A stretch of DNA of 64,000 bases, taken from Candidatus Komeilibacteria bacterium RIFOXYD1_FULL_37_29 (lineage in GTDB: Bacteria > Patescibacteriota > Patescibacteriia > UBA1558 > GWA2-36-10). Both the position numbers and the translations under genes were made by a program. The first letter of the stretch is position 1, and every line of letters begins with the position of its first letter. The notes below the pieces were generated by a model that had not been told where the DNA came from, did no database searches, and saw only the letters and a program-made list of their open reading frames with translations. The DNA is taken from the NCBI GenBank assembly GCA_001818495.1, contig MHKS01000005.1:402584-466583 (forward strand), written 5' to 3'. Shown here one piece after another: positions 1 through 64,000 of the stretch.

Positions 1-2
1 CT

Positions 3-827
3 ATTTTAGATGATTTAGCAGTAAAAAATATTCGTATTCCTATTTATTGGGATCAAATAGAGTCGGTTGAGGGGGAATATGATTTTTCTCAATATGATTA
101 TATTTTTGATCAGGGTAAAACTAGAAATGTAAAATTTATTGCTAACATCGGTTTACGCTTGCCACGTTGGCCGGAGTGTCATGCTCCTAGTTGGCTAGAT
201 AAATCTGATCGGAATTTATCTAAAAGAAAAACCATCACTATGCTTAATAAAGCCGTGGAACATTTTAAGGGCCGAGAGGAAATAGTTGCTTGGCAAGTAG
301 AAAATGAACCGCTTTTTGATTGGTTTGGGCAATGTCCTAAAGGCGATAAAGAATTTTTGAAAAAGGAAATAGATTTTGTTAAAAGTCTAGATGACAGTCG
401 TCCGATTATTATTTCCGCTTCCGGCGAACTGGCTTCTTGGGAAGAAGAAGGAAAAATAGCGGATATTTTTGGTACGACAGTTTATCGGGTCGTTTGGAAT
501 AAATGGTTTAAGTATATTCATTATCCTATACCAGCTTGGTATTATCGATTAAAAGCTAGATTTTACGGCATTGATACTAATCGAGCTATTATCGCCGAAC
601 TACAAACAGAACCATGGGTGCCAGAAGGAACTTTGGAAAATTTGGATTTTACCGAATATGATAAATCTTTTTCTCTAGCACAATTTAAAGCTAATTTACA
701 ATTTGCCATTAATGTTGATTTTAAACAAACTTATTTGTGGGGTGTGGAGTGGTGGTATGTCCAAAAAAATAAAGGTAATCCACAATATTGGGATTTGGCT
801 AGAAGCGTTTTTAAAAATAATCAATGA
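3..827 (+). CDS. Glycoside hydrolase, GH5-like (cellulase/mannanase family), 5'-partial at the window edge
   Basis: The reading frame is open from position 3 and continues upstream of the listed ORF (159..827). Its translation contains 'RIPIYWDQIE..GEYDF' and 'WQVENEP', which matches the conserved catalytic NEP acid/base region and N-terminal strand pattern of GH5-type (beta/alpha)8 glycosidases. Confidence 0.55.
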   Translation: MLDDLAVKNIRIPIYWDQIESVEGEYDFSQYDYIFDQGKTRNVKFIANIGLRLPRWPECHAPSWLDKSDRNLSKRKTITMLNKAVEHFKGREEIVAWQVENEPLFDWFGQCPKGDKEFLKKEIDFVKSLDDSRPIIISASGELASWEEEGKIADIFGTTVYRVVWNKWFKYIHYPIPAWYYRLKARFYGIDTNRAIIAELQTEPWVPEGTLENLDFTEYDKSFSLAQFKANLQFAINVDFKQTYLWGVEWWYVQKNKGNPQYWDLARSVFKNNQ

Positions 828-885
828 TCATAGAGTTTGTTTTTTTCTAAAATTTGATATTTTCTTATAAAAATTAATTTATTAA

Positions 886-915
886 AACATCGTTGAGAAA
901 CGATGTTTTTTTCTT
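886..915 (+). terminator. Rho-independent terminator after the GH5-like gene
   Basis: Perfect 9-bp stem aacatcgtt/aacgatgtt with a gaga loop, followed by tttttttcttgtttt. Confidence 0.6.
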
Positions 916-945
916 GTTTTTAATGGGCAATTCTGTTATAATTTA

Positions 946-2832
946 ATGACTATTATTAATATAAAACTAGTGAAGAACAATACAAAGATTGCTATTTTTA
1001 GCCTTTTTGTCTTATTTTGGGCTACCAATGTCAAAGCTTTTACTCAAACTTATACTCCGACCGATCCAAATTTGGTTTATCAAAAGTATTTAGATATGAT
1101 AAATATTGGTCCTAGCTGGTCCAGTGAGCTTAAGTTAAACAAAGAAGTGGTAGTGGCGGTGCTTGATTCTGGAGTGGATTTGGATCATCCAGATTTGGTC
1201 AATAATATTTGGGTAAATGCAGGTGAAATAGCCGGCGATGGTGTGGACAATGATAAAAATTCTTATATTGATGATGTACACGGTTGGGATTTTATTTATT
1301 CTGATGGTGATCCGCAGCCAGATATTGATGGTGAATATGATTTTACAGCGGTTAATCACGGCACCGTAGTGGCCGGAGTGATTGCTGCTACTATTAATCA
1401 AAACGGTATTGTGGGTATTGCTCCTCAAGCAAAGATAATGCCGATTAAAATTTTAGACACCGATGGAACCGGTAATGTCATGGTATTAACGCAAGCGATT
1501 GATTATGCTGTAGAAAACGGAGCGGATGTTATAAATCTGAGTTTAGTGGGGGATACTTATAATGATAATTTAAAAGAGGCAATAATTAATGCTTATAATA
1601 AAGGAGTGATGATTGTCGCTGCTTCTGGAAACGAAGAAAATATCGGTTTGAGTTTGGATATTGATCCGCGCTATCCGATTTGTGAATTGGATAATGTCAA
1701 TCGAGTTTTAGGGGTAGCCGCGGTGGATAGCCACAAAGTTTTAGCTGATTTTTCCAACCATGGTGAAGCTTGTATTGATATTTCTGCTCCTGGTACTGAA
1801 TTTTATTCTACAGTTTTTCAAGACAATTCTAATGAGGTATTTAAAAAATATTATTTAGGTGGTTGGAACGGCACGTCAGTAGCTGCTCCAGTAGTAGCCG
1901 CTACAGCCGCTCTTATCAAAGGGGCATTCCCAGAGTTAAGGCCCTATGATATCTACAATATAATAATCTCCAATGCTACAGATATTAGTGTCCAAAATCC
2001 TATTCACAGTGTTGATTTGGGGGCAGGACTTATCAATGTCGGTCAGGCTCTTAATGCGGCTCAGGACTATTATAATAATTCTCTGAATATAGTTTTGGCT
2101 CCGCAAAAAGGCCTAAAGCCAGAAATACTTTTGCTTGATACGGAAGCCAAATTATTAGAGGTCTTTTTGGCTTATAATGTCGGTTTCACAGGTGGTGTCA
2201 ATGTAGCAGTTGGTGATGTTGATGGTAATGGTCAGGACGAAATTGTGACTGCTCCAATGGCTGGTGGCGGTCCGCATATCAGAGTGTTTGATAAAGACGG
2301 TAATGTTTTGTCCGAATTTTTTGCTTATGACGCCAGCTTTGATGGTGGTGTCAATGTAGCCTTGGGGGATGTTAACAATGATGGTTTAGAAGAAATAGTT
2401 TTATCACCAATGGGCAAACATGTTTCCGAAATAAAAGTATTCAATTATCAGAATAGTCAAAAGGCCAGTTGGTTGGCTTATGACAGCAAAATGACAGCGG
2501 GCGTAAATATATCAGTCGCTGATGTCAACCTTGATGGCTGGCCAGAAATAGTGACTGTACCAGCTAAAAATTATGCTCCCACTGTTAAGGCCTTTAGTAT
2601 GAATGGTCGTCTCAAATCTGAATTTTTAGCCTTTAGCAATGCTTTAACCACTGGCGTAAAAATTTTGGCCAAAGATATATCGGGCGATGGTTTACCAGAA
2701 ATTTTAGTTTGGCCCACCAAAGGAGCAGCCGCCTTACTGCGAGTTTATGATCACAATGGATTAGAGAAAGACAATTTTTATTTAAGAGACGCCCAGGATA
2801 GAAATGGTTATAATCTGGAATTAATAAAATAG
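946..2832 (+). CDS. Secreted subtilisin-like serine protease (peptidase S8) with C-terminal FG-GAP/VCBS-like repeats
   Basis: There is an N-terminal hydrophobic signal/anchor segment. The S8 catalytic triad contexts are present: VAVLDSGVDLDHPDL (Asp), NHGTVVAGVIAA (His), GTSVAAPVVAATAALIKG (Ser). Four C-terminal repeats follow the FG-GAP pattern: DVDGNGQDEIVTAP, DVNNDGLEEIVLSP, DVNLDGWPEIVTVP, DISGDGLPEILVWP. Confidence 0.8.
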   Translation: MTIINIKLVKNNTKIAIFSLFVLFWATNVKAFTQTYTPTDPNLVYQKYLDMINIGPSWSSELKLNKEVVVAVLDSGVDLDHPDLVNNIWVNAGEIAGDGVDNDKNSYIDDVHGWDFIYSDGDPQPDIDGEYDFTAVNHGTVVAGVIAATINQNGIVGIAPQAKIMPIKILDTDGTGNVMVLTQAIDYAVENGADVINLSLVGDTYNDNLKEAIINAYNKGVMIVAASGNEENIGLSLDIDPRYPICELDNVNRVLGVAAVDSHKVLADFSNHGEACIDISAPGTEFYSTVFQDNSNEVFKKYYLGGWNGTSVAAPVVAATAALIKGAFPELRPYDIYNIIISNATDISVQNPIHSVDLGAGLINVGQALNAAQDYYNNSLNIVLAPQKGLKPEILLLDTEAKLLEVFLAYNVGFTGGVNVAVGDVDGNGQDEIVTAPMAGGGPHIRVFDKDGNVLSEFFAYDASFDGGVNVALGDVNNDGLEEIVLSPMGKHVSEIKVFNYQNSQKASWLAYDSKMTAGVNISVADVNLDGWPEIVTVPAKNYAPTVKAFSMNGRLKSEFLAFSNALTTGVKILAKDISGDGLPEILVWPTKGAAALLRVYDHNGLEKDNFYLRDAQDRNGYNLELIK

Positions 2833-2835
2833 TTT

Positions 2836-3534
2836 ATGGAGATTAGTGTAGTTATTCCGGCTTTTAATGAGGTCAAAGACATAGCCAAAACCATTGCCGA
2901 TGTCGGTAGTTATTTAAAGAATCATTTTAGTAGTTTTGAAATAATAGTAGTAGATGACAAATCTAATGATCGTACTTTACAAATAATACAGAGTATTGAT
3001 GGTATTAGAGTTTTAAAAAACTTAAAGAATCATGGCAAGGGCTATGCCGTTGCTAAGGGAATGAAAGCCGCCACTGGTGATTTGTTACTTTTTATGGATG
3101 CTGACAACTCCACCAAAATAAGCGAATTGGACAATTTTTTGTCGGAGCTTAAAAATTATGATGTGGTGATTGCCTCACGGGGACTGAAAGATTCTAAAGT
3201 TACGGTTAGTCAAAATTTTTTAAAAACTAATTTAGGCAGAATGGGTAATTTTTTTAGTCGAATCTTGATTGATGAAAATATTCGAGATACTCAGTGTGGT
3301 TTTAAGCTTTTTAAAAAATCAGCCAAGCATTTATTTGATAAATTGACCATTGAAGGATTTGCTTTTGATTTCGAGTTGATTTTTTTGGCTAGAAAGTATA
3401 AGTTCAAGGTAAAAGAAATGCCGGTTGTCTGGGTAAACAATTTTAACTCGGCTGTTAGATGGTATGATTATCCCAAAACAATGCTCAATTTGATTGGTAT
3501 TAGAATTAATAATTTATTAGGAAAATATAATTAA
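2836..3534 (+). CDS. GT2 glycosyltransferase (dolichyl-/polyprenyl-phosphate sugar transferase-like)
   Basis: VVIPAFNE start, DAD (DxD) motif, about 230 aa; this is the DPM1/GtrB-like architecture. Confidence 0.7.
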   Translation: MEISVVIPAFNEVKDIAKTIADVGSYLKNHFSSFEIIVVDDKSNDRTLQIIQSIDGIRVLKNLKNHGKGYAVAKGMKAATGDLLLFMDADNSTKISELDNFLSELKNYDVVIASRGLKDSKVTVSQNFLKTNLGRMGNFFSRILIDENIRDTQCGFKLFKKSAKHLFDKLTIEGFAFDFELIFLARKYKFKVKEMPVVWVNNFNSAVRWYDYPKTMLNLIGIRINNLLGKYN

Positions 3535-3543
3535 AATAAAAAT

Positions 3544-4566
3544 ATGAAACCATTTATTGAAAATAAAAATGTTTTAGTATTAGGTGGAGCTGGTTTTATT
3601 GGTTCGCATCTTTGTGAAGAATTGGTCAAAAGAGGTGACAATGTAGTTTGTGTAGATAATTTTATTTCTTCCGATGTAGAAAATATCCGGTCACTTTTGG
3701 AATATCCAAATTTTGAATTTATCCGACACAATATTATAGAAAATCTAGAATGGGCCGATGTGCCGGGTCTGCAAAAATTTAAAGTAGAAGTACAGGGTTT
3801 TCAAGAAATATATAATTTAGCTTGTCCGACCTCTCCTAAAGATTATTCCAAGTTTCCCGTTGAAACAGCCACAGCTAATTCAGTGGGAGTAGTCAATAGT
3901 TTAGAGTGGGCCAGAAAATATAAATCTAGATATTTACTTACCTCTACTTCGGCTGTGTATGGTAAACCGCCAGCCGATGGTCGGCCAGTTAAGGAAGATT
4001 ATTATGGTTTAGTAGATTTTTTAGGGCCCCGGGCTGGTTACAATGAAGGTAAGCGTTTTGCTGAAACATTGGTCATGACTTACCAAGATGTTTATCAGCT
4101 CAATACCAGTATCGCTAGAATTTTTAATACTTATGGTCCGCGCATGTTACAACATAGCGGTCGGCAGGTACCTGATTTTATTAGAAATGCCACGGACAAT
4201 AAAGGTATAGAAATAGCTGGCGATGAGAAATCTATTTTGAGTTTTTGCTATGTCAAAGATGTAGTGGAGGGGTTGATTGCTCTGATGGCTTCCGAAATTA
4301 CGGCCCCAGTCAATATTGGCAGTGAGCAGGCACTAACACTGACGGAGGTAGCCCAAAAGATCATTGAAATCACTCGATCTAGCTCAGCTATTAGTTATAC
4401 TAATAAGTATGCGTATGCTATGCAGCCAGCTATACCAGATATTTCCAAAGCTAAAGAAGAATTAAATTGGTTCCCTTTGATTTCTATAGACGAAGGTCTT
4501 AAAGAGGCAGTGGAATATTATAAAGCTACAGCCTTTTTGCACAAACCACGGGTTAATACCATCTAG
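3544..4566 (+). CDS. NAD-dependent sugar-nucleotide epimerase/dehydratase, UDP-glucuronate decarboxylase (UXS)-like
   Basis: Rossmann motif VLVLGGAGFIGSHLCEEL followed by VVCVDNF; SDR-family YxxxK context (SAVYGK); length 340 aa. Confidence 0.7.
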   Translation: MKPFIENKNVLVLGGAGFIGSHLCEELVKRGDNVVCVDNFISSDVENIRSLLEYPNFEFIRHNIIENLEWADVPGLQKFKVEVQGFQEIYNLACPTSPKDYSKFPVETATANSVGVVNSLEWARKYKSRYLLTSTSAVYGKPPADGRPVKEDYYGLVDFLGPRAGYNEGKRFAETLVMTYQDVYQLNTSIARIFNTYGPRMLQHSGRQVPDFIRNATDNKGIEIAGDEKSILSFCYVKDVVEGLIALMASEITAPVNIGSEQALTLTEVAQKIIEITRSSSAISYTNKYAYAMQPAIPDISKAKEELNWFPLISIDEGLKEAVEYYKATAFLHKPRVNTI

Positions 4567-4577
4567 CTATATTTATT

Positions 4578-5489
4578 ATGAAAATATTAGTAACAGGCGG
4601 CGCAGGATTTATTGGCTCTCATTTGGTAGATACATTGGTCAAAGATGGTCACGATGTTTTGGTTATTGATGATTTAAGCACTGGTAAAAAAGAATATGTT
4701 AACAAAAAAGCCAAATTAGAAGTACTAGATATTAGTAGTCCCAGTTTGTCCAAGGTAGTGGCTGATTTTTCTCCAGTCGTGGTTTATCATTTGGCTGCTC
4801 AAAAAAATGTTCGGACATCTTTGGAAAATCCCATGCTTGACGCCAAGATAAATATTTTGGGCTCACTGAATTTATTGACCCAAGCCATAAAAAATAAAGT
4901 TGATAAATTTATTTTTGTCTCGACTGGTGGTATTTATGGTGATACCGATATTTTGCCAACCACTGAAGTGGGAGAGGAGAAACCAATGTCGCCTTATATT
5001 TTAAATAAACTGACTTTTGAAAAATATTTGGCTATCTTATCTCAGGGAAAAATGAAATGGGCAGTGCTGCGACTAGCCAATGTTTACGGACAAAGACAGG
5101 ATCCTTATGGTGAAGCCGGGGTTATTTCTATATTTTTGGATAATGTTATAAAAAATAAAAAGTTATATATCAATGGTGATGGTCAGCAAACCAGAGACTA
5201 TGTTTATATTGCTGATGTGATAAGTGCTCTGACCAAATTTTTATCCTCAGCTGAAGGTCTTTATAATGTTGGTACGGGACGAGAAATATCCTTGTTAGAT
5301 TTGCTAGCTGCTATCAAAAAAATTTCTGGCAGGGAACCGGAGATTCAGTATCGGCCAGCTATTTTAGGAGAGGTCATAAGATCATGTTTGGATTTTAGTA
5401 AAGTTAAACATGATTTGTCATGGCAACCGCAATATGATTTAAAACAGGGTTTAGAACTCACTTATCGTTGGTTTAAAGAAAAAAGGTGA
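4578..5489 (+). CDS. NAD-dependent sugar-nucleotide epimerase (UDP-glucose 4-epimerase-like)
   Basis: ILVTGGAGFIGSHLVDTL, VLVIDDLSTG, 303 aa extended-SDR fold pattern. Confidence 0.65.
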   Translation: MKILVTGGAGFIGSHLVDTLVKDGHDVLVIDDLSTGKKEYVNKKAKLEVLDISSPSLSKVVADFSPVVVYHLAAQKNVRTSLENPMLDAKINILGSLNLLTQAIKNKVDKFIFVSTGGIYGDTDILPTTEVGEEKPMSPYILNKLTFEKYLAILSQGKMKWAVLRLANVYGQRQDPYGEAGVISIFLDNVIKNKKLYINGDGQQTRDYVYIADVISALTKFLSSAEGLYNVGTGREISLLDLLAAIKKISGREPEIQYRPAILGEVIRSCLDFSKVKHDLSWQPQYDLKQGLELTYRWFKEKR

Positions 5490-6154
5490 TGAATATTTTT
5501 GTAATTATACCAGCTTATAATGAAGAAAAAAGAATCGGCCAAGTTTTGGACGATTTGTCTGTTTTTTCCTATCGATTAGTAGTTGTTGATGATGGATCAA
5601 CTGATAATACAGCGGGGGTAGTAGCGGCTTATCCCAAGGTAACTTTATTAAGGCACAAGATAAATCGTGATCAAGGAGCGTCTCTTCAAACTGGCAATCA
5701 ATATGCTCTTGGCGAGCAAGCTGATGTTATTGTTCATTTTGACGCTGATGGCCAATTTTTAGCTTCCGAAATAGAGGATATGGTCAAACCAATTTTAGAA
5801 GAAGGCTATGATATAGTCTTTGGTTCTAGATTTTTGAGCAAAAAATCCAAGCTGCCATTTTTAAAAAGACACATTATTTTTCCCTTAGCTCGCTTGGTTA
5901 ATAGATTGTTTTTGGGAGTTAAAACCAGTGATCCACAAAGTGGTTTTCGAGCTATGACCGCTCAGACAGCCAAAAGTATAAACATTGAGCAAGATGGTAA
6001 AGCCCATTGCTCGGAAATAATGGCCAAAGCTTTTGAACAAAAATTAAAAATAAAAGAAGTGCCGATTACGGTTATCTATAATAGATTTGGTCAGGGGATG
6101 GGACACGGTTTCAAAATTTTAAAGGATATTTTATTTTCTAAAATAAATAAATGA
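5486..6154 (+). CDS. GT2 glycosyltransferase (polyprenyl-phosphate sugar synthase-like)
   Basis: VIIPAYNEE, VVDDGSTDNT, DAD motif; its start overlaps the upstream gene by 4 nt (operon). Confidence 0.7.
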   Translation: MMNIFVIIPAYNEEKRIGQVLDDLSVFSYRLVVVDDGSTDNTAGVVAAYPKVTLLRHKINRDQGASLQTGNQYALGEQADVIVHFDADGQFLASEIEDMVKPILEEGYDIVFGSRFLSKKSKLPFLKRHIIFPLARLVNRLFLGVKTSDPQSGFRAMTAQTAKSINIEQDGKAHCSEIMAKAFEQKLKIKEVPITVIYNRFGQGMGHGFKILKDILFSKINK

Positions 6155-6483
6155 TTTATTTGCAAATTTTACTAACTATCTTTATAGTCTTTATACTTTT
6201 TAAACTGTTTTTACAAAAGCAGAAGAGCCAAATATCTCTGATGTCTTTTTTAATTTGGGTTTTGCTATGGCTAGTGGTACTAGTGGTTTTTTGGTTGCCA
6301 GACTCTACTAGTTATTTGGCCGCTTGGTTGGGTATTGGCCGCGGCGCAGATCTAGCAGTTTATATTTCTATTGTAGTTATTTTTTATATGATTTTTAGAA
6401 TTTTTGTGCGCTTAAATAAGATCGATGAAAATATTACTAAATTGGTAAGAGATGAGGCTATAAAAAATGTTAAAGAAAAGTAA
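6151..6483 (+). CDS. Small polytopic membrane protein (DUF2304/GtrA-like partner of GT2)
   Basis: 110 aa with 3-4 hydrophobic helices; sits directly downstream of, and overlapping, a GT2 gene. Confidence 0.4.
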   Translation: MIYLQILLTIFIVFILFKLFLQKQKSQISLMSFLIWVLLWLVVLVVFWLPDSTSYLAAWLGIGRGADLAVYISIVVIFYMIFRIFVRLNKIDENITKLVRDEAIKNVKEK

Positions 6484-7519
6484 AATATTTATTATCATTC
6501 TTTCCTATAACGGCCGGCAGTATTTTGATGAATTGTTTCCCAATTTGTTGGGAGAAAAATATCAGGATTTGGATGTGCAAATTTTGGTGATAGACAATAA
6601 TTCTACTGATGGATCAGCGGACTATATTAATAGAAATTATCCGGAGGCCAAGGTAATCAGGCAAAAAGAAAATATTGGTTTTGCTGGAGCCAATAATCTT
6701 GGCTATCAGTACGCCAAGGAAAATCAGGCGGATTATATCTATCTACTCAATCAGGATACGGTAGTCACCAGCGGTTTTTTGCGTCCCCTTTATGATTTTG
6801 CCAAGAAAAATAAATTTGGCTCTTTACAATCCAAGCTTCTTTTATGGCCCGATAAAAATAAAATAAATACTATCGGTAATGCTATACATTTTTTGGGTTT
6901 TGGCTATGGACAAGGGGCTAGTCAGATAGATAATCAGCCGCTAGAAATCGTCAAGATAAATTATGCTTCCGGAGCCGGAGTCTTTATATCAATGCACGCT
7001 TTAGATGATTTGGGTTATCTTTTTGACGAAACTATGTTTATGTATTTGGAAGATTTAGATTTGGGTTGGTCCTTAAATATGCTCGGTTATGACAATTATT
7101 TGATACCCAATAGCGTGGTTTACCACAAATATGAATTCAAGCGCAGTATGAAATTATTTTATTGGTTTGAAAGAAATCGTCTGTGGGTGATGCTAAAAAA
7201 TTATAAAATTGGCAGCCTGCTATTGATTTTTCCAGCTTGGCTGATTATGGAGCTTGGCCAATTGGGCTTTACTGTAACTAACGGTAGATTTTGGTCAAAA
7301 ATTAAAGCTTATGGTTTTTTATTTTCTCCTGAACAAATGAAAATACTAATGAAAAAAAGAAAATATATCCAATCTAAACGTCAGCGGAATGACCGGCAAG
7401 TAGTCGGTAAATTTACTGGGATGATTTTATTTCAGCCATTGGATTTGCGGTTGTTAAAAGTAGCCAATGTATTTTTCTTTATTTATTGGCGCTTAGTTAA
7501 ATTATTTATTTTTTGGTAA
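6467..7519 (+). CDS. GT2 glycosyltransferase (rhamnosyltransferase-like)
   Basis: IIILSYNGRQYF, VIDNNSTDGS, DxD-type YLED motif. Confidence 0.65.
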   Translation: MLKKSKIFIIILSYNGRQYFDELFPNLLGEKYQDLDVQILVIDNNSTDGSADYINRNYPEAKVIRQKENIGFAGANNLGYQYAKENQADYIYLLNQDTVVTSGFLRPLYDFAKKNKFGSLQSKLLLWPDKNKINTIGNAIHFLGFGYGQGASQIDNQPLEIVKINYASGAGVFISMHALDDLGYLFDETMFMYLEDLDLGWSLNMLGYDNYLIPNSVVYHKYEFKRSMKLFYWFERNRLWVMLKNYKIGSLLLIFPAWLIMELGQLGFTVTNGRFWSKIKAYGFLFSPEQMKILMKKRKYIQSKRQRNDRQVVGKFTGMILFQPLDLRLLKVANVFFFIYWRLVKLFIFW

Positions 7520-7546
7520 TATTTTGGTCAGTAGCATAATCAATTT

Positions 7547-8692
7547 ATGAAAATAGCAGAAGTAACATCTACTTTTCCACCTTATAAAGCTGGTATGGGC
7601 AATGTGGCTTATTATAATGCCTGGTCTTTGACTACTTTGGGTCATGACGTTACAGTTTTTACTACCAAGTATAAACAAAATGCTTTTTATAGTGACGAAT
7701 ATCCTTTTAAAGTCCAAAGATTGGGTGCTTGGTTTAAATACGGTAATGCCGGGATTTTACCGCAGTTATTTTATAAACTGCACAATTTTGATGTTATTCA
7801 TTTGCATTATCCTTTTTTTGGTGGCGCGGAAATTATTTATTTTTTGGATAAGATAAAGGATTTAAATTTGGTGGTGACTTATCATATGGATGTAGTGGGT
7901 CGGGGGCTGGCTTCCAAATTTTTTAAGTGGCATCAAAATTATGTTACGCCAAAAATTTTGGATCGAGCTGATAAGATTATTGTTACTTCTTATGACTATG
8001 CTCGAAATTCCAATTTGAAGAATCGTTTGGAAGCTGAGCCAGAAAAATTTGTAGAAATTCCCATTGGTGTCAATCAACTACTATTTAAACCCCGCTATCG
8101 TGATAGTAAAATTATTGACCAATATGACTTATATAATAAAAAAGTGATTCTCTTTGTTGGCGCTTTAGATAAAGCGCATTATTTTAAAGGCGTTAATGTC
8201 TTGATACAGGCTATAAAAAAATTAAATGCGCGAGATGATTTTAAGGTGATAATTGTCGGCGAGGGCGATTTGCGCCAAAGTTATCAGAGTGTGGTGGATA
8301 GTTTGGGGCTCAGTCGAAAGATTGTTTTTACCGGATTTGTCAGTGATGATCTGTTACCAAAATTTTATAGCGTGGCCAATATGTTGATTTTACCATCGAC
8401 TGACAAATCAGAAGCTTTTGGTACGGTTTCTTTGGAGGCCATGGCTTCAGCTGTGCCGGTAATTACTAGTGATTTACCAGGTGTGCGTTCAGTAGTAGAA
8501 AAGAAAAAAACTGGTCTTTTAGTAAAACCAGGCAATGTGGATAATCTAGCGGACATGATTGAATATTTGTTGAAAAATCCAGCGGTGGCCAAAGAGTATG
8601 GTCGAGCCGGTCGAGAAAAAATATTAGAAAAGTATACCTGGGATAAAATTACTACCAAACTGGATGACCTCATAAAATCTATTACCAAATGA
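7547..8692 (+). CDS. GT4 (GT-B fold) glycosyltransferase
   Basis: C-terminal EAFGTVSLEAMASAVPVITSD, the E-x7-E / GT4 nucleotide-sugar-binding signature. Confidence 0.7.
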   Translation: MKIAEVTSTFPPYKAGMGNVAYYNAWSLTTLGHDVTVFTTKYKQNAFYSDEYPFKVQRLGAWFKYGNAGILPQLFYKLHNFDVIHLHYPFFGGAEIIYFLDKIKDLNLVVTYHMDVVGRGLASKFFKWHQNYVTPKILDRADKIIVTSYDYARNSNLKNRLEAEPEKFVEIPIGVNQLLFKPRYRDSKIIDQYDLYNKKVILFVGALDKAHYFKGVNVLIQAIKKLNARDDFKVIIVGEGDLRQSYQSVVDSLGLSRKIVFTGFVSDDLLPKFYSVANMLILPSTDKSEAFGTVSLEAMASAVPVITSDLPGVRSVVEKKKTGLLVKPGNVDNLADMIEYLLKNPAVAKEYGRAGREKILEKYTWDKITTKLDDLIKSITK

Positions 8693-9930
8693 AAATCGGG
8701 ATAATTTCCAATGTCTATCCGCCTTTTATCAGGGGTGGAGCAGAAATAATAGCGGCTATGCAAGCGCAGGGCTTAAAGAGTAACTGGCAACATGTTTTTG
8801 TAATATCTAGCCGACCAGCCAAAGTTAAAGTGATTGGCGCTTCTATATTTACTAGTGGCGTTTGGTCTACCACCATTGATACGGTTGATGATATTGATGT
8901 TTATCGTTTTAATCCCAATAATATTTATTATTATTTGGATGATTTTAAGTATCCTTCTTTTGTTCGTCTATTTTGGCATCTCCTGGACACTTTTAATATT
9001 TTTTCTTATTTTAAAGTTAAAAATATTTTATTCAAGGAAAAGCCGGATGTAATCATTACCCATAATCTGATGGGCATTGGATTTTTGATACCAAAATTGA
9101 TCAAGAAATTAAAAATAAAACATGTGCACATCTTACATGATGTGCAACTGATTACTCCTTCGGGGTTGATATTAAAAGATAAAGAAGAGGCTACTAGTCA
9201 CAAGTTTTTTAAAATGATTGCTTATCCCAAGTTGATGAATTATCTAATGGCTACTCCGGATATTGTGATTTCTCCTTCCAAGTTTTTATTTGATTTTTAT
9301 AAAAAGAATAATTTTTTTGTAAAATCCAAAAAATTTGTGTTGCCCAATCCGATTAAAGCTTTGGTTAAATTGAATAAGCAAAATAATCCGAATTTGCACT
9401 TGGTTTATCTAGGACAGATCAATAAAGCTAAAGGAGTCTTAGATCTAATAGAGAGTTTTGCTAAAATAAAATTACCGCATATTAGATTGGGTATTGTGGG
9501 AGTGGGAGAGGATTTGAGTAAAGCCAAACGGCTTAGTCAAGGTGATAATAGGATAAAATTTTACGGCTGGCTAAATCACGAGAAACTAGGACCGCTTTTG
9601 TCCAAAGCCGATATAGTAGTAGTCCCATCTTTGTGTTATGAAAATTCTCCAACCGTTATTTATGAAGCCTTGAGTATGGGACTACCAGTTTTAGCCGCCG
9701 ATATTGGGGGAAACAGTGAGCTGATTAAAGAGGGTTTTAATGGCTGGGTTTTTCCAGCGGGGCAGTTTGAAGTGTTAAATAAAAAGATAATTAGTCTTTA
9801 TCAGCAAAGAGAAAAAATAAGCTCTATGGCCGATAATTGCCGGCGGAGCGTTAGTAATTGTGTTTTGGATAACTATACTATTAATTTACTCAAAATTATA
9901 AATGATGAATATCAGACTGACGCACAATAA
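8689..9930 (+). CDS. GT4 (GT-B fold) glycosyltransferase
   Basis: ENSPTVIYEALSMGLPVLAAD signature; overlaps the upstream stop. Confidence 0.65.
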   Translation: MKIGIISNVYPPFIRGGAEIIAAMQAQGLKSNWQHVFVISSRPAKVKVIGASIFTSGVWSTTIDTVDDIDVYRFNPNNIYYYLDDFKYPSFVRLFWHLLDTFNIFSYFKVKNILFKEKPDVIITHNLMGIGFLIPKLIKKLKIKHVHILHDVQLITPSGLILKDKEEATSHKFFKMIAYPKLMNYLMATPDIVISPSKFLFDFYKKNNFFVKSKKFVLPNPIKALVKLNKQNNPNLHLVYLGQINKAKGVLDLIESFAKIKLPHIRLGIVGVGEDLSKAKRLSQGDNRIKFYGWLNHEKLGPLLSKADIVVVPSLCYENSPTVIYEALSMGLPVLAADIGGNSELIKEGFNGWVFPAGQFEVLNKKIISLYQQREKISSMADNCRRSVSNCVLDNYTINLLKIINDEYQTDAQ

Positions 9931-11524
9931 AATACTGATTATTTCATTTTTGGTTTTTTTATTTATCTATAATTTTACCAATATTTTTGTTTGGTGGCCG
10001 ATGCTTAAAGATACCGAACATTTGATTTTTAATTGGCCGGATAGCACTGCCAATTACTTTTTTTCCAGCTTATTTGCCAATGGTGGAAACCTTTGGTTTA
10101 GTGAGATGCTCAATCTTTACACCGATAATCTTTTACATGCCCGCAGCATCAATGTAGTGGGAGGAAATTTAGTACCCATGACATTTTTGCCGGCTATCGT
10201 TATTTTTGGAGCTTTTGGGCGTATTTTAGGGGAATTTGGTATATTAGCTCTGACACCATTTTTAGCTGCTTTATCCGGACTCTTGGTTTATAGATTGGTT
10301 TATTATATTTTCAAAGATTTAGATATTGCTTTGGCATCTTCTTTACTTTTCTGGTCTTTGGCCCCTTGGGTATTTTTTGCCAATGAAGTGATGCTACCGA
10401 GCATACTATTTATTTTTTTGGTTTTAGCCGGCTTTTGGGCGTTAGCTAAAAGTATAATTTTAGAAAAGAGTTTGTATTGGATACTAGCTTCGTTATTTTT
10501 ATCTTTGGCTATCTTTGTTCGGCCGACTGAGGTAGTCTGGTTGTCTTTGATTTTTATTTTTATAGTCTATCTCAATCGCCAGAAAATATATCTGAAGCAT
10601 TATGTTTACGGGTTCGTAATTTTTTTGGCTGTCTTGTTTTTATTTTTAATTTTAAATAAAAATACTTACGGTTCTTACTTTAGTATCGGTTACTTAAATT
10701 TTCAATCAAATAGTTTATCCACGGAGTTTTCCGGACAAAAAACTAGTGGATTGTTAAATTATCTAAAATTATTGATAGCTCCATTTGGTCTAGATTTTAT
10801 TTTACTTACCAAGAATTTTTATAAATATTTTATAGAAATTTTTGCACCGTATTTGGTATTGGCTTTTTTAGGAGTGAGTATTATATTTTATAAAAAACAA
10901 GTTACCAGTCCTTGGAAAAAATATTTTTTGCTTAGTCCTTTTGTTTTTATAATTATTTTGCTTTATTATGGATCTTGGGATTTGGCTGATCCACTGGTTA
11001 AAGAATTAAATAAAATATCTATTTCTTATGTCAGATATTTTTTGCCGCTATATATTTGGGTTTTACCGCTCGCCGCCTGGGCAATTAAAAAAATGTTTTA
11101 TGGGCCAACCAAAATAAATAAGGTAGCTTATTATATAGTGATTGTGGCACTGATGCTCACATCGGTTAAGTTGGCTTTTTATTCTAAAAATGATGGACTC
11201 TGGAGTAATATGGATAATTTACAAAATTATAATGAGCAGTATAAGGCCGTTAGCCAAGTAGTGGAAAAGGAGGCGGTGATTATTAGTGAGAGAAGTGACA
11301 AAGTTTTCTTCCCAAAATATCGGGTGATTGTTCCACAGGGTGATTTGCCGCTCTGGTCTAGAGTAAAAAATATTATTAATTTAGTACCGATTTATTATTA
11401 TACTGATAAAAATAGCGAGCTTTTGAGTGTTGACCAAGGTGAGCTGGATAAGCTAAACTTAAAACTAGAAGATCAGGGCAAAATATGGCATAATTTTAGC
11501 TTATATAAAGTATCCAATAAGTAA
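9902..11524 (+). CDS. Large polytopic membrane protein, probable GT-C-type glycosyltransferase/oligosaccharyl-polymerase (ArnT/PMT-like)
   Basis: 540 aa with at least 10 predicted TM helices, embedded in a glycosyltransferase operon. Confidence 0.4.
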   Translation: MMNIRLTHNKILIISFLVFLFIYNFTNIFVWWPMLKDTEHLIFNWPDSTANYFFSSLFANGGNLWFSEMLNLYTDNLLHARSINVVGGNLVPMTFLPAIVIFGAFGRILGEFGILALTPFLAALSGLLVYRLVYYIFKDLDIALASSLLFWSLAPWVFFANEVMLPSILFIFLVLAGFWALAKSIILEKSLYWILASLFLSLAIFVRPTEVVWLSLIFIFIVYLNRQKIYLKHYVYGFVIFLAVLFLFLILNKNTYGSYFSIGYLNFQSNSLSTEFSGQKTSGLLNYLKLLIAPFGLDFILLTKNFYKYFIEIFAPYLVLAFLGVSIIFYKKQVTSPWKKYFLLSPFVFIIILLYYGSWDLADPLVKELNKISISYVRYFLPLYIWVLPLAAWAIKKMFYGPTKINKVAYYIVIVALMLTSVKLAFYSKNDGLWSNMDNLQNYNEQYKAVSQVVEKEAVIISERSDKVFFPKYRVIVPQGDLPLWSRVKNIINLVPIYYYTDKNSELLSVDQGELDKLNLKLEDQGKIWHNFSLYKVSNK

Positions 11525-11530
11525 AAATAT

Positions 11531-11935
11531 ATGGCAGATTGTATTTTTTGTAAAATAGTCAGTGGTGAATTACCAAGCTATAAAGTCTACGAAGATGAAG
11601 ATACCATGGCTTTTTTAGACATTAATCCAACGGCTTTTGGCCATACTTTGGTAATACCCAAAAAACATTTTTCTAATCTTGAAGAAATTCCAGCAGATTT
11701 ATTACAGCAGACTATTTTGATTGTCAAAAAAGTTGGTCAGTCTATCAAAGATAATCTCGATGTGGCCGGTTATAATGTCTGTGAAAATAATGATCCGGGA
11801 GCTAATCAGATTATTCCCCATATTCATTTTCATCTGATTCCTAGATACAAAAATGATCATTTGGATCCCTGGCCGCAAACTAAATATCCCGAGGGCAAAG
11901 CAATACAAATTTTAGAAAAAATTAAGATAAATTAA
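11531..11935 (+). CDS. HIT-family (histidine triad) nucleotide hydrolase/transferase
   Basis: Histidine triad HIHFHLIPR; 134 aa. Confidence 0.75.
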   Translation: MADCIFCKIVSGELPSYKVYEDEDTMAFLDINPTAFGHTLVIPKKHFSNLEEIPADLLQQTILIVKKVGQSIKDNLDVAGYNVCENNDPGANQIIPHIHFHLIPRYKNDHLDPWPQTKYPEGKAIQILEKIKIN

Positions 11936-12949
11936 ATGAAATTATTAGTTACAGGCGGAGCCGGTTTTATTGGCTCAAATTTTATCCATTATATATTAAA
12001 AAAATATCCGGATTATCAAGTGGTAAATTTGGACATTTTGACTTATGCCGGTAATTTGGAAAATCTTAAAGCAGTGGAGCTAAATCCCCAATATACTTTT
12101 GTTAAAGGTGACATCGGTGATTATGATTTAGTGGATAAAATTGTCAAAGATCATAAGGTAGATATGATTGTTAATTTTGCCGCTGAGTCACATAACAGCT
12201 GGGCTATTATTGATCCGGGAAAATTTTTTAAAACCAATGTTTTAGGCACACAGAATTTACTGGAGGTAGCGAGAAAAAATGGTGGTATTAGGTTTCATCA
12301 TATTTCTACTTGTGAGGTCTATGGTGATTTGCCTCTGGACAGTGATAAAAAATTTACGGAAAATTCTCCTTATTTACCGCGCACACCGTACAATGCTTCC
12401 AAAGCCGCTTCTGATTTGGCGGTGAGGGTTTATTTTGATACTTTTAAATTGCCAGTGACAATTTCCAATTGTTCCAATAATTATGGACCATATCAATTTC
12501 CGGAAAAATTAATACCGCTCTTTGTCACTAATTTACTTAAAAATAAAAAAGTACCGGTTTATAAAAATAGTCAAAATCGTCGGGAGTGGTTGCATGTTTT
12601 AGACCATTGTCAGGCCGTTGATTTGATTCTTCATCAAGGTAAAATTGGCGAAACCTATAATGTCGGTAGCGGAGTGGAACAAAGTGTTGAACAAATTACC
12701 GATTTTATACTAAAAGAATTGGGCCAGCCACAATCCATGAAAGAATATGTCCAGGATAGACCGGGCCATGATCGTCGTTATCTTTTGGATGCTTCTAAAA
12801 TTAAAAAAGAGCTGGGTTGGCAACCAAAAATTGCTTTTGAGCAGGGGCTCAAAGACACTATCAAGTGGTATATCGATAATCCTCGTTGGTGGCAGCCGCT
12901 TAAGGAAAAGAATATTTTAGTGGAGGGAGATTGGAGTAAGAAAAAATAA
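11936..12949 (+). CDS. rfbB: dTDP-glucose 4,6-dehydratase
   Basis: LLVTGGAGFIGSNFIHYIL, YNASKAASD (YxxxK), 337 aa; this is the typical RmlB pattern. Confidence 0.8.
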   Translation: MKLLVTGGAGFIGSNFIHYILKKYPDYQVVNLDILTYAGNLENLKAVELNPQYTFVKGDIGDYDLVDKIVKDHKVDMIVNFAAESHNSWAIIDPGKFFKTNVLGTQNLLEVARKNGGIRFHHISTCEVYGDLPLDSDKKFTENSPYLPRTPYNASKAASDLAVRVYFDTFKLPVTISNCSNNYGPYQFPEKLIPLFVTNLLKNKKVPVYKNSQNRREWLHVLDHCQAVDLILHQGKIGETYNVGSGVEQSVEQITDFILKELGQPQSMKEYVQDRPGHDRRYLLDASKIKKELGWQPKIAFEQGLKDTIKWYIDNPRWWQPLKEKNILVEGDWSKKK

Positions 12950-12976
12950 TAGCCTTTAAAAAGCTGTTTAGCCGTT

Positions 12977-13987
12977 TTGATTATGGAGCAGCAAATATTT
13001 AAAAAAGAATATACTCGTGATAATGCTTTGATTATCCAAGAGGTTTGGGGTAGAGCACATATGATAGATGTTGATGCTAATTCTAATCCTTACTTACCAA
13101 CGCAAGTAATTTATATTAACGATGGAGTAGCGGAAATTTGGAATAATGAGCGCTCCATCGAGTGGCTGGAAAGAAAATTACTGGAAAAAAATCAAACTGC
13201 TCCAGATTTTTTTTGGCAAAAAATGGAGGAATATGATAGACAGCTGGTTAATTTAAAAAAATATTGGCGAAAGCATCATTTAGATTCAGTGGCCGAACTA
13301 AGAGATTTTATTGGCTTGATGCGAGCCGCTACCAGAAATTTTTTAGTTTTTTATTATTCAGCTATCAGTCAAAAAACACCAGACAAGATAAAATCTCGGG
13401 CTTTAGAAATTCGGGAGCAAGATACTTTTTACGATGATTCCAATCGGCTGATCTTTAATACTTTAGAATACGTATATCCGGAAATAAAAGGTTTGGGCAT
13501 CACTGTATTAGAAAGAGATTTGAATCAATTTCCTAGTCCCCAGGAACTAAAAGAAAGATTTCAAAATTTTGTCTATATTACGGATGAAACGGCTGAGGCT
13601 ATAAATCTTAAAAAATTTTTAAGTAAGAACAAGCAATACAAATTTATTTTTAATCAAATAGAGGACCAGACTCAGGTTTTTGGTCAAGTAGCGCATCGGG
13701 GCAAAGTAAACGGGCGAGTGAGGATTTTAAAAAGAAAAAATCAAGTAGTTGAGTTTAAACCAGGTGAAATATTAGTTTCTCCTATGACTACTCCTGATTT
13801 TGTGCCAGCTATGAAGTTGGCGGCTGCTTTTGTCACTGACGAAGGAGGAATTGGTTGTCATGCCGCTATTTTAGCTAGAGAATTAAAAGTTCCTTGTGTG
13901 ATTGGTACTAGATTCGCTACCCAAGTTTTTAAAGACGGAGATATGGTGGAGGTGGATGCTGAGAAGGGCATCGTTAAAAAGATATAA
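12977..13987 (+). CDS. Paralog P1: novel N-terminal domain fused to a PEP-utilizing enzyme mobile (phospho-His swivel) domain
   Basis: C-terminal G.V.GRVRIL...PGEILVSPMTTPDFVPAMKLAAAFVTDEGGIGCHAAILARELKVPCVIGT, the PF00391-type phosphohistidine domain; the N-terminal roughly 230 aa have no recognisable family. Confidence 0.7.
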   Translation: MIMEQQIFKKEYTRDNALIIQEVWGRAHMIDVDANSNPYLPTQVIYINDGVAEIWNNERSIEWLERKLLEKNQTAPDFFWQKMEEYDRQLVNLKKYWRKHHLDSVAELRDFIGLMRAATRNFLVFYYSAISQKTPDKIKSRALEIREQDTFYDDSNRLIFNTLEYVYPEIKGLGITVLERDLNQFPSPQELKERFQNFVYITDETAEAINLKKFLSKNKQYKFIFNQIEDQTQVFGQVAHRGKVNGRVRILKRKNQVVEFKPGEILVSPMTTPDFVPAMKLAAAFVTDEGGIGCHAAILARELKVPCVIGTRFATQVFKDGDMVEVDAEKGIVKKI

Positions 13988-13991
13988 AACC

Positions 13992-15065
13992 ATGATTGAA
14001 GAAATAAAAAAATATAAATTAACAGCTTATGGTGGAGTAAAACGTAACCTTTCTTTATTTACTTATAGTTGCATAGGGCGGGCCTATGTGCACAGTATGA
14101 TAAAATTTGCCAAGGTAAGTTATGGTCCTATAGCTGCTTACGGTAATAAAGATTATTGGTATTCTTTGTTCAATATGAAATATTTGACTGATACGGTGGC
14201 TCAAAGCATGGAACGGGATAGTAGATGGTTGGACAAAGTAAGGAAAAAATCAATAGATAATTTTAATAAGTTTAAGATAAATTTTAATAGACAAATAAAA
14301 TTTGTTGAATCAAAGCCAATGGATTTTTTGGCTTGGATCATAAAAAATTATCCTGGTTATTTTGTCATTTTAGGATTGTATAATGGACTGTGGCGTTATA
14401 AGGAATATAGTAAGGATAGTCAGCCCGCCATAGATGATGGTAGTGTTGAAGAAATAGCCAAAGAAAGAAGTCAAGTAGCAATACTTTATCCTTTGGTGGA
14501 GAAGTACTTAAAAGAGGCTATTAAATCAATGTCTTTAAATATTGGTTTGGCAGAAATAGACTATCTATTATTGACCAGAGGAGAATTGCAACGTGTAGTG
14601 GAAAAAAAACTTATAAATAAAGAATTGCAAAGCTTAATAAAGAAAAGGGGCCAGGGGTATGTGTATTTATATAATGGTAATAGAGAAACGATTGTCTCTG
14701 ACCAAGAAATTTTAAAAAAAGTTAGAGACTACGCTATCCCTAAAATAAAAAATGTAAGTATTTTGCAAGGCACAGTAGCTTATAGTGGTTTTGTTGATGG
14801 TACAGTAGTTTTTGATTTAAAAAAGATGCTAGATTATCGAAAGGCAGTTTATATTACAAACATGACTCATCCAGATGAAATACCGTGGCTTAAAAAAGTT
14901 TCAGCTATAGTAACAGATGAGGGGGGAGTATTGTCTCACGTGGCGATTATTGCAAGAGAACTTAAAATTCCTACACTTATGGGCACAAAAATTGCTACCC
15001 AAGTTTTTAAAGACGGTGATATGGTAGAGGTTGACGCTATTAAAGGAATAGTAAAGAAAATATAA
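13992..15065 (+). CDS. Paralog P2: divergent N-terminal domain plus PEP-utilizing mobile domain
   Basis: TDEGGVLSHVAIIARELKIPTLMGT. The track ORF starts at 13902 and would overlap P1; the in-frame ATG at 13992, just after the P1 stop, is the more likely start. Confidence 0.65.
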   Translation: MIEEIKKYKLTAYGGVKRNLSLFTYSCIGRAYVHSMIKFAKVSYGPIAAYGNKDYWYSLFNMKYLTDTVAQSMERDSRWLDKVRKKSIDNFNKFKINFNRQIKFVESKPMDFLAWIIKNYPGYFVILGLYNGLWRYKEYSKDSQPAIDDGSVEEIAKERSQVAILYPLVEKYLKEAIKSMSLNIGLAEIDYLLLTRGELQRVVEKKLINKELQSLIKKRGQGYVYLYNGNRETIVSDQEILKKVRDYAIPKIKNVSILQGTVAYSGFVDGTVVFDLKKMLDYRKAVYITNMTHPDEIPWLKKVSAIVTDEGGVLSHVAIIARELKIPTLMGTKIATQVFKDGDMVEVDAIKGIVKKI

Positions 15066-15075
15066 ATAAAATAAT

Positions 15076-16128
15076 ATGGCGGATACATTAGATAGTTTAA
15101 AAAAATACCACTGGAAGTCAATTTGGGCTGGGGATTGGACAATAATGCCGTGCTCTGATTGGGGTGAACATTATATTACCACGTTGAGGGTCAATGGGGA
15201 GCCATTTGTTAGGCGAGTAGTATTTATATTTGAAAATGGAAAAAGCTCATGCTGGGTGACAGAAGAGGATATTTCGGTATTTCATGACAGAATGATAAAG
15301 ATGGTGGATGATAAAATGTCCAATGTTAACATCTTGGCTAATAATCTGGTACAAGCGGCCAAAGCAGCTTTAGAATACATGGATGAGAATAAAAATTTTA
15401 TAGATTACGAAACGTATAATAGGTATCGGGAGATCATACGTACTTATTATAATGCTCATATGCCGGTAAAGTATTTTGCTGATGCTTTGACTGGTCAGCA
15501 ACTGGAAGAGTTTTTACCAATTTTACAAAAAGCCAGAGTAGAGGCTGAGTCAGTATTCACAAATACTATTTTATTTGACAAGATGATTGTCAAAAATATT
15601 GGGGAAAAAACTGGGATAGCAGAAGGGCTATTATTAAATACCACTAGAGATGAGTTATTGCATATATGGAGGAATAAAGCGCCTTTGCCAAAAGACATAA
15701 AACAACGGCATTCATTTTCAGCTTTAGTATTTGAAAATAAAGATCCAAAATTATTTGTTGGTAATAAAGCTAAAGAAATATTAGCTACTTTAGCCAGAGT
15801 AGACACTAAAGAAAATATTGTAGGTAGCACAGCTTATCCGGGTAAGATTGTGGGTAGAGTAAAAATTGTTTTAGACCCAACTAATGTTAGAGATTTTCGT
15901 CAGGGCGATGTTTTAGTTACACGTATGACTAGACCAGAATTTTTACCTTTAATGAAAATGGCTTCTGGTTTTGTGACCGATGCCGGTGGTATTTTAAGTC
16001 ATGCCGCTATCACAGCCAGAGAATTAAAAAAACCATGTATAATTGGAACTAAAGTAGCTACCCAAGTTTTTAAAGACGGTGATATGGTAGAGGTTGACGC
16101 TATTAAAGGAATAGTAAAGAAAATATAA
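15076..16128 (+). CDS. Paralog P3: divergent N-terminal domain plus PEP-utilizing mobile domain
   Basis: [25 protein letters not shown]; the last 73 nt are identical to the P2 3' end. Confidence 0.7.
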
Positions 16129-16129
16129 A

Positions 16130-17149
16130 ATGGATATAGATTTTGACTACAGTTTAGAATATGAAAGACATCAAAGGGACTATTCTATTTTAGGGACCAC
16201 TATTGTTTTTCGAGGATTATTTAAACAAAATGCTAGATTTTTTGGTGTTATCCCTAATCCTGTTTATTTTTTGGTTAAGGACGATATTTTATATCATTAT
16301 ATGGCGAAAAAAGATGGCGTCAGCCGAATGGAAAATTGGCTTAAGAAAAATGATCTGAATTCATTTAAAAAAATAGAAAAGTTTTATTCTGCTCGCTTGA
16401 AAGAATTTAATAAATTTATATTAAAACAGCCAGAAAATTTAGAACTGGCTATTAAGCAAGCCGAGGAGTTTTTTGTTGATTTTACGGAAATAATCCTTTT
16501 GGGGTATGAATTACCTCTTTATATGAAAGATAAAGCATCTTCAGAGATTATAGATTTTGCTTTAGCTAGTAGGGAAAAATATGAAAATGTCCATAAGATA
16601 AACTTTTCCATTATAGAAAAACTATTGAATCAGCTGGAAAAAAACAGAGACATACCCAAGGACACTTTAAAATATTTAACCATTGAGGAATTGGAAGATT
16701 TTTTACGGAACAATAAATTAGCAGATATTGGATATAGAAAAAAGTATATTGTAGTTAAATATGATGGTAATTATTCCTTTTTTTATGATCCTAATCTTTG
16801 GAATATTTTAAATCCTAAAGTAGCTAGAGATTTTGTCAAAGGAAATACTGCTTATAAAGGGATAGTCAGGGGGACTGTTAAGATTATTAAAAAAATTACA
16901 GAAGCAGCCGAGTTAAAAAAGGGACAAATTTTAATAACTAGTATGACTGATCCGCGCTATGTACCAGCTATGAAAAAAGCCGCAGCGATTGTCACTGACG
17001 AGGGTGGTATAACTTGTCATGCTGCTATAGTGTCTCGGGAATTAAAAATACCTTGTGTAATAGGGACAAAAGAAGCTACTCAAGTATTTAAAGACGGAGA
17101 TATGGTGGAAGTTGATGCTAATCAGGGAATAGTGAGAAAAATAAAGTAA
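16130..17149 (+). CDS. Paralog P4: divergent N-terminal domain plus PEP-utilizing mobile domain
   Basis: [25 protein letters not shown]. Confidence 0.7.
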
Positions 17150-17299
17150 ATATAAATATCTTATCCCGCTTCGCCCAGAGGCTTCGCGGGATGCTCAATT
17201 TTGCAACTAATCGCTACGCTCTTAGGCAAAATTGGCAGTAGACAATTACTAGATTATTAGGTAGAATTTTAGTATAATTTTAAATTAGTCATTAAATAA

Positions 17300-18133
17300 A
17301 TGAAGATTTTAATCATTGGAAAAGGGTATTTAGGCACTCGTTGCGCTGTGGCCTGGAAAAATGCCGTAATTAGCGACAAGATAATAGCCACAGTTAAAGA
17401 CGTGGAAGAACTGATAGACCAGCATCATCCGGACGGTATTTTAAATGCGGCTGGTGTAGTCGGCAAACCAAATGTAGATTGGTGTGAAACTCATCAAATA
17501 GAAACCCTTAAGGGTAATACTATTTTGCCGTTGATTATAGCCGAAGCTTGTCAAAATAAGGGTATTTATCTTTTGCATATGGCTACGGGTTGTGTTTTTT
17601 ATGGACAGTCTCCTCACGGTGGTCCTTGGACAGAAGAGGACTATGGTAATCCAGCAGCCGTTTATACTAAGTCAAAATTTGCGGCTGATTTAGTTTTGTC
17701 TACTTTACCCAATGTTGGTATTGCTCGTATTCGGATGCCGTTTGATAGCCAGTCACATCCCGCCAATCTCATTGATAAGCTATCTAAATATGAAAAGATA
17801 GTTGATGTAGAAAATTCCATGACTGTGGTTGATGATATGGTTGATGTTTTTTATAAACTTTTAGAAAAGAAAGCCGAAGGCATATTTCACGTGACCAACC
17901 CTGGATCAATCAAACACAAAGAAATAATGGAGCTGTATAAAAAATATGTTGATCCCAGTCATAGCAATAAGTGGATTACTGAAGAAGATTTGGTAAAGCT
18001 TGGTCTGGCTAATAAAAAAAGATCAAATAATATCATGACCTCTATAAATCTTAAAAAATACGGCATTACAATGCGGCCGATTAAAGAAGCCGTTACAGAG
18101 GCTCTTAAAAAATATGCTAAAGGTAAAAAATAA
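17300..18133 (+). CDS. dTDP-4-dehydrorhamnose reductase-like (RmlD family, extended SDR)
   Basis: N-terminal MKILIIGKGYLG Rossmann motif, NAAG, YTKSK (YxxxK); 277 aa; sits immediately upstream of rmlA. Confidence 0.5.
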   Translation: MKILIIGKGYLGTRCAVAWKNAVISDKIIATVKDVEELIDQHHPDGILNAAGVVGKPNVDWCETHQIETLKGNTILPLIIAEACQNKGIYLLHMATGCVFYGQSPHGGPWTEEDYGNPAAVYTKSKFAADLVLSTLPNVGIARIRMPFDSQSHPANLIDKLSKYEKIVDVENSMTVVDDMVDVFYKLLEKKAEGIFHVTNPGSIKHKEIMELYKKYVDPSHSNKWITEEDLVKLGLANKKRSNNIMTSINLKKYGITMRPIKEAVTEALKKYAKGKK

Positions 18134-18135
18134 TT

Positions 18136-18864
18136 ATGAGAGGAATAATTTTAGCCGGTGGAGCCGGTAATAGGTTAAAACCATTAACAAAAGTAACTTC
18201 TAAACAGTTGTTACCGATTTATGATCAGCCGATGATCTATTATCCACTTCAGACCTTAATCAATGGTGGCATCCAAGATATCTTAGTTATTTCCGATCCC
18301 AATAATATCGGCAATATTGTTAGACTACTGGGCAGTGGTAAAGATTTTGGTGTCAGAATTCGTTATGAAGTCCAAGATAGTCCCGATGGATTAGCTCAAG
18401 CGTTTTTACTGGGGGAGATTTTTATTGGTGATGACGATGTCACTTTGATATTGGGTGATAATTTATTTGTCGGTGACGGTAAATTTTTAGAAGAAGCTAT
18501 CAGAAGTTTTAAAGGTGGCGGTCGGGTTTTTGCTAAGGAAGTGCCAGATCCAGAAAGATATGGTGTGGTAGATTTTGACAAAAAAGGTCAAGCCATTAGT
18601 ATTGAAGAAAAACCAAAAAATCCCAAGAGTAATTATGCGGTCACGGGTTTATATATTTATGATAATGGGGTGATTGCTAAAGCTAAAAGTCTAAAACCTT
18701 CTGCTCGTGGAGAGCTGGAGATTACTGATGTTAATAATCTTTACCTTAAAGAAGGTCGCTTAGATGTCAGAATTTATAAAGACTATTGGTTGGATACCGG
18801 TACTTTTGACGCCTTACTTGAAGCCGGTAATACTATTGCTAAACTGAGAAAAGCCGGCAAATAA
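18136..18864 (+). CDS. rmlA: Glucose-1-phosphate thymidylyltransferase (short form)
   Basis: MRGIILAGGAGNRLKPLTKVTSKQLLPIYDQPMIYYPL, a near-canonical RmlA N-terminus. Confidence 0.8.
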   Translation: MRGIILAGGAGNRLKPLTKVTSKQLLPIYDQPMIYYPLQTLINGGIQDILVISDPNNIGNIVRLLGSGKDFGVRIRYEVQDSPDGLAQAFLLGEIFIGDDDVTLILGDNLFVGDGKFLEEAIRSFKGGGRVFAKEVPDPERYGVVDFDKKGQAISIEEKPKNPKSNYAVTGLYIYDNGVIAKAKSLKPSARGELEITDVNNLYLKEGRLDVRIYKDYWLDTGTFDALLEAGNTIAKLRKAGK

Positions 18865-18866
18865 GT

Positions 18867-19709
18867 ATGAATTTTGAAAGTCTTAATGTAGAAAAAGAAG
18901 CTAAGGGTGAAAATGTAACTGTTCATTCTGTTTTTATTCGTCATGGAGAAAAATTTCACGATATAAATAATCCAGAGACAGATCTGACCCCTAAGGGAGA
19001 AGAGGCTAGCCGTGAAATTGGAAAAAATAGGCCGGAAGTTGATGCTATTAAAGGGTATAGTAGTGATACTCAGAGAACAAAATATACTACCAGGTCCATA
19101 GTTGAGCAGTCTCCTACAGAAAACAAGTTAACTCAACGCATCAGAAATGGCTTGGGTATTAGGTATGATTCAGGTAATGAATTTACCAAGAAATTGCAAG
19201 GGATAAAAGAAGAGTTGCTGGGAAAAGGGTATGATGATTTATCAGAGGAGCAAAAAGTAGCCAGGTTAGATGAATACAACTCTGTTATAACTGATTGTTA
19301 TTTAGCTTTGGGCGATAAGCGGCCGGACCCAAATACCTATTCTCCAGTAGAAACAGCCGCTACTATGGCCAAGATATTGAATAATAATATCAGGATGGCC
19401 GATAGATTAAAAGCTAATTCAAAAGTTGATTTGGTCAATGCCACACATGATTTTAATATAGTGGCTTTCTTGAAGGAAGTTTTGGTAAGAAACATAGATG
19501 ATAAAAGAGTAGTTGGTTTTGATTCTGTTAAGGAAATAGGGGGGAGCATGGAATTTAATGGTGGTTTTGAAGTTTTAATAAAAACAGATGATGGTGGCCA
19601 TAAAACTCTAAAAATATTATTTAGGGGAGAAGAATACGAAATAGACGAGACTAGATTAACCGAGCTAGTAGAAATTGCCAAAGGTTTAAAAAAGCAGGAT
19701 AAAAAATAA
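18867..19709 (+). CDS. Histidine phosphatase superfamily protein (SixA/PGAM branch)
   Basis: FIRHGEK (RHG catalytic motif), DLTPKGEEASREIG, SSDTQRTKYTTRSI (the S..QRA..T motif). Confidence 0.6.
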   Translation: MNFESLNVEKEAKGENVTVHSVFIRHGEKFHDINNPETDLTPKGEEASREIGKNRPEVDAIKGYSSDTQRTKYTTRSIVEQSPTENKLTQRIRNGLGIRYDSGNEFTKKLQGIKEELLGKGYDDLSEEQKVARLDEYNSVITDCYLALGDKRPDPNTYSPVETAATMAKILNNNIRMADRLKANSKVDLVNATHDFNIVAFLKEVLVRNIDDKRVVGFDSVKEIGGSMEFNGGFEVLIKTDDGGHKTLKILFRGEEYEIDETRLTELVEIAKGLKKQDKK

Positions 19710-19724
19710 TATAGTAATTTATAT

Positions 19725-20015
19725 ATGTCGAAATTAAATATAAAACCATCAGCCGAAGGTAAGGTTAATAAAAAAATTGACCAAGAATCTAAATTAGATA
19801 AATTAAATAAGATCTTAGACCATATTAGACCAGCCTTAGAAAGAGATGGCGGTAATTTAGCTCTAATCAGTTATGATGCTAAAAAGGGGATAGTGGAAGT
19901 CAGCTTTCAAGGTGCTTGTGCTCATTGTTCCTTGGCCAATGTCACTTTAAAGCATTTGATTGAGGCAGAAATTAGAGATCAGATGCCAGAAGTCAAAGAA
20001 GTAAGAGCAGTTTAA
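19725..20015 (+). CDS. NifU-like (Nfu C-terminal domain) Fe-S cluster scaffold/carrier protein
   Basis: GGNLALISYD..GIVEVSFQGACAHCSLANVTLKHLIEAEI; the CxxC Nfu signature. Confidence 0.7.
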   Translation: MSKLNIKPSAEGKVNKKIDQESKLDKLNKILDHIRPALERDGGNLALISYDAKKGIVEVSFQGACAHCSLANVTLKHLIEAEIRDQMPEVKEVRAV

Positions 20016-20040
20016 TTTTCAAAATTTTAGACAAAAGGAA

Positions 20041-20078
20041 AAGCGGCGACATATTGTGTGTGTCGCCGCTTTGTTTTT
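20041..20078. terminator. Bidirectional rho-independent terminator between the convergent nifU-like gene (+) and the GC-rich phosphatase-like gene (-)
   Basis: 11-bp stem aagcggcgaca/tgtcgccgctt, loop tattgtgtg; T-runs on both strands. Confidence 0.6.
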
Positions 20079-20092
20079 AGTCCGTTGGGGGA

Positions 20093-20671
20093 CTACTCTT
20101 CGATCCAGACGGCTTTGATCGAGCCGTCGTCGTATAGGTTGAAGCGAATCGCTTCCATGGAGTTGAGGCTGCGGGCCTCGGTCATGCCGATGGACTTTGC
20201 CAACATCGGAATGGTGGGATCGTGGAAGATCCCGACACCGATCTGGCCGTCGTTCATCAGGTCGAACATCTTTCGTAGAGCACTCTGAGCGTCGCTCTTA
20301 AACTGATCGAAAACTGACGGATCCATGTGTTTGAGCACAGCCTCCATATTAGAGAGGCCGTCTTTGATGTCGGCGCGCATGGCGTCAGTGATAGTCTTCT
20401 GGAAGAATTCGGCGGAGCCGAGGCCGTCAACGGCATCGTGGATTTCCATCTCCTGGAAGGGGTCGGACATCATCCGCATGGCGGCGAGAGTCTCACTGGT
20501 GCGGATCAGCGGTCCGTGGAAACCGTGGGAGATCTTGGTGTCGGATGTGTTGTACAGTCTGTCACCGGTGTTGTAGGCCAATTCGGCCCCGGCATGAGAA
20601 ATGTGGTTTCCGCTTTTATCCTTATCGGAGTGGCGGAACAAGTCCAGAGTTTTTACAACAAACTTGGCCAT
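20093..20671 (-). CDS. Histidine-phosphatase-superfamily-like protein encoded in a GC-rich islet
   Basis: LFRHSDKD (an RHG-like RHS variant), HGPLIRTSETLAAM, C-terminal IFHDPT. Local GC is far above the flanks, and several overlapping stop-free frames on both strands are typical of high-GC DNA. Confidence 0.5.
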   Translation of the reverse strand: MAKFVVKTLDLFRHSDKDKSGNHISHAGAELAYNTGDRLYNTSDTKISHGFHGPLIRTSETLAAMRMMSDPFQEMEIHDAVDGLGSAEFFQKTITDAMRADIKDGLSNMEAVLKHMDPSVFDQFKSDAQSALRKMFDLMNDGQIGVGIFHDPTIPMLAKSIGMTEARSLNSMEAIRFNLYDDGSIKAVWIEE

Positions 20672-20722
20672 TTGTGGGCCTCCTTTGTAAAATTATGAGT
20701 GTACACACCATAAATATAGGTG

Positions 20723-20743
20723 ATCCTTGAGTTATTCAAGGAT
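20723..20743. promoter_or_regulatory. Perfect inverted repeat ATCCTTGA-N5-TCAAGGAT in the divergent promoter region
   Basis: Seen directly. It lies about 50 nt upstream of the (-) phosphatase-like gene start and about 130 nt upstream of the wHTH-containing P5 gene; candidate operator. Confidence 0.35.
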
Positions 20744-20820
20744 ATATTAGTATAGCACATTATCCTATTTTAGTCAATATTAGTTATTAGTCTATAATAT
20801 AGTTAAAAATACTATAAATA

Positions 20821-20849
20821 TTGACATTTTTACTATATAATGCTAGACT
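20821..20849 (+). promoter_or_regulatory. Candidate sigma70-type promoter of P5 (TTGACA-N17-TAGACT)
   Basis: Consensus -35 TTGACA at 20821..20826; 17-nt spacer; weak -10 TAGACT. Confidence 0.3.
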
Positions 20850-20872
20850 GCCTTATTAAATCATAAAATAAT

Positions 20873-22681
20873 ATGTTGGAAAAAATTATCAATTCTAAAA
20901 CTCGTTTGGCTATATTGGCTATGTTTTTTCAAGGCAAAGAAACAGAATTATCGGCTAGTCAGATAGTCAAAAAAAGCAAACTTGATCCAGCCAATGTCCA
21001 TAAGGAAATTAGTAATCTATTGGCTGGTAAATTTATTTTGCAAAAAGAGGCCATGGGGCGTAAATATTTTTGTGTGAATACAGGTACTGTATTTTATGAT
21101 GGTTTGGTAAAGATATTTAAAAATTATAAAATTAATCAATTTGGTGAAGAATGGTTTTCGCTAGAATCAGTACCAAATTATTATCCAATGATGGTGGCTT
21201 TTGCTTGGAATGTAAAGCGAGCTAATGATTTTTTAAAAAGTCGTGGTTTTAAAAATAAGTTTACCAAATTGTTGACTACTTATGACAACAATATTAATGA
21301 TTTGTTAATCATTAAAAAAGAATTTGATGCTTTATCCCAAGAAACTTTGGAAAAAGTTAGTTTTGATCCCAGTTGGGGACAGCAATATATTGATGATTTA
21401 TCAGCCGAGGTTGATAATTTAATTAAAGCTACTAATGATTTAGAGAAAGTAAATTTAGGAAAATTATCCAATAAAGAATTGTATGATTTATATCAGGAGT
21501 ATTATGCTGTCTATGGCCAACTTCATATTTTTCACTGGATTCAAACCGTAGCGGATTTTGGTGATAATCTTTTTTCCAAATATTTAATGAATTATTTGCG
21601 TCAGAAGATCAAAGACAGCCAATATTCTTTGGGGGAAGTATTTTCTACTTTGACGACTCCTACTAAAGATGGTGAAACGACTAAAGAATATAAAAATTTA
21701 TTAAATATTTTAGAGGACATAATTTCGGATCAAGATTTAAAAAAATATTTTAAAGATACAGAAACTCGTATTATTGTTCGCGATTTAAAAAATGTCAATA
21801 AGGTTATGGATGAAAAAATTTTAAATCACGTTACGAGGTATGGTTATCTTGGCTATGGTACAGTCGGACCTAACTGGGGTAAAGATTATTTTATTGATAT
21901 TTTAGGCTCTTTAGTCAGACAAAATACCAAGCCAGCTGAGTTGCTTGATAATTTGCAGAAAGATAAGTTAAATATTGAAGTCAAGCAACAAAAATTTATT
22001 AAACAACTGGAGATAGAGGAGAAATATCAGCAATTATTTGAAGTAGCCAGAGGTTTAGTTTTCACCAAGGGTAGCCGTAAAGAGTCCATGTTTCATAGCT
22101 ATAGTATTATAGACCATTTATTTAGAGAAATCGGTCGTCGTTATTATTTATCGGTTAATCAAGTCAGATATTTCTATCCTCATGAATTTGAAGATTTATT
22201 GCTTCATAATAAATTTAGTGCCGCTAAATTAAATGAGCGTTATAAATTTAGTTTGCAGTATTCCCTAGGTGATTATAGTCAGGATAAATTATTAGAAGAT
22301 GAGGAAGCTAGAAAATTTTTAGAAAATTTTAATATTGTCAAAGAGGAAATTGCTGATATTAAAGTAATGGAAGGAGACTGTGCTTCTCCTGGTCGGGCTC
22401 GTGGTAGCGCCAAAATTATCAATATACCCAAAGATATGAGTAAAATGGAGCAAGGTGATGTTCTGGTATCTATTGCTACTAACCCCGATTTAGTGCCAGC
22501 TATTAAGAAAGCTAGTGCTATTGTCACCGATGTCGGGGGCATTACCTGTCATGCCGCTATAGTGTCTCGAGAATTGGGTATTCCTTGTGTTATTGGTACC
22601 AAAATAGCCACTAAAGTCTTAAAAGACGGTGATGTGGTAGATGTGGACGCTACCCATGGTAAAGTTACGATTGTCCGGTAG
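20873..22681 (+). CDS. Paralog P5: N-terminal winged-helix (MarR/ArsR-like) DNA-binding domain, long central region, C-terminal PEP-utilizing mobile domain
   Basis: N-terminus TRLAILAMFFQGKETELSASQIVKKSKLDPANVHKEISNLLAGKFI (wHTH pattern); C-terminus GDCASPGRARGSAKII...[49 protein letters not shown]. Confidence 0.65.
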   Translation: MLEKIINSKTRLAILAMFFQGKETELSASQIVKKSKLDPANVHKEISNLLAGKFILQKEAMGRKYFCVNTGTVFYDGLVKIFKNYKINQFGEEWFSLESVPNYYPMMVAFAWNVKRANDFLKSRGFKNKFTKLLTTYDNNINDLLIIKKEFDALSQETLEKVSFDPSWGQQYIDDLSAEVDNLIKATNDLEKVNLGKLSNKELYDLYQEYYAVYGQLHIFHWIQTVADFGDNLFSKYLMNYLRQKIKDSQYSLGEVFSTLTTPTKDGETTKEYKNLLNILEDIISDQDLKKYFKDTETRIIVRDLKNVNKVMDEKILNHVTRYGYLGYGTVGPNWGKDYFIDILGSLVRQNTKPAELLDNLQKDKLNIEVKQQKFIKQLEIEEKYQQLFEVARGLVFTKGSRKESMFHSYSIIDHLFREIGRRYYLSVNQVRYFYPHEFEDLLLHNKFSAAKLNERYKFSLQYSLGDYSQDKLLEDEEARKFLENFNIVKEEIADIKVMEGDCASPGRARGSAKIINIPKDMSKMEQGDVLVSIATNPDLVPAIKKASAIVTDVGGITCHAAIVSRELGIPCVIGTKIATKVLKDGDVVDVDATHGKVTIVR

Positions 22682-22747
22682 ACAAGCAGTCTATTGGACT
22701 TTTTGTTTTAGGCATACTAAAATTAAGATAAATATTACTTAATTACT

Positions 22748-23686
22748 ATGGAATTAATTAGAGATTTTAAAAAATTGGACAAACACGCTGTTGCTTTGGC
22801 TGGCGGAAAAGGGGCCTCTCTGGGCGAGATGACCAAAGCCGGTATTCCGGTGCCACCGGGATTTGTAGTGTTATCAGCTGCTTTTGAAAAATTTTTAGAG
22901 GAAACTGATCTAAATGTTGAAATTGATGCTGTTATAAAAACAGTCAAACACGAAGATATAAATCTAGTAGAGCAGGCCTCGGTTAAAATCAGGGATTTAA
23001 TCAGTGACGCCCAGATGCCGGACGATATAGCCAAAGAAATAAAAGCAGAGTTTAAAAAAATGGATGCTAAATATGTAGCGGTGCGTTCTTCAGCCACTGC
23101 TGAGGACTCTTCAGTAGCTTCTTGGGCCGGAGAATTAGAATCATATCTTAATACCACTGAAAAAGATTTATTAGATAAAGTCAAAAAATGTTGGTCTTCA
23201 CTTTTTACACCGCGGGCTATTTTTTATCGTTTTGAAAAAAAACTTCAAGATGCCAAAGTTTCTGTAGCCGTAGTAGTGCAGAAAATGGTGCAATCAGAAG
23301 TATCGGGGATTACTTTTACAGTTCATCCGGTCACCGAAGACAGAGACCAGATGGTGATTGAGGCAGGTTGGGGACTAGGAGAGGCTATTGTTTCCGGCAT
23401 GGTGACACCTGATGCTTATGTGATTGATAAAAAAGATTTCTCTATTATGGATATAAATATTGCTGATCAAGCTAAAAAAATTATAAAAACTCCCAAGGGT
23501 AATCAATTTGTAGAAGTAGAGCATAATAAAAGAGAAGAACAAAAATTGGGCGGTGTTCAGATTATAGAGCTGGCCAAAATTTGTGCTGGCATTGAAAAAC
23601 ATTATGGCTTTCCCTGTGATATTGAGTGGGCTTATGAAAAGGGTGATTTTTATATAGTCCAGTCTCGGCCGATTACTACTTTATAA
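22748..23686 (+). CDS. Stand-alone PEP synthase/pyruvate phosphate dikinase N-terminal ATP-binding (ATP-grasp) domain protein
   Basis: VALAGGKGASLGEMTKAGIPVPPGFVV and VAVRSSATAEDSSVASWAGELESYLN, the hallmark PPDK_N (PF01326) motifs. 312 aa with no His or TIM-barrel domain. Confidence 0.75.
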   Translation: MELIRDFKKLDKHAVALAGGKGASLGEMTKAGIPVPPGFVVLSAAFEKFLEETDLNVEIDAVIKTVKHEDINLVEQASVKIRDLISDAQMPDDIAKEIKAEFKKMDAKYVAVRSSATAEDSSVASWAGELESYLNTTEKDLLDKVKKCWSSLFTPRAIFYRFEKKLQDAKVSVAVVVQKMVQSEVSGITFTVHPVTEDRDQMVIEAGWGLGEAIVSGMVTPDAYVIDKKDFSIMDINIADQAKKIIKTPKGNQFVEVEHNKREEQKLGGVQIIELAKICAGIEKHYGFPCDIEWAYEKGDFYIVQSRPITTL

Positions 23687-23704
23687 ATTTTATACAAAAG
23701 AAAA

Positions 23705-23735
23705 AAGCCCTGTGTTTAGACAGGACTTTTTTTAT
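23705..23735. terminator. Bidirectional terminator between convergent genes
   Basis: aaaaaagccctgtgtttagacaggacttttttt; hairpin flanked by A-run and T-run. Confidence 0.55.
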
Positions 23736-23754
23736 TCGCGGTGTTGGCGAATTT

Positions 23755-24246
23755 TTAGGCTTCAGTTTCGCCAAGTTGTTCGAGAATCGAACAACCGAGT
23801 TCATCGTTGTCATCGATGGTAATCTCTACGACCGAGCCACTTTTGGCAACTTCGATACCCAGAGATTTGGCGAAAGGTCGGCCGGTGCAGAGCACGGCCT
23901 GATCAGGCAGAGAGCGGAGAAAGTTGTGGATGGCCGGAGCCATGTCCTGGATGCCGGTGTATTGCTCGTACCAGCAGGCGGTGCCGTCGGCAAATATGAT
24001 GGTCGGATTGCCGTCGATGGTATCCATCGATGTGGCGTCTCCTAAGAGGAGAGTAGAGCGGGTCATTTCCAGACCTAATGTGGCGGCAACGTGCCGATGT
24101 CGGCGACCAGTACCACATATGATGGCAGAAGGGTTGTCAGGGAGTAAGTCCTTTAGAGACTCAATTTGATTTACTCCGGAAGGAGTCATAGTTGGGTCAG
24201 CACCTTCGTGCTTGTCGCCGTGTAAAACCGCATAAATCGTCTTCAT
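23755..24246 (-). CDS. SixA-like phosphohistidine phosphatase-family protein in a GC-rich islet, with the catalytic Arg replaced (LHG instead of RHG)
   Basis: IYAVLHGDKHEG...MTPSGVNQIESL...GTGRRHRHVAATL aligns to the SixA N-terminal pattern (RHG...LT..G..Q...S...RA..TA). High local GC with overlapping stop-free frames. Confidence 0.45.
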   Translation of the reverse strand: MKTIYAVLHGDKHEGADPTMTPSGVNQIESLKDLLPDNPSAIICGTGRRHRHVAATLGLEMTRSTLLLGDATSMDTIDGNPTIIFADGTACWYEQYTGIQDMAPAIHNFLRSLPDQAVLCTGRPFAKSLGIEVAKSGSVVEITIDDNDELGCSILEQLGETEA

Positions 24247-24450
24247 TTTGTGGCCTCTTCCTTATTTTTAGAATTGTAGTGTACTTGATTGTAATATTCT
24301 ATTATAACATGCTTTAGCTATTTTGTCAATGTGCGAACCGATTTATCTATTTAGGTCGGGGGCGGTCTTTTTTTATTGACATTTTTGTGTAAAACTGATG
24401 AAATATTGGGTAGATTTTTTGTAAATAATATGCTAAAATAAAGACACAAT

Positions 24451-24810
24451 ATGTCTATTATCCGCACCAGCCGAGTATTATATCAAGATAAATTGGCCTT
24501 TTGGTTGATTAATTTTTCAATTTTATCCATAGTATCCACCTGGGCGCTTTTTTTATTTAAAAGAGTAGAGCGTGATCCATTGGCCGTACTGCACTATAAT
24601 ATCTACGCTGGCATAGACGCTTTGGGGTCGTGGCAATGGCTTTATCTATTACCAGCCATTTTTTTGTTGATAGCGGCTTTAGATTTTTGGTTGGCTGTTT
24701 TATTGTGGACTAAGGCTAGAGTACTGAGCTATTTTTTATTAGCCACCATTTTGATTATGAATTTTTTTATGTCTTTATTTATCTATAATATATTAAATTA
24801 TAATTCCTAA
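24451..24810 (+). CDS. Hypothetical small membrane protein
   Basis: 119 aa with three hydrophobic segments; immediately upstream of mraY. Confidence 0.35.
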   Translation: MSIIRTSRVLYQDKLAFWLINFSILSIVSTWALFLFKRVERDPLAVLHYNIYAGIDALGSWQWLYLLPAIFLLIAALDFWLAVLLWTKARVLSYFLLATILIMNFFMSLFIYNILNYNS

Positions 24811-25862
24811 TGCCAGCCTTTGAAATAATTAAAGTTTTGACCTTAGCCACCATTGGTTTTTCTTTGTCCATGCTTTTAACGCCAGCTTGGACCCATTTTC
24901 TTTATAAGTACAAATTGGTCAAAAATGTCAGAAATGATAATAGTACGCCAATTTTTTCCAAACTACACAAAGAAAAATCTGGTACGCCGACGATGGGTGG
25001 AGTTTTGATTTGGATGACCGTTTTAATATTGGCGGTAGTTTTTTGGTTGATTCATATTATTTGGCCAGACAGTCTTTTGGCTGACTTTGATTTTTTGACT
25101 AGAGAAGAAACTTATTTGCCACTCGGTGCTTTGGTAGCTTCAGCCATAGTTGGTTTGGTGGATGACTGGTTCAATATCAACCGCCAAGGTGGCGGTAAAG
25201 GTGGCGGTTTGACTGTGAAGCATCGTTTGTTTATTTATACACTGATTGCTTTATTTGGTGCTGGTTGGTTTTATTTTAAATTGGATTGGGATGTTATTCG
25301 TATACCGTTTTTGGGAGTTTTTCAATTGGGCTGGTGGTTTATTCCATTTTTTGTTTTTGTCTTGGTAGCCACTGCTTTTTCCGTTAATGAAGCCGATGGT
25401 TTAGATGGTTTGGCTGGTGGTATAGTCTTGGCGGCTTTTGCATCTTATGGCACCATTGCTTTTATTCAAGGCAATTATAATATGGCGGCTTTTTGTGGAG
25501 TGATAGCTGGAGCACTACTATCATTTTTGTGGTTCAATATCAACCCGGCTCGTTTTTTTATGGGAGATACCGGAGCCATGTCTTTGGGTATTTCTTTGGG
25601 TATAGTGGCGATGTTGACCGGCTATCCTTTTCTTTTGCCGATTATTGGATTTTTATTAATGTTGGAATCTTTGTCAGTGATTATTCAGATTCTTTCTAAA
25701 AAGATTCGTCACAAAAAAGTATTTTTATCAGCGCCGATTCATCATCATTTTGAAGCCAAGGGCTGGCCGGAGACCAAAATAGTTATGCGTTTTTGGGTGA
25801 TTGCCGGAGTTTTTGCCGTTTTAGGATTGATTATGGCTATTATTGATTTGTCTTTATGGTAA
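24810..25862 (+). CDS. mraY: Phospho-N-acetylmuramoyl-pentapeptide transferase
   Basis: GTPTMGGVLIW, NEADGLDGLAGG, polytopic membrane protein, 350 aa. Confidence 0.85.
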   Translation: MPAFEIIKVLTLATIGFSLSMLLTPAWTHFLYKYKLVKNVRNDNSTPIFSKLHKEKSGTPTMGGVLIWMTVLILAVVFWLIHIIWPDSLLADFDFLTREETYLPLGALVASAIVGLVDDWFNINRQGGGKGGGLTVKHRLFIYTLIALFGAGWFYFKLDWDVIRIPFLGVFQLGWWFIPFFVFVLVATAFSVNEADGLDGLAGGIVLAAFASYGTIAFIQGNYNMAAFCGVIAGALLSFLWFNINPARFFMGDTGAMSLGISLGIVAMLTGYPFLLPIIGFLLMLESLSVIIQILSKKIRHKKVFLSAPIHHHFEAKGWPETKIVMRFWVIAGVFAVLGLIMAIIDLSLW

Positions 25863-27268
25863 TTAATTTTTCTGGAAAAAAAGTCTTGATTATGGGTTTG
25901 GGACTGCACGGCGGTGCTTTAGCCGTAGTCCGTTGGCTTTTAAAGCACGGTGCTACTATTACTATTACCGATACCAAAACTAAAGCGCAGCTTACAGCCA
26001 GTTTGGATAAGATAAATAAGTTGTCCAAGGCTAAACAAATAAAATATACTCTCGGCCGACATAAAGCAGTAGATTTTTCTGATCAGGATTTGATTATTCA
26101 AAATCCGGCTGTACCCAGTGGAAATAAATTTTTACATTTGGCTAAAAAAAATAATATTCCCATTGTCAATGAAGCGGTCTTATTTTTTTGGCTTTATCAA
26201 GGGCAGTCTATCGGTGTGACTGGTACAAGAGGAAAGTCCACTACCGCTACTTTGATTCATCAAATACTAAAAACTAAGATCAAAACCAATGTCGTAGCCG
26301 GAAATATTGCTACTAATCCGCTGTTTGAGGTTTTAGAAAAATTGAAAAAAGATGCTCTACCGGTTTTAGAGCTATCTTCCTGGCATTTAGAAGTAATGGA
26401 TAATTATCATATTTCTCCGCATATTGCTGTAGTGACCAATGTGCTGGTCGATCATCTCAATCGTTACAAAAATTTTAATAGTTACAAAGAAGCCAAAAGA
26501 GTAATTTTAAAATACCAGAGTAAACAAGATAAAGTAATTTTAAATGCCGACAATCTATTTACTCGATCTTTTGCTAAGCGAGCTAAAGCAACTGTTTATT
26601 TTTATTCTCTCAACAAAAAAGTCAAAGGCACCTATTTAAAAAATAATAAAATGTATTTTAGTAGCGGATCAAAAGAGTCGCTGGTCATGGATACTAAGGG
26701 TATAAAAATTTTGGGCCAGCACAATTTATCAAATATTTTAGCTGCGGTTTGTGTGGCCAAGTTGGTCGGTATACCAAATAAAAAAATTGCCCAAGCGGTG
26801 AATAATTTTTCTGGTGTACCATACCGTTTGGAGTATAAAGGAAAGATAGCTCAATTAGATGTTTACAATGATTCCACCTCTACCACACCAGATGCTACGA
26901 TAGCGGCTATTTATGCTATGGGCCAAAAGAATATTTTATTATTGGCCGGTGGGCAGGATAAAAATTTGGATTATAAAAAATTGGCCAAAACAATCAAAGC
27001 CAAAGTTTCTAAAGTAATTTTATTTTCCGGAACTGGCAGTTTGAAACTAGTCAAAGAATTAAAAAAAATAAAGTTTGCTCCAGATAAAATGTTTACTGAT
27101 ATAAATAGTTTAAAACAGGCTTTTAAAATTGCTGGTCAGGATAAAAATAAATCAGGAGTGCTATTATTTTCTCCAGCGGCTGCTAGTTTTAATATGTTTA
27201 AAAACGAATTTGATCGAGCTAGGCAATTTGATACTTTAGTCTATGATGCTCAGAAGAAGAAAAAATAG
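25856..27268 (+). CDS. murD: UDP-N-acetylmuramoylalanine--D-glutamate ligase
   Basis: VLIMGLGLHGG, GVTGTRGKSTT P-loop, Mur ligase layout, position between mraY and ftsW. Confidence 0.8.
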   Translation: MVINFSGKKVLIMGLGLHGGALAVVRWLLKHGATITITDTKTKAQLTASLDKINKLSKAKQIKYTLGRHKAVDFSDQDLIIQNPAVPSGNKFLHLAKKNNIPIVNEAVLFFWLYQGQSIGVTGTRGKSTTATLIHQILKTKIKTNVVAGNIATNPLFEVLEKLKKDALPVLELSSWHLEVMDNYHISPHIAVVTNVLVDHLNRYKNFNSYKEAKRVILKYQSKQDKVILNADNLFTRSFAKRAKATVYFYSLNKKVKGTYLKNNKMYFSSGSKESLVMDTKGIKILGQHNLSNILAAVCVAKLVGIPNKKIAQAVNNFSGVPYRLEYKGKIAQLDVYNDSTSTTPDATIAAIYAMGQKNILLLAGGQDKNLDYKKLAKTIKAKVSKVILFSGTGSLKLVKELKKIKFAPDKMFTDINSLKQAFKIAGQDKNKSGVLLFSPAAASFNMFKNEFDRARQFDTLVYDAQKKKK

Positions 27269-28406
27269 TCTTGTGGAGTGGATCTTGGAGCCCTTTGTGG
27301 TTAATCGGCGAGGTTTTGGCCATCAGCCAGATTTTGTTTTATTAGCTACAGTGGGCTTACTATTATTTTTTGGTTTAGTTTTTCTTTCTTCTGCTTCGGC
27401 CAATTTGGGATTTTATAGATATGAGGATACTTATCGTTTTCTAAAACAGCAGATTATTCATGGTGTTTTACCGGGCCTATTATTTTTTTATTTGGCCGTT
27501 CGTATCAATTATCAGCATTATAGAAATTTAGCCTGGCTGGGGCTGATTGTATCTTTTATTTTATTGATTTTGGTATTTTTGACCAGTCTAAGCGGTGATT
27601 TCAGTGCGCAATCTTGGATTATTTTGGGTGGAGTTTCTTTTCAGCCAGCGGAGCTAGTAAAGTTATTTTTAATTATATTTTTGGCTTTTTGGTTTGAGAA
27701 AAAAGGAGCAGAAGTCAAAGATTTTAAAAAAACTACTATTCCTTTCCTCATTATTGTTGGCTTAATTAGTTTTTTAATTATTAAACAGCCTGATATTGGT
27801 ACTTTGGCTATTATCAGTGTTACCAGTTTGGTCATGTATTATATCGCTGGAGCTAAGCTGAATCATTTAGCAGTTATTATAGCCGCCGGACTTTTAGGAC
27901 TGGTAGTGATGATTAAGGCCGCGCCGTATCGGATGAATAGAATTATTGCCTGGCTAAATACCGATATTGATCCGCAGGGCATTGGTTGGCAAATAAAGCA
28001 GTCTTTGATTGCTGTTGGCTCAGGTGGTTGGTTTGGTCTAGGTATTGGTTCATCACGACAAAAATCATATTTACCTCAGCCGGCCAATGATTCTATTTTT
28101 GCAGTGATTGCCGAAGAAATTGGATTTTTATTTTCTGTAGCGCTGATTATTTTATTTATCGTATTGATTCACCGCGGTTTTCAGATAGCTAGACAATCCG
28201 ATGATGATTTTGCCAAACTTTTAGCCATTGGTATTATTACTTGGTTGTCTTTGCAGATTTTTATAAATATTGGTGGTATGATCAAGCTGATGCCAATGAC
28301 TGGTGTACCTCTGCCTTTTATATCTTTGGGCGGAAGTAATTTGGCCGTGACACTCTTGGCTATTGGTATTTTGACGAATATTTCAAAATTTACTCACAAC
28401 AGATAA
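27243..28406 (+). CDS. ftsW: SEDS-family peptidoglycan glycosyltransferase FtsW/RodA
   Basis: 10-TM protein, conserved IAEEIGF / GGSN-type motifs, dcw context. Confidence 0.75.
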   Translation: MMLRRRKNSLVEWILEPFVVNRRGFGHQPDFVLLATVGLLLFFGLVFLSSASANLGFYRYEDTYRFLKQQIIHGVLPGLLFFYLAVRINYQHYRNLAWLGLIVSFILLILVFLTSLSGDFSAQSWIILGGVSFQPAELVKLFLIIFLAFWFEKKGAEVKDFKKTTIPFLIIVGLISFLIIKQPDIGTLAIISVTSLVMYYIAGAKLNHLAVIIAAGLLGLVVMIKAAPYRMNRIIAWLNTDIDPQGIGWQIKQSLIAVGSGGWFGLGIGSSRQKSYLPQPANDSIFAVIAEEIGFLFSVALIILFIVLIHRGFQIARQSDDDFAKLLAIGIITWLSLQIFINIGGMIKLMPMTGVPLPFISLGGSNLAVTLLAIGILTNISKFTHNR

Positions 28407-29438
28407 ATGAGTAGTGGAAAGAGAAAAATTTTATTAGTCGGTGGTGGGACATTGGGATCAGTATCACCACTTCTGGCTATTTCGGCCAATTATCCGGCGG
28501 AGTATTTATTTATTGGAACTATAGATGGTCCAGAAAAAGATTTTGTTTTGTCCCAAGGTATAGCCAATTTTCAGGCCATCAAGAGTGGCAAATTGCGTCG
28601 TTATTTTGATGTAAAAAATTTTTCTGATATTTTTCAAACTGTCGCTGGGTTTTTTCAAAGTCTTAAAATTATTTGGAACTTTAAGCCGGACATAGTTTTA
28701 ACCGCCGGTAGTTTTGTAGCTGTGCCAGTAGTCTTCGCAGCTTGGCTACTGAGAAAACCAGTTATTGTCCATCAGCAGGATATAGCTGTGGGTTTGGCCA
28801 ATAAACTGATGGCGCCGTTTGCTAAAAAAATAACTGTATTATTTCCCGAACAGGTTAAAGATTTTGATAGTCGCAAAACAGTGATAACGGGCAATCCCGT
28901 ACGTAGTGTTAAAATTGATTTGGAAAAAAATGAGCCGTTGGTACTGATTACCGGTGGAGGATTGGGTGCGCGAACTATGAATGAATTTGTCAAGCAGTTT
29001 GTGCCCAAAATCCTAGCAGCTGGTTTTAAGGTTTATCATCTGCTGGGCGCCAAAAATGCCGATCAGAGCTTATCCCTAGATGGTTATTATAGTGACAAGT
29101 TTATCAATAAGAATATGATGGATATTTTGGCTCGAGCCGATATTGTCATTTCTCGGGCGGGCATGTCTTCAATTTCGGAGGCAGCCGCGCTCAAAAAAGC
29201 TTTAGTTTTGATTCCAATGACTGGTACTCATCAGGAGAGAAATGCGGCTTTTTTAGCCAAAAAAAACGCTGCCTTGATGATTCGCCAATATAATTATAAG
29301 ATTATGGATAGATATCTTGATAAGCTGTTAAACAAGGAAGATTTGCGAAAAGCTCTAGGTGATAATTTGAATAACCTTTTCCCTCAAAACGCTGTTAATG
29401 ACTATGTTATTCTGATCAATCAAATTTTAAATGAATAA
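28407..29438 (+). CDS. murG: Undecaprenyl-PP-MurNAc-pentapeptide GlcNAc transferase
   Basis: GGGTLGSVSPLLAI N-terminus, GT28 fold, dcw context. Confidence 0.75.
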   Translation: MSSGKRKILLVGGGTLGSVSPLLAISANYPAEYLFIGTIDGPEKDFVLSQGIANFQAIKSGKLRRYFDVKNFSDIFQTVAGFFQSLKIIWNFKPDIVLTAGSFVAVPVVFAAWLLRKPVIVHQQDIAVGLANKLMAPFAKKITVLFPEQVKDFDSRKTVITGNPVRSVKIDLEKNEPLVLITGGGLGARTMNEFVKQFVPKILAAGFKVYHLLGAKNADQSLSLDGYYSDKFINKNMMDILARADIVISRAGMSSISEAAALKKALVLIPMTGTHQERNAAFLAKKNAALMIRQYNYKIMDRYLDKLLNKEDLRKALGDNLNNLFPQNAVNDYVILINQILNE

Positions 29439-30801
29439 AATAAATTTGGAAAAAATAAATAAAGTTTATTTATCTGGTATTGGCGGTATTGGTCTATCGG
29501 CGATTGCTTATTATTTTAAAAATTTAGGCAAGGAGGTAGTTGGTTCTGATCTGGCAGAATCAGAAGTTATCAAAAGATTAAAAGAGGCAGATATAGAAAT
29601 AAATTTTAAACAAGTTGCCAAAAATATTTCTGCTGACATTGATTTGTTTATTTATTCTTCAGCCTTGCCACTAGACCATGAGGAACTAGTCAGAGCCAAA
29701 GAGCTGAAAATACCTAGTCTTACTTATTTTCAATTTTTGGGGCTACTCTCTAAAAAGTATAAAACTATTGCTGTAGCCGGCACCAACGGTAAAACTACGA
29801 CGACCGCTATGCTGGGACTGATGCTAGAAAAAGCCGGCCTTGATCCAACAGTCATTGTCGGATCGCTAGTGCCACAGTGGGGTAAAAATTTTCGCCTGGG
29901 GCAGTCAGATATTTTGGTGGTCGAAGCTTGTGAGTGGCAAGCCCATATGTTGGAGATTAAGCCACAGATTATAGTACTCACCAATATAGCCGAGGATCAC
30001 TTGGATTTTTACAAAGATTTAAATGATATCAAGAAGCATTTTCAAAAGTTTGTTAATAAATTACCGGCCGATGGTTTGCTGATTAAAAATTGTGATGATC
30101 AAAATAGCAGTCAGATAAAATTTCGTCAGATAATCGGTATTGGTAAAGAGGAGGGGGCTGATTGTTATTTTAAAAATTTGACGGTGGTGGATAATAAACA
30201 AAAATTTGAAACCAATTTTGGCCGTGACGATAAGTTGTCGGAAATAGAATTGCCAGTGCCGGGTTTGTATAATATCTACAATGCTCTGTCTGCTATAGCG
30301 GTGGCCAATCATTTGGGAGTCAATCGTCATCAGATTTGGAATGCTTTAGCCGAATTTAAAGGCACTTGGCGGCGTTTTGAAATAATTGGTCAGATGAAAT
30401 CAAATATTGTTATTTCTGATTATGCGCATCATCCTGATTCTATTACCATGCTTCTGCGGGCTACTAAAGATTTTTATCCGGACAAAAAAATTATTGCTGT
30501 TTTTCAGCCTCATCATCATAATCGGACCAAAACACTGCTCGATCAATTTGCCAAGGCTTTTTATTTGGCTGATCAGGCCATTATTTTGGAAATTTATAAA
30601 GTGAGTGGTCGGGAAAGTCAAGCAGTAGATAAAGTCAGTTCCGTAGATCTACTGGAAAAGATGAATCACAAGCGCAAGCATTATGCCGCTGATTTTAAAA
30701 AAGCCAAAGAAATACTCAAAGATATAAGTCCAGTTAATGCAGTCATTCTTTTTATCGGCGCAGGGGACATAGATAATTTAGCTAGAGAAATTATTGATTA
30801 A
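29431..30801 (+). CDS. murC: UDP-N-acetylmuramate--L-alanine ligase
   Basis: GIGGIGLSAIA, AVAGTNGKTTTTAM. Confidence 0.8.
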   Translation: MNKINLEKINKVYLSGIGGIGLSAIAYYFKNLGKEVVGSDLAESEVIKRLKEADIEINFKQVAKNISADIDLFIYSSALPLDHEELVRAKELKIPSLTYFQFLGLLSKKYKTIAVAGTNGKTTTTAMLGLMLEKAGLDPTVIVGSLVPQWGKNFRLGQSDILVVEACEWQAHMLEIKPQIIVLTNIAEDHLDFYKDLNDIKKHFQKFVNKLPADGLLIKNCDDQNSSQIKFRQIIGIGKEEGADCYFKNLTVVDNKQKFETNFGRDDKLSEIELPVPGLYNIYNALSAIAVANHLGVNRHQIWNALAEFKGTWRRFEIIGQMKSNIVISDYAHHPDSITMLLRATKDFYPDKKIIAVFQPHHHNRTKTLLDQFAKAFYLADQAIILEIYKVSGRESQAVDKVSSVDLLEKMNHKRKHYAADFKKAKEILKDISPVNAVILFIGAGDIDNLAREIID

Positions 30802-31585
30802 TATGGAAAAATTATTTATAAAAAATAGAAATAATAAAAATATAGCTGTTTTAGTTGATATAGTAGATAATCAAAAAGGTTTAGTTTTTATAATGCACGG
30901 ATTGGGAGGTTTCAAAGAGCAACGCCATATTCAAACTTTTGCTAAAGCATTCAAAAATCAAGGTTTTACGACAGTTCTTTTTGATGCTACAAATACTTTA
31001 GGTAAAGGAGAAAGTGAAGGTAGTTATGAAGATGCAACAGTCACTAACTATTACGCCGATTTAGAAGATGTGATCAATTGGGCCAAAAAACAAAAATGGT
31101 ATCAACAACCTTTTTGTTTGGTGGGGCATAGTCTTGGTGGTATATGTATAGCATTGTATGCTGAAAATTATCCTAAACAAGTTAAAGGTTTGGCTCCTAT
31201 TTCAACTGTAGTTTCTGGTAAACTTAGTATGGAAACTGAGAAGCATAAAAATATTGCCAAAGAGTGGGAACGAACAGGTTGGTATATTACAGAAAGTTCT
31301 TCTCAGCCAGGAATCATAAAAAGATTAAAGTGGTCTCATATGATTGATCGATTAAAATATGATTTATTATTAAAGGTGGACAAACTCGCGATGCCTGTAT
31401 TGCTTATTGTTGGTGATCAAGATGACAGTACTCTTCCAAAACATCAAAAAATACTTTATGAAAAATTACCTGCTCAAAAAGAATTACATATTATCAAAGG
31501 AGCACAGCATACATTTAAGGAAGAAAAACATCTAAAAGAAATAAAGAAGATTTTTGGTAATTGGATAAAAAAATTAAACACATGA
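30794..31585 (+). CDS. Alpha/beta-hydrolase-fold protein inserted between murC and murB
   Basis: Nucleophile elbow GHSLGG; 263 aa. Confidence 0.6.
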   Translation: MINMEKLFIKNRNNKNIAVLVDIVDNQKGLVFIMHGLGGFKEQRHIQTFAKAFKNQGFTTVLFDATNTLGKGESEGSYEDATVTNYYADLEDVINWAKKQKWYQQPFCLVGHSLGGICIALYAENYPKQVKGLAPISTVVSGKLSMETEKHKNIAKEWERTGWYITESSSQPGIIKRLKWSHMIDRLKYDLLLKVDKLAMPVLLIVGDQDDSTLPKHQKILYEKLPAQKELHIIKGAQHTFKEEKHLKEIKKIFGNWIKKLNT

Positions 31586-32502
31586 CCATAGAAAAAAATA
31601 AAAGTTTAAAAGAATATACTACTTTTAAAATTGGCGGACCGGCTGAGTATTTTGCTGAGGTAAAAACTGCTCAAGAAGTGCAGGAAGCTTTACAGTGGGC
31701 CAAGGATAATCAACAATCGGTAAAAATATTGGGTGGTGGTAGTAATATGTTGATTGCTGACGCTGGTCTAAAAGGATTGGTTATAAAACTTAGTTTGGAT
31801 AAATTGGAGTTTGATGATTTGAAAGTAACAGTCGGACCAGGAATAAGATTGGCTTATTTATTAAATAAAGCACTAGAGAGCAATTTAACTGGTTTGGAAT
31901 TTGTCGCTGGAATTCCCGGCACAGTCGGCGGGGCAATTCGCGGTAATGCCGGCACCTATGGCCTAGCTATGGATAGTGTAGTAAAAAAAATAAAATATGC
32001 TGATGAAAATGGTCAACTTAAAGAAATAACAGCCACCGAAGCAAAATTTGCCTATCGTCATAGTATTTTTAAAGAAAATTTTTGGATTATAGTAGAAGCA
32101 GAATTGGAACTAGCCAAAGGAGATATCAAAGTTGCTCGGGTTCTGGTTAATGAGAGATTAAAGTATCGACAAGATACCCAACCAAATTTGCCATCAGCTG
32201 GCTGTATTTTTAAAAACATTCTTTTTGAAGAAGTGGATCTCAAAAAATTGGCCGAAAAAAACATTGATATTGATAAATTTTCTAAGTTTAAAAAGATTCC
32301 GGCGGCTCATTTGATTGAAAGAGCTGGTCTCAAGGGGCACGCTATTGGTGGCGCACAGGTTTCTGATGTGCATGCCAATTATATAGTCAACAATGGTAGA
32401 GCTACAGCCGAGCAGGTTATTATGCTAATTAGCTTTATTAAACAACAAGTTAGGGATAAGTATGGAGTACAATTGCAGGAAGAAGTACAATTATTTGTCT
32501 AA
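31561..32502 (+). CDS. murB: UDP-N-acetylenolpyruvoylglucosamine reductase
   Basis: FAD-binding KIGGPAEYF..GGGSN; C-terminal MurB domain. Confidence 0.75.
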   Translation: MDKKIKHMTIEKNKSLKEYTTFKIGGPAEYFAEVKTAQEVQEALQWAKDNQQSVKILGGGSNMLIADAGLKGLVIKLSLDKLEFDDLKVTVGPGIRLAYLLNKALESNLTGLEFVAGIPGTVGGAIRGNAGTYGLAMDSVVKKIKYADENGQLKEITATEAKFAYRHSIFKENFWIIVEAELELAKGDIKVARVLVNERLKYRQDTQPNLPSAGCIFKNILFEEVDLKKLAEKNIDIDKFSKFKKIPAAHLIERAGLKGHAIGGAQVSDVHANYIVNNGRATAEQVIMLISFIKQQVRDKYGVQLQEEVQLFV

Positions 32503-32546
32503 TATTAGCCAAAAAGAGTATTTTTTTACTTTTTACCCCATAGTTA

Positions 32547-32574
32547 TTGACTTTTTGAAAAAAATCTGTATAAT
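32547..32574 (+). promoter_or_regulatory. Sigma70-type promoter of the infA-rpmJ-rpsM operon (TTGACT-N16-TATAAT)
   Basis: Seen directly in sequence. Confidence 0.5.
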
Positions 32575-32682
32575 ATAGGGGCATTGATTATTTGTAAAAT
32601 TTTTAAGAAATTACGCTTATCTAAGGAAAATTCTTATGGTCAATTTAGGATCAGAGAGGAATTCCTTTTTTTATAGAGATAA

Positions 32683-32919
32683 ATGACAGACCAGGAGCCA
32701 AAAATAAATAAAAAAGGGTTTCTAGAGATGGACGGAGAAGTGTCAGAGCTTCTTCCTAATGCAAACTTTAAGGTGGTTTTAGAAAACGGCCATGAGGTTT
32801 TGGCTCATCTAGCTGGAAAAATGCGTATGTTTAAAATCAGAATACTGCCAGGCGACAAAGTCACTTTAGAGCTGAGTCCCTATGATATGAGTAAAGGCAG
32901 GATTATTTATAGAAAATAA
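32683..32919 (+). CDS. infA: Translation initiation factor IF-1
   Basis: S1-like [43 protein letters not shown]. Confidence 0.85.
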
Positions 32920-32921
32920 TT

Positions 32922-33035
32922 ATGAAAGTTAGATCATCAGTCAAAAAAATGTGTAAAGATTGTACGATTACCCGCCGTAAGAAGAGGGTAGTTTGTATTT
33001 GTAAAAATCCCAAGCACAAACAAAGACAAGGATAA
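32922..33035 (+). CDS. rpmJ: 50S ribosomal protein L36 (absent from the ORF track because it is short)
   Basis: Translation [37 protein letters not shown]. Confidence 0.85.
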
Positions 33036-33068
33036 TTTTAATAATAAGAATTTTAGATATTTAAAAGT

Positions 33069-33455
33069 ATGGCCAGAATATCAGGCGTAAACATTCCCAA
33101 AGAAAAAAGAGCTGAAGTAGCCCTTACTTATATTTATGGTATTGGTATAGCTACGGCTCGTAAAATATTGAAAGAATTAAAATTTGACGTTAATACTAAA
33201 ATAAAAGATTTTAGTGACGAACAAATAAACCAACTTCGACAAAAAGTAGAATCTATTAAAGTAGAAGGTGAGCTTCGTCGCGAAAGAATATCCAACGTTA
33301 AAAGATTGAAAGAAATTAAATCATATCGCGGCACCAGACATTCTAAAGGTTTGCCAGCCAGAGGACAAAGAACCAAAACAAATTCTCGAACTGTCCGCGG
33401 TAACAAACGTATTACTATGGGTAGCGGTCGCGCTCCATCAGCCCAAAAGACCTAA
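33069..33455 (+). CDS. rpsM: 30S ribosomal protein S13
   Basis: [26 protein letters not shown]. Confidence 0.9.
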
Positions 33456-33477
33456 TTTTAAATGATTTTTATATAAT

Positions 33478-33864
33478 ATGGCAAATAAAATAAGTTCAAA
33501 AAAGAAAGCTAAAAAGAGCATCAAGAAAGGTCAGGTCTATATTCAGGCCACCTATAACAATACTTTAGTCACTATTGCTGATGAACAGGGCAATACTTTG
33601 GCTTGGTCATCAGCTGGTGTTAATGGTTTTAAAGGTCCTAAAAAAGCCACTCCCTATGCGGCTGGCATTATCGTTAGAAATGCTTGTGATAAAGTAAAGG
33701 ATATGGGACTGATAACCGTTGATGTTTTTGTGACTGGAGTGGGCGCTGGACGAGAAGCCGCCGTTAGAGCTTTGCACGCCAATGGTTTGACCATAAATTC
33801 TATTAAGGATTTGACTCCTATACCACACAATGGTTGCCGTCCCAAGAAAACAAGAAGAGTATAA
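33478..33864 (+). CDS. rpsK: 30S ribosomal protein S11
   Basis: [12 protein letters not shown]...GFKG..K.TP.AA. Confidence 0.9.
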
Positions 33865-33883
33865 TTTGAATATAATTTAAGAT

Positions 33884-34492
33884 ATGGCTAGAAATTTAAA
33901 ACCCAGATATAAAGCAAGTCGTAGATTCGGTGAAAATGTTGCCGATACTTTAAAGCAGTCAAAGAAAAATTATCCTGCCGGCATGCACGGTCCCAAGAAA
34001 GCTTTTACCAAAACCTCTGAATACGGTAGACAACTTCAGGAAAAACAAAAAGCTAAGGCCATTTATGGTATGTTGGAAAAACAATTCAAATTGACTTTTG
34101 AAAAATCTACCAAATTACCAGGTGACCTCGGACAGAATTTTCTAACAATGCTCGAAACTCGTTTGGACAATGTAGTTTATCGAGCTGGGCTAGCTCAAAC
34201 TAGACGTTTGGCTCGTCAATTGGTCAATCATGGCCATTTCATTGTTGATGGTGTATCTACCGATATTCCTTCTTTTAGAGTACAACCCGGACAAGTAATC
34301 AAAGTTAAAGATAATAAAATTAAAAAAGGCTATTGGTCAGCTTTAGCAGAAAAATTGGGCAAAGCAGAAACAGCCGGTTGGTTGTCCTTAGATGTCAAAA
34401 ATTTTACTATTACCGTCAATTCTTTGCCAAACAAGGAAGATTTGCCGGCCAATATAGACATGCCTTTGATAGTTGATTTTTATTCTAGATAA
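33884..34492 (+). CDS. rpsD: 30S ribosomal protein S4
   Basis: MARNLKPRYKASRRFGENV; S4 domain. Confidence 0.9.
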   Translation: MARNLKPRYKASRRFGENVADTLKQSKKNYPAGMHGPKKAFTKTSEYGRQLQEKQKAKAIYGMLEKQFKLTFEKSTKLPGDLGQNFLTMLETRLDNVVYRAGLAQTRRLARQLVNHGHFIVDGVSTDIPSFRVQPGQVIKVKDNKIKKGYWSALAEKLGKAETAGWLSLDVKNFTITVNSLPNKEDLPANIDMPLIVDFYSR

Positions 34493-34519
34493 TAATAAAT
34501 AAAAACTAAAAATAGACTT

Positions 34520-35290
34520 ATGATTCAAATTACATTACCAGACAAAATAGACATCAAGGATTTAAAGGATAACCATTATCAAGTGGTGATTGAGCCTTTT
34601 TTTCCAGGTTTTGGCGTCACGGTAGCCAACTCTCTTCGCAGAGTATTATTATCATCTCTTGAGGGATCGGCCGTAACTTCTTTTAAAGTAGAGGGTGCGC
34701 AACATGAATTTGATTCTGTCGAGGGAGTCAAAGAAGATTTGGTAGAAATTATGCTAAATCTTAAACAACTAAGACTAAAGTCTTTTTCTGATGAGCCCGT
34801 AAAACTGATTATTGAAGTGAAGGGTGAAAAAGTAGTGACAGCTTCAGACATCAAAAAAAATGCTGATGTTGAAATAATGAATTCAGATTTGGTCATTGCT
34901 ACCATCACTGATAAAAGCACCAAGCTGGGCATGGAAATTACTGTGGAAAATGGCAGAGGCTATGTGACTGTGGAACAACGCGATGAAAGTAAAAAATTGG
35001 AAATTAGTAATGTAGCCATTGATTCTAGCTTTTCTCCGGTATTAAACGTCGGCTACAAGATAGACAATGTCCGCGTGGGGGAAATGACTAATTATGAGAG
35101 AGTTACTATGGATTTGGTCACTGATGGTACTATTGATGCTACTGAGGCAATTTCTAAGGCCGCTAAAATTTTGGAAGATCATTTCGGATTATTTATTAAA
35201 AATAAATCTGAAGAAGTAGAAGCTGAACCAGAAGAAAAACCCAAAAAAGCTTCTAAAAAAGCTAGTAAGGATAAAAAAGAAGATAAATAA
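34520..35290 (+). CDS. rpoA: DNA-directed RNA polymerase alpha subunit, N-terminal domain only; no alpha-CTD, ends in an acidic/lysine-rich tail
   Basis: alphaNTD pattern; 256 aa versus about 330 aa typical; C-terminus EEVEAEPEEKPKKASKKASKDKKEDK. Confidence 0.75.
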   Translation: MIQITLPDKIDIKDLKDNHYQVVIEPFFPGFGVTVANSLRRVLLSSLEGSAVTSFKVEGAQHEFDSVEGVKEDLVEIMLNLKQLRLKSFSDEPVKLIIEVKGEKVVTASDIKKNADVEIMNSDLVIATITDKSTKLGMEITVENGRGYVTVEQRDESKKLEISNVAIDSSFSPVLNVGYKIDNVRVGEMTNYERVTMDLVTDGTIDATEAISKAAKILEDHFGLFIKNKSEEVEAEPEEKPKKASKKASKDKKEDK

Positions 35291-35308
35291 TATTGAGTTA
35301 ATCGAAAT

Positions 35309-35659
35309 ATGAGACACAGAAAAGTAGGCAGAAAATTGGGGAGAAAAACCGGTCCACGCAAGGCTTTGAAAGACAGCTTGGCCACTTCATTGGTTTTGTA
35401 TGAAAAAATTGTTACTACTGAAACCAAGGCCAAAACTATCCGTCCAATTGTAGAAAAACTGGTTACTCGCGCTAAGATCAAATCAGTCCACAATAAACAG
35501 CAATTAAGTAGAGTATTGGAAGATAAAAAAGCTGTTCAAAAATTATTGGATGTTTTGGGACCACGTTATAAAGATAGAAAGGGCGGTTATACTCGTATTA
35601 TCAAGATGTCTCGTCGTCAGGGTGACGGTGCAGCCATGGCTCAAATTGAATTTGTATAA
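35309..35659 (+). CDS. rplQ: 50S ribosomal protein L17
   Basis: MRHRKVGRKLGRKTGPRKAL. Confidence 0.9.
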   Translation: MRHRKVGRKLGRKTGPRKALKDSLATSLVLYEKIVTTETKAKTIRPIVEKLVTRAKIKSVHNKQQLSRVLEDKKAVQKLLDVLGPRYKDRKGGYTRIIKMSRRQGDGAAMAQIEFV

Positions 35660-35663
35660 ACAT

Positions 35664-36011
35664 ATGGAAAGAAATACACATAAAATTGACGCAACTGGGA
35701 AAATAGCTGGCCGATTGTCCAGTAAGATTGCTATGCTTTTGCAAGGTAAAAATAAAGCCGATTATCAACCACAAATTGATGGTGGTGATACTGTTGAAGT
35801 TTCCAATGTGGCGGCTATGAAATTTTCTGGCAAGAAATTGGAGACCAAAGTTTATTATAGAACCACTGGCTATCCAGGCGGTATCCGCAATAAAAGTTTA
35901 AAAGACATGATGGCTAAAACTCCTGATCAGGTCTTGCGCCAGATGGTTCGTTTGATGCTCCCAGATAATAAACTAAGAGCTAATAGAATTAAGAGATTAA
36001 AAATAAGTTAA
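35664..36011 (+). CDS. rplM: 50S ribosomal protein L13
   Basis: MERNTHKIDATGKIAGRLSSKIAMLLQGKNKADYQP. The track ORF start at 35550 overlaps rplQ, so the start is placed at the internal ATG at 35664. Confidence 0.85.
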   Translation: MERNTHKIDATGKIAGRLSSKIAMLLQGKNKADYQPQIDGGDTVEVSNVAAMKFSGKKLETKVYYRTTGYPGGIRNKSLKDMMAKTPDQVLRQMVRLMLPDNKLRANRIKRLKIS

Positions 36012-36012
36012 T

Positions 36013-36426
36013 ATGGCCGTAAAGAAAGAACATAAAGACTATATTTCAGCTGTTGGCAAGAGAAAAAGAGCTGTCGCCAGAGTTAGAATTATTAAAGGTA
36101 ATGTCAAAGGCATAAAAATTACTGTCAACGACAAAGATTATAAAGAATATTTGCCTTATACTCAGTGGCAAGAATTGATCTTAAAACCATTAAATTTAAC
36201 TGGTCGTGATAATATTGCTATTTCTATCAAGGTTCAGGGTGGTGGTGTCAGAGGTCAGGTTGGCGCTATTAGCCATGGTATTTCCAGAGCTTTGCTTAAG
36301 ACCGATGAAGAACTGCGTGCTACTCTTAGAAAAGAAGGCCTATTAACCAGAGATGATCGTCGCAAAGAACGAAAGAAACCCGGACTTAGAAAAGCTCGTC
36401 GTGCGCCACAATGGAGTAAGCGTTAA
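36013..36426 (+). CDS. rpsI: 30S ribosomal protein S9
   Basis: C-terminal RKERKKPGLRKARRAPQWSKR. Confidence 0.9.
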   Translation: MAVKKEHKDYISAVGKRKRAVARVRIIKGNVKGIKITVNDKDYKEYLPYTQWQELILKPLNLTGRDNIAISIKVQGGGVRGQVGAISHGISRALLKTDEELRATLRKEGLLTRDDRRKERKKPGLRKARRAPQWSKR

Positions 36427-36454
36427 AGAACTAAAATCATATAAAGCTAAATAT

Positions 36455-36485
36455 AAAAAAGCCCCCGATCGGGGCTTTTTATTAT
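36455..36485 (+). terminator. Rho-independent terminator after rpsI
   Basis: aaaaaagcccccgatcggggctttttatt. Confidence 0.65.
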
Positions 36486-36590
36486 CGTCAGTCAAGGCCC
36501 TTAAATCGTGGGTATTTTTTGTTATATTAGCCAATATTTTTACTAACTACAGACATTTATTTTTATTGCTCTTTATGTTAGAATTAGCCC

Positions 36591-38021
36591 ATGGTTACTA
36601 GTCAAAGAATCACTGCTAATACTAGTTTTTTTATGGCTGCTCTGATAATTCAGAAGGTTTTTTCTTTTGTTTATTTTACTCTTTTAGCTCGAAATTTGGG
36701 GGCGGAGGGTATTGGACAGTATTTTTTCGCAGTTTCTTTTGCTAGTATGTTTTCTGTTTTAGTTGACCTGGGTTTATCACCACTTTTGATCAGAGAAGTA
36801 GCCAAGGAAAAAGAAGAGCTGGAAAAATGGTTTCAGCAAGTTTTTACTTTAAAAATTATATTTTCTCTGATCACGGTTGTTATTATTTTGGCTTTGGATT
36901 TTATATTGTTTTATAACGATGCAGTCAGAAATTTAATATTTATTTCCACAGCTATTATTTTGATTGATAGTTTCACTTTAATTTTTTATGCTTTTATCAG
37001 AGGCAAACAAAATCTAAAATTTGAATCTTGGGGGACTATTATTTTTCAGATCGTTGTGATGATAAGTGGTTTGAGTTTATTGAAGGTGACTGATAAGGTT
37101 TGGCCATTTTTAATTGTTTTATTTTCCGCCAGCTTATTTAACCTGATTTATTCAGCTTTTATTTTAAATAGAAAGTTTTTTGTTAAGTTTAAATTGTATT
37201 TTTCCAAGGACTTAGTCAAACAGATCATGTTGATTGCTTTACCTTTTGCTTTAGCAGCTATTTTTGCCAAAGTTTATGCTTATATTGATACTGTTTTTAT
37301 AAAGATTTTTCTCGGTGATCAAGAAGTCGGATTTTACAGTGTGGCTTATAAGATTACTTTCTCTCTGCAGTTTATTCCCTTGGCTTTTGTGGCAGCGCTT
37401 TATCCGGCTTTTTCCAATTATTTTAAATACGATGTGGAAAAGCTAAAAAGTACTTTTGCTAAAGCTTTTAATTATTTGGCTTTTATAGCTTTGCCGGTCA
37501 GTTTTGGGATCATTGCTGTGTCCGGTGAAATAGTCCATAAATTATATACTGAAGATTTTGATTCTATTTGGCCATTGCGGGTGTTGATTGCTTCCATACC
37601 ATTTTTGTTTATTAATTTCTCATTATCTAGTTTTTTAAATGCTACTGAGCGTCAAAAAATAAATACCAGAAATTTAGGTATAGTGATGATGTTTAATATT
37701 GTTTTAAATTTGATATTTATACCAAAATTTGGAGTTTGGGGGGCTAGCTTGGCTTCTACTCTTTCCACTTTATTTTTATTTGGCTTGAATCTTTCTGAAG
37801 TAATGAAAGTGATTCATATGCCTATTAGATTTTTTAAGCCACTTTTAGGCTCTTTATTTTCAGCTGTTTTGATGTATGGGGCAGTAATTTATAGTAAAGA
37901 TATAATCGGTTGGTTTTTCTCTATCTTAGTGGGGGGCGTAGTCTATTTGATTTTGATGCTTTTGACCAAAACAATTAGAAAACAAGATTTTCTTTTTATC
38001 AAAAATTCTTTTAGATCATGA
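36591..38021 (+). CDS. MOP-superfamily polysaccharide flippase (Wzx/'polysaccharide biosynthesis protein' family)
   Basis: 476 aa, about 12-14 TM helices, N-terminal pattern typical of PF01943-type O-unit flippases. Confidence 0.6.
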   Translation: MVTSQRITANTSFFMAALIIQKVFSFVYFTLLARNLGAEGIGQYFFAVSFASMFSVLVDLGLSPLLIREVAKEKEELEKWFQQVFTLKIIFSLITVVIILALDFILFYNDAVRNLIFISTAIILIDSFTLIFYAFIRGKQNLKFESWGTIIFQIVVMISGLSLLKVTDKVWPFLIVLFSASLFNLIYSAFILNRKFFVKFKLYFSKDLVKQIMLIALPFALAAIFAKVYAYIDTVFIKIFLGDQEVGFYSVAYKITFSLQFIPLAFVAALYPAFSNYFKYDVEKLKSTFAKAFNYLAFIALPVSFGIIAVSGEIVHKLYTEDFDSIWPLRVLIASIPFLFINFSLSSFLNATERQKINTRNLGIVMMFNIVLNLIFIPKFGVWGASLASTLSTLFLFGLNLSEVMKVIHMPIRFFKPLLGSLFSAVLMYGAVIYSKDIIGWFFSILVGGVVYLILMLLTKTIRKQDFLFIKNSFRS

Positions 38022-39106
38022 AAAAGACCTTAGTTTTAACACACGAATATTATCCGTTTAAAGGGGGAGTAGCCAGATATTGTCATAATCTTTTTAAATT
38101 TTTTAAAAATGAAGAGTACTTGGTTGTGACTGACAATCTAGAGGTCAGCTCTCAGAAAAACATCATCAACACTCGTTTGACCTGGCCTTATCTAAAGCCT
38201 AGTTGGCTCTTGGCTTATTTTAAGTTAAAAAAAATTATAAAGAATAATCAGTTGGAGCAGATTTTTACCCCCAATATTTTGCCTTTGGGTAGCTTGGCTT
38301 ATTTTCTTAAAGTACCATATATTATTTCTTTACACGGTCTAGACATTAATTTAGCTATGGCTAATAAGCCTAAGTTAACTAGAAAGATTTTGACCGGTGC
38401 CAAAGCAGTGATAGCCAATACGGAAAATACTGCTAAAATTACTAGAGATTTTTTAGGTCAGGCTGATTTTAAAATAAAAGTTTTATATCCCAGTGTTGAT
38501 TTTGATACCAGCTATGATCCTATCAAACTAGAAGCGTTTCGTAAAAAATTGGGTATTGGCGAGGAAAAGATAATTATGACGCTCGGTCGTTTGAATAAAC
38601 GAAAAGGACAGGATTTGGTGATTGAGGCTTTGGCCCAACTTCAGAACGATTATAATTTTAAATACTTTATTATCGGTCGTGGCTCGGAAAATAAAAATTT
38701 GGAACTTTTGATTGATAAGCACAAATTATCCAAGCAGGTTTTTATCTTTGATAATATTGACGACGAAGATTTAATTTACTTTTTTAAATTGGCTGATTAC
38801 TTTGTCCTGCCACATCGGCAAAGTGGCCACGATATAGAGGGTTTTGGTACAGTTTTTTTGGAAGCCGCCCTTTGTAATTTACCGATTATTTCTGGTGATA
38901 GTGGCGGAGTTAAAGAGATATTTAATAAGCCAGATCAGGCTCTACTAATACCAAGTGATGATTTAAAAGCTTTGATCAAGGCGATAAAATTTTTATTGAA
39001 TAATCCATTAGAAGCTGATAAACTAGCCCAAGCTGCGCAACAGCGGGCTAAGCAATTTAAAGGCAGTAAAGCACAGTCATTAATTTTAAAAGAAATATTA
39101 AAATAA
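38018..39106 (+). CDS. GT4 glycosyltransferase
   Basis: GT-B fold; C-terminal EGFGTVFLEAALCNLPIISGD signature. Confidence 0.65.
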   Translation: MKKTLVLTHEYYPFKGGVARYCHNLFKFFKNEEYLVVTDNLEVSSQKNIINTRLTWPYLKPSWLLAYFKLKKIIKNNQLEQIFTPNILPLGSLAYFLKVPYIISLHGLDINLAMANKPKLTRKILTGAKAVIANTENTAKITRDFLGQADFKIKVLYPSVDFDTSYDPIKLEAFRKKLGIGEEKIIMTLGRLNKRKGQDLVIEALAQLQNDYNFKYFIIGRGSENKNLELLIDKHKLSKQVFIFDNIDDEDLIYFFKLADYFVLPHRQSGHDIEGFGTVFLEAALCNLPIISGDSGGVKEIFNKPDQALLIPSDDLKALIKAIKFLLNNPLEADKLAQAAQQRAKQFKGSKAQSLILKEILK

Positions 39107-39107
39107 T

Positions 39108-40277
39108 ATGAAAAAATTTGATGTTGTCATGCTTAATATGTCCAATTATTCCGAATGGGATGAGGGTGTTTCTAATCGTAATTACCATATTTTGCGGGAA
39201 TTACAAAACAGGGAAGAAGTCGGTAAGATTTTAGCCGTTGATTATTTGCCATTGAATTTTAAAAGAGCTTTAAGAAATTATAAGGAGGGCATAGTTTTAA
39301 ATATTAATAATTCTAAAACAGTCAAGCGAGGTCTGACTTATAAAGTATCTAAAATTTCCGATAAGCTTTATGTCTACACTGACGCAGATTTTTGGTTGAG
39401 ACCAAAAAGTAGTTTGAAACGTATTAAAAAAATAGCCATTGATTTAAATTTTGGCGATTTTGTCTTATGGTCTTATTATCCTTTTGCGGCGTCTTATTGG
39501 GGTAAAATGGGCCAAAAAATGACTATTTTTGAGGCCGTGGATAACTGGCTTTTGCATTCATCCTATAGTAAATATACAGACAAGCTTAAAATCGCTTATG
39601 AAAAGATTAAAAACGAAACGGATTTGATTTTTGTGGTTTCTAAAAATTTGACCAACTTTTTTGATGATCAACCCAATGTTTACTGGATACCAAACGGTGT
39701 CGATAATAAACATTATAATAAAAAGTTTTCTTTAATCAATCGGGACATTTCGGATATTCCCAAGCCAATTATTGGTTATATTGGGGTAGTGCAGGAAAAA
39801 GTTGATTTTAAACTCCTGGAATATATAGCTGACAACAATTTGGATAAGTCACTGGTCATTATTGGTCCGGTTTGGACTGAACAGGAGAAAGCCAAAGAGG
39901 AATTGTCTCAAAAGAAAAATGTTTTTTTTCTGGGTTATAAAAAATACAATGAGGCGCCACAGTATATCCAACAATTCAATGTTGGTATTATACCCCATAA
40001 AACAGCGGGGTTTAGTGCTACTACCAATCCGATGAAGATGTATGAGTATTTATCTTGTGGTAAGCCTGTGGTAGCTACTAGTAACATTGGTACGGAAAAT
40101 GTAGCAGATATGATTTCTGTGGCCAAAGATTATGAAAGTTTTAATAAGGCTATTAATGAGGCTTTAGAGAAAGACAATACTGATGCACAAGAAAAAAGAA
40201 AAGAGTTTGTCAAGAAATTTTCTTGGTTTAATACGGTTTCTAAAATGTTGGATTTAATTAGCAATAAGTTTAATTAG
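39108..40277 (+). CDS. GT-B-fold glycosyltransferase (GT4-like)
   Basis: Operon context; C-terminal YEYLSCGKPVVATSNIG nucleotide-sugar-binding-like segment. Confidence 0.5.
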   Translation: MKKFDVVMLNMSNYSEWDEGVSNRNYHILRELQNREEVGKILAVDYLPLNFKRALRNYKEGIVLNINNSKTVKRGLTYKVSKISDKLYVYTDADFWLRPKSSLKRIKKIAIDLNFGDFVLWSYYPFAASYWGKMGQKMTIFEAVDNWLLHSSYSKYTDKLKIAYEKIKNETDLIFVVSKNLTNFFDDQPNVYWIPNGVDNKHYNKKFSLINRDISDIPKPIIGYIGVVQEKVDFKLLEYIADNNLDKSLVIIGPVWTEQEKAKEELSQKKNVFFLGYKKYNEAPQYIQQFNVGIIPHKTAGFSATTNPMKMYEYLSCGKPVVATSNIGTENVADMISVAKDYESFNKAINEALEKDNTDAQEKRKEFVKKFSWFNTVSKMLDLISNKFN

Positions 40278-40285
40278 TTTATAAA

Positions 40286-41230
40286 ATGGCCAAAGCTGAC
40301 CTGTCAGTCATTATTGTAAATTGGAAAGTAAAAGACTTACTAAAAAAATGTTTGGACTCTATTTTGGCTTATCAAAAAAATTACCAACTAGAGATATTTA
40401 TAGTAGATAACCATAGTCAAGATGGTAGCGTGGAGATGATCAAAAAAGATTATCCGATGGTCAGTTTGATAGCTTTAGAAAAAAATATTGGTTTTGGCGC
40501 AGCCAATAATCTAGCCATAAAAAAAGCTACAGCGGATTATATTTTTTTACTTAATCCCGATACAGAGCTAACGGCTGATTTTTTTGATCAGGCATTTTCT
40601 TATATGCAAAATAATCCAGCCGTAGGAATTTTGGGTCCGAAAATTATAAATAGCGATGGTAGCCAACAGGCTTCTATTAGAAATTTGCCAAATTTATTAT
40701 CACAAAGTCTAACGTTGTTTAAATTACAAAATATTTTAGGTAGCGATAAACCATTGGAGCCTTATATCAATAAATCTCTGATAGCTCCGGTTTCGAAAAT
40801 TAGAAAGTTATTTTCTGCCAGTAAAGCTTTGACTCATTATTTGGCGGAAGATTTTGATTATAGTAGGGAGCAGTCAGTCGAGCAGATTATGGGGGCAGCC
40901 ATGTTTATTAGACGTTCTGTTTTGGATAAAATTGGGGTTTTTGATACTAAATTTTTTGTTTGGTTTGAAGAAGTTGATTTGTGTCAGCGCGCTAAAAAAG
41001 CCGGTTTGGAAATAAAATATTTTCCCCAAGCGGTTATTATCCATCATGGAGGACAAAGCTTTTCGCAAAGTCAGACCTTAAAAAAACAAAAGCTTTTTAA
41101 TAAAAGCCTGTGGTATTATTTTTTCAAACACAAACCATTTATTCAGACTTTAATAATTTTTTTATTAATTCCTATTAATATAGGGCTGACATTAATTTAT
41201 GTCACTTTTTTCAAAAATAAAGGAAAGTAG
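40286..41230 (+). CDS. GT2 glycosyltransferase
   Basis: LSVIIVNWK, VDNHSQDGS, DxD. Confidence 0.65.
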   Translation: MAKADLSVIIVNWKVKDLLKKCLDSILAYQKNYQLEIFIVDNHSQDGSVEMIKKDYPMVSLIALEKNIGFGAANNLAIKKATADYIFLLNPDTELTADFFDQAFSYMQNNPAVGILGPKIINSDGSQQASIRNLPNLLSQSLTLFKLQNILGSDKPLEPYINKSLIAPVSKIRKLFSASKALTHYLAEDFDYSREQSVEQIMGAAMFIRRSVLDKIGVFDTKFFVWFEEVDLCQRAKKAGLEIKYFPQAVIIHHGGQSFSQSQTLKKQKLFNKSLWYYFFKHKPFIQTLIIFLLIPINIGLTLIYVTFFKNKGK

Positions 41231-42647
41231 CTTATTTTCTAGATGGCTGATGGTTTTTATCACGCTGGAAGCTTTGTCGGCCTTGGCTTGGTTTTACCCC
41301 TATATTAGCGGGGCAGTCTTGTTATTTGTGGCTGTTTTGACGGTTTTTTTGCTTTTTAAACAGCCCATATTTTCTTTGTATCTTCCGGTTGCTGAAATTT
41401 TTTGGGGCTCTTTGGGGCACAGCTTTGATTATTATTTTATTAACACCAGGCTACTGATATTTATGCTGGTGGTTTTTGTTTTTATAATTAAACATATCAA
41501 GCAATTTAAAAATATTAAATTGTTTAAAAATCGAAATTTGTTTTTGATATTTTTTAGTTTAGTATTTTTAATTTTATTGGGTGTAGTTTTGGGCTATGTT
41601 CGGAGCAAAGATCTGGGCCGAGTATTTCTTGATGCCAATGCTTATTTTTATATTTTCTATTTACCTATTTGGTATCAGGTTTATGAAGAGAGGTATTTAC
41701 AAAATATTTTAACTATCTTAAAAACGGCTACTTTGATAGTTGCTATAAAAACTATTTTATTATTAAATATTTTTTCTCAAAATTATTCTTTTTTAAATAT
41801 AGATAATATTTATAAATGGGTTAGAGACACCAGGACAGGGGAGATAACTCCTTTTCGTGATTCATTTTTTAGGATATTTATGCAGTCGCAGTTTTATTTG
41901 ATTGTGGCTTGGCTGGTAATTTTTATAGAACAGATCAACAATTTTAAAAATAAAAATAGTTTTTGGCTAAGTATAGTTTTGTCGTCGGCTATTTTTATAT
42001 CTTTGTCGCGTAGCTTTTGGCTGGGACTAACAGTCGGATTATTATTTACTTTAGGGCATTTTATTTATCAGACCAAAAGAATTTCTTTAAATATTTTTAT
42101 TAGTTTGGCAGTGATGTTTTTAGCCAGTATACTATTGGTAGAGTTGGCTTATAATTTGCCAGCGTATAAAAGTTTTAATATTTTTACCCAGCGTAGTACC
42201 GATGTCAGTGAGTCAGCGGCTTCTACTCGCGCTCAATTGTGGGGACCGCTGTGGCAAAATATTGCTGAGCGGCCGATTTTTGGTCACGGTTTTGGTCAGG
42301 AAATCAGTTTTTATTCCAATGACCCGCGTATTAAAACTGTAGACAATCCTTCTGGCTGGCATACTACCTATGCTTTTGAATGGGGTTGGATGGATCAGCT
42401 GGTCAAAGGTGGCTTAGTCCTGTTCTTATTTTTTGTAGCTTGGATTGTTTATCTTTATCGACGGACTTATCGCTTTTTATCAAATGAACCAGTTATTAGC
42501 TTGGCTCTGATGGCTACATTGACTAGTTTGATAATTATTCATATATTTACCCCATACCTTAATCATCCGCTGGGTTTGTCAGTACTTATGTTAGCTAGTA
42601 TAATTTTTATTCCTTATGCACAAAAAACAACCAACAGTGACCATTAG
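41199..42647 (+). CDS. O-antigen ligase/polymerase-like (Wzy/WaaL family) membrane protein
   Basis: 482 aa polytopic protein with a large periplasmic-type loop; glycan-cluster context. Confidence 0.5.
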   Translation: MSLFSKIKESSLFSRWLMVFITLEALSALAWFYPYISGAVLLFVAVLTVFLLFKQPIFSLYLPVAEIFWGSLGHSFDYYFINTRLLIFMLVVFVFIIKHIKQFKNIKLFKNRNLFLIFFSLVFLILLGVVLGYVRSKDLGRVFLDANAYFYIFYLPIWYQVYEERYLQNILTILKTATLIVAIKTILLLNIFSQNYSFLNIDNIYKWVRDTRTGEITPFRDSFFRIFMQSQFYLIVAWLVIFIEQINNFKNKNSFWLSIVLSSAIFISLSRSFWLGLTVGLLFTLGHFIYQTKRISLNIFISLAVMFLASILLVELAYNLPAYKSFNIFTQRSTDVSESAASTRAQLWGPLWQNIAERPIFGHGFGQEISFYSNDPRIKTVDNPSGWHTTYAFEWGWMDQLVKGGLVLFLFFVAWIVYLYRRTYRFLSNEPVISLALMATLTSLIIIHIFTPYLNHPLGLSVLMLASIIFIPYAQKTTNSDH

Positions 42648-43617
42648 TTTACTTACTTGGAATGGTCAAAGATACCTTCCTTGGCTGATGAAAAGCTTGT
42701 CAGAACAGTCTTTTGTCGACTTCGAGCTTTTGGTCTTGGACAATGCTTCTAGCGACAATTCCATAGAAATTATTAGAGAACATTATCCTAAGGCCAGAAT
42801 TGTTGGTCAAAAACAAAATATTGGTTTTGCCAAAGGACACAATTTACTGATCAATTGGTCAAATTCTGATTATATTTTAGTTTTAAACCAAGATGTGATA
42901 TTGGGCGCTAATTATTTGAGAGAATTGGTGGATTTTATGGAAAAACATCCCCAAGCGGCTTCTTGTGCTGGTAAATTGATGTATTGGGATTTTTCCAGCG
43001 GACAAAAAACCAACATTGTTGATTCTTATGGTTTAAAAATCAGCCGTAAAAGAGAAATTATTGATAATCAGCAGGGTCAAACTGATAGTAGTTTGTCTAA
43101 TCAGGAAGTTTTTGGTCTTTCGGCTACGGCTACTTTATATAGACGAAAAGCACTCGATATTGTAGCGGGGGCGCCCAAAGATAACCATTTGGAATATTTT
43201 GACGAAGATTTTTTTGCTTATAAAGAGGATGTTGATTTAGCTTGGCGTCTTAGACTTTTCGGCTGGGAAAATTGGTTAGTCACCACTTGCAAGGCTTATC
43301 ATCATCGCAGTATAGCCAAAGGAGAAGACCTTATTACTTCACGCAAACACCGGGGCTTTGCCAATAAAATTTCTTATCGCAATCATTTTATGTTACTTTA
43401 TAAAAATTCTTTCTATAAGAATTTATTTAAGGATTGTTTGTATATAAAATGGTATGAATTTAAGAAATTTGTTTATTTGCTTATTTTTGAAAGATCAACT
43501 TTGGTTGGACTGAAAGAATTTTTTATGAGTATTCCCCGACTGAGAAAAAAAAGAAAATATATTATGGAGCATAAAAAAATTACAGCTGATGATATATATA
43601 AATGGTTTGAAAAATAA
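42616..43617 (+). CDS. GT2 glycosyltransferase
   Basis: TISLLTWNG, LDNASSDNS, DED. Confidence 0.65.
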   Translation: MHKKQPTVTISLLTWNGQRYLPWLMKSLSEQSFVDFELLVLDNASSDNSIEIIREHYPKARIVGQKQNIGFAKGHNLLINWSNSDYILVLNQDVILGANYLRELVDFMEKHPQAASCAGKLMYWDFSSGQKTNIVDSYGLKISRKREIIDNQQGQTDSSLSNQEVFGLSATATLYRRKALDIVAGAPKDNHLEYFDEDFFAYKEDVDLAWRLRLFGWENWLVTTCKAYHHRSIAKGEDLITSRKHRGFANKISYRNHFMLLYKNSFYKNLFKDCLYIKWYEFKKFVYLLIFERSTLVGLKEFFMSIPRLRKKRKYIMEHKKITADDIYKWFEK

Positions 43618-43620
43618 TTT

Positions 43621-44427
43621 ATGGATTTATCAATTGTGGTCTTAAATTATCGCGGTAAAAATTTAGTAAAAGAATTACTAAAAAATTTAGCGGAATTAGA
43701 TTTGCCGTATCAGTATGAAATCATTGTGGTAGACAATGCTTCTGGCGATGGTTTGAAAGAAGCCTTGGCTGAAAATTTTCCGCAGGTTAAGTTTGTGGCC
43801 AATTCAAAAAATTTGGGTTTTGCTGGTGGTAATAATCGGGGTATTATAGAAGCCCAGGGTCAATATATAATGATTATGAATCCTGATTTGGCTATTTTAT
43901 CTAAGGCGATAGAAAAATTGTATCAGTATATGGAAAAAAATCCGCAAGTAGGTTTAGCTGGTCCGCGACTGATAAATGCCGATCGCACTATTCAATATTC
44001 TTGTACTGATTGGCCAGATTGGAAATTGCCTTTTTTCAGGCGGACAGCCTTGGGCAATACCAAAGCGGGTCAAAAATGGCAGGATAAATATATTATGAAA
44101 GATCTGGATCATTATCAAAACAGTTATGTACCATCTTTGTTTGGTGCTTGTCTTATTTTTCGTCGGGATGTTTTGAAAAAGGTGGGTCTTTTGGATGAGC
44201 GTTATTTTATGTATTTTGAGGACTTAGATTGGTCTAGACGTTTTTGGGAAAATGGCTATAAAGTCACTTATGTGGGGGAGGCTGAGATTATCCATTTGCA
44301 CCGTCGCGAGTCAGCCGCTGAAAGCCTGCTTAAATCTTTGTTTTCCAAAACAGCTCGTTTTCACATTATTAGCTTTGTCAAATATTTATTGAAATTTAGA
44401 GGTAAAAAATTACCAGTCATTGGCTAG
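43621..44427 (+). CDS. GT2 glycosyltransferase
   Basis: LSIVVLNYRG, VDNASGDG, YFEDLDW. Confidence 0.65.
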   Translation: MDLSIVVLNYRGKNLVKELLKNLAELDLPYQYEIIVVDNASGDGLKEALAENFPQVKFVANSKNLGFAGGNNRGIIEAQGQYIMIMNPDLAILSKAIEKLYQYMEKNPQVGLAGPRLINADRTIQYSCTDWPDWKLPFFRRTALGNTKAGQKWQDKYIMKDLDHYQNSYVPSLFGACLIFRRDVLKKVGLLDERYFMYFEDLDWSRRFWENGYKVTYVGEAEIIHLHRRESAAESLLKSLFSKTARFHIISFVKYLLKFRGKKLPVIG

Positions 44428-44489
44428 TCTTTTTCTTGATTTTTAGCCTATTTTCTTGTATTATTATTCTATAAGAAAATTTTAAATTT

Positions 44490-45986
44490 ATGGCAAAAAA
44501 TCAAGAAAAAAGCCTTGATATTAACGATGAATATCAGCAAAGACTAGCCAAATTGGCCAGGCTCAAAAAACAAGCCATCGACCCTTATCCAGCCCGAAGC
44601 AAAAAAGACACTAGCGTGGCGGATTTTTTAAATAATTTTAAAAAACTATTGAGTAGTCAACAAAAGATCACTAGCGCCGGTCGGATTGTTAGTTTGCGTC
44701 TGCAAGGGGGATCTTGTTTTCTAAATTTTGAAGATTATTCTGGTCGCGTGCAAGTTTTTATAAGGAAAGAAAATATTGGAGAAGGGGAGTATCAAAGTTT
44801 TAAAGACAATGTTGATACTGGTGATTTTGTAGAATTTAGCGGTCAGGCTTTTGAGACCAAAACCAAAGAGCCGACTATTTTGGTTGACGGTTTTAAATTT
44901 TTAGCTAAGACTCTTTTGCCACTACCCGATCAATATTATGGTCTTAAAGATCCCGATCTTAGATTTAGAAAAAGATATTTAGATTTGATTTTAAATCCCA
45001 AAGTAAAAGAGACTTTTAAGTTGCGCAGTGAAGTGATCAAGCTGACGCGTCAGTATTTTGATAAAAATGGTTTTATGGAAGTAGACACGCCGGTCTTGCA
45101 GTCAGTGGCCGGTGGAGCAACGGCTCAGCCTTTTGTCACCCATCACAACGCTCTAGATATTGATATGTATTTGCGTGTAGCGCCAGAATTATATCTAAAA
45201 CGTTTGATAGTTGGTGGTTATGACAAGGTCTATGAAATTGCTCGTTGTTTTAGAAACGAAGGCATTGATCATCAGCATAATCCGGAATTTACCCAAATTG
45301 AAGCTTATTGGGCTTATAAGGATTATACTTTTTTGATGGATTGGATGGAAAAATATTTTGAATTTTTAGTTACCAGTGTCAATAATGGCAGTACCAAAAT
45401 AAAAAATAGCGCGGATGTTATTGATTTTAAAGCTCCTTATCCCAGACTGGATTTTAAAGATACTCTAGAAAAAGCTTTAAAAATTGATCTAGATAAGACC
45501 AATGATCAGGAGCTAGCCAAAATCGCTAAAAATGCCAAATTGGAAGTTGATAAAAGCTGGGGTCGTGGTAAATTGCTCGACGAACTGTATAAAAAATTTG
45601 TGCGATCAAAATTGATTCAGCCAACCTTTATTGTCAATCATCCCTTGGAGGTTTCACCTTTGGCTAAAAAGATTGTCGATCGGCCAAATTATGTCGAAAG
45701 ATTTCAATTGGTAGTTAAAACAGCAGAAATTTGTAATGCTTTTTCAGAGTTAAATGACCCTCTAGATCAGGAAAAAAGATTTGATGAGCAGAGAAAATTG
45801 AGGGAAGCGGGAGATCAGGAAGCTCAGGGGGCTGACAGTGATTTTGTCGAAGCCTTAAAACACGGCATGCCACCAACAGTCGGATTGGGTGTGGGCATTG
45901 ATCGATTGGTCATGCTTTTGGGTGATATAGAAAATATCAAAGAGGTTATATTATTTCCAACCATGAGACCAAAAAATGATGACTAA
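44490..45986 (+). CDS. lysS: Lysine--tRNA ligase (class II)
   Basis: OB-fold N-domain; class II motif 2 ARCFRNEG; motif 3 GVGIDRLVMLL. Confidence 0.85.
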   Translation: MAKNQEKSLDINDEYQQRLAKLARLKKQAIDPYPARSKKDTSVADFLNNFKKLLSSQQKITSAGRIVSLRLQGGSCFLNFEDYSGRVQVFIRKENIGEGEYQSFKDNVDTGDFVEFSGQAFETKTKEPTILVDGFKFLAKTLLPLPDQYYGLKDPDLRFRKRYLDLILNPKVKETFKLRSEVIKLTRQYFDKNGFMEVDTPVLQSVAGGATAQPFVTHHNALDIDMYLRVAPELYLKRLIVGGYDKVYEIARCFRNEGIDHQHNPEFTQIEAYWAYKDYTFLMDWMEKYFEFLVTSVNNGSTKIKNSADVIDFKAPYPRLDFKDTLEKALKIDLDKTNDQELAKIAKNAKLEVDKSWGRGKLLDELYKKFVRSKLIQPTFIVNHPLEVSPLAKKIVDRPNYVERFQLVVKTAEICNAFSELNDPLDQEKRFDEQRKLREAGDQEAQGADSDFVEALKHGMPPTVGLGVGIDRLVMLLGDIENIKEVILFPTMRPKNDD

Positions 45987-46608
45987 GGAGATAAGGAAGT
46001 TAAATAAATTATTAGTGGCTACTCATAATCCGGGAAAGTTTAAAATTATTAAAGATAAATTAAGTTCATTAAATATTGAGATTTTATCTTTAGATGATTT
46101 GGGCATCAAAGAAGATTTTGAAGAAACTGGTCAAACTTATCAGGAAAACGCTTCGGGTAAGGCCAAATTTTATTATAAGCTGGCTCAGATGCCGACATTA
46201 GGAGATGATTCTGGATTGTCGGTTGATGCTTTAGACGGTGCACCGGGTCTTTATTCGCGTTTTTGGCCAGGATATAAAGGGACTGATGAGGAGCTCCTGA
46301 AAATGCTTTTAGACAAGCTAAAGGATGTTCCCGATGCTCAAAGAACAGCCAAATTTGTCACGGTCTTAGCTTTGTTTGACGGACAGCAAATATATTTTGG
46401 TCAAGGAGAAGTCAAAGGAGTAATAACTCAAGAAGCTTTGTGTGATTTAGAGCCAGGTCTGCCCTATAGCGCAGTTTTTCGTCCCGATGGGTATGACAAA
46501 GTTTTTTCCCAGCTGACTTTGGAAGAAAAGCGTGGTGTCAGTCATCGGGCCAAGGCAGTTGATGAAATAATTAAACAATTATCCGCCAGAGGTGGAGTAA
46601 ATAAATAA
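45976..46608 (+). CDS. rdgB: Non-canonical purine NTP pyrophosphatase (Ham1/RdgB)
   Basis: [16 protein letters not shown]...[19 protein letters not shown]. Confidence 0.75.
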
Positions 46609-46613
46609 TTAAT

Positions 46614-47183
46614 ATGGACAAAAGAAATCTTTTAATCATGGTCGCAATAATGGTTATAGCAGTGGCCCTGATGCTGATTTTTCCAGCCAAAAAAATCACT
46701 ATGGAAGAAGCAATTATTAAAACAAATAAAGGAGATATAAAAGTCGCTTTGTATCCTGATAAAGTTCCCACTACTGTGGAAAATTTTGCCAAACTAGCCC
46801 AAGAAAGATTTTATGAAGACATAAAATTTCATAGAGTAGTGGAAAATTTTATGATTCAAACAGGTGATCCCCAAACTAGAGGTGAGGAAGGTAAAGATTT
46901 TGTTTATACACCCAACGGCAGTGGTTTACCCATCGCTGGTACTGGTGGGCCAGGCTATACTTTTAAAGACGAATTTCATCCCAATTTAAAGCATAATATT
47001 GCTGGTATTTTGTCTATGGCCAACTCTGGTCCCAATACCAATGGCTCACAATTTTTCATTACGCATTTGCCCACACCATGGCTTGACGGAAAACACACTA
47101 TTTTTGGTCGCGTATTAGAAGGTCAGGCTGTAGTGGATTCTATTGTTCAAGGTGATTATATAAAGAAAATTATCATAAAATAA
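46614..47183 (+). CDS. Peptidyl-prolyl cis-trans isomerase (cyclophilin type) with N-terminal membrane anchor/signal
   Basis: [34 protein letters not shown]. Confidence 0.8.
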
Positions 47184-48418
47184 TGTTAGACATAAAAAAA
47201 ATAAGAGAGGAAACAGTGGCTGTCAAAGATTCTTTAATGAAACGTGGCATCAAAGTTGATTTTAAAAAAATAATTAAACTAGACGATCAGCGCAAAAAAT
47301 TGATTGTCCAAAATGAAGATTTAAAAGCCGAGCGAAACAAATTTTCCAAATCAAAACCTGATGCTGCTATTATTAAACAAATGAAATCTCTGGGCGAAAA
47401 AATAAAAGATTTGGAAACAGACTTAGATCAGGTACAGTCAGAGCTAGACAATGAAATAGCCGCTTTGCCAAATATTGTAGCTGACGATGTAGTAGCTGGT
47501 GGCAAGGAAAATAATAAAATTATCGGCACTTTTAAAACTCAGCCAAAGCTGGCTTTTAAATTTAAAAATCATGTGGATTTAGCTACTGAGCTAGGGCTGA
47601 TAGACTATCCTCGGGCTGTTAAGATGTCTGGTTCGGGTTTTTGGGCCTATACCGGAGACGGAGCTTTGCTAGAATGGGCTCTACTTAATTATTTTGTAGA
47701 TTATCATCGGCAAAATAATTATCAGTTCATCATTCCACCGTTTTTGCTGACAGAAAAATCTGCCTATACTTCTGGGCATTTGCCAAAATTTAGGGAAGAC
47801 CTTTTTTGGACACAAAACAAGCTTTGTTTAAACGCCACTTCTGAAATGATGTTAGGTAACTATCATCGTGATGAAATTTTGCCAGCCGAAAAATTACCTT
47901 TGAAATATTTTGCCTATTCAACCTGCTTTCGTCGGGAAGCTGGTTCTTACAGAGCGGAGGAGAGGGGAATGGTCAGGGGACATCAGTTCAATAAAATTGA
48001 GATGTTTCAATTTACTAAACCAGAAAATTCTTGGCAGGCCTTTTCTGAATTATTGAAACACGCTCAAAAATTGGTAGAGGGCTTGGAGCTACACTATAAC
48101 ACAGTTCAATTGGCCGCTGGTGATTGTAGCGCTGCTATGGCCAAAACAATTGATCTAGAAGTTTGGATACCATCTATGAATAATTATAAAGAAGTTTCCA
48201 GTGTTTCCAACGCTTTGGATTATCAGGCCAGACGCGGGCAAATACGCTTTAAAGATAGTGATGGAAAAAATAAGTTTGTTCACACTTTAAACGCTTCTGG
48301 TTTGGCCACCAGCCGAATTTTGCCAGCCATTTTAGAGCAAAACCAACAGGCTGATGGTTCCGTAGTAGTGCCCAAGGTATTGCAAAAATATCTCGGCAAG
48401 AAAGCATTGAAAAAATAA
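47183..48418 (+). CDS. serS: Serine--tRNA ligase
   Basis: N-terminal coiled-coil arm MLDIKKIRE; class II core. Confidence 0.8.
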   Translation: MLDIKKIREETVAVKDSLMKRGIKVDFKKIIKLDDQRKKLIVQNEDLKAERNKFSKSKPDAAIIKQMKSLGEKIKDLETDLDQVQSELDNEIAALPNIVADDVVAGGKENNKIIGTFKTQPKLAFKFKNHVDLATELGLIDYPRAVKMSGSGFWAYTGDGALLEWALLNYFVDYHRQNNYQFIIPPFLLTEKSAYTSGHLPKFREDLFWTQNKLCLNATSEMMLGNYHRDEILPAEKLPLKYFAYSTCFRREAGSYRAEERGMVRGHQFNKIEMFQFTKPENSWQAFSELLKHAQKLVEGLELHYNTVQLAAGDCSAAMAKTIDLEVWIPSMNNYKEVSSVSNALDYQARRGQIRFKDSDGKNKFVHTLNASGLATSRILPAILEQNQQADGSVVVPKVLQKYLGKKALKK

Positions 48419-49519
48419 ATGTTTTTGACTTGGTTAGAAATCAACAAAACTAATATATTGCACAATATTGGGCAGTTTAAAAAGTTGGCTCCCCATTCGC
48501 AAATTTGGCCAGTGGTAAAGAGTAATGCTTATGGCCATGGTCTTAAGGAAATTGTGGCTTATTTGTCGGATCATGATGATGTCGGGGGGTTTATGGTGGC
48601 CAATTTAGAAGAAGCTCTGACTATTAAAAATTTGACCAAAAAGCCGATAATGGTGCTTAGCTATTTTGATTTAAGCGATCATTTTTCCTTAGAAAAAGTA
48701 GACTCCCAAATTTCTTTACCGGTTTATGATATTGATACCATCAATCAGTTGGCTAGTTTAAATAGAGATTTTTTGCTTAATGTAAAAATTGATACCGGGA
48801 CAGCTCGCTTGGGATTTAGCCAAGACCAAGTAAGATCAGCCATTGATCAAGTGGAAAAAAGCAAACATCTGAAAATTTTTAGCTTGTTTACTCATTATGC
48901 TGAATCGGAGGCCGAGGATCAAACTTTTAGCAAAAAACAGTTAGCCGATTTTCAAAAGATCACCAAAAATTATAAAAAATATAAAATACATTCAGCTTGT
49001 ACGGCCGCTAGTATTTCCTTGCCTTTAGCTCAGTCAAACATTATTCGAGCCGGTTTGGGTTTTTATGGTTTGTGGCCTAGTCAGGTTACCAAAAAAAGAG
49101 CTGATCAGTTGGCGATAGACTTACGACCATTGTTAAGCTGGAAAACAAAAATTGTTCATATTAAACAACTGAAAAAAGGTGACAGCATTGGTTACAACCG
49201 TACTTATCGCTGCAAGGATGATTGCCAGTTGGCTGTTTTACCGATTGGTTATAACGAAGGTTATGATCGGTCATTATCTAATAATAGTGCAGTATTAATT
49301 TCCGGTCAGCGCTACCCAGTTCGAGGAAATATTTGTATGAATTTGACCATGGTGGAAATACCAAAGTCCCTAGAGGTCAAAGTAGGGGAGGTAGTGACTC
49401 TAATTGGGCAAGATGGAGGAGAAAAAATTACCGTTGAAGAGCTAGCTGATTATTGTCAGACTATTAATTATGAAATAGTCACTAGGATAAACCCTAATTT
49501 AAAAAGAGCAATTATTTAA
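48419..49519 (+). CDS. alr: Alanine racemase
   Basis: PLP-lysine motif VVKSNAYGHG. Confidence 0.75.
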   Translation: MFLTWLEINKTNILHNIGQFKKLAPHSQIWPVVKSNAYGHGLKEIVAYLSDHDDVGGFMVANLEEALTIKNLTKKPIMVLSYFDLSDHFSLEKVDSQISLPVYDIDTINQLASLNRDFLLNVKIDTGTARLGFSQDQVRSAIDQVEKSKHLKIFSLFTHYAESEAEDQTFSKKQLADFQKITKNYKKYKIHSACTAASISLPLAQSNIIRAGLGFYGLWPSQVTKKRADQLAIDLRPLLSWKTKIVHIKQLKKGDSIGYNRTYRCKDDCQLAVLPIGYNEGYDRSLSNNSAVLISGQRYPVRGNICMNLTMVEIPKSLEVKVGEVVTLIGQDGGEKITVEELADYCQTINYEIVTRINPNLKRAII

Positions 49520-49569
49520 TTAAACGTTTTACGACACATAATATTATAGCCATAATTCTAAGATAGAGT

Positions 49570-50394
49570 ATGCGTGGTATGATTAAAACCAATAAATCTT
49601 GGCAACGACACCTGCCAAAAAGACCGCAACCAGTAAAGCGGGATTATTATAATACCACTAGAGTTAGTTATCAAAAGACTGTCGTTAGGATTATTTTGGT
49701 TATTTTAGGGTTATTGCTAGTTCAAAGTATCTTTCAAATAAAATATTTTAAGATAGAAAAAATAAATTTGGCCGGTCAAAAGGATTTAAGTGTCGAAGAG
49801 GCACAACAGTTTATTATCAGTGAGCTAGCCAAGACCAAATTTTTCTTTTTTGAAGAAAATAATTACTGGCTAGCGCCAATAGATGAGCTAAGCTATCAAC
49901 TCAAGGAAAAATACAATTTAGAAGAAGCTAAAATAGAAAAAAAATGGCCGGACAGCTTGCTAGTTACGGTCAAAGAGAAAGTTTCACATTTTATTTGGCA
50001 AAAAGATAACTCATTATACCTCTTAGATGCTCACGGCCTCTTAAATCGCCAAATCAGCTTTTTGGACGATAAATACTTGGTTTTAGAAGACAAAAGAGAC
50101 TACAGACCGCAGGGTGAGCAAATTTTTACCCCTGAAGAGATAGAGGTTATCAATCAGATCTATTTGAACTGGAATGACCTAATAGCACCAAAGGTTAAAA
50201 TGTCTAAAATAACCATTTATAATGATTGGAATATAGATTTGCATACTGAGACTGGTTTTTATGTTAAAATAGACAAGGATCAAGATATTAAGGAACAGTT
50301 AAATAATCTCCGGGCAGTCTTAGAGGAGAACATTACGGGCGTTGATATAGACTATATAGATATCCGTTTCGGGGATAAGGTGTATTTTAAGTAG
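49570..50394 (+). CDS. FtsQ/DivIB-like cell-division protein (single TM plus POTRA)
   Basis: N-terminal basic region, one TM helix (ILVILGLLLV), about 270 aa; weak family signal. Confidence 0.4.
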   Translation: MRGMIKTNKSWQRHLPKRPQPVKRDYYNTTRVSYQKTVVRIILVILGLLLVQSIFQIKYFKIEKINLAGQKDLSVEEAQQFIISELAKTKFFFFEENNYWLAPIDELSYQLKEKYNLEEAKIEKKWPDSLLVTVKEKVSHFIWQKDNSLYLLDAHGLLNRQISFLDDKYLVLEDKRDYRPQGEQIFTPEEIEVINQIYLNWNDLIAPKVKMSKITIYNDWNIDLHTETGFYVKIDKDQDIKEQLNNLRAVLEENITGVDIDYIDIRFGDKVYFK

Positions 50395-50471
50395 TATCTA
50401 TTAATAGTAGGCTTTTCTGGCCTATTTATTATATAGCATACTAATTGAGTATAATAACTCTTACACTCAGT

Positions 50472-50500
50472 TTGACAAGTATAAACCTAGCCTTTATAAT
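50472..50500 (+). promoter_or_regulatory. Consensus sigma70 promoter TTGACA-N17-TATAAT directly abutting the xerC/D start codon (leaderless transcript likely)
   Basis: -10 ends at 50500; ATG at 50507. Confidence 0.5.
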
Positions 50501-50506
50501 ATAAAT

Positions 50507-51463
50507 ATGGCTAAAAGCAAGACAAAATATAATCTCCCCCTCTTAGATGAGTTTCTCGAAAATATCCAGTCCAACAACTACTCTACAGAGACGGTCTATA
50601 ACTATGAAAGAGATTTAAATACTTTTGAAAATTTTTTAGAGGAAGATATTAAAATAGAATTTGATCAGTTGAATAAAAGATATATTATCAAATTCAAGGC
50701 GTATCTCTCCTCTACTTCCAGACAGACAGCTGCTCATGAGCATGGCGAAAAAAAATTATCCAGCTACAGCATCAATCGCATACTTTCTACGCTGCGGTCT
50801 TATGTTAAATTTTTAATAGATGTAGATTATAAATCTCCGATTAGTGCTGACTCTATCAAGTTACTCAAAACTGAAAAAAAGTACGGACAGGTGCCGGAAA
50901 TGCCTGACTTGATCAAGCTGATTGAGTGTCCAACCAAATTTGAAACAGACCCAACCATCAAATTAAGAAACAGAGCTATGTTGGAAACACTTTTTGCTAC
51001 TGGCATGCGTATATCGGAGTTATTATCTTTAAAGCGCCAGCAATTGGATAATACTGGGCGTATTTATATCATGGGTAAAGGCAAAAAACAGCGCTTTGTT
51101 TATTTGACACCGCGAGCCATCAAACACATTAAAGATTATCTAGATGCTCGCCACGATGAAGCTCCTTATCTTTTTATACCCTATCGTGGTAGAAATAATG
51201 CCGATAAGTACAAAAAAATTTCTACCAATTATTTGCAGTATAAAATAAAAAGATATCGCGAACTTCTATCTATCAATATGCCAATATCGGCTCACTCTAT
51301 TCGTCATGCCTTTGCTACTTACCTAGCTGAAAATGGCGCCAACCCAGCCGCTATTCAAATACTTTTGGGTCATGAGTCACTAGACACCACTACTAGATAT
51401 GTTCATGCTAGTGATCGTTATGCTGAAAAAATGCATACGGATTTTCATCCTCTTAAAAAGTAA
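50507..51463 (+). CDS. Tyrosine site-specific recombinase XerC/XerD family
   Basis: R..HSIRHAFATYLAENGANPAAIQILLGHESLDTTTRYVHA (RHRH...Y catalytic region). Confidence 0.8.
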   Translation: MAKSKTKYNLPLLDEFLENIQSNNYSTETVYNYERDLNTFENFLEEDIKIEFDQLNKRYIIKFKAYLSSTSRQTAAHEHGEKKLSSYSINRILSTLRSYVKFLIDVDYKSPISADSIKLLKTEKKYGQVPEMPDLIKLIECPTKFETDPTIKLRNRAMLETLFATGMRISELLSLKRQQLDNTGRIYIMGKGKKQRFVYLTPRAIKHIKDYLDARHDEAPYLFIPYRGRNNADKYKKISTNYLQYKIKRYRELLSINMPISAHSIRHAFATYLAENGANPAAIQILLGHESLDTTTRYVHASDRYAEKMHTDFHPLKK

Positions 51464-51491
51464 TAAAAATATTGCGTTTGTATTATTAATT

Positions 51492-51507
51492 TAGCTAATA
51501 TTAGCTA
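51492..51507. promoter_or_regulatory. Perfect 16-bp palindrome TAGCTAATATTAGCTA upstream of a consensus promoter (copy 1 of 2)
   Basis: An identical 16-mer recurs at 63659..63674, with the same spacing to a TTGACA -35 box. Confidence 0.45.
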
Positions 51508-51535
51508 TTTTTGTTTAATCTTGGGTAATCTATTA

Positions 51536-51564
51536 TTGACACATTAGGTTAAATATGTTATTAT
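51536..51564 (+). promoter_or_regulatory. Near-consensus sigma70 promoter TTGACA-N17-TATTAT
   Basis: Seen directly; no CDS follows it. Confidence 0.5.
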
Positions 51565-51570
51565 TTAGAA

Positions 51571-51690
51571 TCGTAGCAACAGCCTCATCGTTGTTTACTA
51601 CGATAATCTGCTGGATTGCTAGCAAAGGAAGGTAATTTATGTAGATTTTTTAGGAGGGCTGACAAGCATACGGTCAGCTCTCTTTCTTTT
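51571..51690 (+). ncRNA. Candidate small RNA (about 120 nt, or about 170 nt if read through to the second terminator at 51740)
   Basis: Bracketed by the consensus promoter and two consecutive intrinsic terminators (51655..51690 and 51705..51740). Contains an internal stem atcgtag...ctacgat. No convincing ORF. Confidence 0.3.
51655..51690 (+). terminator. Intrinsic terminator (9-bp stem with one G.U, then tttcttttt)
   Basis: agggctgac/gtcagctct. Confidence 0.5.
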
Positions 51691-51704
51691 TATCCAAAAA
51701 TAAT

Positions 51705-51740
51705 AGAGACCCCCGGAGGTGACCAAGGGTCTCTTTTTCC
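51705..51740 (+). terminator. Intrinsic terminator (agagaccc/gggtctct plus ttttt)
   Basis: Seen directly. Confidence 0.45.
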
Positions 51741-51944
51741 AGTCGATAGTGACTGGTTGCCGTGACCTGTTTTGCAGGTTGAGATAGTAATATTTTTGCC
51801 CAAAATTAGAGCCGAATACTCGCCATCGGGAGCAACAGAAGTCCAATGGTTTGCACCATAGGCGTTAAAATCAGGTACTACTTCTCAAGAACAGGTCTGG
51901 TTTCTTGAGAAGATTAACATTGATTATACAATTTGTCAATTATA

Positions 51945-51975
51945 AAAGCCCTCAAACTGGAGGGCTTTTAGTAAA
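51945..51975 (-). terminator. Terminator of the M23 peptidase gene (gccctc-aaactg-gagggc; T-runs on both strands)
   Basis: Seen directly. Confidence 0.55.
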
Positions 51976-51982
51976 TATTTTT

Positions 51983-53287
51983 TTAAGGAAGATAATTTAA
52001 GGGATCAACTGGTACACCATTTAGACGTATTTCTAAATGTAAATGTGGTCCGGTAGATAGTGGCCCAGAACCTCTAGTACCCGGCATACCGCCACTGTAA
52101 CCAATAATATCTCCTTTGGAGACAAATTGATCTTCCGATACACTGATTTCATTGACATGTCCATAGACACTGGAAAGACTATCGGCATGAACTAGCATGA
52201 TATAGCTATAACCAGTATTTCCTCCATCTCTAGCTTTAGCTACATAGCCAGATTCTACCGCTCTAATGGCTGTTCCTTGTGGAGTAGCAATATCTACAGC
52301 CGGATGTTCGAAAATATAGCGATAAGGATAATCTGGATCATGGAAATAAGCGGTAATTCTTTGGGAAATAACTGGCCACATTAGACCATCGCTTTTTATA
52401 TTATCCAACTCTAATTGGCGGTTGACTTTTTCTCGAGCTACTTTTTCTAAATAAACGATGTCGCTGTTGATTTGTTCTTGTTCTTCTTTGGCTTGATTCA
52501 GTAATTCTTGATATTTAGCTTCTTGTCCGCGAGTATTGGACATCAGAGAAAATTTGACGGTTTTTTGTCCATCCAAAGTCCCCCTTTTACCTTCTAAAAT
52601 GTTATTTAAAGCATCTAATTCCCCTTTTTCATTTTCTAGGGCACCTTTATCGCTATCAAGAGCTAGTTTTATTTCTTGTAGTTCTTCTACTCCCTCAAAT
52701 AAATTATCTTGGACATCCTCTAAACGTTCTAAGTCAGCTATAAAATCACTAAAGTTGTCGTTTAGTATGAGTATTTCCAAGAGGCTATTTTTTTGCTGTT
52801 GTCTATGCAAAGATCTGAGTACTTCGGCTAAAATTTCTTTTTGCTTATTTATTTCTTCTTCTTTGGCATTGATTTTTAGTTGGGTATTTTCTATTTTTAA
52901 GTTTATTGTTTCTATTTCTAATTCAGCTGCTTCTATTTCCAAGTTTATTTTGGCGATACTTTCATTTAAGGTGCTGATTTGAGATGATAAATTACCCAAC
53001 TCTTTTTGCTTGGCAGAAATATTTTTTTGGTAGATATCAATTTGTCGTCTCAGTTCTTGTATTTCTGATCTTTTATCATTGATATCTTGGTTTATTTGCC
53101 AGGTTTCGACATTGTTTAGATCTCCCATCTTATACTCTACTGCTTCGGAGTTTTTAGCCAAAAAAATAAAACCAAAAAGTAGCATGGTCAAGATAGTGAG
53201 CGATATTTTAGGGCTGATTTTTATTTTTATTTGTAGCATGGGATGAAATATATAGTATATTATAGCATATTTTGGTAATGTTGGCAA
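51983..53287 (-). CDS. Murein DD-endopeptidase / M23 (LytM) peptidase with long N-terminal coiled coil (EnvC-like)
   Basis: Signal/TM, then an extended heptad-rich region. C-terminal M23 motifs HADSLSSVYGH and GPHLHLEIRLNG. Confidence 0.75.
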   Translation of the reverse strand: MPTLPKYAIIYYIFHPMLQIKIKISPKISLTILTMLLFGFIFLAKNSEAVEYKMGDLNNVETWQINQDINDKRSEIQELRRQIDIYQKNISAKQKELGNLSSQISTLNESIAKINLEIEAAELEIETINLKIENTQLKINAKEEEINKQKEILAEVLRSLHRQQQKNSLLEILILNDNFSDFIADLERLEDVQDNLFEGVEELQEIKLALDSDKGALENEKGELDALNNILEGKRGTLDGQKTVKFSLMSNTRGQEAKYQELLNQAKEEQEQINSDIVYLEKVAREKVNRQLELDNIKSDGLMWPVISQRITAYFHDPDYPYRYIFEHPAVDIATPQGTAIRAVESGYVAKARDGGNTGYSYIMLVHADSLSSVYGHVNEISVSEDQFVSKGDIIGYSGGMPGTRGSGPLSTGPHLHLEIRLNGVPVDPLNYLP

Positions 53288-53290
53288 GAA

Positions 53291-54718
53291 TTATTTCAAT
53301 TTATTGATAGCTTGTTTTATTCTAAGCAAAGCTTCGTCTTTACCCAAAAACTCCAATAATTCTATGGGAGAGGGACTTTTCTCCAAGCCAGAACAGGCTA
53401 CTCTTAGTGGCCAAAAAATATCTCCGGGGTTGAGTTTTCTTTTGCTCATAATATCTTCAATAGTAGTATTTATTTTGTCTTGAGACCATTCACTGTGATG
53501 TATTTTTCCCAAGACTCCCAAAGCCAAATTTAAGCCCTCGGTAGTTTTAGTTAAATCGGATTTTTTAAACACTAGCATTTCTTTGGGATAATCCGGTAGT
53601 TTAAATAAAAATTCACTATTTTGAGCCAATTGGGATAGGCTGTCTATTCTAGAACCAAATAATAGTAAAACTTTTTTGGCTTGATGAGCATTTTTACCCA
53701 AGAATTTTTCTGCACTGTCTACTAGTTGGTTAAATCTTTTATCACTCTGTTGGATTATTTTTTTAATATACTCAGCATTGAACCAATTCAATTTTTTAAT
53801 ATCAAAGACTGCTCCGGCTTTATTTATTTTATCCAGAGAAAATTCTTTTATTAAATCGTCTACTAAGAAAAACTCTTTGTCGTTGCCGGGATTCCAGCCC
53901 AATAGCGCTACATAGTTTATCAGCGCCTCTATAATATAACCTTTATTTAAGTAATCTTCTACCGCTACATCACCCTGTCTTTTGGATAGTTTAGATTTAT
54001 CGGGATTTAATAAAAGCGGCAGATGAACAAAAATCGGTTGAGCGTAGTCTAGAGCATTATATAGCAAAATATGTTTAGGTAAAGATGGCATCCATTCTTC
54101 ACCGCGGATGACATGGGTGATGCGCATATCATGATCATCAACCACACTAGCCAGATGATAGGTTGGAAATTTATTTGATTTTAAAATTACAAAATCATCC
54201 AAATTTTTGCTGTGGACTGATATTTTTCCATAAACTTTATCTTCAGCAGTAATGATTTCATTGGTTGGTATTTTAAAACGGACTACAAATTTTTCTCCAG
54301 CTTTTATTTTTTGGTCCGTTTCCTCTGGACTGAGATCAAGGCAATGACGATCGTATTTGGGCACTTGTTTATTTTTTTGTTGTTCTTGGCGCACTTGATC
54401 TAGTCTTTCGGGAGAGCAAAAACAGCGATAGGCAAAATGATGGTCTATTAATTTATCCGTAGCTTTTTGGTAGAGTTTTAGTCTGTTAGACTGATGCTTT
54501 ATTTCTTCATTAGATTTTATACCCAGCTGGTTCAAGGTTTCAATCAATTGTTTATCAGCGCCCGGCACTAATCTTTCTTGATCAGTATCCTCTATTCTGA
54601 TTAGAAATTCACCCTGATTTTTTTTGGCCCATAAATAGGAAAAAAGGGCCGTGCGTAAACCGCCGATATGTAAATATCCAGTGGGGCTGGGAGCAAATCT
54701 AGTTCTTACTTTATGCAT
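53291..54718 (-). CDS. gltX: Glutamate--tRNA ligase
   Basis: RFAPSPTGYLHIGG (HIGH), KLSKRQG (KMSKS). Confidence 0.85.
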   Translation of the reverse strand: MHKVRTRFAPSPTGYLHIGGLRTALFSYLWAKKNQGEFLIRIEDTDQERLVPGADKQLIETLNQLGIKSNEEIKHQSNRLKLYQKATDKLIDHHFAYRCFCSPERLDQVRQEQQKNKQVPKYDRHCLDLSPEETDQKIKAGEKFVVRFKIPTNEIITAEDKVYGKISVHSKNLDDFVILKSNKFPTYHLASVVDDHDMRITHVIRGEEWMPSLPKHILLYNALDYAQPIFVHLPLLLNPDKSKLSKRQGDVAVEDYLNKGYIIEALINYVALLGWNPGNDKEFFLVDDLIKEFSLDKINKAGAVFDIKKLNWFNAEYIKKIIQQSDKRFNQLVDSAEKFLGKNAHQAKKVLLLFGSRIDSLSQLAQNSEFLFKLPDYPKEMLVFKKSDLTKTTEGLNLALGVLGKIHHSEWSQDKINTTIEDIMSKRKLNPGDIFWPLRVACSGLEKSPSPIELLEFLGKDEALLRIKQAINKLK

Positions 54719-54722
54719 ATAG

Positions 54723-55445
54723 TTATTTTTTTCCTTTGTTTTTATAGATTAAATAGGGAAAGACAATGACTGCTCGAACAATACGAGATAATCTACCTGG
54801 CTGAAGTGATAATCTCCATAACCATTCCAAACCCAGACTTTGCATTAGTTTGGGAGCCCTTTTTATAGTACCAGAGATAAAGTCAAAAGTTCCCCCTACT
54901 CCAGCCGCTATTTTGGTACTGGGTATTTTTTCTATATTTTCAGCAATCCAAAAATTTTGCCAAGGTGCGCCAAAGCCCACTAAAACAATATCGGGAGAAA
55001 ATTTTTGACCAAGTTCTAAAGCATTATTTTCGTCAGCAATTTGCCAGTTTAAAGCAGGATATTGTTTTTCGATAACGTCGCTTAATTTTTGATTACTGGT
55101 CAACCCTTGGCTATACAAACAAAACATTATTTTTAGCTTTTTATTCACCGCTAGATCAATCAGTATTTCATTTAGTCTCACGCCGGTAATGCGGTGAGCT
55201 AATGATACATCGTGACCCAAATATTGTAGAGCTTTGATAATACCGGCGCCGTCAATCAGCGAAACGCTAGCTTGATTTAATATTTCCAAAAATTTTTTGT
55301 TTTTTTGAGCTGTCACTATAAATTCTGGGTTGACAGTAACAATTTGATGTTGCTTTTTTGAATTTAAAAAATCAACTAATGTATTTTTTAAAAGATGCTC
55401 GGCTATGATATTTATTTTTACTCCTAATAAATTATATTGGGTCAT
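54723..55445 (-). CDS. WecB/TagA/CpsF-family (GT26) glycosyltransferase
   Basis: 240 aa; GT26 length and pattern (LIDGAGIIKALQYLG, GFGAPWQNFWI). Confidence 0.55.
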   Translation of the reverse strand: MTQYNLLGVKINIIAEHLLKNTLVDFLNSKKQHQIVTVNPEFIVTAQKNKKFLEILNQASVSLIDGAGIIKALQYLGHDVSLAHRITGVRLNEILIDLAVNKKLKIMFCLYSQGLTSNQKLSDVIEKQYPALNWQIADENNALELGQKFSPDIVLVGFGAPWQNFWIAENIEKIPSTKIAAGVGGTFDFISGTIKRAPKLMQSLGLEWLWRLSLQPGRLSRIVRAVIVFPYLIYKNKGKK

Positions 55446-55993
55446 AAGTCAAAGGTTTGTAAGCTAGTATATTCTGGACCATTTTTGGTCAGATTGCTTT
55501 CTTGTAGTTCAAAATATGATGTATAGAAAGATTTATTAATGGTCCAAGTATTAAAGGGCGTCAGTTCATCAAGCTGTAGACTTTTTTTGATACGCGCTAA
55601 AGTAAGATGAGCGGAAAAGCGGCGACCTTCTTTGTGAGCCAAGCCATCGTCAAAAAGAGCATCTTCTATTTGGTCGTATAATTTTTGTAAATTTTGATTA
55701 TTTTTAATGCCTAGATTTAAAATTTTTGGCCGATCCGGAGAAAATATTTGGGTTTGGTCTATGGATAATTCTAGATCCTTTAGGCCCAATTTTACTTTAT
55801 TTAAGCTGTCTATGAGATCTGGTATATTTTCAATCTTAAACTCCCCTAAAAATTTTAACGTTAGATGGATTTGTTCGCTACGAACAGGTTTGATTTTTTC
55901 CCAGGGTAAATCCAAACTAGAGAATTTTTTCATGATATCTCTGCTGATAATCGGATCAACCGGTAGGGCTATAAATAATCTTTTTGTCTCCAT
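55442..55993 (-). CDS. 2H-phosphoesterase (RNA 2',3'-cyclic phosphodiesterase / LigT-ThpR family)
   Basis: Two H-x-T-x motifs: HLTLKFLGE and HLTLARIK. Confidence 0.7.
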   Translation of the reverse strand: METKRLFIALPVDPIISRDIMKKFSSLDLPWEKIKPVRSEQIHLTLKFLGEFKIENIPDLIDSLNKVKLGLKDLELSIDQTQIFSPDRPKILNLGIKNNQNLQKLYDQIEDALFDDGLAHKEGRRFSAHLTLARIKKSLQLDELTPFNTWTINKSFYTSYFELQESNLTKNGPEYTSLQTFDL

Positions 55994-56120
55994 TTTTTTA
56001 GGAAATAATAAGTTACTCTAGCTTGATTTTATCTTAAATAGGCTCAAAAATCAATGGCTATAATATTAAATTTTTGCTATAATACATAAACTAAAATAAA
56101 TAATAGAAGGAATTAGCCAT

Positions 56121-57632
56121 ATGACCAATTTTTACAAGAAAAACATAGCTATTTTTGTTATGTTTACTCTATTTATCCCCAATTTAGTTTGGGGGGCAGA
56201 AGTAGATTTAAATAATTATAACTACATTATCTCTGATGCGGAAGCATTGAATTATCAATCTATGGATAAAAAAGATATCCAAGAATTTTTAGATTCTAAA
56301 GGTGGCTATATAGCTAATAAGTCCTATATGGGCAATAATCCATCTCCAGAACAATTAGCTTTAGATCCAAATAAGGAATATCCAAAAACTAGAACCACAG
56401 CTGAAATAATATATAACGCCGCACAAGAAGCCAAGATTAATCCACAGTTTTTGATTACTATGCTACAGAAAGAGATGAGTTTAATCACAGACAAAGCTCC
56501 TACAGAAAATCAACAAAAGTATGCTATGGGTTATGATTGTCCAGATAGAAGTGGCTGTGCTTTTAAAACTAGTGGTTTTGCTAACCAAGTAAGAGCAACC
56601 GCTCAGCAATTTGCTTGGGATTTAGGCAAAGATGAAGAAACTGGCAAGTATAGAATCTATGGGTATAGCTGGTCTCCAGGTAAAACATCTTGTGCAGATG
56701 ATTACAATTCATTTTTACCATGTACTTCTGATGGTATTGAAGTTACCCCTGAAAATAGGATTACAGCCGCTATGTATAGATATACGCCCCATGTGGTAGG
56801 AAATATGAATTTTAAAAGAATATGGAATAAATATGGTTTTGGTGGAGAAATTGATGATGAGGAAAATGATTTACCAGTAGCAGAGCCCGGTTTTTTCCCA
56901 GAGGGAGCTCTACTTAAATCCAAAGGCAGTCAAGCGGGCACTATTTATTTGATTACTGGTGGAGAAAAAAGAGCCTTTGCTGACATGACGTCTTTGTTAT
57001 CACGTTTTGATCCAGATAAAGTATTATTAGTTGATTCTGCTGAATTGGACAAATACGATAATGGTTATATTATAGCTTATGCTAATTATTCTGTTTTAGA
57101 AAGTCCCGATGGCGATAGATACTTGATTGATGGTTTGACCAAACGGCTGATTGTTTCCGATGAAATTTTCCGTCAATTGGGCTTTAATCCTGATGAAATA
57201 GAAAAGGTCAGCCAGTCAGAGCTAGACGCTTATGTCACTGGTGATTCTTTAGATGCTTCAGCTAGTCCTTTTGCCGAGCTCTGGCAAGACATGTCTAATG
57301 AGGCCATTTATTTGGTTAAAGACGGTCAGAAACACAGAATAGTTGATCAATTTATTGTAGATGTCAATTTTCCGGCCATGAAGATAAAAGATGTTACTAC
57401 TAAAACTTTAGATGATTTGAAAACCAGTACGCCAATCAAACTGGTAGATGGAACACTAATAAAAGTTGAGACTGATGCCAGAGTTTATGTTATATCTAAT
57501 GGCCAGCGTCGTTTGATTCCCGATGGTAATACTTTTGGTAAATTGGGCTACAGTTGGGCCGGTATTTATGCAGTGCCTAGTAAAATAATGAATCTACATC
57601 AATTAGGAGAGCCTATTTTAAGCCGAGAATAA
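56121..57632 (+). CDS. Secreted hypothetical protein (signal peptide; no recognisable family)
   Basis: N-terminal IAIFVMFTLFIPNLVWGAEV signal; 503 aa. Confidence 0.4.
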   Translation: MTNFYKKNIAIFVMFTLFIPNLVWGAEVDLNNYNYIISDAEALNYQSMDKKDIQEFLDSKGGYIANKSYMGNNPSPEQLALDPNKEYPKTRTTAEIIYNAAQEAKINPQFLITMLQKEMSLITDKAPTENQQKYAMGYDCPDRSGCAFKTSGFANQVRATAQQFAWDLGKDEETGKYRIYGYSWSPGKTSCADDYNSFLPCTSDGIEVTPENRITAAMYRYTPHVVGNMNFKRIWNKYGFGGEIDDEENDLPVAEPGFFPEGALLKSKGSQAGTIYLITGGEKRAFADMTSLLSRFDPDKVLLVDSAELDKYDNGYIIAYANYSVLESPDGDRYLIDGLTKRLIVSDEIFRQLGFNPDEIEKVSQSELDAYVTGDSLDASASPFAELWQDMSNEAIYLVKDGQKHRIVDQFIVDVNFPAMKIKDVTTKTLDDLKTSTPIKLVDGTLIKVETDARVYVISNGQRRLIPDGNTFGKLGYSWAGIYAVPSKIMNLHQLGEPILSRE

Positions 57633-57638
57633 AATAAT

Positions 57639-58430
57639 ATGATAACCTTTGCTTGCTTTGTCCCCCATTCTCCCATTTTGATTCCCGAGGTGGGCAAAGA
57701 AAATCTAGACAAATTAAAAGATACAGTTAAAGCCTACAAGAATTTGGAAGAAGATTTGTATTCGGCCAAACCAGATATTATAATTATTATTTCTCCTCAT
57801 GCCAATAGTCAGGCTGGGCAGTTTTTTACCATAAATCAAAGTCCTTATTTTAATTTAAATTTTAAAAAATTTGGTGATTTGGTAACCAAAGTGCAACTAG
57901 TAAATGAAATTGGTTTTGGCTATAAAATAAAAGAATCTTGTGAAGATTTTTTTCCTATTATACTAACCGCTGATCAAGAATTGGATTATGGTAGTGGTGT
58001 GCCTTTGTTTTATTTGACCGAGCATTTGCGTCAGACCAAAATAGTTAGTATTGGTTATGCGGATTTATCTTATTCTGATCATGTAAAATTTGGACAACTT
58101 ATCCGTAAACAAATAAATTTATCTGGTCAACGAGTGGCTATTATTGCTTCGGGAGATTTGTCACACAAATTACACAAAGATTCTCCAGCCGGTTATTCAG
58201 ATCGGGCTCAGGAGTTTGATCAGACAATTATGAAATTAATTCAAGAAAAAGATATTGATAAAATTTTGGATCTTGATCAAGAGCTAATCAAAGAGTCTGG
58301 TGCTTGCGGACTGCGTTCTCTTTTGATACTACTAGGCATTATTAAGGAACTAAATTATCAGCCGGTGCAACTTAGCTATCAATCGCCTTTTGGCATCGGA
58401 TATCTAGTAGAGAACTTTGAGGTTAAATAA
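57639..58430 (+). CDS. Class III extradiol dioxygenase-fold protein (LigB / YgiD-DOPA-dioxygenase-like)
   Basis: ITFACFVPHSPILIPE, IIIIISPHAN, IIASGDLSHKL; the metal-His positions match the YgiD/LigB layout. Confidence 0.6.
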   Translation: MITFACFVPHSPILIPEVGKENLDKLKDTVKAYKNLEEDLYSAKPDIIIIISPHANSQAGQFFTINQSPYFNLNFKKFGDLVTKVQLVNEIGFGYKIKESCEDFFPIILTADQELDYGSGVPLFYLTEHLRQTKIVSIGYADLSYSDHVKFGQLIRKQINLSGQRVAIIASGDLSHKLHKDSPAGYSDRAQEFDQTIMKLIQEKDIDKILDLDQELIKESGACGLRSLLILLGIIKELNYQPVQLSYQSPFGIGYLVENFEVK

Positions 58431-58441
58431 TCCTATATTTT

Positions 58442-58470
58442 AAAAGCCCCTGTTAGGGGCTTTTTTTGTT
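58442..58470. terminator. Bidirectional terminator (agcccct-gtt-aggggct plus T-run)
   Basis: Seen directly. Confidence 0.6.
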
Positions 58471-58713
58471 TTTAGATATTAATTTAAAAAAGTAACGCCA
58501 TTGGCCCAGCCCGTGTGATAATTCTTTGGTATCATCTAGGCATTTTTCTATAACATTTCGGTCATAATCTTTACAAACTTTAAAGACGGAATTTCTTTTA
58601 GAATAAGGCACTTTTAATTCTGCTATAATATGTAAAGCTAAATCTTGCCACTTATAAGTCGGGGCCTTGGGGGCGTCTTTTTTACTTTTAAATATATCAG
58701 CTATTTGTTGCAT
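58453..58713 (-). CDS. Hypothetical small protein
   Basis: 86 aa ORF with coding-like composition between terminator and promoter; no family recognised. Confidence 0.3.
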   Translation of the reverse strand: MQQIADIFKSKKDAPKAPTYKWQDLALHIIAELKVPYSKRNSVFKVCKDYDRNVIEKCLDDTKELSHGLGQWRYFFKLISKNKKSP

Positions 58714-58851
58714 AGCTATAGTTTAACAAAAAAGACACGTTTAGTCATCAGGACAAATCATTGACAAAAGGCCTTAAATATAATAGATTTACTGGTCTAT
58801 TGATCACCATTAGTCAATAATTGTACAACCATTTCAGAGAGGAGATGTTAT

Positions 58852-59130
58852 ATGCTGGAAAGAAAGCTTCTAGTGCCGGCCAATGTTTTGCAGCTTAAGA
58901 TTAAGCTACCTAATTGCGATGGAGTGCCGGCTACTGGCCCTAAGTGGGTGGAACTCACAGAGGGTTGGGAAAAGGAATTTCCTGCTATTGCTGGCGGGCC
59001 GCTTACGGTTAAAGTAATCAAGGTTGGCCCTTATCGTAAGAAAGACGGGGCCAGAAAATGGATCATCATCCAGTTTGATGGGCCTACCACCAAAGAGGTG
59101 GCCCAAGAAGCGGTTTTAGTCTGTTCCTGA
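58852..59130 (+). CDS. Hypothetical small protein encoded in a GC-rich islet
   Basis: 92 aa; GC-richer than the flanks; RBS gagagg precedes the ATG; a promoter-like TTGACA-N17-TAGATT lies about 80 nt upstream. Confidence 0.4.
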   Translation: MLERKLLVPANVLQLKIKLPNCDGVPATGPKWVELTEGWEKEFPAIAGGPLTVKVIKVGPYRKKDGARKWIIIQFDGPTTKEVAQEAVLVCS

Positions 59131-59211
59131 GATTATCAGTAAACGGACGGTCAGTGTATAAGGGGTGTTAATCATTGTTGATTAATGCCCCTTAATTTGT
59201 ATTATTTAGTA

Positions 59212-59240
59212 TTGACAAAATAATACAAATATAGTATATT
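59212..59240 (+). promoter_or_regulatory. Sigma70-type promoter of def-fmt (TTGACA-N17-TATATT)
   Basis: Seen directly. Confidence 0.45.
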
Positions 59241-59246
59241 ATTTTT

Positions 59247-59747
59247 ATGCTTAAAATTGCTAAATATCCAGATCCAATATTAAGAAAAACCGCTAAATCA
59301 ATTAGCGATTTTAATGATTATTTGAAAAAATTAGCTGCTGATATGGCCGAGGCTATGTACCATGATGATGGCATTGGTTTGGCGGCACCGCAGATTAGCC
59401 AGAGTCTTAGACTAGTAGTATTAGGTTTGGGCAAGGGACAATATAAGAGCTATGTTAATCCGGAGATAACTTTTTTTTCCAAAGAAAAAATATCTAGCGA
59501 CGAGGGTTGTTTGTCTTTGCCTAAAATATTTGGCACAGTTACTCGAGCAAAAAAAATACATATTAAGTATCATGATGTAGATGGTCAGATCAAGAAGGAA
59601 AAAATAAAAGGCCTAGGAGCCATTGTTTTACAGCACGAGGTTGATCATTTGAATGGAATTTTGTTTATTGATCGCGCTGAAAAAATTACAGAAGGACAGG
59701 CTATTTTAGACTCTCTAAAGAAAAAACTGAATGAGCAAATTAAATAA
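59247..59747 (+). CDS. def: Peptide deformylase
   Basis: GIGLAAPQI, EGCLS, QHEVDHLNG. Confidence 0.9.
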   Translation: MLKIAKYPDPILRKTAKSISDFNDYLKKLAADMAEAMYHDDGIGLAAPQISQSLRLVVLGLGKGQYKSYVNPEITFFSKEKISSDEGCLSLPKIFGTVTRAKKIHIKYHDVDGQIKKEKIKGLGAIVLQHEVDHLNGILFIDRAEKITEGQAILDSLKKKLNEQIK

Positions 59748-60675
59748 ACAAATTATATTTTGGGGTACGCCACAATTTGCCATACCTTCTTTAGACTCTT
59801 TGTATAAATTAGGTATACTGGCAGCCGTGGTCACTCAACCCAACAGACCAGCTGGTCGAGGCAAAAAAATATTAGCTAGTCCAGTAAAATCTTATGCTTT
59901 AGAAAATGATATTACTATTTTAGAACCAGACTCATTGGATACTAATTTTGAAGTAGCTATAAAAAAATATTTACCAGCTACTTTTGTCATAGTGGCTTAT
60001 GGAAAAATTATTCCCCAAAGAATATTGGATTTATCAGAGCTTCCAGCTATAAATATTCACCCGTCTTTACTGCCAGTATTACGCGGACCATCACCAATAC
60101 AAACAGCTGTTTTAAGCAGTTTCAAGTCCACGGGGGTATCACTTATGCAATTGGACAAAAAGATGGACCACGGGCCAATTTTGAGCCAAATAAAGGCTAA
60201 AATAGGCTCTGAAGAGGATTATCTGGGGCTGTCTGAACGTTTGTCACAGCTAGGGGCTGATCTTTTGGCTCAAAACATCGGCGCTTATTTGAGTGGTCAG
60301 CTTACTCCTCTAGCCCAAGATGATAGCCAAGCTACTTATTGTCACCTGATCAAAAAAGAAGACGGACAAATTGATTTTAAAAAAACTGCTCAGCAAATTC
60401 ATAATCAAGTCAGAGCTTATAATAAATGGCCAGGCGCCCAAGCTACTTTGGACGATTTAGAATTAAAGATTTTAGAAACAAAAATAAGTAAGATAGATTT
60501 AAAACCCGGACAAAGCAGTTTTGATCAAAAAAATATTTTTGTCGGCACGTCCTTGGGTAGTATTCAGATATTAAAACTGCAACCGGCTGGTAAAAAAATT
60601 ATGTTAGCGGAAGAATTTATCAGAGGCTATCAGAAATATTTAAATAAAAACTTTATACTAAAAACACTCTCTTAA
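59731..60675 (+). CDS. fmt: Methionyl-tRNA formyltransferase
   Basis: IIFWGTPQFAIPSL..., HPSLLP; C-terminal Fmt domain; located downstream of def. Confidence 0.8.
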   Translation: MSKLNKQIIFWGTPQFAIPSLDSLYKLGILAAVVTQPNRPAGRGKKILASPVKSYALENDITILEPDSLDTNFEVAIKKYLPATFVIVAYGKIIPQRILDLSELPAINIHPSLLPVLRGPSPIQTAVLSSFKSTGVSLMQLDKKMDHGPILSQIKAKIGSEEDYLGLSERLSQLGADLLAQNIGAYLSGQLTPLAQDDSQATYCHLIKKEDGQIDFKKTAQQIHNQVRAYNKWPGAQATLDDLELKILETKISKIDLKPGQSSFDQKNIFVGTSLGSIQILKLQPAGKKIMLAEEFIRGYQKYLNKNFILKTLS

Positions 60676-60708
60676 GGAGTGTTTTTTAAATATAAATTTT
60701 AAGTTTAA

Positions 60709-62226
60709 TTAGACTTTCTTTTTTTCAGTAACCCAAAATCCCAAATATTTTCCAAGCATGAGTCTGGTTTGAGCATCAATAGCTGGGATAGAACCAAAAA
60801 GTATCATAGTAATGGGGAAAATAATCCATTGTAAGAGCATCATCAAGTATTTAAAAGGCAAAGTAAACACGGTCTTTCGGCGATTTAATGGTAATGGTGG
60901 CAATATGATGACACTCATAAAAGCAATCATGACCATACCGACCATACCCAAACGCATTAAATTTTCTAGCATCAAAGGAGTGTTTTGGGTCAGGACAGTG
61001 GTCATGTTTTGTTTTTCCGCTATCCATAGTGGCAAATAACCCATGAAAAATATAATAATTGGGGCTGTGGCCCAGGTATAGACTCCTTCGGTTTGATTCC
61101 AAACATAAATCCATTTTCTGGACAGGGGTATTTTTTTATTGCGAGAAAATCTCCAAACCATGTAAGGAAAATGTTCTACGCCATAAGCCCAGCGACGCAT
61201 TTGTTTATATTGGCTAATTAAACTGCGATGAATATTACCAACATGCACAGTATTCATAGAAACGGGAATATGCATCGGCACAACTTCATAATCTCCGTCA
61301 TAGTGTATCAAACATTGTAAAAATATTCTGGAATCTTCAGTCACAATATTATTTTGCCAAAAACCAATCTCTGTCAGTGCTTGCCAACTCATCGAGTGAG
61401 AGGAAAAAGTAAATAATCTTTCTGGACGAGCCAAATCAGTCAAGAGCCAAAAAGTAGTGGAGTTGGCTACTAGACGGGTGATAATATCTGATTCCCAGAC
61501 ATTATTGTGATAGAAAGCCATTGGCTGGAATGAGGCATGATAGGGATTTTTGTGGGATATAAATTTATGAGTTAAATAGGCAAAATAATCTGGATGAGAA
61601 ATAGTATCTATATCAAAGGTAGAGACAATTATTTTTTTATAATCAAAATTTTGAGAATCAACATATTTTTTAACCTCATAGCCAGCATGATAGAGATTTG
61701 ATCCCTTGCCTGCCAATTCCCCCTTTAGGTTGCTTGGGTGTAAGGTGACTATCACTTTGTGGAATATATTGGCGTATTTATTTTCTATTTGTTTAGCCAC
61801 GCTGTAAAATTGTTCACGAAAACGTTCTTCGCCAGCTAAGACCACAATCATTTTTTGCTTGTTGTATTTGGTTTTGTAAGCCAAATTATCAAAAGTGCCA
61901 TCTACTACTTCAAAAGGTTCTCCGGCGGTTGGTAAAAATATAATATGATAATATTCTTCCCATTTTTTGCCATAGGTATTTTGTAAAAAATTCCACCAAT
62001 CCACTCTATTAGCCTGACGATATTTAGACCAGGAAATTATTAAAAATATCATCATATAAAGAATACGCAAGACAAAATAAACATCAAAAATTATGATAAA
62101 GTATATGCCATGGAGTGGCGATATGATAGATAATAAAATGGCGAAAATAAAAGTAAACCAAATAGATAGGCCGGGTAGTATTTCTAAAAATCTATACTTA
62201 TAATAATTTTTTTGTTGTTTATTCAT
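60709..62226 (-). CDS. Processive GT2-family membrane synthase (cellulose/chitin/PNAG-synthase-like)
   Basis: TED motif (TEDSR) and Q-x-x-R-W motif (QMRRWAYG); TM helices at both ends. Confidence 0.55.
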   Translation of the reverse strand: MNKQQKNYYKYRFLEILPGLSIWFTFIFAILLSIISPLHGIYFIIIFDVYFVLRILYMMIFLIISWSKYRQANRVDWWNFLQNTYGKKWEEYYHIIFLPTAGEPFEVVDGTFDNLAYKTKYNKQKMIVVLAGEERFREQFYSVAKQIENKYANIFHKVIVTLHPSNLKGELAGKGSNLYHAGYEVKKYVDSQNFDYKKIIVSTFDIDTISHPDYFAYLTHKFISHKNPYHASFQPMAFYHNNVWESDIITRLVANSTTFWLLTDLARPERLFTFSSHSMSWQALTEIGFWQNNIVTEDSRIFLQCLIHYDGDYEVVPMHIPVSMNTVHVGNIHRSLISQYKQMRRWAYGVEHFPYMVWRFSRNKKIPLSRKWIYVWNQTEGVYTWATAPIIIFFMGYLPLWIAEKQNMTTVLTQNTPLMLENLMRLGMVGMVMIAFMSVIILPPLPLNRRKTVFTLPFKYLMMLLQWIIFPITMILFGSIPAIDAQTRLMLGKYLGFWVTEKKKV

Positions 62227-63304
62227 AAAGATGATAGTCTCCGCTTTCTAGGCCAACAGCTTCAGAAATATGTTTGAAATTGTCATTGGCCAAAAGATTT
62301 TCCAATTGTCTATTGATTATATTGATAGTCATCGGGCCATTGTAGATGAGTCCGGTGATCAGTTGGACTAAATTGGCGCCGGCTTTGATTTTTTTATAGG
62401 CATCGTAGCCGGAAAAAATTCCGCCTGTGCCAATGATTTTATATTGACCTTCGCTGTTTTGATAAAGATAAGCTATTATTTTATCTACTCTATCTCTTAT
62501 TTTCTCTCCAGAGATTCCACCGGGTTTATCTCGGTGGAGTGATTTTAAGTCTAAAGATCCCCTATCTTTAGCCAAGTTGCAGGCTATGATAGCGTCAATA
62601 TGGTATTTTTTACTTAAATAAATAATATCATCTAGCTCTGCTTTGGACAAATCTTGCCCAATTTTTAGCCAAATAGGTTTTTGTTGTTTATTGATTGATT
62701 GTACTCTTTCTAAAATTGGTTCTAATAATTTTTTTGATTGTAAACCAGTAAAATTGTCTACATTGGGACAACTGAGATTGATAGTAATTATATCAGCGTA
62801 TGGAGACACTACTTCAAAAGTAGCTTGATAATCATCGGCGGCTTGCTCGAGCGCTATGTCATTACTTTTGGCAATGCTGGCTGATATCAAACCAGTTTTT
62901 TTCTTGAGTTGTTCCACTATTTTATGAGCGCCTTGATTATATAAACCATAATAGACTACTAAGCCTTTATCTTGCGGTAATCTCCACAAGCGCGGTTTTT
63001 TATTACCACTTTGAGCTTGATAAGTAATAGACCCAATCTCTGCCCAAGCAAAGCCCATGGCTGACCAGGTATTGATAGCTTGGCCATTTTTGTCCAATCC
63101 AGCGGCTAGGCCAATCGGGTTTTTAAAATTTAAGCCACAGAGTCTTTGACGCAAACGCGGCGAAGTATAATTTAATTTGGCTTTTAATAAAACGTTTAAT
63201 AATTTATATTTGCTAAAAAAAGATAAACCCCAGATAGTAAAATTGTGAATTTTCTCTGGGTCAATAAGAAATAGAATTGGTCGGATTACTCTTTGGTAAA
63301 ACAT
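62219..63304 (-). CDS. pyrD: Dihydroorotate dehydrogenase (class 2, quinone)
   Basis: GLNFKNPIGLAAGLDKNG...MGFAWAEIGSIT...KPRLWRL. Confidence 0.75.
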   Translation of the reverse strand: MFYQRVIRPILFLIDPEKIHNFTIWGLSFFSKYKLLNVLLKAKLNYTSPRLRQRLCGLNFKNPIGLAAGLDKNGQAINTWSAMGFAWAEIGSITYQAQSGNKKPRLWRLPQDKGLVVYYGLYNQGAHKIVEQLKKKTGLISASIAKSNDIALEQAADDYQATFEVVSPYADIITINLSCPNVDNFTGLQSKKLLEPILERVQSINKQQKPIWLKIGQDLSKAELDDIIYLSKKYHIDAIIACNLAKDRGSLDLKSLHRDKPGGISGEKIRDRVDKIIAYLYQNSEGQYKIIGTGGIFSGYDAYKKIKAGANLVQLITGLIYNGPMTINIINRQLENLLANDNFKHISEAVGLESGDYHLYE

Positions 63305-63306
63305 TT

Positions 63307-63579
63307 TTATTTGAGTATATTAGTCAATTGTTTTTTTGATTCTTTTAAAATTTCTTTATATATTTTTTGGATAAATGTTTTATTTAAATTTTTTGACTGA
63401 GCAAAAGTTAAAACATTTTTAATTATTTGTTTTTCTCTTTGACGGTCGTAGATTTTATTTGGGTTTTTAAACCTAGCTATTTTTTTGCTTAGCTTAAATC
63501 TCAGTGCCAGAGCATCAATGATTTTTTGATCAGCTCTATCAATCTCTTTTCGAATTTTTTCTAGGTTATTTTTTATCAT
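63307..63579 (-). CDS. Chorismate mutase (AroQ class, about 90 aa)
   Basis: LEKIRKEIDRADQKIIDALALRFKLSKKIARFK helix-1 pattern. Confidence 0.45.
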   Translation of the reverse strand: MIKNNLEKIRKEIDRADQKIIDALALRFKLSKKIARFKNPNKIYDRQREKQIIKNVLTFAQSKNLNKTFIQKIYKEILKESKKQLTNILK

Positions 63580-63658
63580 AAATTTAGCTATACTTTAGCA
63601 AAAAAGGCCTATTTTTTCAAGTTTTAATTTATAGGTTATTATAATCTTTTTAATTAAA

Positions 63659-63674
63659 TAGCTAATATTAGCTA
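63659..63674. promoter_or_regulatory. Second copy of the 16-bp palindrome TAGCTAATATTAGCTA
   Basis: Identical to 51492..51507; followed by the same TTTTTGTT...TTGACA arrangement. Confidence 0.45.
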
Positions 63675-63701
63675 GATTTTTTGTTATAAACTTGTTTAAT
63701 A

Positions 63702-63730
63702 TTGACAAAAGACTAAATATAGTGTATAAT
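63702..63730 (+). promoter_or_regulatory. Consensus sigma70 promoter TTGACA-N17-TATAAT driving the GC-rich secreted-protein gene
   Basis: Seen directly. Confidence 0.5.
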
Positions 63731-63835
63731 AATAAATTAAATAGAATTAATCTATTTGTACCATACAACTTAAGAAAACAAGATCTAATAAACAGTTTTC
63801 TCACTTCACAACTATTTTTTCAGGAAGGGTGTACA

Positions 63836-64000
63836 ATGCGCAAAATGAAAACCTCTCTTATGGTGATGGCTCTTGTAGCTGTCCTCTGCTCTCTGTCTCT
63901 GGCTGCTCCGGTCACTGATTCGGTCCAGATCACCGGTGTCAATGGCGCCAAGGTCTATGTCTTGGTTACCCAGAATGTTATTGACAGCTTGCGACAGGCT
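63836..64000 (+). CDS. Signal-peptide protein encoded in a GC-rich islet, 3'-partial at the window edge
   Basis: MRKMKTSLMVMALVAVLCSLSLAAPV...; RBS aggaagg; abrupt rise in GC. Confidence 0.4.
   Translation, partial: MRKMKTSLMVMALVAVLCSLSLAAPVTDSVQITGVNGAKVYVLVTQNVIDSLRQA

What the first reader, a model, noticed from the sequence alone, without database searches (positions are those of the whole stretch)
20700..22681. Transcription-factor-like member of the family: wHTH fused to a phospho-His swivel domain, next to a perfect operator-like palindrome
P5 (602 aa) begins with a MarR/ArsR-type winged helix (TRLAILAMFFQGKETELSASQIVKKSKL...NLLAGKFI) and ends in the phosphorylatable swivel domain. 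A perfect inverted repeat ATCCTTGA-N5-TCAAGGAT (20723..20743) lies in the divergent intergenic region between P5 and the GC-rich phosphatase-like gene.

The fusion suggests DNA binding controlled by His phosphorylation, or by ligand binding to the long central domain. That would be a regulatory mode distinct from two-component or PTS-EI-type regulation. This functional reading is inference.
Basis: partly seen in the sequence, partly recalled or inferred. Interest (0 to 1): 0.7.

Follow-up and report, generated by a model that had tools for sequence, protein, structure and literature searches.

The report
DNA-binding dikinase subunit with own operator
A tiny symbiotic (candidate-phyla-radiation) bacterium fuses a DNA-binding winged helix to the phosphate-carrying half of a two-part, rifampin-phosphotransferase-like kinase, probably to control its own promoter.

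Summary
The sequence facts are correct. P5 (20873..22681, 602 aa) has an N-terminal ArsR/SmtB-type winged helix, confirmed at fold level. It has a C-terminal phospho-His swivel domain (GGITCH, His560). ATCCTTGA-N5-TCAAGGAT sits at 20723..20743.

The interpretation needs two corrections.

First, P5 is not only a regulator. Its middle part resembles the substrate-binding domain of rifampin phosphotransferase, and the ATP-grasp partner is the next gene (22748..23686). One relative has that partner fused in place of the winged helix. P5 therefore looks like the HpeH/PpsA-type subunit of a two-component small-molecule dikinase with a DNA-binding head.

Second, the flagged palindrome is probably not P5's operator. 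It starts at +1 of the divergent GC-rich gene's promoter. In relatives it travels with that gene even when P5 is elsewhere. Its loop varies from 5 to about 10 nt, and its stem shows compensatory changes. Its imperfect pairs are G·U only on the transcribed strand. It is best read as a 5'-terminal mRNA hairpin.

A different inverted repeat, TATAGTA-N5-TACTATA, plus a third half-site, flanks the -35 of P5's own promoter (20798..20837). It is conserved in about 25 orthologous loci and absent from 12 loci with winged-helix-less relatives.

This is a new variant of known kinds. DNA binding and its control are inferred, not shown.

The parts
20873..21133 (+). P5 residues 1-87: ArsR/SmtB-type winged helix-turn-helix. 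Helices 9-20, 28-35 and 39-51 (recognition helix, DPANVHKE), wing strands 55-60 and 63-68, helix 75-87.
21149..22342 (+). P5 residues about 93-490: mostly helical central domain, a candidate substrate-binding domain resembling the rifampin-binding domain of RPH.
22361..22678 (+). P5 residues 497-602: phospho-His swivel (PEP-utilizers mobile) domain. The catalytic His560 codon is 22550..22552, within [12 protein letters not shown].
   Evidence: PF00391, E 4.6e-24. About 60% identity to the swivel domain of archaeal PEP synthase 8a8e. His560 invariant.
20798..20816 (.). Candidate P5 operator: inverted repeat TATAGTT-AAAAA-TACTATA. The family consensus is T[AT]T[AT]GTA-N5-TAC[ACT]A[TC]A. It ends 4 nt upstream of the -35.
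   Evidence: Aligned promoters of 27 orthologues. 22 of 49 strict matches in 285 kb fall within the 3.6 kb upstream of P5 orthologues. Per-locus table. Absent upstream of 12 winged-helix-less relatives. The only site in the window with 1 mismatch or fewer.
20821..20849 (+). Predicted P5 promoter: -35 TTGACA (20821..20826), third operator half-site TACTATA inside the spacer (20831..20837), extended -10 TGcTAGACT (20841..20849).
   Evidence: Promoter scan, 10 of 12 matches plus TG. The spacer half-site [TA]AC[ACT]A[TCG]A is conserved at a fixed distance from the -35 in about 21 loci.
20723..20743 (-). Read on the minus strand it is the 5'-terminal stem-loop (hairpin 1) of the GC-rich gene's mRNA.
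   Evidence: It begins 5-6 nt after the -10 of the minus-strand promoter. Every orthologous leader folds this way. Across leaders: 56 Watson-Crick, 6 G·U and 2 mismatched pairs on the sense strand, against 56, 1 and 7 on the antisense strand; compensatory changes at 4 of 8 pairs; loop of 5 to about 10 nt.
20672..20722 (-). Rest of the leader: hairpin 2 (20706..20722, CACC...GGTG; CCCTA...TAGGG in relatives), conserved TGTACA box (20700..20705), strong Shine-Dalgarno AAGGAGG (20680..20686).
   Evidence: Leader alignment and folds. No Rfam family matches.
20749..20777 (-). Promoter of the GC-rich gene: -35 TTGACT (20772..20777) and extended -10 TGcTATACT (20749..20757).
   Evidence: Promoter scan, 10 of 12 matches plus TG. 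Conserved in relatives as TTGACA-17-TGaTATACT or TGaTATAAT.
20093..20671 (-). GC-rich histidine-phosphatase-like gene (192 aa; motifs RHSDK and HGPLIRTSET). This gene owns the palindrome-bearing leader.
   Evidence: GC3 0.74 against 0.26-0.30 in neighbours. Only 8 homologues, all from Patescibacteria; P0090 carries PF00300.
22748..23686 (+). PPDK_N ATP-grasp protein (312 aa): the likely ATP-binding partner of P5 and of the four other swivel paralogues in the window.
   Evidence: PF01326, E 1.5e-101. NCBIfam aligns it to the N-terminal third of PEP synthase and RPH. It directly follows the P5 orthologue in about 15 loci.
22673..22699 (+). Stem-loop plus T-run overlapping the P5 stop codon. Its 3' arm, TTGGACT, doubles as a -35-like box for PPDK_N.
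   Evidence: Terminator scan. Conserved with compensatory changes in the 5' arm in L001, L003, L088, L109 and L111.

Best explanation
P5 is a bifunctional enzyme and regulator.

Enzyme part. Residues about 93-602 form the substrate-binding plus phospho-histidine-carrier subunit of a two-component, rifampin-phosphotransferase-type dikinase, like HpeH, PpsA or CreH. The ATP-grasp subunit is the PPDK_N protein encoded immediately downstream. By analogy with those enzymes, the ATP-grasp protein presents ATP and His560 on the swivel domain is pyrophosphorylated. The gamma-phosphate is then lost, and the swivel domain carries the remaining phosphate to a still unknown small-molecule substrate bound in the central domain.

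Regulator part. Residues 1-87 are an ArsR/SmtB-type winged helix. This head most likely binds the conserved inverted repeat TATAGTA-N5-TACTATA and a third half-site. These bracket the -35 box of P5's own promoter (20798..20837), giving autoregulation, most probably repression. The enzyme's state (substrate bound, or His560 phosphorylated) may modulate binding.

The flagged palindrome. ATCCTTGA-N5-TCAAGGAT is not part of this circuit. It is the DNA image of a 5'-terminal stem-loop in the mRNA leader of the divergent GC-rich histidine-phosphatase-like gene.

Status of each step:
- Shown computationally: domain folds, catalytic motif, gene adjacency, the fusion protein, and conservation of both DNA elements.
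- Inferred: kinase activity, DNA binding, the sign of regulation, and any coupling between the enzyme's state and DNA binding.
For: Architecture:
- Swivel domain PF00391 with invariant His560.
- The whole model (pLDDT 85) best matches rifampin phosphotransferase over about 600 columns: E 2e-14 and TMq 0.46. Swivel-only matches reach at best 3e-6 and TMq 0.17.

Partner:
- PPDK_N lies directly downstream in the window and in about 15 orthologous loci.
- P0077 (859 aa) is PPDK_N fused to a 47%-identical copy of P5 residues 94-601, so the winged helix is a swappable head.
- The two-component precedent (HpeHI, PpsAB, CreHI) has the same motif, GGxT[S/C]HAA, close to the C-terminus (PMC12167813).

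Operator:
- The inverted repeat sits at a fixed position next to the TTGACA of the P5 promoter in about 20 of 27 loci. In the clade with THRE in the recognition helix (L005, L098, L106, L108) the same repeat lies downstream of the -10 instead. That argues against a mere promoter element.
- Enrichment is about 60-fold: 22 hits in 3.6 kb, against 27 in the remaining 282 kb.
- There are no hits upstream of 12 winged-helix-less relatives.
- The same winged-helix subtype heads about 190-200 aa nucleotidyltransferase proteins, so it is a mobile N-terminal module; whether it acts as a DNA-binding head in those proteins was not tested.

Palindrome as RNA:
- See, summarised in the parts list.
Against: - No experiment exists. 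DNA binding, kinase activity and the substrate are all unknown.
- In P5 itself the Pfam HTH score is below threshold.
- The window's own repeat has one mismatch (TATAGTT).
- The repeat is A/T-rich and lies where an UP element would lie.
- The loose correlation between residue 39 of the recognition helix (Pro/Ala against Gln) and the half-site (TAGTA against TTGTA) cannot be separated from shared ancestry.
- A conserved stem-loop and T-run between P5 and PPDK_N suggests that in this clade P5 may regulate mainly itself.
- For the palindrome, two identical copies at +1 of two promoters in L002 would also fit an operator of some other factor.
Confidence: 0.5

Rival explanations
1. The P5 winged helix binds ATCCTTGA-N5-TCAAGGAT as an operator and represses the divergent GC-rich phosphatase-like gene. 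Binding is switched by His560 phosphorylation or by a ligand.
For: The palindrome overlaps +1..+21 of the GC-rich gene's predicted promoter, a classic repressor position. Its 8-5-8 geometry suits a winged-helix dimer. It is conserved in the close clade and occurs twice in L002. P5 is the only DNA-binding-type protein seen in the locus.
Against: The palindrome follows the GC-rich gene, not P5, in L111 and L115. Arms and spacer change (ATTCTGAG-N10-CTCAGGAT) while the P5 recognition helix is unchanged. All imperfect pairs are G·U on the transcribed strand only. It shares no sequence with the repeat that is conserved at P5's own promoter across the family.
Confidence: 0.1
2. The palindrome is a DNA or RNA site for another, unidentified factor that co-regulates the set of GC-rich cassettes as a small regulon. 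It is not simply a passive stabilising hairpin.
For: The same two-hairpin leader precedes two unrelated GC-rich genes in L002. A GUACA(C/A) box and similar Shine-Dalgarno and start contexts are shared by leaders of all three GC-rich gene families. The first five nucleotides, AUUCU (AUCCU in the window), are conserved.
Against: No candidate factor is encoded nearby. The variation in loop length and stem sequence fits structure better than sequence recognition. No Rfam family matches.
Confidence: 0.2
3. The winged helix of P5 does not bind DNA. It would serve dimerisation, docking of the PPDK_N protein or another partner, or RNA binding. The repeat at the P5 promoter would then be bound by another protein or be a promoter (UP-like) element.
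For: Winged helices serve non-DNA roles in many enzymes (general knowledge). In P0077 the ATP-grasp domain occupies the position of the winged helix, which could mean the helix normally recruits that partner. The repeat is A/T-rich and sits at about -40 to -58.
Against: The domain is basic, and its best-conserved parts are the recognition helix and the wing lysines. The repeat is specific to promoters of winged-helix-bearing orthologues and moves to the +1 region in one clade. Other strong promoters in the same loci lack it.
Confidence: 0.2
4. P5 is a pure sensor. Its central domain binds a ligand but no longer transfers phosphate, and His560 phosphorylation by the PPDK_N protein serves only as a signal that sets DNA affinity, as in a one-protein phosphorelay.
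For: The genome has four more swivel paralogues without a winged helix that could do the chemistry. Only one paralogue per locus carries the winged helix.
Against: Winged-helix-less (P0034) and PPDK_N-fused (P0077) orthologues are 47-58% identical to P5 across the whole central domain, so the same function is likely. The central domain is as conserved as the swivel domain.
Confidence: 0.15

Closest known systems
Two-component small-molecule dikinases HpeHI, PpsAB (phenylphosphate synthase) and CreHI (PMC12167813)
   Same: The architecture is split in the same way. One protein carries a substrate-binding domain followed by a C-terminal swivel His domain (GGxT[S/C]HAA within 50 residues of the end). 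A separate protein of about 310-340 aa is the ATP-grasp (PPDK_N) subunit, encoded next to it. HpeH may dimerise, which would suit a DNA-binding head.
   Different: P5 has an extra N-terminal winged helix, which none of the described enzymes has. The described enzymes act on phenolics in aromatic catabolism, whereas P5's substrate is unknown and its host is a reduced-genome CPR bacterium. Two residues before the His, P5 keeps the PEP-synthase-type Thr (T-C-H), where HpeH and RPH have Met. One ATP-grasp gene here sits beside five swivel paralogues.
Rifampin phosphotransferase (RPH; PDB 5hv1, 5fbs, 5fbt, 5fbu; PMC4844700)
   Same: It is the best structural match of the whole P5 model. The domain order (substrate domain, then swivel His domain) is the same. 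The relative P0077 reproduces the full single-chain order of ATP-grasp, central and swivel domains.
   Different: RPH is a single chain with no DNA-binding domain. Sequence similarity outside the swivel domain is not significant on its own. Nothing indicates that rifampin is the substrate.
ArsR/SmtB-family winged-helix repressors (HlyU, PagR, SqrR, CzrA, SmtB, YgaV)
   Same: The fold is the same (three helices, a beta-hairpin wing, a C-terminal helix) and so is the size, about 85 residues. An inverted-repeat site at its own promoter is typical of autoregulated members.
   Different: No conserved Cys or His sensing site is present in residues 1-90. The sensing part would be a fused 500-residue enzyme instead of a metal or sulfur site. 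P5 itself scores below the Pfam thresholds.
Bifunctional enzyme-repressors such as BirA, NadR and PutA (own knowledge, not tested here)
   Same: An enzyme carries an N-terminal DNA-binding domain and represses its own operon. In those proteins the catalytic or ligand state sets DNA affinity.
   Different: The enzyme folds and chemistry are unrelated, and there is no homology. For P5 the coupling between enzyme state and DNA binding is only a hypothesis.
PTS-controlled regulators (PRD-containing activators and antiterminators) and Enzyme I (own knowledge for the regulators; Enzyme I)
   Same: Gene control is linked to a phospho-histidine, and the swivel domain is homologous to that of Enzyme I.
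   Different: P5 has no PRD, no EIIA/EIIB domain, and no PEP-binding C-terminal barrel. By analogy, phosphate would come from ATP through an ATP-grasp subunit, not from PEP.
5'-terminal stabilising stem-loops of bacterial mRNAs, such as the ompA and ermC leaders (own knowledge)
   Same: The flagged palindrome forms a stable hairpin within a few nucleotides of the predicted transcript 5' end. It is conserved as structure rather than sequence.
   Different: The function is untested here. A second hairpin and a conserved GUACA box follow it, so the leader may do more than stabilise the transcript.

Membership tests
ArsR/SmtB-type winged helix-turn-helix | Fold: helix-turn-helix with a beta-hairpin wing and flanking helices, about 80-100 residues | tested here: met
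ArsR/SmtB-type winged helix-turn-helix | Sequence-profile membership (Pfam HTH_5 or HTH_20 above the gathering score) | tested here: inconclusive
   P5 itself scores 16.2 bits for HTH_20, against a 27-bit cut-off. Homologue P0024 scores 26.8 for HTH_5 (cut-off 22) and P0070 scores 27.4 for HTH_20 (cut-off 27).
ArsR/SmtB-type winged helix-turn-helix | Binds an inverted-repeat operator as a dimer, usually at its own promoter | not testable with these tools
   Indirect only: a conserved 7-5-7 inverted repeat lies at the promoters of about 25 orthologues and is absent from 12 controls.
ArsR/SmtB-type winged helix-turn-helix | Metal- or thiol-sensing Cys/His site in helix 3 or helix 5 | tested here: not met
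   No conserved Cys, and only a partly conserved His43, in residues 1-90 of the 37-sequence alignment.
PEP-utilising enzyme mobile (swivel) domain | Pfam PF00391 above threshold | tested here: met
   84.3 bits against a 23.1-bit cut-off, residues 526-596.
PEP-utilising enzyme mobile (swivel) domain | Catalytic His in GGxT[S/C]HAA[IV][IV][AS]R | tested here: met
   [12 protein letters not shown] is present, and His560 is invariant in 37 sequences. The motif definition is from PMC12167813.
PEP-utilising enzyme mobile (swivel) domain | The His is actually phosphorylated | not testable with these tools
   Needs biochemistry.
Two-component RPH-type dikinase (HpeHI, PpsAB, CreHI) | Separate ATP-grasp (PPDK_N) subunit encoded beside the swivel subunit | tested here: met
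   The gene 22748..23686 matches PF01326 with E 1.5e-101. Adjacency is kept in about 15 loci. P0077 is a fused version.
Two-component RPH-type dikinase (HpeHI, PpsAB, CreHI) | Second substrate-binding domain with the fold of the RPH rifampin-binding domain, N-terminal to the swivel domain | tested here: inconclusive
Two-component RPH-type dikinase (HpeHI, PpsAB, CreHI) | ATP-dependent phosphorylation of a small molecule through His~P | not testable with these tools
   The substrate is unknown.
PEP synthase / PPDK / PTS Enzyme I proper | C-terminal PEP/pyruvate-binding TIM-barrel domain (PEP-utilizers_C) | tested here: not met
   No such Pfam hit in P5 or its neighbours. Matches to PEPS, PPDK and Enzyme I cover only the swivel domain.
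Structured 5' mRNA leader hairpin (for the flagged palindrome) | Lies inside the transcript, at or near +1 | tested here: inconclusive
   By prediction only. The hairpin starts 5-6 nt after a conserved extended -10. No transcript data are available.
Structured 5' mRNA leader hairpin (for the flagged palindrome) | Pairing conserved through compensatory and wobble changes on the transcribed strand | tested here: met
   Four of 8 pairs show double changes. The sense strand has 56 Watson-Crick, 6 G·U and 2 mismatched pairs; the antisense strand has 56, 1 and 7. The loop is 5 to about 10 nt. The set is small: 8 leaders, with few independent events.

The most novel reading that the evidence does not exclude
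P5 could be a new kind of one-protein signalling device: a transcription factor whose sensor is a complete dikinase half-reaction. DNA binding by the winged helix would be set by whether His560 carries phosphate, or by whether the central domain holds its substrate. It would thereby tune expression of itself and, where the two genes are co-transcribed, of the single ATP-grasp 'engine' shared by a battery of 5-10 swivel paralogues. CPR bacteria and DPANN archaea might use that battery to trap scavenged host metabolites by phosphorylation.
Probability: 0.25. Interest if true: 0.75.

Novelty: new variant of a known kind. Interest (0 to 1): 0.5.

Why it matters
Regulators of candidate-phyla-radiation bacteria are almost unknown, and these organisms cannot be grown alone. 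This work gives a testable pair: a protein (P5, about 80 close homologues, with the winged-helix subtype found in hundreds of clusters) and a precise DNA site at its own promoter.

It also extends the recently recognised two-component small-molecule dikinases from aromatic catabolism to ultra-small symbionts. There, one ATP-grasp gene sits beside arrays of swivel-domain paralogues, a large investment for a genome of about 1 Mb.

If the enzyme's state controls DNA binding, this would be a phospho-histidine-linked mode of gene control distinct from two-component systems and the PTS.

The correction matters as well. An EMSA on the flagged palindrome alone would probably have given a false negative for P5 as a DNA-binding protein.

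Tried and rejected
- Pfam and NCBIfam on P5 give only the swivel domain. The winged helix is sub-threshold in P5.
- The profile of the whole family appeared to align RPH over positions 266-601. A profile of the central domain alone found nothing. I therefore do not claim sequence homology for that domain.
- The first metagenome scan, with the P5 N-terminus as a single sequence, found nothing. The alignment-based scan gave 22 loci.
- The genome-collection scan was swamped by swivel domains and gave few true orthologues.
- Rfam found no family for the leader or anywhere in 19900..24500.
- The fold of the window's leader alone is not significant (z -1.4). Only the comparison between species supports the hairpin.
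- A search for the palindrome elsewhere in the window found none.
- A 2-mismatch copy of the P5-type repeat at 20752..20768 is not conserved in relatives and was treated as chance.
- The two GC-rich proteins are not detectably related to each other.
- There is no phage homologue of the GC-rich protein and no full-length plasmid homologue of P5.
- Literature searches found no description of a winged-helix-swivel fusion or of the GC-rich cassettes.
- I considered that the repeat is just an UP element. I rejected this as the main reading because it is promoter-specific and relocates to +1 in one clade.
Full report
**What is there**

The window comes from a low-GC (about 35%) Patescibacteria genome. 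An exact match of the neighbouring protein names it Candidatus Komeilibacteria bacterium RIFOXYC1_FULL_37_11. P5 is the ORF 20873..22681 (+), 602 aa. Pfam finds only the PEP-utilizers mobile domain at residues 526-596 (E 4.6e-24). The phospho-accepting His560 lies in [12 protein letters not shown] and is invariant in 37 homologues. The palindrome ATCCTTGA-GTTAT-TCAAGGAT is at 20723..20743, exactly as reported. A perfect 8-bp inverted repeat is not rare in itself: the window gives 36 hits, against 15 +/- 4 in simulations.

**The winged helix**

In P5 itself the best Pfam hit for residues 1-110 is HTH_20 at E 0.011, below threshold. Homologues P0024, P0070 and P0079 reach HTH_5, HTH_20 and HTH_IclR at E 1e-5 to 1e-6.

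The domain is basic, with mean net charge +4.9 and pI 9.3. Its most conserved parts are the recognition helix (D38, A40, N41, E45, L46, L49) and the KKYF wing. No Cys/His sensing site is conserved.

A profile of the N-terminus finds 479 clusters at E <= 1e-10. Besides proteins of about 600 aa like P5, these include many stand-alone proteins of 90-130 aa and proteins of about 190-200 aa. Two of the four proteins of that size that were scanned carry a minimal nucleotidyltransferase domain. It is a mobile N-terminal module.

**The rest of P5**

About 80 homologues of roughly 600 aa exist, nearly all labelled Patescibacteria. The full model's best PDB matches are the rifampin phosphotransferase structures 5hv1 and 5fbu (E 2e-14, TMq 0.46, about 600 aligned columns). 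Proteins that share only the swivel domain reach at best E 3e-6 and TMq 0.17.

Independent support comes from gene context. The next gene (22748..23686) is a stand-alone PPDK_N ATP-grasp protein (E 1.5e-101). It directly follows the P5 orthologue in about 15 loci. In P0077 a PPDK_N domain is fused to a 47%-identical copy of P5 starting precisely at residue 94, in place of the winged helix.

This is the architecture of the two-component dikinases HpeHI, PpsAB and CreHI. There the ATP-grasp subunit charges a C-terminal swivel His on the substrate-binding subunit (PMC12167813). P5 differs in keeping the PEP-synthase-type Thr in T-C-H, where HpeH and RPH have Met.

The window has four more swivel paralogues without a winged helix (12977, 13902, 15076, 16130) and only one PPDK_N gene. 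More distant loci have up to seven or more paralogues around one PPDK_N gene, plus His_Phos_1 or HAD genes.

**The flagged palindrome**

A near-consensus minus-strand promoter drives the GC-rich gene 20093..20671. Its -35 is TTGACT (20772..20777), followed by 17 nt and TGcTATACT, which ends at 20749. The palindrome begins 5-6 nt after the -10, that is at about +1 of that transcript.

It is conserved in the close clade (L001-L004, L109, L110). Four lines of evidence point to RNA.

1. It travels with the GC-rich gene. In L111 that gene is divergent from a different swivel paralogue, and in L115 from PPDK_N. The hairpin is still in its leader.
2. In L002 the same leader also precedes an unrelated GC-rich gene: two copies where 0.01 is expected.
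3. In L111, L087 and L115 the arms become ATTCTGAG/CTCAGGAT and the loop grows from 5 to about 10 nt. A rigid protein dimer would not tolerate this, and P5's recognition helix is unchanged.
4. Over eight leaders the stem has 56 Watson-Crick, 6 G·U and 2 mismatched pairs on the transcribed strand, against 56, 1 and 7 on the other strand. Double changes occur at 4 of 8 positions. Every leader folds with this hairpin at its 5' end, and most add a second hairpin.

No Rfam family matches. I read the palindrome as a 5'-terminal mRNA stem-loop, with a stabilising or regulatory role. An operator for some other factor is not excluded.

**A better operator candidate**

I aligned the promoters of 27 P5 orthologues on their TTGACA. 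About 20 show T[AT]T[AT]GTA-N5-TAC[ACT]A[TC]A ending 4-6 nt upstream of the -35. They also show a third half-site, [TA]AC[ACT]A[TCG]A, at a fixed place in the -35/-10 spacer.

In the window these are TATAGTT-AAAAA-TACTATA (20798..20816) and TACTATA (20831..20837). The -35 is at 20821..20826 and the TGcTAGACT -10 ends at 20849.

A strict pattern occurs 49 times in 285 kb of loci. Of these, 22 lie in the 3.6 kb just upstream of P5 orthologues, an enrichment of about 60-fold. In the clade whose recognition helix reads THRE, the same repeat lies downstream of the -10 instead. That argues for a protein site rather than a promoter element. Twelve loci encoding winged-helix-less relatives have no copy within 500 nt upstream. 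In the window it is the only site with 1 mismatch or fewer.

Sites flanking or overlapping core promoter elements suggest autorepression. This is inference.

**Limits**

A conserved stem-loop with a T-run overlaps the P5 stop codon (22673..22699), and its 3' arm resembles a -35 for PPDK_N. In this clade P5 may therefore control mainly itself. In more distant loci the two genes are only 5-30 nt apart. No tool here can show DNA binding, phosphotransfer or the substrate.

**Verdict**

P5 is a new variant of known kinds: a HpeH/PpsA-type dikinase subunit carrying an ArsR-type DNA-binding head, with a well-defined candidate operator at its own promoter. The flagged palindrome belongs to the neighbouring gene's mRNA leader. 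Interest is moderate (0.5). It would be higher if DNA binding proves to be set by His~P or by substrate.

Noticed in passing
window 20093..20671 (-) and 23755..24246 (-); L001 388..873, 1029..1601, 6191..6682; L002 1569..2231, 2431..3015, 6086..6580; L115 5001..5567: Small minus-strand genes, histidine-phosphatase-like, are strongly GC-rich (GC 0.46-0.64, GC3 0.49-0.90). They lie inside an AT-rich cluster whose neighbours have GC3 0.16-0.30. The composition is kept in orthologues from species whose P5 is only 71-77% identical. All 8 homologues are from Patescibacteria, and there is no high-GC donor and no phage match. Why the composition is maintained is unexplained.
   Followed up: partly
window, all ORFs of at least 120 aa; leaders at 20672..20690 and 24247..24265: The genome hardly uses Shine-Dalgarno sequences: 7 of 62 ORFs have even a 4-mer match. 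Both GC-rich genes nevertheless have strong ones with similar start contexts (AAAGGAGGCCCACAAATG and AAGGAAGAGGCCACAAAATG) and near-consensus extended -10 promoters. The promoter at 24329..24301 matches 12 of 12 positions plus TG.
   Followed up: partly
L002 2279..2299 and 3065..3085; leaders: The two-hairpin leader, including the palindrome, precedes two unrelated GC-rich gene families in one genome. A GUACA(C/A) box about 20-25 nt upstream of the Shine-Dalgarno sequence is shared by leaders of all three GC-rich families. This suggests a common regulon or a common mobile origin.
   Followed up: partly
window 12977..17149 and 20873..23686; L006, L007, L113: Tandem arrays of 4 to 7 or more PEP-utilizers (swivel) paralogues, with different N-terminal domains, sit beside a single PPDK_N ATP-grasp gene, often with His_Phos_1 or HAD genes. 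They are conserved across Patescibacteria. Central-plus-swivel relatives also occur in many MAGs labelled DPANN archaea.
   Followed up: partly
window 22673..22699: A stem-loop with a T-run overlaps the P5 stop codon. Its conserved 3' arm, TTGGACT, is also a -35-like box 17 nt upstream of TAAAAT, ahead of PPDK_N. The 5' arm changes in a compensatory way in relatives. It may be a terminator or attenuator combined with an internal promoter.
   Followed up: partly
P0134, P0156 and other proteins of about 190-200 aa: The same winged-helix subtype forms the N-terminus of many short proteins. Of those scanned, P0134 and P0156 carry a minimal nucleotidyltransferase (Polbeta/NTP_transf_2) domain. It also heads a 373-aa protein that ends in a swivel domain (P0116).
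   Followed up: partly
L009 6001..7788: A full-length P5 relative (39% identity, residues 2-602, winged helix included) lies on a contig of a MAG labelled Candidatus Micrarchaeota, an archaeon. The bacterial-type repeat and TTGACA are not evident upstream. This could be transfer between CPR and DPANN organisms, or a binning error.
   Followed up: no
window 20040..20072: A 15-bp stem terminator-like hairpin lies between the convergent NifU-like gene (19725..20015) and the GC-rich gene. It is probably a bidirectional terminator.
   Followed up: no
window 22544..22552 (T558-C559-H560): The swivel motif keeps the Thr that is the regulatory phosphorylation site in PEP synthase and PPDK. RPH and HpeH have Met at that position. 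No PEP synthase regulatory protein (DUF299) was looked for.
   Followed up: no

Follow-up and report, generated by a model that had tools for sequence, protein, structure and literature searches.

A double-TAGCTA element upstream of sigma-70-type promoters in a Komeilibacteria genome and other Patescibacteria: a candidate operator or activator site

The 16-mer TAGCTAATATTAGCTA precedes a strong promoter at two places in the window (by which the whole 64-kb stretch of DNA that was analysed is meant) and is probably an upstream operator or activator site, built of a pair of TAGCTA palindromes spaced by one helical turn and acting on sigma-70-type promoters. Its sequence, its position and its helical phase are all constrained in a way that points to binding by a protein. 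On the best reading of the comparative data, the element is cis-regulatory and spread across Patescibacteria, not a private duplication of this genome. The window is ordinary chromosome of the Komeilibacteria type (Patescibacteria), and the source names of the homologues of its Xer protein are Komeilibacteria, Parcubacteria and Patescibacteria. The genes serS, alr, ftsQ and xer lie upstream of the first copy of the site (copy 1), and the gap that contains it is followed by an M23 peptidase gene and gltX. Beyond gltX come def, fmt, pyrD, a chorismate mutase gene, the gap with the second copy (copy 2) and, at the end of the window, a gene for a secreted protein. Both loci were identical in all contigs of the same species (e.g., MHKQ01000005.1 of GCA_001818445.1, and groundwater contigs). 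The coordinates of all features are collated in Table 1.

Table 1. Positions of the sites, promoters, candidate RNAs and related features in the window (a dot marks features given without a strand).
Feature	Position	Strand	Remarks
Weak variant TAGTCAATATTAGTTA	20771..20786	.	34 nt upstream of TTGACA at 20821
Degenerate site TGTCTAATATTAGCCA	32496..32511	.	3 mismatches; end of murB, 35 nt upstream of the infA-rpmJ-rpsM promoter
infA-rpmJ-rpsM promoter	32547-32574		TTGACT-N16-TATAAT
Copy 1, TAGCTA-ATAT-TAGCTA	51492..51507	.	29 nt past the xer stop codon
T-tract TTTTTGTTT	51508..51516	+	Abuts copy 1; possible UP-element-like or bent segment
Copy 1 promoter, sigma-70-type	51536..51564	+	TTGACA-N17-TATTAT; 11/12 matches, TG before -10
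Copy 1 promoter boxes	-35 TTGACA 51536-51541; -10 TATTAT 51559-51564	+	17-nt spacer
Candidate small RNA A	51571..51691	+	Two hairpins and terminator-like hairpin T1; start inferred
SD-like AAAGGAAGGT	51624-51633	+	Within candidate small RNA A
ATG-TAG start-stop	51639-51644	+	Within candidate small RNA A
Hairpin T1	51652-51684	+	Terminator-like; then TCTTTTT
Bidirectional terminator-like hairpin AGAGACCC...GGGTCTCT	51705..51739	.	T-runs on both strands
Minus-strand promoter and candidate small RNA B	51697..51939	-	RNA from ~51904 to 51697
Minus-strand promoter boxes	TTGACA 51939-51934; TAATCT 51916-51911	-	N17 between boxes; just inside the M23 terminator
Copy 2, double-TAGCTA	63659..63674	.	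Divergent region between chorismate mutase gene (-) and secreted-protein gene (+)
T-tract GATTTTTTGTT	63675..63685	+	Directly 3' of copy 2
Copy 2 promoter, consensus	63702..63730	+	TTGACA-N17-TATAAT; 12/12 matches
Copy 2 promoter boxes	-35 TTGACA 63702-63707; -10 TATAAT 63725-63730	+	17-nt spacer
5' UTR and start of secreted-protein gene	63737..64000	+	UTR of ~100 nt; ATG at 63836; gene runs off the window
Conserved hairpin in 5' UTR	63739-63757	+	

Exactly two copies of the 16-mer were found in the window. Each consists of TAGCTA, ATAT and TAGCTA, that is, of two 6-bp palindromes lying 10 bp apart. From the base frequencies (A/T ~0.325, G/C ~0.175) an exact copy was calculated to be expected ~1e-4 times per 64 kb, and with up to 3 mismatches allowed, four matches were counted in the window vs 0.76 in shuffled sequence. 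Of the exact sites, 46 of 48 were intergenic in the loci examined (45 CPR-like loci among the matches listed, the window and its extension). One degenerate site lies at the end of murB, and a perfect site precedes infA at the equivalent position in another genome (L049). The variant at 20771, which on the other strand overlaps a -35-like TTGACT of a GC-rich gene (20671-20093), may be a chance match.

The distance from the palindrome to the -35 box is 28 nt for copy 1 and 27 nt for copy 2. The initial annotation had placed identical perfect palindromes at both loci, each followed at this distance by a TTGACA-N17-TAT(T/A)AT promoter, and the exact 16-mers and the coordinates of the boxes agree with it in full. 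With transcription assumed to start 7 nt past the -10 box (the start being inferred from the consensus hexamers), the site is centred at about -71.5 for copy 1 and about -70.5 for copy 2. The further claim of about 80 nt of homology between the two intergenic regions needs qualification. Alignment with blastn matched 51483-51556 to 63647-63720 with 74% identity over 81 columns (~75 nt per locus). When the four segments outside the palindrome, T-tract and hexamers (between the motifs, in the promoter spacers and in the 40-nt flanks) were tested apart, their similarity was at the level of shuffled sequence (p = 0.08, 0.06, 0.94 and 0.11). Because the similarity between the motifs is at shuffle level, the two loci are best described as a common motif set at a common spacing, from which descent is not demonstrable.

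The same data bear on the suggestion that the copies arose by recent duplication, or belong to a mobile promoter cassette by which operator and promoter were brought to new cargo. Such an origin would agree with the 74% identity, with the GC-enriched, atypical nature of both downstream cargos, and with the terminator stems AGAGACCC/GGGTCTCT, which are common to the copy 1 gap and to the end of the secreted-protein gene beyond the window. It is nevertheless very improbable: a mobile-cassette or MITE-like reading is unsupported because similarity outside the motifs does not exceed that of shuffles, flanking repeats are absent, each copy occupies an orthologous position in diverged genomes (flanking genes diverged by 13-29% at the nucleotide level), and in other lineages the element is found in front of core genes.

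For the comparison of copy 1 with its orthologous loci, the gap between xer and the M23 peptidase gene was taken from six relatives (L135-L140) with Xer proteins 78-89% identical to that of the window. The site was recovered in three of them, as TAGCTAATCTTAGCTA with a T-tract and TTGACA 27 nt away (L135), as TAGCTAATTCTAGCTA 16 nt from TTGACA (L136), and as TGGCTAATATTAGCCA 37 nt before TTGACA (L139). The double-TAGCTA site was absent from the xer-M23 gaps of L140, L137 and L138. In L140 the promoter and a related RNA were kept without it, so that promoter function does not depend on the site. The gap itself varies from 88 to 795 nt among the close relatives and is very variable in content; no sequence past the xer stop codon was conserved across all relatives compared. 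Copy 2 was compared with L261 and L262, the sole diverged orthologs with usable contigs, in which the site reads TAGCTAATATTAGATA and TAGCTAATACTAGCTA, respectively. The -35 region of the promoter (TTGACAAAA), ATAGTGTATAAT, the -10 region and part of the 5' UTR were invariant in both. The intergenic region was 81-85% identical to that of the window, with lower identity in the adjacent coding sequence of the secreted-protein gene (71-77%) and 75-87% in the chorismate mutase gene. A T-tract also accompanies the site in L135, L261, L262, L069 and L088.

The changes among the orthologs are found mostly in the 4-nt spacer (ATAT, ATCT, ATTC, ATAC), and the single change within a hexamer is the TAGATA of L261. 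The 16-bp palindrome had been proposed as the unit of recognition. Its symmetry is real; because the central 4 nt vary in the orthologs, the recognised unit is better given as two TAGCTA palindromes 10 bp apart. All 16 central dinucleotides were present among the matches listed in a degenerate metagenome scan (TAGCTAANNTTAGCTA), which fits recognition at the level of the hexamer.

The change in L261 also tells against a site that acts as RNA, as a weak intrinsic terminator or hairpin that at copy 1 would end the xer transcript. Both copies can be drawn as a 6-bp stem with a 4-nt loop followed by a T-run, and copy 1 lies just past the xer stop codon. The stem change in L261 is, however, uncompensated. 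The hairpin is weak (-5.4 kcal/mol, two G-C pairs) next to the real terminators of the neighbourhood, which have 12-bp stems, and the terminator scan called neither copy. Copy 2 has no co-directional gene upstream, and the usual flanks in other genomes, a T-run before and an A-run after the site (TTTT-TAGCTAATATTAGCTA-AAAA), are the opposite of those of a terminator. A terminator is scarcely credible here.

The candidate product of copy 1 is an unclassified structured small RNA of ~120-170 nt, as judged from the promoter and the folding of the downstream sequence. For candidate small RNA A a folding z-score of -4.6 was obtained. An SD-like AGGAAGG is located in or near a hairpin loop and recurs in L140, L135 and L136. 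No credible ORF was found in 51565-51980, the ones present being short and unconvincing. Searches with Rfam gave no match at the gathering threshold on either strand of the window, chance-level matches alone at E <=10 in 51300-52100, and no match in the orthologous xer-M23 gaps; no tRNA or tmRNA was called by ARAGORN. The gap holds a second promoter on the minus strand, which is kept in the window, L135, L140 and L137 and is aimed at the bidirectional terminator-like hairpin; the gap is therefore composed of two convergent sRNA-like units, to which this hairpin (51705-51739) is common. The earlier description of copy 1 as preceding one non-coding transcript in a gene-free stretch thus stands as regards the structured RNA and the lack of a credible ORF, and needs amendment as regards the number of units. 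Candidate small RNA B is predicted to fold into a long rod followed by a terminator. The minus-strand RNAs of the relatives could not be aligned, and no consensus pairs were predicted for them, so that a 6S-like identity stays a guess.

Copy 2, according to the start deduced from its consensus promoter, would drive the gene at 63836, which had been described as a GC-rich secreted-protein gene. This description was borne out by a real gene encoding a 301-aa protein with a signal peptide and a GC content of 49%. Only four homologues were found among 5.8 billion proteins, and no significant Pfam match was obtained. The gene has 48-50% GC in three lineages; the neighbouring gene has 23-29%.

The distribution of the element was determined by a scan for exact TAGCTAATATTAGCTA with one genome per species, which returned at least 120 loci; the source genome is not among the matches listed. 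Patescibacteria-type titles are carried by 23 of the 120 loci listed. About 22 further listed loci belong to low-GC MAGs of similar gene content, some of them titled 'bacterium' or 'Gammaproteobacteria'; the ~16 CPR-like loci with the latter title were counted as CPR-like by gene content and low GC. As the comparative sites were gathered through the exact 16-mer and among the matches listed, the counts are biased and incomplete. A full TTGAC-N16-18-TAnnnT promoter within 45 nt was present in 22 of 244 flanks among the matches listed, vs a background of 0.4%. Among 35 non-redundant sites with a flanking promoter, 11 lie 26-29 nt and 9 lie 16-21 nt from the -35 box, and a few have gaps of 36-38 or 46-47 nt. 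The gaps thus peak ~17, 27 and 37 nt upstream of the -35 boxes, and their 10-bp period is moderately significant (Rayleigh p ~0.006). The earlier proposal of a shared dimeric-regulator site joined to a strong promoter gains from these results, both loci being conserved in relatives and the site recurring at phased distances from -35 boxes. Some sites are located very near a start codon (48 nt in L081, for example), which is too close for an upstream activator, and the direction of regulation may therefore differ between promoters. No description of the 16-mer or of this CPR promoter motif was found in the literature searched.

Among the matches listed, rplJ (ribosomal protein L10) lies downstream of the site in four genomes (most families were assigned with Pfam). 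Further downstream genes encode IF-1 (infA), EF-Tu (tuf), RpoB, ThrRS, LeuRS, HU and SSB; a DksA-like protein and a Sigma70_r4+HARE-HTH protein follow the site in two genomes each, and an ECF-type sigma factor does so in two Komeilibacteria. PilB, hrcA-grpE and GC-rich signal-peptide proteins were also found. Some downstream stretches in other genomes contain no ORF and gave no Rfam match (10 other loci were searched with Rfam). Among such non-coding stretches, those of L069 and L088 alone share sequence. Arrays of three to four hexamers with a 9-10-bp period occur in L073, L127, L057 and L071. Viral contigs gave 27 matches, mostly hairpins in phage genomes, and no promoter-like site was found among them. 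An SOS box was considered and set aside, the downstream gene set being unlike a LexA regulon.

A role in chromosome organisation or recombination, for instance as a divergent parS, a KorB-like site or the Xer dif site, was weighed against this distribution. The 16-bp palindrome resembles parS, the half-site TTTAGC is the same as in the KorB operator OB, the neighbour of copy 1 is an Xer gene with very high conservation, both GC skew and gene orientation shift near 50-51 kb, and DnaA-box-like motifs accompany ~4% of sites vs 1.4% expected. Xer dif is one site of ~28-30 bp per chromosome, situated at the terminus and made up of two arms of 11 bp and a centre of 6-8 bp. A single terminus site would not be expected in two copies 12 kb apart or in front of many genes, nothing past the xer stop codon is conserved across the relatives, and the near-exclusively intergenic, promoter-phased placement is not expected of parS. 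This role is extremely improbable. A link to oriC and DnaA was likewise rejected, since the enrichment is only ~3-fold and no DnaA boxes lie near the sites of the window.

An element read by RNA polymerase itself would need no dedicated protein: the site would then be intrinsic promoter architecture, either bent DNA or a UP-like element contacted by the alpha subunit. The AT-rich site with its T- or A-tract flanks would suit this, as would its company of promoters that are already at consensus. UP elements and bends tolerate change, however, and here the G and C of the hexamer are kept (except for the TAGATA of L261) while the spacer drifts. TAGCTA is, moreover, a proven protein target elsewhere, and most strong promoters of the window lack the double-TAGCTA site. 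Intrinsic architecture is accordingly improbable.

For the preferred reading, a protein-bound upstream site, the following mechanism is proposed. By analogy with KorA and RptR, which bind the same hexamer, a small dimeric DNA-binding protein would recognise each TAGCTA, and two dimers would be bound side by side on the two hexamers. The A/T tract beside the site could serve as the docking place for the C-terminal domain of the RNA polymerase alpha subunit, and the bound dimers would modulate recruitment of the polymerase from about -71, with the site centre ~35 bp upstream of the -35 box. Candidate dimers could be modelled on the site DNA TTTAGCTAATATTAGCTAAA. In this genome, the element would co-regulate the small RNA (51571 onward) and the orphan secreted protein (63836 onward), and the infA/ribosomal-protein operon probably belongs to the same set.

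Of the two directions in which such a protein could act, class I-like stimulation seems more likely than repression. A class I-type activator, or else an architectural enhancer, is the better fit to a centre near -71, the 10-bp phasing, the A/T tract and downstream genes that are highly expressed. The main rival is repression by cooperative spreading, in which a KorA-, RptR- or antitoxin-like repressor would bind cooperatively, extend over the A/T tract and the -35 box or block them, and so damp very strong promoters. All characterised binders of TAGCTA (RptR, KorA) are repressors, the same double hexamer stands before at least 25 genes of the Phd/YefM type, and antitoxin operators are autorepressive; some CPR sites lie 0-16 nt from the -35 box or over it, and cooperative oligomerisation is suggested by the arrays of hexamers. 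The 26-29 nt between the end of the site and the -35 box, in the window as in the largest spacing class, nevertheless place it outside the core promoter, whereas the operators of RptR and KorA overlap the -10 box; phasing by helical turns is also what contact with RNA polymerase would more typically produce. Repression is for these reasons considered unlikely, with a better chance than any of the other alternatives.

A cognate HTH regulator, the search for which had been suggested, was not found in the window. Its small or unknown ORFs gave no binding-protein candidate and no match against PDB and Pfam (the window makes up ~6% of a genome of ~1 Mb), and an HMM of the site-associated antitoxins detected no copy in the window or in the Komeilibacteria loci examined. 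It is a tentative proposal, with a chance somewhat short of even, that an undescribed global regulator of Patescibacteria has TAGCTA-N4-TAGCTA as its operator and would control the translation and transcription apparatus together with lineage-specific secreted proteins and small RNAs. In a bolder form, which follows from the double hexamer at Phd/YefM-PIN modules, this regulator would be a domesticated antitoxin-like or KorA/RptR-like protein; growth control in reduced symbionts would then be tied to a module of mobile-element origin.

Patescibacteria have tiny genomes with few recognisable regulators and are mostly uncultured, and transcriptional control in this group (CPR) is, to our knowledge, very little understood. 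If the proposal is correct, a sharply defined, phased site in front of genes for ribosomal proteins, translation factors, RNA polymerase and sigma factors would offer a concrete entry point. The site could be used as bait for the regulator and to predict its regulon in thousands of metagenome-assembled genomes, and it could help to find strongly expressed products that are specific to a lineage, examples here being the unclassified small RNAs and the orphan secreted protein. TAGCTA, known from operators of plasmids and defence islands, would also gain a use at housekeeping promoters of the chromosome.

Among known systems, a parallel in geometry is offered by upstream activation in E. coli, where CRP acts as a class I activator from sites at -61.5, -71.5 and -82.5, and where Fis and UP elements activate the rRNA promoters from upstream. 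An adjoining A/T tract and genes of the translation apparatus are features in common, and the upstream position, phased by helical turns, would put the site centres near -61, -71 and -81 if the predicted transcription starts are right. In sequence the CRP site (TGTGA-N6-TCACA) is unrelated to the double-TAGCTA, for which activation is a putative role.

The layout TAGCTA-N4-TAGCTA is identical in the putative operators of Phd/YefM-PIN modules (VapBC-like). A Phd/YefM-type antitoxin with a PIN toxin is, among the matches listed, the largest protein family encoded beside TAGCTA-N3-5-TAGCTA, with at least 25 members from many phyla; the spacer is again variable, the exact 16-mer is included, and one of these sites is found in a CPR-like contig (L020). 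TAGCTA is probably also part of Phd/YefM antitoxin operators. From these putative operators it is 0-30 nt to the start codon of the antitoxin gene, and their effect is presumably autorepressive, whereas the sites of the window have no adjacent antitoxin gene.

The operator of KorA is TGTTTAGCTAAACA (PMC11790492), and operator OA of the IncP plasmid RK2 reads GTTTAGCTAAAC (PMC11790492; PDB 2W7N). Alike, on the reading preferred here, are the core TTTAGCTAAA, the small helix-turn-helix dimer and the use of one regulator for many promoters of a replicon. The match of OA to the sites of the window is limited to the TAGCTA core, plus TTTAGCTAA in copy 1. OA is a single 12-bp palindrome over the -10 box, repressive and plasmid-borne, whereas the CPR element is a chromosomal double hexamer upstream of the -35 box.

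RptR binds TAGCTA within direct repeats of TTTAGCTAA, at least two sites about one helical turn apart being needed (PMC12255303). One dimer occupies each hexamer, binding is cooperative, and the effect is repression (PMC12255303). Its operator belongs to type I restriction-modification/DarTG defence islands of Gammaproteobacteria (PMC12255303). The sites of RptR lie over the -10 box of the promoter from which the regulator itself is expressed, and through them a defence island is repressed, whereas those of the window are situated upstream of the -35 boxes, and the promoters concerned are those of housekeeping genes, a small RNA and a secreted protein in a different lineage. No adjacent gene for a 79-aa regulator or for restriction-modification was seen in the annotated parts of the window, where the neighbours are xer, the M23 peptidase, chorismate mutase and pyrD genes. 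In the operator itself the likeness is close: two TAGCTA hexamers are present, the TAGATA found in L261 is tolerated by RptR, copy 1 contains the RptR repeat, and at least two hexamers of the RptR type (TAGCTA, or TAGATA, TATCTA or TATATA) within one or two helical turns were found at both loci.

Among the matches listed, genes for antitoxins of the Phd/YefM type were found to be directly preceded by the double-TAGCTA site (TAGCTA-N4-TAGCTA), frequently in the form of the exact 16-mer. The following loci from other genomes and metagenomes, likewise among the matches listed, carry the TAGCTA pair 0-30 nt before the antitoxin gene: L020, L051, L052, L070, L075, L078, L086, L091, L098, L125, L133, L146, L159, L168, L187, L225, and L233. 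These antitoxins have the N-terminus MxVNMHEAKTxLSKL, and their genes are followed by genes for PIN-like toxins. Among the same matches, antitoxin-linked pairs are spread over many phyla, high-GC genomes included. Because the hexamers are constant at the antitoxin genes while the spacer varies, the pair looks like a conserved toxin-antitoxin operator, a putative role read from the sequence pattern.

Positions of the features in the window and on other contigs
Feature	Position	Strand
GC-rich gene	window 20093-20671	minus
Degenerate double-TAGCTA site	window 20771	
Drop in GC skew	window about 50000-52000	
Xer-type tyrosine recombinase gene	window 50507-51463	
SD-like AAAGGAAGGT, then minimal ATG-TAG start-stop, in candidate small RNA A	window 51624-51644	plus
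Second sRNA-like unit, convergent	window 51697-51939	minus
Terminator stem AGAGACCC...GGGTCTCT	window 51705-51734; L012 ~8505-8535	
Lone TAGCTA	window 63586-63591	
Gene for orphan signal-peptide protein (301 aa)	window 63836-64000 and beyond; L012 8564-9469	minus in L012
Two GC-rich non-coding units (xer-M23 gap)	L139 3435-4263	

In the window, the degenerate site is overlapped by the -35 box of the predicted promoter of the GC-rich gene, which has a strong SD and gave no match in Pfam; its 1-kb bin contains 44.5% GC (vs about 35% elsewhere). The orphan protein has four homologues among 5.8 billion proteins. Across three lineages its gene has a steady GC content of 48-50%, while the adjacent gene has 23-29%. 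The coding sequence for the orphan protein is less conserved than the region upstream. The lone TAGCTA adjoins the start codon of the chorismate mutase gene, and the block containing it is invariant in both diverged orthologs of this locus (L261, L262). The terminator stem is also common to the loci of the two exact 16-mer copies: on L012, the contig extending the window, it lies at the end of the secreted-protein gene, and within the window the 8-mer pair is confined to the tabulated stretch.

The Xer-type recombinase is unusually strongly conserved, with homologues at 66-89% identity under the source names Komeilibacteria, Parcubacteria, Nomurabacteria, and Magasanikbacteria. The synteny ftsQ-xer is retained, and an extra, second recombinase gene is inserted upstream in the relative L137. 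In this region the GC skew drops from ~+0.15-0.2 to ~0, exactly where gene orientation switches from all plus-strand to mixed; the drop may represent transcription-coupled skew or a replication landmark.

Among close relatives the xer-M23 gap measures 88 to 795 nt. That of L139 (47% GC overall) holds two units running from promoter to terminator, about 250-330 nt, for which no Rfam match was found. The AGGAAGG motif of candidate small RNA A recurs in or near hairpin loops of three relatives. The minus-strand unit is also present in L135, L140, and L137; its TTGACA-N17 promoter is conserved and lies immediately within the terminator of the M23 peptidase gene. Divergence between these RNAs of the window and its relatives was too great for alignment; their predicted folds are long rods with a terminator at the end, and they are possibly 6S-like.

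A DnaA-box-like TTATCCAC(A) lies 16-25 nt from the double-TAGCTA site in several of the matches listed (L082, L115, L129, L212, L240; also L094, L235), and occurs within 80 nt of 3.9% of the listed sites (1.4% expected). In Bacteroidota, a conserved response regulator of ~208 aa is encoded next to either a longer palindrome, CAA-TAGCTAATATTAGCTA-TTG, or a TAGCTA pair close by (L031, L032, L035, L048, L067, L074, and L090 among the matches listed). Two CPR-like genomes (L061, L102) encode a protein in which sigma-70 region 4 is fused to a HARE-HTH domain, and in both the gene has a double-TAGCTA site upstream. The HARE-HTH domain belongs to the delta subunit of RNA polymerase, and the fusion is labelled delta subunit by some sources.
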